Made by a program: the position numbers and the translations under genes | DNA from: Promethearchaeota archaeon | GTDB taxonomy: Archaea; Asgardarchaeota; Lokiarchaeia; Sigyniarchaeales; SOKP01 | Length of the DNA stretch: 18,693 nucleotides | Direction: 5' to 3' | Assembly: GCA_011364975.1 (NCBI GenBank) | Contig: RDOE01000063.1 | Coordinates: 1-18,693 of the forward strand | Notes under the pieces: generated by a model | Databases searched by the model: none | The model's input: only the letters and a program-made list of their open reading frames with translations | What the model was told of the DNA's origin: nothing | Part shown: one piece after another, positions 1 through 18,693 of the stretch | Numbering within the stretch: the first letter of the stretch is position 1 | How the letters are laid out: the number at the start of each line of letters is the position of its first letter

Positions 1-1204
1 AGGTGATTATCAATAGATTATCTTTTTGGAAAGATATCTTTAGTTTTTGATAAACTTCAAAATTAGATATCTTGTTTTGGTGTGAAGATAAAATTTTAAC
101 TATATTATAAGTAATTTGGTTTCGTAGTTCTCTTGGAAAAACTCTTATTTCTCCGTTTTTGATTTTACCAATTCGAAATTTAGGATAGTGACGTATCCAA
201 TTATTATAATCTTGCTTTGTTTCAATAAAATAACGATGAATATGTTTGGAAATAGTCTGTCGATACGGAATAACCATCTCTCCGTGATCAATCAGAAATT
301 CAACAATTCTTTTCGCAGATCTCAAATTTTCATAAAGACTTTTTAATTCTTCTGCTTTTTGGTGGTTGTACATAAATTTTTCGAGAGTTAATACCTTTGT
401 TATCATTCTATTTACTTTATCTGAATCTATTCTAATTTTAAGGAGCTCTTCACATAATTTTTTTAAAAAGAATGTATTATCTTTTGAGAATCTAAATTGG
501 GTTTGATTAGAGGATTTAAGATATTCCTCTATCTTTCTCTTTATTTCGAATTTTAAGGGACTCGGGGAGTTTAAATGAATCAACCTTAAAGCGATCCATT
601 TTCTCCTATAGGGTTCTTTTAGTTTTTCTGGTTGTACAATTTTAATAAATTTCTCTATTTCCTCTTTCTTTGCAATAACTACACGCCAAGAGTTCTTTTT
701 TATACTGAACTTCAATCTTGGTGATGGTGTTATTCCAAGCTTCAAACACATATTAAAAAAATCTTTAACTAATGGTTTTGAACAGTTGCTAAAACTTAGG
801 CGTAAGTCTTTAGGACTATCAATTGCTATACTCCCATCTGTATCAAAAAGACCTTTTAGACAAAATTTAATCAACTCATGATCATTAAAAACTAGATCTG
901 GAACTTTTATTTGATTGATTGTTTTTCTTCCAGCTTTTAATCCTAATTCTATCAGATGTAGTGTTAATTCTTTATTATAATATCTGAGACTAATTGCTTT
1001 TCCATGTTGATTAACTGTCTTTATAGGCTTTTGAAATACATCTTCCATTAATTCTTTTACATGTAAAACATAATTCGGTTCATCAATTTGATTTAATGAG
1101 ATATCTATTTGATACTGCCATTTTTCGTCATTTTTATAAATATTTCCATCGCCCAATAAAATACCTATAATTTCTGCTAAACTAGGATTTATGTCAATCT
1201 GCAT
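1..1204 (-). CDS. Free-standing two-motif LAGLIDADG (DOD/intein-type) homing endonuclease with long C-terminal extension; 3' end runs off the window
   Basis: Not in the ORF track. Manual translation from the ATG at 1204 gives 401 codons with no stop before base 1: MQIDINPSLAEIIGILLGDGNIY...GRKTINQIKVP...FCLKGLFDTDGSI... Motif 1 is LAEIIGILLGDG (aa 9-20) and motif 2 is CLKGLFDTDG (aa 115-124), with typical ~100-aa spacing. Confidence 0.88.
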   Translation of the reverse strand, partial: MQIDINPSLAEIIGILLGDGNIYKNDEKWQYQIDISLNQIDEPNYVLHVKELMEDVFQKPIKTVNQHGKAISLRYYNKELTLHLIELGLKAGRKTINQIKVPDLVFNDHELIKFCLKGLFDTDGSIAIDSPKDLRLSFSNCSKPLVKDFFNMCLKLGITPSPRLKFSIKKNSWRVVIAKKEEIEKFIKIVQPEKLKEPYRRKWIALRLIHLNSPSPLKFEIKRKIEEYLKSSNQTQFRFSKDNTFFLKKLCEELLKIRIDSDKVNRMITKVLTLEKFMYNHQKAEELKSLYENLRSAKRIVEFLIDHGEMVIPYRQTISKHIHRYFIETKQDYNNWIRHYPKFRIGKIKNGEIRVFPRELRNQITYNIVKILSSHQNKISNFEVYQKLKISFQKDNLLIIT

Positions 1205-1432
1205 CTATGATAATATGGTAAATAAAAATTAATTAAATTAACAGAGTTAGTAGAATTTTCATAAATGGTAAAATGCAATTCGTAATCAAAACATGGTTAT
1301 ATTTTTAAAGCCACAAATATTAGTACTAGTTTATTATTTTATTCTAAACCATGTATATTAAGAAAAAATATACGGTTTAAAAGGAGTTAAATATTTTATA
1401 GTAGTAAAAAAATTGATTTTTCGTGATCTACT

Positions 1433-2239
1433 CTGAAAATTTTCGTTTGTATTAAGCAAGTTCCGGGAGTTTCTGAAGTAAGAATTGATCCTAAAACAAA
1501 TACCTTAGTGAGACAAGGTATTCCTTCAGTGGTGAATTCTCATGACAAGCATGCGGTAGAGTTAGCATTACAAATTAAGGAAAAACACGGAGGAGAAGTA
1601 TTAGCAATAAGTATGGGACCCCCTCAAGCAGAAGAAGCATTACGCGAAGTGTTAGCTATGGGCGCAGATAAAGGTTACCTTTTAACAGATAGAGCATTTG
1701 CGGGTGCTGACACATTAGCAACATCTCATACTTTAGCTCTTGCAGTAAAAAAGTTATTAAGGGATTCTGGGGAGAAGGAAAACTACATTGTTATCTGTGG
1801 AGTACAAGCGTTTGACGGTGATACTGCTCAAGTTCCTCCTGAAATGGCAGAAGAATTAGGTATTCCCCAAATAACTTATGTTTTAAATTTTGAGTTAAAA
1901 GGAAATAAAGTAATTATAGAACGAGCTTTTAGAAAAGAGGAACTTGTCGTTATTGAGACAAAGCTCCCTGTTTTAGTCTCGGTTGTTAAAGAAATTAATA
2001 AACCAAGACATCCTTCCATGCAAGGTATTGTTGATGCATATCAAAAAAAACAAGTTATTTCTTATAATGCTAAAGATCTACAAGCTCAAAAATCTCAAAT
2101 TGGATTAGATGGATCCATGACAGAAGTATGGAAAATATTTATCCCTGAAAGAAAAGGAGAGCATATTATATTAAGTGGTTCGAATGATGAGGTTGCTCGA
2201 GAATTGGCTAAAAATTTAAAAGATGATAAAATTATCTGA
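1433..2239 (+). CDS. etfB: Electron transfer flavoprotein beta subunit (EtfB/FixA), probable CTG start at 1433
   Basis: Motifs SMGPPQA, LTDRAFAGADTLATS and DGDTAQV. The frame extends 25 codons upstream of the track's GTG (1508) as (L/M)KIFVCIKQVPGVSEVRIDPKTNTLVR, which is the canonical EtfB N-terminus. It is bounded by an in-frame TGA at 1424-1426. Confidence 0.93.
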   Translation: MKIFVCIKQVPGVSEVRIDPKTNTLVRQGIPSVVNSHDKHAVELALQIKEKHGGEVLAISMGPPQAEEALREVLAMGADKGYLLTDRAFAGADTLATSHTLALAVKKLLRDSGEKENYIVICGVQAFDGDTAQVPPEMAEELGIPQITYVLNFELKGNKVIIERAFRKEELVVIETKLPVLVSVVKEINKPRHPSMQGIVDAYQKKQVISYNAKDLQAQKSQIGLDGSMTEVWKIFIPERKGEHIILSGSNDEVARELAKNLKDDKII

Positions 2240-2251
2240 AAGGTGTAAATT

Positions 2252-3448
2252 TTGAGTATAAGGATAGATGGAGAATTATGTACTGCCTGCGAATCATGCA
2301 TAAATGCATGCCCATATGGTGGAATAGAAATTATTGAAGGGGCAGCAGTTATAACAGGAGAATGCAATTTATGCGGTGCGTGTGTCGATGTATGCCCTAT
2401 AGAAGCAATAATACTGGAGCGCGCTGAATACGTAGATAACGTTGATAAAGCGAAGTATCAAGGAGTTTGGGTTATTGCAGAGCATTATAAAAAGGAATTC
2501 CCTAGGGTCGTCTATCAACTTGTAGGAAAAGGGCGAGAACTTGCCGATACATTGAATACAGAACTGTCAGTAATTATTTTAGGAGATAAGCTTGAAGAAA
2601 AACTGGATGAGTTTGGAGAGTACGGAGTAGATGAGGTTGTTTATGTAAGATCTCCAATTTTAAAAAATTATTATTCCGATTTATATGTTAACGTTTTATC
2701 AGAATTAATATCTCAGAATAAACCAGAAATAATATTAATAGGAGCTACGCCTACAGGGAGAGATTTTGCACCTAGAGTAGCAAAAAGGTTGAAAGCAGGT
2801 CTTACAGCAGATTGTACAGGCTTATATATTGAGGACAATACAAGGAATTTAATGCAAACAAGACCAACATTTGGTGGGAATTTAATGGCGACAATTAGAA
2901 CTCCAACAAGCAGACCTCAAATGGCAACTGTAAGACCAGGTATTTTTAAAGCAAAAAAATCGCTTAAAAAAGCACCTAAAATCAGAATTTTGGAAAAGAA
3001 GTTTACCGAAAGAGATTCTGTTACCAAGATTTTAAAAATCATTGAAAAAGAACAACAAACTATTAATCTTGAGGATGCGGAGATAATTGTAGCGGGCGGT
3101 AGAGGTGTTGGTTCAAAAGAAGGATTTGAGTTAATCAGAGAACTAGCAAGTGTTCTTGGTGCGGAACTGGGAGGTTCTAGAGTTACAATCGAACTGAATT
3201 GGTTGAGTCAAGATAGACAAGTAGGACAAACTGGAAAAACCGTTTCTCCAAAATTATATATTGCTTGTGGTATTTCAGGAGCAATACAGCATTTAGTTGG
3301 AATGGAAAATTCCCAAATTATCATTGCAATCAATAAAGATCCACATGCACCTATCTTTTCTGTTGCTCACTATGGAATTGTTGGTGATTTGCATCAAGTC
3401 ATTCCCGCTCTTATAGATGAAATTAAAAAAGTTAAAGCGGAAGACTAA
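2252..3448 (+). CDS. etfA: Electron transfer flavoprotein alpha subunit (EtfA/FixB) with N-terminal 2x[4Fe-4S] ferredoxin domain
   Basis: Two CxxCxxCxxxCP motifs (CTACESCINACP, CNLCGACVDVCP), followed by GLTADCT, TRPTFGG, RPQMATVRPG, GGRG, QVGQTGKTV, GISGAIQHLVGM and AINKD. TTG start 12 nt after the etfB stop. Confidence 0.95.
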   Translation: MSIRIDGELCTACESCINACPYGGIEIIEGAAVITGECNLCGACVDVCPIEAIILERAEYVDNVDKAKYQGVWVIAEHYKKEFPRVVYQLVGKGRELADTLNTELSVIILGDKLEEKLDEFGEYGVDEVVYVRSPILKNYYSDLYVNVLSELISQNKPEIILIGATPTGRDFAPRVAKRLKAGLTADCTGLYIEDNTRNLMQTRPTFGGNLMATIRTPTSRPQMATVRPGIFKAKKSLKKAPKIRILEKKFTERDSVTKILKIIEKEQQTINLEDAEIIVAGGRGVGSKEGFELIRELASVLGAELGGSRVTIELNWLSQDRQVGQTGKTVSPKLYIACGISGAIQHLVGMENSQIIIAINKDPHAPIFSVAHYGIVGDLHQVIPALIDEIKKVKAED

Positions 3449-3492
3449 ATAAAATAAAAAAGAAAGAAAAAATTGAGTTAATTATTTTCAAG

Positions 3493-4284
3493 TTAGACTT
3501 TATCTAAACGCCCACCATTTATTCCTATAATCTCACCATTCATAAACCACGCATCTTCACTACATAGAAAAAGGATTACTTGAGATACATATTTTGGTTC
3601 TCCAATCCCTAATGGAATTCTTCCAGAGTAATACTTTCTCCATTTACCATCTTCTTTACTTAACAAATCGCTTAAAATTGGAGTTTCAATCAGAGTAGGC
3701 ATAATAGCATGAGTTCGAACATTATACCTTATTAATTCTAATCCTGCAGTCTTTACCATCCCAAGCATTCCTGCTTTCGCAGCCGAATAGTTTAATTGAC
3801 CTATATTTCCCTCTGCTGCTTGACTGCTAATAGTAATTACTCTTCTATCAGGATAATCTGCTACATTTTCCTTTGGATTAACCCTACAATAATCAATCCA
3901 CCGTTTAGCACAAGCTTGTAAATTCAAGAAAAATCCTTTAAGATGAGTGTTTATGACGTCATCCCAGTTTTCTTCTGGTAATTTGTGGATCATTCCATCT
4001 TTTAAGATGCCTGCTGAATGGATTAAAAAATCTATGGTGCCATATTTTTCAAAAGCAGTTTTTACCCCATTTTCTACAGAATCTGCTTTTCTCACATCAC
4101 CATAAAAATAAAATACTTCTCCTCCTGCATTTTTGATTTCATTTTCTACTCGAATTCCATTTTCTTTATCAAAATCAAAAATGACTACTTTAGCGCCTTC
4201 AGCTGCGAATTCTTTGGCTGCTTTTTCTCCTAAACCGGATGCTCCGCCAGTAATATAAGCAACTTTACCTTTAAATCGATCCAA
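3493..4284 (-). CDS. Classical short-chain dehydrogenase/reductase (FabG-like 3-oxoacyl/3-hydroxyacyl-CoA oxidoreductase)
   Basis: TGGASGLG nucleotide-binding motif, HSAGILKD, catalytic Ser (ISS) and YSAAK, and C-terminal NGG. The acidic residue after beta-2 (VIFD) suggests NAD(H) preference. Confidence 0.9.
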   Translation of the reverse strand: MDRFKGKVAYITGGASGLGEKAAKEFAAEGAKVVIFDFDKENGIRVENEIKNAGGEVFYFYGDVRKADSVENGVKTAFEKYGTIDFLIHSAGILKDGMIHKLPEENWDDVINTHLKGFFLNLQACAKRWIDYCRVNPKENVADYPDRRVITISSQAAEGNIGQLNYSAAKAGMLGMVKTAGLELIRYNVRTHAIMPTLIETPILSDLLSKEDGKWRKYYSGRIPLGIGEPKYVSQVILFLCSEDAWFMNGEIIGINGGRLDKV

Positions 4285-5178
4285 ATTTCTCGACCTCTAA
4301 TAATTATATTTAATTTATTATTAATTTCTATTACATAAAAATTTTTTATACCTTTCATAACTAAATTCAAATAGGATCTAAATTCATTCTATATTGACCG
4401 AGAGTTATAAGTATTGGCAATAGTTATCCAAAATAGTAAAAAATTAATTAGAATTTGAAAGCCATCTAATCTTTATTTATTTCTGTTATAGGCGATGATA
4501 AATACCTAATCTTATCTTTCTTTTGATGAAATAGAACAATAAAGGACAAATAAGATCAAAAAATGAAAGAATTATTTATGAGGGAATTAAAAAAAAAGAG
4601 TAATGGAATGCTTTATTATTTAATGCCGATAAATTTCGTGGAGGAATAAATTATTGGCTAAAATAGAAAACATTCCACTACAAAATAGAAAATTAAAATT
4701 TTCTATCATTAATAAGATCACGCCCATATAAAAATTTTTCGTAAAAATTCGTCAATTTAATAAACACTGAAATAGAATATTCAATAAAGTAGAATGGTTT
4801 AATGTTATTTGAAATATCATCTCTATAATATCTCTATTTGAAATACACTCTATTCAATAATTTATTCTAAAAATCAATAAATAGTTTAATGATGTAGGTT
4901 TACTCTAAGAGTTTAAAATAGTAGCTAATATGGCTCATAAATTTAATAGAAAAAAAAAATTTTTCTTCTAATTCATGGGACATAAGTGAATAATTTTGAA
5001 AAATCTTAACCCGATTTCTTTTCTAAATTTTCGATCGATAAGTGGGTATCATTATAAGTAAAAATTTTATTAAGATCTTAATAAGGAAGAAGATTGATTA
5101 AAATTAAGCAAAGAAGAAACCTGTTAACATTTTGTTCCCTTAGGAGAGATAAATTCAATAATGTAATCTAATTTGAGA

Positions 5179-6752
5179 TTAAAAACGTTTTCCTAAAACT
5201 TGTTGCACTGCATTTCTTGCTCCAAGAGGTGTACCTGCTATTCCACCCCCAGATTCACTATATGCCCCAATAAACCATAAATTCTCAATTGGTGTTTTGT
5301 GAGGAGGATTTTTTTGCCCAATTATTGGTGCCAACCCTCCAAAACTATGACGAACTACATTTATGCGAGACTTGAAATCATCAGGAGTAAGGATTAATTT
5401 TGTTATTATGTGATCTCTCAAACCTGGAATATACTTTTCGGCTTCAATTAATAATCCTTCACTAAATTCTTCCTTTTTATCTGACCAGTTTCAATTAATA
5501 ACCTTTCACTAAATTCTTCCTTCTTATCTGACCAGTTTCCGTTTTTAAGCTCATGAGGGGCAATTGTGTATATGGTAACAGCATGTTTTTCCTTAGGAGC
5601 CATTTCAGGGCTGTGCATTGAAGGAATATAGATCAGAAACCCATCTTTCCCTTCGTGATAATTACCTTTTAAACAGTTATCAATTCCACCTTCAATATCA
5701 TAAGTACCATAGTAATAGCATAAGGGTTTTCTTTGATACTGTGAAGGATCAAAATCAATTCCAATATTTACAAAAAAAACTGATTCCATATAACTTAAAT
5801 TTTCTATATTTTCAATAAAATCTTTTGGTAGGTAATCTTGGCCAACCAAATTATAAAAAGTGTTTAATACTCCACCACTAGCGATTATTATATCTGATTC
5901 TTCAATGGTTTCATCCTCTAATTGAACAGCTACAGCTTTACCTTCTTTTATTATAATTTTAATGATTTTACTATCTGGAAAGATTCTTCCTCCATTATTC
6001 GTAATATAATCAACAAATGCTTTTACTAATTGTTCACATCCATTTCTGATGAAATGATAAGTGGGGTATTTTCCACCTTTAAATTCTATAGGAATTCTTT
6101 TTTCAAATGCAGTTTCAACGTTAAAACTAGGAATTCCTAATCCAAAAAATTGGCTTGGTCTTACGACCAAATCAGCTAATATACTTAAAAATACTGCTTT
6201 AAGTTTTTCTTCTTTAAAGAAAAAGTCCATTACTTGAGAGGCACTCCAATTGCTATATTTCTTAACTCTTAAGAACTTTAACAATAATTTTAACTTGAGA
6301 ATAAATGCTTTCAATCCTTTTGTAAAAGGTAATTGATTTCCAATATACATTATTGACATCATTCTATCATAAAATTTATAATATTGATTGAGTCCTTCAT
6401 TCTCAAATGGAAACATTTTTTTAAAGAATTCCCTTCTCCAATAAGGCCCCTCATATTCTTTAGGGTGCCATATTTGAAAATCAGGAAGAACTTGTCCTCT
6501 GTCATCATTTATAAGCTGAATCTTTTCAGATAGGCCTAATTCGGTCAAAATTTTACCAAGCTTTTCATGAGGTGCAAATCCTTCTAAAAGTAATGGGCCC
6601 ATATCCCATGAAAATCCATCCTGATGAATCGTTGCTGTTACTCCGCCTAATTCAGAGAATTGTTCATATATAATCACATTATGGCCCTCTCTAACCAGAT
6701 AAGCTGCAGCTGTTAAACCCGCAATTCCAGAACCAATTACAATTACTTTCAT
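5179..6752 (-). pseudogene. Phytoene desaturase (CrtI)-family FAD-dependent oxidoreductase, frameshifted by an internal 47-bp tandem duplication (track ORFs 5448..6752 and 5179..5421 are one gene)
   Basis: N-terminus has VIGSGIAGLTAA...EQ...GG...GFSWDMGP, with PSMHSPEMAP later. The downstream fragment continues EAEKYIPGLRDHI...LTPDDF...HKTPIENLWFIG...GGGIAG, a typical CrtI-family C-terminus. Removing one repeat unit gives 1527 nt, or 508 aa in one frame. The substrate cannot be determined from sequence. Confidence 0.85.
5443..5536. repeat. Tandem duplication, 2 x 47 bp, 3 mismatches
   Basis: 5443-5489 TTCAATTAATAATCCTTCACTAAATTCTTCCTTTTTATCTGACCAGT versus 5490-5536 TTCAATTAATAACCTTTCACTAAATTCTTCCTTCTTATCTGACCAGT, followed by TTC microhomology at 5537-5539. 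Confidence 0.95.
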
Positions 6753-6983
6753 AATTTGATAATACTTTTATTTCTAATTAAACGGGTACTTTCTTAAATT
6801 ATTTGAAGTTTATATTTATTTTTATTTAGGAATCCATTAAGAAATTCATGAGTTACTCACATATTTGAAATTATAGATAAATTGAAATATATTTCAGTAA
6901 CACTATCTTTTTAATTAAGCTAGGTTCAATAATAAGTTAAAAAAATGAATAAATTATCAAAAGTTTGTTAAGGTGAATTTAAA

Positions 6984-7490
6984 ATGGATAAAAAAGTTGA
7001 ATATGTTCCATTTGTTGGCACTGTTGAGGATTATCTTTGCAGATCACCTTGGGATTTCTATAGCTGGGGTCATATTGCATTAGGAATTGCGTCGTTTTCG
7101 CTTCTTTCATTGATGATAACCATTACAGAAGCATTGATTGGTCCGGCAATTATTGCATGGTGGTTTATATTGTTATTAACTTTTTCAGTTGGGGTTATTT
7201 GGGAAATACTTGAAAATACGGTAATCCTTTGGTGGGGTTGGAGACCACATAATAGAAGAGATACTTTTGTGAATGCGTTTTGGGATATAATTTTTGTAAC
7301 TTGTGGTGGTGCATTCACTTGGTTATTAAAGTGGATTATAAAAGATTTAATTTCATTAGCAGGAAGATACTTCTATATAACAGCATTAACCTTTTTTGTT
7401 CTAGTAATGGTAGCATACTTTATAGGATTCTATATAACAAATAAAAACACTAAAAAAGCACGAGAAGAGCACCACAAGATAATAAGTTAA
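6984..7490 (+). CDS. Integral membrane protein, DUF2585-like (putative intramembrane metal-binding hydrolase)
   Basis: Four hydrophobic segments carrying the pattern WDFYSWGH...WEILENT...RDTFVNAFWD (D..H, WE..EN, D...N...D). The family assignment is from memory of this pattern. Confidence 0.6.
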   Translation: MDKKVEYVPFVGTVEDYLCRSPWDFYSWGHIALGIASFSLLSLMITITEALIGPAIIAWWFILLLTFSVGVIWEILENTVILWWGWRPHNRRDTFVNAFWDIIFVTCGGAFTWLLKWIIKDLISLAGRYFYITALTFFVLVMVAYFIGFYITNKNTKKAREEHHKIIS

Positions 7491-7500
7491 ATTAATAACA

Positions 7501-7512
7501 TCTTTCTTTTTT
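7501..7512 (+). terminator. Possible oligo-T archaeal terminator after the DUF2585-like gene
   Basis: TCTTTCTTTTTT begins 11 nt after the stop at 7490. This is a weak signal in AT-rich DNA. Confidence 0.3.
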
Positions 7513-7639
7513 ATCTAATTTCTTATTAACGATTTCAACCATTCTAAATGGGACGTTATACCCATTATAATCAATCACGAATAAATTAATTAAAATATCG
7601 AAACTAATTAAAATTATATAATTAAATACAATTAGATTT

Positions 7640-8323
7640 ATGCAAGTTAAAACTTACAATTTACTTAATGTTGGTGTCGGTGGTCAAGGAGTTATTAGAG
7701 CAGTACAAATGTTGATTTGCGCATTATCATCATAATAGCCAAATTACTCCATACTTAATGGAACAGTACAAATTCTCTCCTGGGCTGCTATGAGACAAGG
7801 TTATAAAGTAAGGACTGCAGAAACTCATGGTATGGCACAAAGGGGGGGTTCTGTAACCTCTTATCTTCGTTTTGGGGTTGATGTTGAGGGGCCCTTAATT
7901 CCAAGAGGTCATACTAATATAGTTTTGGCATTTGAAGCAAGCGAGGCTGTAAGATACTTTAACTATGCAGGTCCGGAGACTACATTTTTGATTAACGATT
8001 TAATTATGATTCCTCCAATGATTAACCAAATGGAGATGGATTACCCATCAAAAGAACAGATTCATGACTTTTTAAAAAAAGTCTCTGACAAGATTTATTT
8101 TATTAAAGCTGATGAATTAGCTTCAAATCTAGGTAATCCAAGAGTTATGAATGTATTAATGTTAGGTTTTCTTTTTGGTTCGGGAAATATTCCCCTAGAA
8201 AGAGAGAAAATCGAGGAAACAATTGTTGATTTTGTTCCAGAAAACGCATATGACATTAATCGAAAAGCTTTTCAATTGGGATATGATAATGGAATTAAAA
8301 TAAAAGAGGGTATATATGAATAG
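7640..8323 (+). CDS. iorB: Indolepyruvate:ferredoxin oxidoreductase beta subunit, interrupted; proposed join(7640..7708,7772..8323), 206 aa
   Basis: ATG 7640 reads MQVKTYNLLNVGVGGQGVIRAVQ, containing the family GVGGQG motif. After a 63-nt insert the same frame resumes ILSWAAMRQGYKVRTAETHGMAQRGGSV. The track ORF from 7790 lacks the conserved N-terminus. The stop overlaps the iorA start (ATGAATAG). Confidence 0.92.
7701..7773 (+). repeat. 10-bp direct repeat CAGTACAAAT flanking the iorB insert
   Basis: Exact copies at 7701-7710 and 7764-7773, period 63. Confidence 0.95.
7709..7771 (+). other. Candidate bulge-helix-bulge (BHB) intron, 63 nt, phase 0, in iorB mRNA
   Basis: Central 4-bp helix GUAC(7703-7706)/GUAC(7766-7769). 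3-nt bulges AAA(7707-7709) and AAA(7770-7772). Intron-side helix UGUU(7710-7713)/AACA(7762-7765). Exon-side helix AGAGCA(7697-7702)/UUCUCU(7773-7778) with one C-U mismatch. Contains in-frame TAA TAG (7733-7738). Confidence 0.75.
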
Positions 8324-10223
8324 ACCTTATTTTGCTGAAGATAATCCTGGAAAGCAAGTTTTAATGCTTGGAAATGAAGCGATTGCTCGTGGGATATTAG
8401 AAGCAGGCGTAATAATAGCTGCAGGATACCCTGGCACACCTTCATCTGAAATATTAACAACATTAGCAGAAATGCACCCATTTTTTCCCAAACTTATGTT
8501 AGAATGGAGTATAAATGAGAAAGTTGGGTTTGAAGTGGCTTATGGTGGTTCAATGTCTAATGTTAGATCTGTCGCGTGTATGAAACATGTTGGTCTAAAC
8601 GTAGCTTCTGATGCTTTTATGACCGCTTGCTATGCAGGAGCTCGTGGTGGTATGGTGGTTATTTCAGCAGATGACCCCAACTGTTTTTCTTCTCAGAATG
8701 AGCAAGATAATCGTTATTATGGACTTCATGCATTAGTCCCGGTTTTTGAACCTTCTACTCCACATGAAGCAAAAGAATTAATTAAGTATGCTTTTGAATT
8801 TTCTGAGGAATACCAATCAATTGTACTTTTTCGAACAACAACCCGATTAAATCATGCGCGTGCAGATGTAATCTTAGGAGATGTAAAGGAGATTAAAAGA
8901 GAATATGGGTTCGACTGGGATCGATCAAGATGGGTTTGCCTACCATCTCATTCTCGGATTTTACGAGTAAGATTACTGGAAAGATTAGAAGATATTTCTG
9001 AGTTTGCTGATGAATTTCCTTACAATCATCTAAAAATCTCTAAAGAAAGAATAAATGGTACTAGATATGGTTTTGTAGCTGCAGGAGTCCCTTATTCACA
9101 ATTGATGGATGCGTTAAAATATTTTGGTATTGAAGATAAGGTTTCCCTATTAAAATTGGGAATGGTATATCCTCCTCCAAAAAAATTAGTTAAAAAATTA
9201 TTTGATTCTGTTGATGAAATATTGGTGGTTGAGGAATTAGAACCATTTTTAGAAAATATATTGAAACAATTAGCATATGAAGAAGAAGTGTCAAGAGATT
9301 TAAAAATCCATGGAAAGGATTATTTTCCTCAGAACGGAGAATTTCCTGCGGAACTCTACTTTGAAATAATATCAAATTTGATTGGATTACCTTATAAAAA
9401 AGTAAAAGTGCCTGAAAATTTAATGATAATTCCTCCAAGATTACCAATTTTATGCCCTGGATGTAGTCATAGAGCCACATTTTACGCAATTAAAAAAGTA
9501 GAAAAAAAATTTCACACAAAATTCGTTAATTCATCAGATATCGGATGTTATACGTTAGCGGTTTATAAACCCTTGGAAGGGCTTGATACTGAAGTGTGTA
9601 TGGGAGGTTCAATAGGATTAGCAAATGGAATTTCAAAAATACAACCCAAAGAAAATCCGGTGTTAGCTATTTTAGGTGATTCAACGTTTTTTCATTCTGG
9701 AATTCCTGCTTTAATTAATGCGGTATACAATAACAATAATATTTTAGTTGTAATATTGGATAATAGATCTACTAGTATGACGGGGTTCCAAGATAATCCA
9801 GGTACAGGGATAAAAATAACTAAAGAGCCTGGAACTAAGATAATCATCGAAGATTTAGTAAAAGGATGTGGTGTTGCTCCAAATAATATATGGATTGAAG
9901 ATTCTAATGATTTACAAAAAATGATTGATAAGATGGAAGATGCAGTGAAAGCAGAGGGCGTTCGAGTATTCATTTCGAGACATACATGTTCTTTAGTAGA
10001 AATAAATGAAATGCGTTCTCAAAACATTAAACCTTCAATTGTTAAAGTTGATGAAGATAAATGTATTGGGTGTCTTATTTGTACTAATCAATTTGGGTGT
10101 CCTGCACTTAATTTTAATGAAGATTCAAAAAAGGCAGCTATTGATGATGTATCATGTCGAGGATGTAAAGTTTGTATAGATGTATGTCCTCAAAATGCAA
10201 TCTATGAGGAGAGCGACTCATAA
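8316..10223 (+). CDS. iorA: Indolepyruvate:ferredoxin oxidoreductase alpha subunit
   Basis: LGNEAIARG, GYPGTPSSEI, EWSINEKV, MKHVGLNVASD, SSQNEQDNR, LCPGCSHR, DIGCYTL, TPP-binding GDSTFFHSG...LDN, and two C-terminal [4Fe-4S] motifs (CIGCLIC...CP; CRGCKVCIDVCP). Confidence 0.96.
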   Translation: MNRPYFAEDNPGKQVLMLGNEAIARGILEAGVIIAAGYPGTPSSEILTTLAEMHPFFPKLMLEWSINEKVGFEVAYGGSMSNVRSVACMKHVGLNVASDAFMTACYAGARGGMVVISADDPNCFSSQNEQDNRYYGLHALVPVFEPSTPHEAKELIKYAFEFSEEYQSIVLFRTTTRLNHARADVILGDVKEIKREYGFDWDRSRWVCLPSHSRILRVRLLERLEDISEFADEFPYNHLKISKERINGTRYGFVAAGVPYSQLMDALKYFGIEDKVSLLKLGMVYPPPKKLVKKLFDSVDEILVVEELEPFLENILKQLAYEEEVSRDLKIHGKDYFPQNGEFPAELYFEIISNLIGLPYKKVKVPENLMIIPPRLPILCPGCSHRATFYAIKKVEKKFHTKFVNSSDIGCYTLAVYKPLEGLDTEVCMGGSIGLANGISKIQPKENPVLAILGDSTFFHSGIPALINAVYNNNNILVVILDNRSTSMTGFQDNPGTGIKITKEPGTKIIIEDLVKGCGVAPNNIWIEDSNDLQKMIDKMEDAVKAEGVRVFISRHTCSLVEINEMRSQNIKPSIVKVDEDKCIGCLICTNQFGCPALNFNEDSKKAAIDDVSCRGCKVCIDVCPQNAIYEESDS

Positions 10224-10224
10224 A

Positions 10225-11610
10225 ATGCTTAATTTTTTCTTCTATCCTAAAACTATTGCTATTATTGGAGCAACTGCAAACCCCAAAAAGTTTGGAAACG
10301 CTGTCACCATTAATATTCTTACTAATAAAAATCTAGCTAGTAAGTTGTTTTTAGTATCTCATAATACAGTAGAAATCTTAGGAATAAAATGCTATAATTC
10401 TCTACTTGATATTAATAATGAGATTGATCTTGCTATTATATTAGTGCCTAAAAAAGCTGTTTCTCAAGTTATTGACGACTGTATTATAAAAAAAGTCAAA
10501 GGTATAATTATTGTCACTTCAGGTTTTGGTGAAATTGATGAAGAAGGAAAGAAGGCTGAGATTATTATAGCTGAAAAATGCAAAAAAGCAAATATTAGAG
10601 TTATGGGCCCAAATTGCGTAGGAATTCAAAATACACAAATAGGTCTTAATGCCTCATTCATTCAAATGCCTAATCCAGGTAATATTAGTATGATTAGCCA
10701 ATCTGGTTCGATTGGATGTGCATTATTCTATGCTCTAGATCGCATTAATTTAGGAATTTCTAAATTCGCAAACATAGGTAATGCTGTGGAGATTTCTTTC
10801 AATGAGATATTAGATTACTTTAATAATGATGCGACTACAAAAATAATTGCTCTATATCTTGAATCCTTAAAGGAAGGGATAACTTTTTTAAATCTTATGA
10901 AGAAGGTAACATTAAACAAGCCAGTAATAGTATTAAAGGGTGGAAGAACAAGTAAAGGAATGAAAGCAGCTAGTAGTCACACCGGATCTGTTGCAACAAA
11001 TTATAGAATAATGAAAACAGCAATTCATCAGTCAAATGCGTTACTATGTGAATCCATGGAAGATTTCATAACTGCAATAAAAACACTTAGTTTATTACCA
11101 TTACCGAAGGGAAAAAATATTGGAGTATTAACTAATAGTGGAGGGAGTGCGGTACTTTTCAGTGATAATGCTGAGGGTTACGGTTTGACGTTAGCATCTT
11201 TTTCTGATGAGTTACAAAAAAAAATAAAGCCTTATTTAATCCCATTAGTTAAAATGGTAAATCCACTTGATATGATTGCAAGTGCTGCAAAAGAACAATA
11301 TTTTCAGGTTACGAAAGCAATGCTTGACGACCCAGATATTGATATAGTTGTAGCTGGGTGTGTGATTCCTCCATTTTTAGAAATGAAAAGGGATGAACAT
11401 TATAAAGGAGTAATTAAGGCTTGGAATGAAACTGGCAGAAAAAAGCCAGTAATTCCTATGTTTTTATTTAGTCAAAGTTTTGAAGACTTAAATTATTATG
11501 CAAATAAAGAACAAGCACCGATCTTTTTTACTCCAAAAGAAGCAGCCTTTGCAATCAAGATCTTAATCGAACAGGTAAAAACACAAGAAGAAATGAAAAA
11601 TTTAGTTTAG
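10225..11610 (+). CDS. ADP-forming acyl/aryl-CoA synthetase alpha subunit (AcdA-like), no ATP-grasp domain
   Basis: PKTIAIIGAT CoA-binding fold, SGFGE, MGPNCVG, SQSG, GNAVEI, LYLES, LKGGRT, phospho-His motif ASSHTGS, TNSGG and NPLD. The start is more likely ATG 10225 (MLNFFFYPK, 1 nt after the iorA stop) than the track's 10180. Confidence 0.9.
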   Translation: MLNFFFYPKTIAIIGATANPKKFGNAVTINILTNKNLASKLFLVSHNTVEILGIKCYNSLLDINNEIDLAIILVPKKAVSQVIDDCIIKKVKGIIIVTSGFGEIDEEGKKAEIIIAEKCKKANIRVMGPNCVGIQNTQIGLNASFIQMPNPGNISMISQSGSIGCALFYALDRINLGISKFANIGNAVEISFNEILDYFNNDATTKIIALYLESLKEGITFLNLMKKVTLNKPVIVLKGGRTSKGMKAASSHTGSVATNYRIMKTAIHQSNALLCESMEDFITAIKTLSLLPLPKGKNIGVLTNSGGSAVLFSDNAEGYGLTLASFSDELQKKIKPYLIPLVKMVNPLDMIASAAKEQYFQVTKAMLDDPDIDIVVAGCVIPPFLEMKRDEHYKGVIKAWNETGRKKPVIPMFLFSQSFEDLNYYANKEQAPIFFTPKEAAFAIKILIEQVKTQEEMKNLV

Positions 11611-11618
11611 ATTAATAA

Positions 11619-12038
11619 TTATGATATTTCTAAAACGTCAAATCCATTATCCCTTAATACTTCGTTCCCTTTTTCATTATCATCTAATCTTAGGACTGTA
11701 ATTGTTGTGGCTTGAGAGGTATGTTCGGAATAAGTATACAAATACTCAATATTGATTTTATTTGAACCAAGAGTCTTAGCAATTTTATACAATTGTCCAA
11801 TATTATCAGATAATCTAACAGCGACTACTTCTGTAATTGAATATAATAGTTCTTTCTGTTCTAATAGTTCTACACATTTTTCAAATTGATCAACCAATAA
11901 TAATAACAAACCATAATCTTCAGTTTCAGCCACGGTTAAAGATCGTATATAGATTTTATTATCCATCAGAAGTTCAAAAAAGTTAGCAAGCTGACCTGGT
12001 TGATTAGGTAAAAAGACCGAGAGTTGATTTAATATCAT
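11619..12038 (-). CDS. Tandem ACT-domain (amino-acid-binding) protein
   Basis: QLSVFLPNQPGQLA...IRSLTVAETEDYGLL and a second repeat VVAVRLSDNIGQL...INIEYLY. This matches the two-ACT family commonly found near ior and aryl-CoA ligase genes. Confidence 0.88.
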   Translation of the reverse strand: MILNQLSVFLPNQPGQLANFFELLMDNKIYIRSLTVAETEDYGLLLLLVDQFEKCVELLEQKELLYSITEVVAVRLSDNIGQLYKIAKTLGSNKINIEYLYTYSEHTSQATTITVLRLDDNEKGNEVLRDNGFDVLEIS

Positions 12039-12253
12039 AATTAATTATCAAGATTTGAGATCATATTATATTAAATAAAAATTATATCCTACTATTCAAT
12101 ACTATTAGAAAAATAGATTCTATAAAAATAATACTAAAATCATAGTTATTTATTAATATTTAATTCCCGTAATTTTTTAAGGAAAAAAAACTTCTGATTT
12201 ATTTGGCGAATCAGTAGTTATATTCGAAATATTATTTTAAAATATTAAAAAAT

Positions 12254-12991
12254 GTGATGCTTATGGAAGCATGGAATGATAAATTTAATGAGGAACTTAT
12301 TTGGACTGTAGATTTAAGGGATAATTTATATGAAAAAGCCGATATTGCACTTAAAAAGAATATACTAGAAATTGGATGTGGAAAAGGAGAATTATTGAAA
12401 GAATTAGGCATCAAATTTGATCTTAAGCTTTATGGTATTGATGTAAATGATTCATTAATCGAGTATGCAAAAGATAATCTACTTTTGAATCGAATTGACG
12501 CAAAATTGATTAACATGGACATTCTAAATAATAATTTTGAATCGAAATTTTTTGATTGTATTTTTTGTCATTATAGTTTCTTATGGATTAAAGATCTAGA
12601 TAAGGCTCTAAATCAAATTAATAGAATTTTAAAAGGTGATGGTTCCTTCTTGATTTTAGGGGAACCAGATTACGAGGGCCTAGTAGAATTTCCCAACACT
12701 AACTTAAGAAATGAATTATGTAATTGTATAAAAAAAATGGGAGGAGATCCCGAAATAGGGCGAAAACTAATCCAATATTTTTATAATAGGTTTAAAATAG
12801 TTGAGCAATACTGTTCTAGTACTCCATTAACCCCAATTATAAATAAACAAAGATTATATAATGATTTAGAATTCTATTTGAAAATCCTAAATCCCAAAAA
12901 ATTCAAATTTGATCTGATGAAAAAAAGTATTGACAGCAATAAGTATTTTTTATTTATCCCGGTTTTTACTTATTATCTGAAAAAGATTTAA
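12254..12991 (+). CDS. Class I SAM-dependent methyltransferase
   Basis: Motif I ILEIGCGKG, then YGID, FDCIF, and RILKGDG...EPDY. The exact start (12254, 12257 or 12263) is uncertain. Confidence 0.88.
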   Translation: MMLMEAWNDKFNEELIWTVDLRDNLYEKADIALKKNILEIGCGKGELLKELGIKFDLKLYGIDVNDSLIEYAKDNLLLNRIDAKLINMDILNNNFESKFFDCIFCHYSFLWIKDLDKALNQINRILKGDGSFLILGEPDYEGLVEFPNTNLRNELCNCIKKMGGDPEIGRKLIQYFYNRFKIVEQYCSSTPLTPIINKQRLYNDLEFYLKILNPKKFKFDLMKKSIDSNKYFLFIPVFTYYLKKI

Positions 12992-13001
12992 AACTAGATG
13001 A

Positions 13002-13796
13002 ATGAACCTAAAAACCTTTTATGAAACACATCGTAATTTTTCAAAAAGATCTAGAACAGATTATTTTATTTCACCTGGAATTAAATGTAAATTTGATCTA
13101 ATTATAGAAAGAGTTATCAAAGCAAATTATATTCCAAATGCTGCTGATCTAGGTTGTTCTGGAGATTCAATCTTATGTTTCATCAATAATATTAAAAAAA
13201 AATCGTTTTTAGATATCACTAACGAACCTCTTTATCAATTTAAAAACGAGTATTGTAATTTAAGCACTTTTGAAAAAGCTTATTACTCTCATCTTCCCGT
13301 TTGTGGGGATATTCAAAATCTCCCCTATAAAGCAGATACATTTGGAATTGTTTTTGCGCTTGATGTTTTGGAACATGTGAAAAATGATGAAGCCACTGTA
13401 GCAGAAATTAGCAGAATTCTTAAGAAGCATGGACTTGCAATCGTTAGTGTCCCAAATCGAAAAAAGTATTACACAATTCAAGATAAATTGATTGGTCATT
13501 ATAGAAGGTATGAATTTGATGAGATTACGCAGTTATTTTATAGATATAATCTTAAATGTATCGAATATTTTGGCATTTATGGGATTTTAATGAAATTATC
13601 TTTTGTTCAAGGAATAAAACCAGATTTTACTGAGGAAAAAATCCTTGATTTAAGGAGAAAGTATGATTCTAATACTAAATTTAGAATTGTATGGAATACT
13701 CTTATGAAAATAGCCTCTAAGATGATGAAATTAGATGCAAAATATACTCCGTTAAAATATATTATGAATATGGCATACATATTTATGAAATTTTAG
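13002..13796 (+). CDS. Class I SAM-dependent methyltransferase (Methyltransf_11-like)
   Basis: ADLGCSG, GDIQNLPY, ALDVLEHV, RILKKHG...VSVPN and D...GHYRRY. Lies 10 nt downstream of the previous gene, so the two are likely co-transcribed. Confidence 0.88.
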   Translation: MNLKTFYETHRNFSKRSRTDYFISPGIKCKFDLIIERVIKANYIPNAADLGCSGDSILCFINNIKKKSFLDITNEPLYQFKNEYCNLSTFEKAYYSHLPVCGDIQNLPYKADTFGIVFALDVLEHVKNDEATVAEISRILKKHGLAIVSVPNRKKYYTIQDKLIGHYRRYEFDEITQLFYRYNLKCIEYFGIYGILMKLSFVQGIKPDFTEEKILDLRRKYDSNTKFRIVWNTLMKIASKMMKLDAKYTPLKYIMNMAYIFMKF

Positions 13797-13812
13797 TATA
13801 AGAAGAGAAAAA

Positions 13813-14220
13813 CTATTCTATTGTATTTTTATTCGCCTGTTCTTTTTTCATTTGTTCAAATAGCGTTCTATATTCATCAATATACTTCTCATCCTTAGTT
13901 TCCTCAATCTTATTTAAAAGTTCGATTGACCTACTTAAAGCTTCTGAGGTATGTTTAATTTTATCGAAATATTTTTGTTTAATTTGTTGCGATTTTGCTA
14001 ATCTTAGTGATGTTTTAAAATTCTTTATTGAATTTTCAATTTCTTTCTGCGATTCAAGCACAGAATCTTTTAATTGTTTTTTTCTCTGGGCTAATTTAAT
14101 ACAATTATCACAGATATTCTCTCCCGAATCCTTCTGTTCCTTCTTAATCATAAATGGATTTCCACAACGGGAACAAGTAATAAGTTTAACGATTAATTTA
14201 TTATCATTAGGGTCTGGCAT
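13813..14220 (-). CDS. Hypothetical protein: N-terminal zinc ribbon plus C-terminal coiled coil
   Basis: CSRC-x17-CDNC followed by a K/E/Q-rich heptad-like helical region. ATG start, 135 aa. Confidence 0.7.
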   Translation of the reverse strand: MPDPNDNKLIVKLITCSRCGNPFMIKKEQKDSGENICDNCIKLAQRKKQLKDSVLESQKEIENSIKNFKTSLRLAKSQQIKQKYFDKIKHTSEALSRSIELLNKIEETKDEKYIDEYRTLFEQMKKEQANKNTIE

Positions 14221-14571
14221 AAATGAAAACTGGAGAAACCATAATCAAGTATTTACTAAATAAATAACGTTTCTATAATTTAATTGTTAATTTTTTTCAT
14301 AAGCCATATGATATTTACCTAATAGAGCAATTATTTTTTGATGTTATAAACTGAAAAAGAATTATGATACTTTTATTCAAAAAAGTTAAGAAATAAAGAT
14401 TTCAACCATTATATTTCGTAATTCTAAAGAAAAGTTATAGATTTTTATTATAATAGATACTAATATTTATATACAGATATGTATAAATAATTATACATTA
14501 ATAAATCAAAAAAAATTATTTTTTATTATCAACCTAACCAAATTAGAAATTAGATTATAATGTGATTAAGC

Positions 14572-14790
14572 TTGTCTGAAATTGATGATGAAAAAAAAAT
14601 AATCCAAGCAGTACCTGGAGATGGATGTATTCTTGTTTTTATTATGCTTTTGTTGGGAATTTTAGCCTTAATCTTCCTATATCTTTATTGGCTTCTTACA
14701 TTAATTTGTCTCATCTTAATAATTATAGTTGCAATTATTTATGCTATAAAATATCATCATCGAAGTAGCATTCTTCATCCAAATCCTTAA
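14572..14790 (+). CDS. Small membrane protein (hydrophobic hairpin)
   Basis: 72 aa with an acidic N-terminus, about 40 consecutive hydrophobic residues and a basic/His tail. TTG start, T-tract downstream. Confidence 0.55.
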   Translation: MSEIDDEKKIIQAVPGDGCILVFIMLLLGILALIFLYLYWLLTLICLILIIIVAIIYAIKYHHRSSILHPNP

Positions 14791-14978
14791 TCAAAATCAT
14801 TTTTTTTCTATTAAAATTATTTGATTTTATAAAAAGTATTTATAATTAGTTTAGAGTTGATTTAACCATTTTAAAATATATTTAAATGTAAGAAAAAAAA
14901 ATATTACTACAATATCTATAAAAATATACCGATTTTAAGAAATTTAATGATTCCAACACTTTTTTGAGTAGGATATAA

Positions 14979-16027
14979 ATGCTCGCTTCCGAAGGATGGA
15001 TTAATGGGATCGTTGCAAGTGTTTGTTTTATATTTGCTTTTATACTTGGAATAGGTATAATCTATCAGGGTAGAAAGTCAGGAGCTAAACTTTTATCATA
15101 CATGGGAGTTAGTATATTTTTTTCCGCCTTTTTTTGGATTATAGCTTGTTTTGATTTTTTTTCAATTCTTTTTTTTGGGATTAATTTAACTTTACCAACT
15201 CATTTGATGGGTATTATAACCTTTTTCTTTAGTCCCCTTATTACTATTATCTCGATGTATATTGGAGGGGAATTATTAATACCAGAAAAAAAAAAATTAT
15301 CCTTCTTTTATTTCTTATATTGGGAATTATTTTTGAATTAATTATATTTCTTAATCCAAATGATACTTTTTATATTAGTATTCCTCTCATATCAGGCACA
15401 GATATAATCTATGTTTATTTTAATTCTAATAATTTTGTGATAATATTATTATATTTTATATTTTCATTTTCTGGCTTTATTTTTTTAGGATTCGGTTATT
15501 TTATTAAAAGTATTCATTCAAAAGCGGTAATTAAAAAAAAATTTTTTTTCTTGTCTTTAGGATATTTTCTATTTTTAGGTTTTCCGTTAATTAGATCCTT
15601 AATTTTAAGAGTAGGATTTATTATTCCAATATATTACGTGAGAATTGGGATGGTGAGTAGCTTCTTCTTCTTTTATTACGGGTTAAGAGTAGAACCTGAA
15701 GAAAAATTACCTAAAAAAGAAGAAGTTAAGATAGCACAGTCATTATTCAGATTATACGAAAGACCTTCTTATATTACAGAAGAGGAGGTCATTTTGCATA
15801 AAGAAAGAAATATTTGTCTTGTTTGTAAAAATAAAGTATTAAGAGTTAGTTATATCTGCCCCAAATGCAACGCCTTATATTGTAAAAATTGTTCTGAAGA
15901 ATTGTCTGATTTAGAAAATAGTTGTTGGGTTTGTAATGAACCATTTGATGAAACTAAACCGACAAAGAAATTTCCGGTTGGTAAAATAGATGATTATAAA
16001 AATATAGAAAGTAAAAAAGCTAAATAG
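14979..16027 (+). pseudogene. 7TM membrane protein with C-terminal Cys8 RING-like zinc finger; frameshift at A11 run (track ORFs 14979..15341 and 15320..16027 are one gene)
   Basis: A11 at 15286-15296. One extra A gives ...LLIPEKKKIILLLFLILGIIFELIIFLNP... and a continuous 349-aa protein with 7 hydrophobic segments and CLVC-x10-CPKC-x4-CKNC-x10-CWVC. The break may be a sequencing error rather than a true pseudogene. Confidence 0.78.
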
Positions 16028-16045
16028 ACTAATCGGTTAAAATAA

Positions 16046-16942
16046 TTAATCGATTCTTATGATTTTATCTCTTTCTAATATTGAAGCTTTAACTACTTCA
16101 ATCAAAAATTCAAATATCTTCTCTTGTGCATCTTTTTCAATTGCTGAAAATCCAAATGCTTTTATGTTAAAGAATTCCCCGATCTTCTCTGGTTCAAAGG
16201 CAATATCCTTATAATCCTGAAAATTGGCAATAATATAAAGATCAGCTTTATACATCTTTCCTATTAGTTCTGAAAGAAGCTCTTGGGTTTTACCTAAATT
16301 TCTTGCTGCTGAGTTTGTGACCACAAAAATAATTTCCGCTGATCTTAATAGTTCATTATAAATTCGCGAATGTTTAACTAACTCATTTAAATCAATTTCT
16401 CTTACGATACATTCCTTAATTTCATTTAGATTGAGTGGTATTAATTTAATAAAATACTCGTTGAAATTATCATCGATTTTCAATATTTTCTCACCAGGAA
16501 ATAAATCAAATATTGTCGTTTTTCCGACACCTGCCTGTCCTGTTAAAATGACTTTAGGAGGAAGAAAAATATTTTTTTCTATAAACTGAGTAAAATTTTC
16601 AAAAATTGTTCTGTTTCCGCCCCAATTTTTCAATATTGGACGATATCTCCTGAGAAATTCGTCTTTTATTAATTGAAGTATTGATCTCGTATCTTCTTCA
16701 AAATCATTTACATCAATAATAACCACAAATATGAAATCATATTCTTTTTCATAATCAAAGATAAATTTGAAATTTCCAAAATTTAGCGATTGAACTTCAC
16801 CAGCTTTTATCTCTTTGGCAAATTGGCTTATTGCTGCCAAAAGGCTACTAACTATCTCCTCGCTTTGATCAAATTTATTAAAAAATTTTTTTGAATAACA
16901 TAAGATTCCTCCTGGAGCGATAATTAGAACCTGTGATATCAA
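16046..16942 (-). CDS. Longin-like domain fused to a degenerate Ras-superfamily small GTPase domain
   Basis: The N-terminal ~125 aa follow the longin pattern (VLII..GG.LCYSK...IVSSLLAAISQFAKEI...F.FVVIID...L..IKDEF..RY...F..F..FIE). The C-terminal part has KVILTGQAGVGKTT (G1), IIANFQD (G4-like) and FSAI (G5-like). Confidence 0.82.
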   Translation of the reverse strand: MISQVLIIAPGGILCYSKKFFNKFDQSEEIVSSLLAAISQFAKEIKAGEVQSLNFGNFKFIFDYEKEYDFIFVVIIDVNDFEEDTRSILQLIKDEFLRRYRPILKNWGGNRTIFENFTQFIEKNIFLPPKVILTGQAGVGKTTIFDLFPGEKILKIDDNFNEYFIKLIPLNLNEIKECIVREIDLNELVKHSRIYNELLRSAEIIFVVTNSAARNLGKTQELLSELIGKMYKADLYIIANFQDYKDIAFEPEKIGEFFNIKAFGFSAIEKDAQEKIFEFLIEVVKASILERDKIIRID

Positions 16943-17100
16943 TTTAATTTACCGTTATGTATGTTTTAACAAAATTATAACTATTTAAATTATTGATCTC
17001 GTTATTAATTAAGATGATTATAAACAGCAATAATATAAAACCAGAACAAACTTAGGTTAATTTTAGAAAACTTTTAGAAAAATTACTACTTTTTATCAAT

Positions 17101-17901
17101 ATGGAATTAAATTTCGCAATCATAAGCCTATTAATCATTTTTGGCCTTCTTTCAGGATTAATTTCCGTGATTGCAGGTGTTGGTGGTGGGGTCTTTTTTG
17201 TTTCAATCTTAACTTTATTGTTTTTTATTCAAATTGATATTGCTGTAGATACCTCCACCTTTGTTATTTTATTATCCTCCTTTGCAGGATTCATAACATA
17301 TTTAAAGCAAAAGAGGACAAATATAAAGATTTCTTTGATTTTTTCCGCGTTTTCTATTTTAGGGAGTATTTTTGCGAGTTTCTTATTTTCAATTATAAAA
17401 ATTGAAAATACACTATTGAAAATGCTTTTTGCGAGCACCTTATTAATCGCAGGTATAAATATGATTTATAAAGCGATTAAATCAAAAAGGCAAAATAAAG
17501 TTCAAAAAGATTCTTCTAATAATTTTTCTCTTGAACATCATGATTACAAAACAAATTTAAAGAAAGCTATTCCTTTATTTATCTTAGCAGGATTTGTTGC
17601 GAATTTTTTAGGAATAGGAGGGGGAATTATTAATACTCCCGCCTTGAATATTTTATTAAATTTTCCAATTCATAATGCGACAGCAATCTCTACATCAATT
17701 ATTTTTTTCACTGCGATATATAATACGATAATTAAATTTATTTCAGGGCAAATTAATATAATTGTAGGAATTTTACTTGCAATCGGTTCGATAATAGGGT
17801 CAATTATTGGAGCGAAATTATCAAAAAGAATGCCTAAGTTATATTTACAGTTCTTTGTTGCCTCAGTATTAATGATTTTGGCAATTAGAATGTTTTTTTA
17901 A
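17101..17901 (+). CDS. TauE/SafE (TSUP) family sulfite-exporter-like membrane protein
   Basis: Two internal repeats with GVGGGVFFV...AVDTS and LGIGGGIINTP...ATAIS, plus GSIIGSIIGAKLS. About 8 TM segments. Confidence 0.9.
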   Translation: MELNFAIISLLIIFGLLSGLISVIAGVGGGVFFVSILTLLFFIQIDIAVDTSTFVILLSSFAGFITYLKQKRTNIKISLIFSAFSILGSIFASFLFSIIKIENTLLKMLFASTLLIAGINMIYKAIKSKRQNKVQKDSSNNFSLEHHDYKTNLKKAIPLFILAGFVANFLGIGGGIINTPALNILLNFPIHNATAISTSIIFFTAIYNTIIKFISGQINIIVGILLAIGSIIGSIIGAKLSKRMPKLYLQFFVASVLMILAIRMFF

Positions 17902-18693
17902 ACTAATCCAGCCATATCTTTACAAAGATCAGCAATTCTTAACATATTTTTTATATTATCCATATCTTCATAACTATATTCTTTATTAATTTGAGCAGCT
18001 TTCTCCACAAGCTTATCTTTCTTTAACCATACATAATACGCTAATTTAGAATCTTGCTTTAAGTAGGTATCCATAACTTCCTTGTAATATTGATGTATTT
18101 CTTCAAAAAAAGGAATTAAAGTGTTACTTAAACTTACTTCTTTTAAAATTTTACCAATCTCCTCTATTTTTTCGCAGAACATACGATAATCCATCGCTTC
18201 CAATGGTGTAAAATCATTATCCTCGGTTACATAAATTCCAGTCCTCAAATAGGTCCTAATATGCATTACTAATATAAAATAAAATTTTCTTAATTGTTGA
18301 AAGCTATAATTTAAATCTTGGGATATATTATGGGTAAGTGCTTCGAACATATCTTCAATAATGTAAAGTAGACGATGAATTAGTTTTTTTGTAGGAATCT
18401 TTTTATATCCAAAGTTTTCTATAATGATTCTTTGTTTAGATTCTTCTGTAATTTCTGTGTTGGGAAGTCCGTTAACCCAATATCTTATTTGATTCCTTAA
18501 GCTTTTATTGATTTCCTTTTCGGATTTCACTATTATTTTAGTTTGTCCCGATAATACAGATTTAACAATTTGTCTAACAACATACGGATTAGATTCAAGA
18601 TATGTTTCATTGACAGTCTGATTTTTATCTTGTAGTTGTTTAGGTAGAACACATAATGATCCATCAGTTTTAACTTCAAGTGCTACCGTCATT
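17898..18693 (-). CDS. Archaeal AbrB/PhoU-type phosphate-uptake regulator-like protein; 5' end probably beyond the window
   Basis: Begins with the tail of an AbrB-like domain (VALEVKTDGSLCVLP), then RQIVKSVLSG..KIIVKS...LPNTEITEES, then PhoU-like helical bundles (EAMDYR...EKIEEIG; LRIADLCKDMA). The stop overlaps the convergent TSUP gene by 4 nt. Confidence 0.72.
   Translation of the reverse strand, partial: MTVALEVKTDGSLCVLPKQLQDKNQTVNETYLESNPYVVRQIVKSVLSGQTKIIVKSEKEINKSLRNQIRYWVNGLPNTEITEESKQRIIIENFGYKKIPTKKLIHRLLYIIEDMFEALTHNISQDLNYSFQQLRKFYFILVMHIRTYLRTGIYVTEDNDFTPLEAMDYRMFCEKIEEIGKILKEVSLSNTLIPFFEEIHQYYKEVMDTYLKQDSKLAYYVWLKKDKLVEKAAQINKEYSYEDMDNIKNMLRIADLCKDMAGLV

What the first reader, a model, noticed from the sequence alone, without database searches (positions are those of the whole stretch)
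7697..7778. Candidate bulge-helix-bulge intron inside a metabolic protein-coding gene (iorB)
Seen: iorB has a 63-nt in-frame insert with tandem stops. Its junctions pair as helix, 3-nt bulge, 4-bp helix, 3-nt bulge, helix: AGAGCA-GUAC-[AAA]-UGUU ... AACA-GUAC-[AAA]-UUCUCU, with only one C-U mismatch in the exon helix. Established: the archaeal tRNA-splicing endonuclease (EndA) cuts BHB motifs after the second nucleotide of each bulge, and RtcB ligates the exons. Such introns are mainly known from tRNA and rRNA, with crenarchaeal cbf5 as the classic mRNA case. Applying that rule cuts at 7708/7709 and 7771/7772 and yields GCA GUA CAA|AUU CUC UCC, an intact 206-aa IorB (..VIRAVQILSWAAMRQG..). Inference: this is protein-catalysed mRNA splicing in a probable Asgard archaeon, hidden from gene callers as an N-terminally truncated ORF. 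It may be one of a wider family. Caveat: any direct repeat containing a palindromic 4-mer supplies the central helix and frame restoration automatically. The independent evidence is the extra intron-side pairs (GUU 7711-7713 with AAC 7762-7764, only partly forced by the repeat) and the AGAG/CUCU exon helix.
Basis: partly seen in the sequence, partly recalled or inferred. Interest (0 to 1): 0.93.

Follow-up and report, generated by a model that had tools for sequence, protein, structure and literature searches.

The report
Protein-spliced intron inside an Asgard metabolic gene
A 63-base insert with two stop codons in an Asgard archaeon's iorB gene looks like an intron cut out of the mRNA by the tRNA-splicing enzymes, and at least three other genes in related genomes carry similar hidden introns.

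Summary
iorB (ATG 7640) carries a 63-nt insert, 7709-7771, with TAA TAG at 7733-7738. Its ends fold as helix, 3-nt bulge, 4-bp helix, 3-nt bulge, helix. Cutting after the second bulge base restores a 206-aa IorB that aligns without a gap to 29 of 29 orthologues.

It is not a misassembly or a dead gene:
- Contigs from three other studies carry the insert.
- A strain 3.1% diverged (L072) keeps it, with 19 synonymous and 5 non-synonymous codon changes in iorB.
- A second species (L034, 66% protein identity) has a homologous 29-nt, frame-shifting insert at the same codon. Its motif is kept through G-C to G-U changes. Exon 1 shows 9 synonymous and 3 non-synonymous changes.
- The three insert-bearing genes form one clade (support 99/80).
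- The genome encodes two EndA paralogues and RtcB.

A motif-free census found more such inserts: a TopoVIB-like gene (10 genomes) and a BcrAD/BadFG ATPase gene (8 genomes), both with compensatory changes in the intron hairpin, and ribosomal protein uS3 in a relative.

No RNA data exist, so splicing is inferred rather than shown. Four searches of the held library found no report of such mRNA introns in Asgard archaea. I rate it a new member of a known kind, of high interest.

The parts
7640..7708 (+). iorB exon 1: 23 codons, carrying the conserved G-x-G-G-Q-G loop
   Evidence: Translation. 20 of 23 residues match L034, with 9 synonymous and 3 non-synonymous codon differences. Against L072 there are 2 synonymous and 0 non-synonymous differences.
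7697..7702 (+). 5' strand of the exon-exon helix (h), AGAGCA
   Evidence: Pairs with 7773-7778 at 5 of 6 positions. Across three sequences 14 of 15 cells pair.
7703..7706 (+). 5' strand of the central 4-bp helix (H), GUAC
   Evidence: Pairs with 7766-7769. 12 of 12 cells pair across three sequences, with one G-C to G-U change in L034.
7707..7709 (+). 5' bulge AAA; predicted cut between 7708 and 7709
   Evidence: Follows from the motif geometry. The cutting rule is checked against the canonical tRNA 37/38 intron from my own knowledge; cleavage was not observed.
7709..7771 (+). Intron, 63 nt
   Evidence: Absent from 29 of 29 orthologues. Single copy in the genome. Present in L072 and in contigs of runs X3, X5 and X12. 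Homologous 29-nt version in L034.
7710..7713 (+). 5' strand of the intron helix (h'), UGUU
   Evidence: Pairs with 7762-7765. 11 of 12 cells pair across three sequences.
7733..7738 (+). Tandem in-frame stops TAA TAG inside the intron
   Evidence: The same TAATAG is present in the L034 intron.
7762..7765 (+). 3' strand of the intron helix (h'), AACA
7766..7769 (+). 3' strand of the central helix (H), GUAC
7770..7772 (+). 3' bulge AAA; predicted cut between 7771 and 7772
   Evidence: Follows from the motif geometry; cleavage was not observed.
7773..7778 (+). 3' strand of the exon-exon helix (h), UUCUCU
7772..8323 (+). iorB exon 2: 183 codons plus stop. Gene callers would see only the 177-aa ORF starting at ATG 7790.
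   Evidence: Pfam POR, profile positions 17-173 of 173. NCBIfam IOR_beta from profile position 25, below the curated cut-off. Against L072, the spliced gene shows 19 synonymous and 5 non-synonymous codon changes, 17 and 5 of them in exon 2.
8316..10223 (+). iorA, the partner subunit, overlapping the end of iorB by 8 nt
   Evidence: NCBIfam TIGR03336 IOR_alpha, 704 bits against a cut-off of 650.9. Pfam TPP_enzyme_C and 4Fe-4S domains.

Best explanation
The 63 nt at 7709-7771 are a bulge-helix-bulge (BHB) intron in the iorB pre-mRNA.

Proposed mechanism (inferred, not observed):
- In the transcript, the last bases of exon 1 and the first bases of exon 2 pair with each other and with the two intron ends.
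- This forms the canonical helix, 3-nt bulge, 4-bp helix, 3-nt bulge, helix.
- The archaeon's two-subunit tRNA-splicing endonuclease (one catalytic and one structural EndA paralogue) cuts after the second base of each bulge.
- RtcB joins the exons, probably releasing the intron as a circle.
- The ribosome then reads an uninterrupted 206-aa indolepyruvate:ferredoxin oxidoreductase beta subunit.

Shown here: the motif, its conservation in a homologous intron of different length, selection on both exons, the presence of the enzymes, and sister cases in other genes.

Inferred: the cleavage and ligation themselves.
For: 1. Position. Removing exactly these 63 nt aligns the protein without a gap to 29 of 29 orthologous loci. 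In a search of 154 genomes of the order, 62 of 62 other matches with E up to 1.2e-51 start at query residue 1-6. G000 alone starts at residue 21.

2. Motif. 12 of 13 canonical positions pair in the window.

3. A homologous intron.
- L034 (66% protein identity) has a 29-nt insert at the same codon.
- It shares the AUGUU start, the UAAUAG and the ACAGUAYAA end.
- Its length shifts the frame, so read-through cannot work. The same cutting rule restores ..RAVQ|ILSW...
- Across window, L072 and L034, 37 of 39 cells pair, against 28-67% when the partner strand is slid by 1-3 columns. There are three G-C or A-U to G-U changes.

4. Age. The three insert-bearing genes form one clade (support 99/80) in a 75-row tree. 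The path from window to L034 is 0.68 changes per site.

5. Selection with the insert in place.
- Window against L072 (109 differences in 3531 nt, no gaps): iorB 19 synonymous and 5 non-synonymous; iorA 34 and 10; neighbouring ORF 10 and 4.
- Window against L034, exon 1: 9 synonymous and 3 non-synonymous, and 9 to 0 in codons 6-23.
- Window against L034, exon 2: 70 synonymous and 62 non-synonymous codon differences, 51 codons identical.

6. Genomic reality. Contigs of X3 (7300-7974, 0 differences), X5 (7676-8300, 1 difference) and X12 carry the insert. These come from three studies.

7. Enzymes. Two EndA paralogues score 112 and 88 bits on TIGR00324 (cut-off 59.6). One matches the catalytic half and one the structural half of the fused form. 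RtcB scores 554 bits. ARAGORN finds introns in 13 of its 22 tRNA calls.

8. Sister cases.
- TopoVIB-like gene: a 29-32-nt insert at codon 17/18 in 10 genomes. In the 9 analysed, the central helix plus 5 intron-helix pairs are paired in 72 of 81 cells, against 9-39 of 81 when slid. GC to CG and UA to CG swaps occur. The G000 copy folds into the exact motif as its minimum-energy structure, z -3.6, 0 of 200 shuffles.
- BcrAD/BadFG ATPase gene: a 27-35-nt insert in 8 genomes. Central helix 32 of 32 cells paired. The intron hairpins have unrelated sequences. The cutting rule restores the frame in 8 of 8.
- uS3 in G008.
Against: - No RNA evidence of any kind. No RNA run holds the locus.
- Folding energy does not single the motif out. 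Window: z -1.1, and the full motif lies 2.6 kcal/mol above the minimum. L034: z -0.3, the minimum-energy fold lacks the central helix, and the motif lies 5.3 kcal/mol above it.
- For iorB itself only three sequences exist, two of them nearly identical. There are no two-sided compensatory changes.
- The 10-nt direct repeat, and the 16-of-19 likeness between the intron's 3' end and the end of exon 1, also fit an origin by local duplication. The repeat alone creates part of the motif.
- In L072 the outermost exon pair is lost (7697 A to C).
- My strict-motif genome scan found no excess over a decoy (2984 against 2888). The motif alone therefore predicts nothing.
Confidence: 0.85

Rival explanations
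1. The insert makes iorB a two-piece or N-terminally truncated gene. Exon 2 is translated from ATG 7790 as a 177-aa protein. Exon 1 is then either useless or made as a separate 31-aa peptide that assembles in trans.
For: A clean ATG-started 177-aa ORF exists and carries most of the POR domain, profile positions 17-173. Selection on exon 2 alone would fit this reading too.
Against: - Exon 1 is also under purifying selection: 9 synonymous and 0 non-synonymous changes in codons 6-23 against L034.
- Exon 1 keeps the glycine-rich loop found in every orthologue examined.
- In L034, exon 2 opens directly after a stop, with no start codon at the junction. The first ATG lies 8 codons further in.
- This reading explains neither the conserved motif at the junctions nor the same architecture in three other genes.
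Confidence: 0.05
2. Programmed translational bypassing. The ribosome takes off at GUA-CAA at the end of exon 1 and lands on the identical GUA-CAA 63 nt downstream, as in phage T4 gene 60 (recalled from my own knowledge).
For: The window has identical 10-nt take-off and landing sequences, and the insert length is a multiple of three.
Against: - In L034 the landing copy reads GUA-UAA. A Gln-tRNA would have to land on a stop triplet, or a Val-tRNA would resume on UAA.
- That same C to U change keeps a G-U pair in the RNA helix.
- No stop follows the take-off codon directly; the first is 8 codons later.
- The TopoVIB-like and ATPase inserts have no matching codons at their ends, but do have covarying hairpins.
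Confidence: 0.04
3. A recent inactivating insertion or local duplication: iorB is a pseudogene, and the motif is a by-product of the direct repeat.
For: - The insert is flanked by a 10-nt direct repeat, and its 3' end resembles the end of exon 1 at 16 of 19 positions.
- Two other genes of this genome are broken by plain tandem duplications without a convincing motif.
- 62 of 62 other species representatives lack the insert.
Against: - The insert predates the split from L034 (clade support 99/80, path 0.68 changes per site).
- Both exons stay open and under purifying selection.
- The neighbouring iorA is intact and scores above its curated cut-off.
- The insert is present in contigs of three studies and in a strain 3.1% diverged.
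Confidence: 0.03
4. Assembly artefact: the 63 nt are not in the organism's DNA.
For: The window comes from a 200-contig metagenome-assembled genome with 6% estimated contamination.
Against: - Independent Logan contigs of runs from three studies bridge the insert with 0-1 differences.
- One run (X12) shows a single-base variant inside the insert, 7741 A to G.
- An 80-kb contig of another metagenome (L072) carries the insert with two substitutions.
Confidence: 0.01

Closest known systems
BHB intron in the cbf5 pre-mRNA of Crenarchaeota (Desulfurococcales, Sulfolobales)
   Same: - A short intron inside a protein-coding gene, bounded by a bulge-helix-bulge motif.
- Tied to the two-subunit splicing endonuclease.
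- Patchy distribution pointing to gain and loss.
- Source: passages of PMC2738675, which state that splicing was confirmed for no gene other than cbf5. PMC5829648 and PMC6379350 (passages) cite only the cbf5 papers for pre-mRNA.
   Different: - A different phylum: Asgard (Promethearchaeota).
- Different genes: a metabolic oxidoreductase subunit, plus a TopoVIB-like gene, a BcrAD/BadFG ATPase and uS3 in the same family.
- Here splicing is inferred from comparative evidence, whereas cbf5 splicing was shown by experiment.
BHB introns of Asgard tRNA genes
   Same: - The same presumed enzymes and motif.
- The same lineage, where most tRNA genes are interrupted and introns were gained repeatedly (abstract and passages of bioRxiv 10.64898/2026.10.13.758758).
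- Asgard EndA is of the two-subunit type with the loop linked to broad specificity (PMC5829648 passages).
- In G000, 13 of 22 ARAGORN tRNA calls carry introns.
   Different: - The host RNA is an mRNA, so the exon half of the motif must also encode protein.
- The product is read by the ribosome, so intron length and frame matter.
- The passages I read of that preprint mention protein-coding genes only as neighbours used to match loci.
Unconventional cytoplasmic splicing of HAC1/XBP1 mRNA by IRE1 and RtcB (eukaryotes)
   Same: Protein-catalysed, spliceosome-independent removal of a short mRNA intron defined by RNA structure. The exons are joined by an RtcB-type ligase. Sources: the title of a reference listed in PMC5829648, a passage of PMC13149111, and my own recall.
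   Different: The endonuclease is different (IRE1, not EndA), and the stem-loop motif is different. That splicing is regulatory; nothing here shows regulation.
Programmed translational bypassing (T4 gene 60; recalled from my own knowledge)
   Same: An untranslated gap inside a coding sequence, flanked by matching codons in the window.
   Different: L034 lacks a matching landing codon. The junction RNA structure is what is conserved.

Membership tests
Archaeal bulge-helix-bulge intron (EndA-cut, RtcB-joined) | [quoted passage not shown] | tested here: met
   GUAC 7703-7706 pairs with GUAC 7766-7769. The bulges are AAA at 7707-9 and 7770-2. The same holds in L072 and L034, with 12 of 12 cells paired.
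Archaeal bulge-helix-bulge intron (EndA-cut, RtcB-joined) | Flanking helices on the exon side (h) and the intron side (h') | tested here: met
   h has 5 of 6 pairs and h' has 4 of 4 in the window. Across three sequences the counts are 14 of 15 and 11 of 12 cells.
Archaeal bulge-helix-bulge intron (EndA-cut, RtcB-joined) | Cutting after the second base of each bulge yields a functional product | tested here: met
   It gives a 206-aa protein collinear with 29 of 29 orthologues. The same rule restores the frame across the 29-nt L034 insert.
Archaeal bulge-helix-bulge intron (EndA-cut, RtcB-joined) | Structure kept by compensatory change in homologous introns | tested here: inconclusive
   For iorB there are three one-sided changes to G-U and no two-sided change, with only 3 sequences available. 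Two-sided changes are seen in the sister introns of the TopoVIB-like and ATPase genes.
Archaeal bulge-helix-bulge intron (EndA-cut, RtcB-joined) | Cognate endonuclease and ligase encoded in the genome | tested here: met
   Two EndA paralogues lie on C126 and C191, and RtcB on C124. My reading of the ORFs is that one paralogue keeps Tyr, His and Lys at the catalytic positions and the other does not. The motif positions are recalled, not tested.
Archaeal bulge-helix-bulge intron (EndA-cut, RtcB-joined) | Spliced RNA, circular intron, or cleavage in vitro observed | not testable with these tools
   No listed run holding the locus is on record as RNA.
Indolepyruvate:ferredoxin oxidoreductase beta subunit (IorB) | Match to the curated family model, and pairing with iorA | tested here: inconclusive
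   - Pfam POR is above its cut-off (110.7 against 27.4 bits).
- NCBIfam IOR_beta is the best name but scores below its cut-off: 143.6 bits for exon 2 and 187.7 bits for the intact orthologue L009, against 205.8.
- The adjacent iorA is above its cut-off, 704 against 650.9 bits.
Programmed translational bypass element | Identical take-off and landing codons | tested here: not met
   Met in the window (GUA CAA twice). Not met in L034, where the landing copy is GUA UAA.
Transposable element or MITE with target-site duplication | Further copies in the genome and terminal inverted repeats | tested here: not met
   blastn-short of 7690-7790 against the 3.74-Mb genome finds only the locus itself plus chance matches of 13-19 nt. 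No inverted repeat lies at the insert ends.

The most novel reading that the evidence does not exclude
Lokiarchaeial Asgard archaea carry a standing, evolving population of protein-spliced introns in their messenger RNAs.
- The affected genes include core ones: ribosomal protein uS3, a TopoVIB-like protein, and metabolic enzymes.
- The introns are gained, resized and lost like their tRNA introns, and are invisible to gene callers.
- If so, obligatory mRNA splicing by EndA and RtcB already operates in the closest known archaeal relatives of eukaryotes.
- It would be independent of group II introns and the spliceosome, and it may be open to regulation as HAC1/XBP1 splicing is.
Probability: 0.6. 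Interest if true: 0.9.

Novelty: new member of a known kind. Interest (0 to 1): 0.82.

Why it matters
- **Known state.** BHB splicing of an mRNA has been confirmed for one gene only, cbf5, in Crenarchaeota (PMC2738675 passages). A 2025 paper on archaeal splicing endonucleases still cites only the cbf5 work for mRNA (PMC12397907 reference list).
- **What is added.** Comparative evidence extends this splicing to Asgard archaea and to four unrelated genes. This suggests that the tRNA-splicing machinery of this lineage routinely services mRNAs.
- **Practical use.** Annotators will see such genes as truncated, split or pseudogenes. Metabolic reconstructions of Asgard genomes may therefore under-count functional genes.
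- **Evolution.** It gives a concrete, testable system for asking how introns arise and persist in coding sequence, in the archaeal lineage nearest to eukaryotes.
- **Testability.** The predicted junctions and circular introns are simple targets for RT-PCR or metatranscriptomics. This includes cultured relatives, if they carry such introns.

Tried and rejected
- **Strict-motif genome scan.** I combined the BHB motif with an 'interrupted open frame' filter. It found 2984 hits, against 2888 for a decoy with parallel pairing. It re-found iorB but does not discriminate, so I dropped it for a homology-based census.
- **RNA evidence.** No RNA holder is listed. This is not evidence either way.
- **Run X20.** It gave no cover of 7538-8183.
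- **Insert-less contigs.** These came only from diverged relatives. X12 record 4 has 10 differences in 86 aligned bases. X5 record 21 has 3 in 38 and an unlike upstream flank. Neither shows an insert-less allele of this strain.
- **Rfam.** No family matches 7300-8100 at E up to 1.
- **tRNA scan of the window.** None found.
- **'Stops inside' rows for paralogues.** Not followed up. The one I looked at (L031) has an uninterrupted N-terminus.
- **Three high-GC loci.** L088, L102 and L109 failed my motif filter because of long upstream open frames. I did not examine them further. L050 and L133 carry a GVGGDG variant and are uninterrupted.
- **47-nt tandem duplication in the window's neighbouring gene.** No convincing motif at offset 47; the best register has 4 central, 1 intron-side and 3 exon-side pairs.
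- **27-nt tandem duplication on C1.** No convincing motif.
- **G008 candidates not examined.** C9 (297 extra nt) and C18 (47 extra nt).
- **TopoVIB-like matches starting near residue 100.** Of the 10 such matches I fetched 5. Four are uninterrupted, and one (G024) has the codon-17/18 insert. G131 lies at a contig end.
  - One search used the wrong frame.
  - Searches used coordinates off by one, corrected.
  - The tree label 'INTRON28' and my third note give 28 nt for the L034 insert. The correct length is 29 nt.
- **Supplements.** Supplementary files of papers were not consulted. Those of the 2026 Asgard tRNA-intron preprint might list interrupted protein genes.
Full report
**What is there**

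The window is contig C165 of a 3.74-Mb, 200-contig archaeal genome with 30.6% G+C. Its nearest named relatives are titled Promethearchaeota, the phylum that holds Lokiarchaeum. Its order includes Lokiarchaeum ossiferum and Harpocratesius.

At 7640 an ATG opens a frame that encodes the conserved start of a 2-oxoacid:ferredoxin oxidoreductase gamma-type domain. After 31 residues it runs into TAA TAG at 7733-7738. The frame reopens, and the rest of the domain follows up to 8323.
- The 177-aa ORF from ATG 7790 matches Pfam POR from profile position 17 of 173.
- It matches NCBIfam IOR_beta from position 25, below that model's cut-off.
- The next gene is a clear iorA, at 704 bits against a cut-off of 650.9. 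An ADP-forming acyl-CoA synthetase-like gene follows.

- A 10-nt direct repeat lies at 7701-7710 and 7764-7773, offset 63.
  - exon helix 7697-7702 with 7773-7778, 5 of 6 pairs;
  - central helix GUAC with GUAC;
  - two AAA bulges;
  - intron helix UGUU with AACA.
- Removing 7709-7771 gives 206 codons with the junction ..RAVQ|ILSW...
- 29 of 29 orthologous loci from relatives read straight through this point with no insert.
- I searched 154 genomes of the order with a full-length orthologue. All 62 other matches with E up to 1.2e-51 begin at query residue 1-6. Only G000 begins at residue 21.
- The insert is single-copy in the genome and matches no Rfam family.

**It is real DNA and widespread**

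Twenty DNA runs from six studies hold the stretch. I laid four of them.
- X3 has a contig covering 7300-7974 with no difference.
- X5 has one covering 7676-8300 with one difference.
- X12 has contigs that tile the insert and show a variant inside it (7741 A to G).
- X20 did not cover the site.
- Contigs lacking the insert came only from diverged relatives.

**The gene is alive**

An 80-kb metagenome contig (L072) is 3.1% diverged over 3531 nt, with no gaps, and carries the insert with two substitutions in its loop. Codon differences between the two strains:

| Gene | Synonymous | Non-synonymous |
|---|---|---|
| Spliced iorB | 19 | 5 |
| iorA | 34 | 10 |
| Neighbouring ORF | 10 | 4 |

iorB thus evolves under the same constraint as its neighbours while interrupted.

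**A second, older witness**

Among 160 further loci, 153 pass a simple filter for an uninterrupted glycine-rich loop. Seven failed it.
- L034 and L072 are truly interrupted.
- L050 and L133 carry a motif variant and are uninterrupted.
- L088, L102 and L109 are high-GC loci that I did not examine further.

L034 comes from another species, at 66% protein identity. It has a 29-nt insert at exactly the same codon (L034 1454-1482).
- It shares the AUGUU start, the UAAUAG and the ACAGUAYAA end with the window's insert. The two are therefore homologous introns that differ by 34 nt in the loop.
- A length of 29 nt shifts the frame, so read-through or a tolerated peptide insertion is excluded.
- The direct repeat is no longer perfect, because the second copy has U for C. 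That change keeps a G-U pair in the central helix.
- Over the three sequences, 37 of 39 cells of the motif pair. With the partner strand slid by 1-3 columns the figure is 28-67%. Three changes go to G-U and none is two-sided.
- In a 75-row tree the three insert-bearing genes form one clade (support 99/80). The path from window to L034 is 0.68 changes per site. This indicates one gain followed by long retention.
- Exon 1 differs from L034 at 9 synonymous and 3 non-synonymous codons, and at 9 to 0 in codons 6-23. Exon 2 has 70 synonymous and 62 non-synonymous codon differences, with 51 codons identical.

A stretch cut off from its gene by stops, or by a frameshift, would not keep its coding sense like this unless it were still joined to the rest.

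**The machinery**

- Two EndA paralogues are present (112 and 88 bits on TIGR00324, cut-off 59.6). One aligns to the catalytic half and the other to the structural half of the fused two-domain enzyme.
- This fits the two-subunit type reported for Asgard archaea, with the loop linked to broad substrate range (PMC5829648 passages).
- RtcB is present.
- ARAGORN calls only 22 tRNAs in a genome estimated 99% complete, and 13 of them carry introns. This agrees with a 2026 preprint on heavily interrupted Asgard tRNA genes (abstract and passages).

**Weak points**

- There is no RNA evidence.
- Thermodynamics does not favour the motif.
  - Window: the minimum-energy fold holds the exon and central helices but not the intron helix (z -1.1). 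The full motif costs 2.6 kcal/mol more.
  - L034: the minimum-energy fold lacks the central helix (z -0.3). The motif costs 5.3 kcal/mol more.
- The intron's last 19 nt resemble the end of exon 1 at 16 of 19 positions.
- A strict-motif scan of the genome gives no excess over a decoy.

**A wider family**

I fetched 2.27 Mb from two same-genus relatives (G008 and G026), translated their ORFs and aligned them to G000, then did the reverse. 2012 relative ORFs had hits in G000, and 2448 G000 ORFs had hits in the relatives. Besides iorB, the positive control, three clear cases emerged.

1. *A 1107-aa TopoVIB-like gene, G000:C200.*
   - A 31-nt frame-shifting insert follows codon 17 (Pfam Topo-VIb_trans).
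   - The minimum-energy fold of 81 nt is the exact motif plus an 11-bp distal exon helix (z -3.6, 0 of 200 shuffles).
   - The cutting rule gives a junction of the same length as in G008.
   - 123 of 135 genomes of the family gave a match. In nine of them, from three genera, the match starts at residue 18 or 19. G024 is a tenth.
   - In the nine analysed, the central helix is paired in 33 of 36 cells.
   - The central helix plus the first five intron-helix pairs are paired in 72 of 81 cells, against 9-39 of 81 when slid.
   - GC to CG and UA to CG swaps occur.
2. *A BcrAD/BadFG-type ATPase gene, G000:C126.*
   - A 30-nt in-frame insert with TAG separates Pfam profile positions 1-135 from 137-271.
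   - Eight genomes from two genera carry inserts of 27-35 nt at this site. Three of these lengths are not multiples of three.
   - The central helix is UGAY with GUCA, paired in 32 of 32 cells.
   - The intron hairpins, 7-12 bp long, have unrelated sequences.
   - The cutting rule restores ..NDK|CAAGTG.. in 8 of 8.
3. *Ribosomal protein uS3 in G008.*
   - The KH_2 and S3_C domains, downstream of uL22, are split by 30 nt carrying two stops.
   - The region folds strongly (z -3.3, 1 of 200 shuffles).
   - My reading of that fold is a motif with one mismatch in the central helix. Its canonical cuts create the AUG codon for the Met found at that position in G000.

Two other interruptions in G000 are plain tandem duplications without a convincing motif. 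One is 47 nt long, in the window's own neighbouring gene. The other is 27 nt long, on C1. They may be ordinary mutations. They may also be raw material for such introns, but I cannot tell which.

**Comparison with what is known**

- Four full-text searches found no report of BHB introns in Asgard protein-coding genes. I also read passages of six papers.
- PMC2738675 states that splicing had been confirmed for no gene other than cbf5, although other cases had been predicted.

**Verdict**

The finding is a genuine, conserved BHB-type intron in an mRNA. It is the same kind of element as the crenarchaeal cbf5 intron, but in a new lineage and new genes, and it is one of several. I put 0.85 on EndA/RtcB splicing. 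The rest is shared among a truncated or two-piece protein, translational bypassing, a pseudogene and an artefact.

Noticed in passing
G000:C200 45318-45348, minus strand (= L316 3519-3549): A 31-nt frame-shifting BHB insert follows codon 17 of a 1107-aa TopoVIB-like gene. The exact motif is the minimum-energy fold (z -3.6). Inserts of 29-32 nt lie at the same site in 10 genomes of three genera, with compensatory changes in the intron helix.
   Followed up: yes
G000:C126 18596-18625, minus strand (= L315 997-1026): A 30-nt in-frame insert with TAG splits a BcrAD/BadFG-type ATPase gene between Pfam profile positions 135 and 137. Eight genomes carry inserts of 27-35 nt at this site. All have the same central helix (UGAY with GUCA) but unrelated hairpin sequences.
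   Followed up: yes
L301 18119-18148, minus strand (G008:C11): The ribosomal protein uS3 gene of a same-genus relative is split by 30 nt carrying two stops. The region folds strongly (z -3.3). A near-canonical BHB, with one mismatch in the central helix, would restore the Met seen at that position in G000.
   Followed up: partly
window 5437-5530, minus strand: A 47-nt tandem duplication (40 of 47 identical) shifts the frame of a FAD-dependent oxidoreductase gene. It splits the gene into ORFs 5448-6752 and 5179-5421. The G026 homologue is one 508-aa protein. No convincing BHB was found at offset 47. It could be a pseudogene, a recent mutation or a nascent intron.
   Followed up: partly
G000:C1 about 5930-5957, minus strand (L317): A 27-nt tandem duplication lies inside a gene that is 74% identical to a 208-aa G008 protein. 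The first copy carries TAA. No clear BHB was found.
   Followed up: partly
G000 whole genome: ARAGORN calls only 22 tRNA genes in a genome estimated 99% complete, and 13 of them carry introns. One call, with a 622-nt 'intron' in tRNA-His on C129, may be spurious. Many tRNA genes are probably hidden by non-canonical or multiple introns.
   Followed up: no
G008:C9 84615-84934 and G008:C18 3221-3260: Two further interruptions appear in the relative when compared with G000 proteins. One is 297 extra nt near the C-terminus of a 771-aa protein. The other is 47 extra nt in a 680-aa protein at 47% identity. Neither was examined.
   Followed up: no
window 7692-7710 and 7755-7773: The last 19 nt of the iorB intron match the last 19 nt of exon 1 at 16 of 19 positions. 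This reaches beyond the 10-nt perfect repeat and may be a trace of origin by local duplication.
   Followed up: partly
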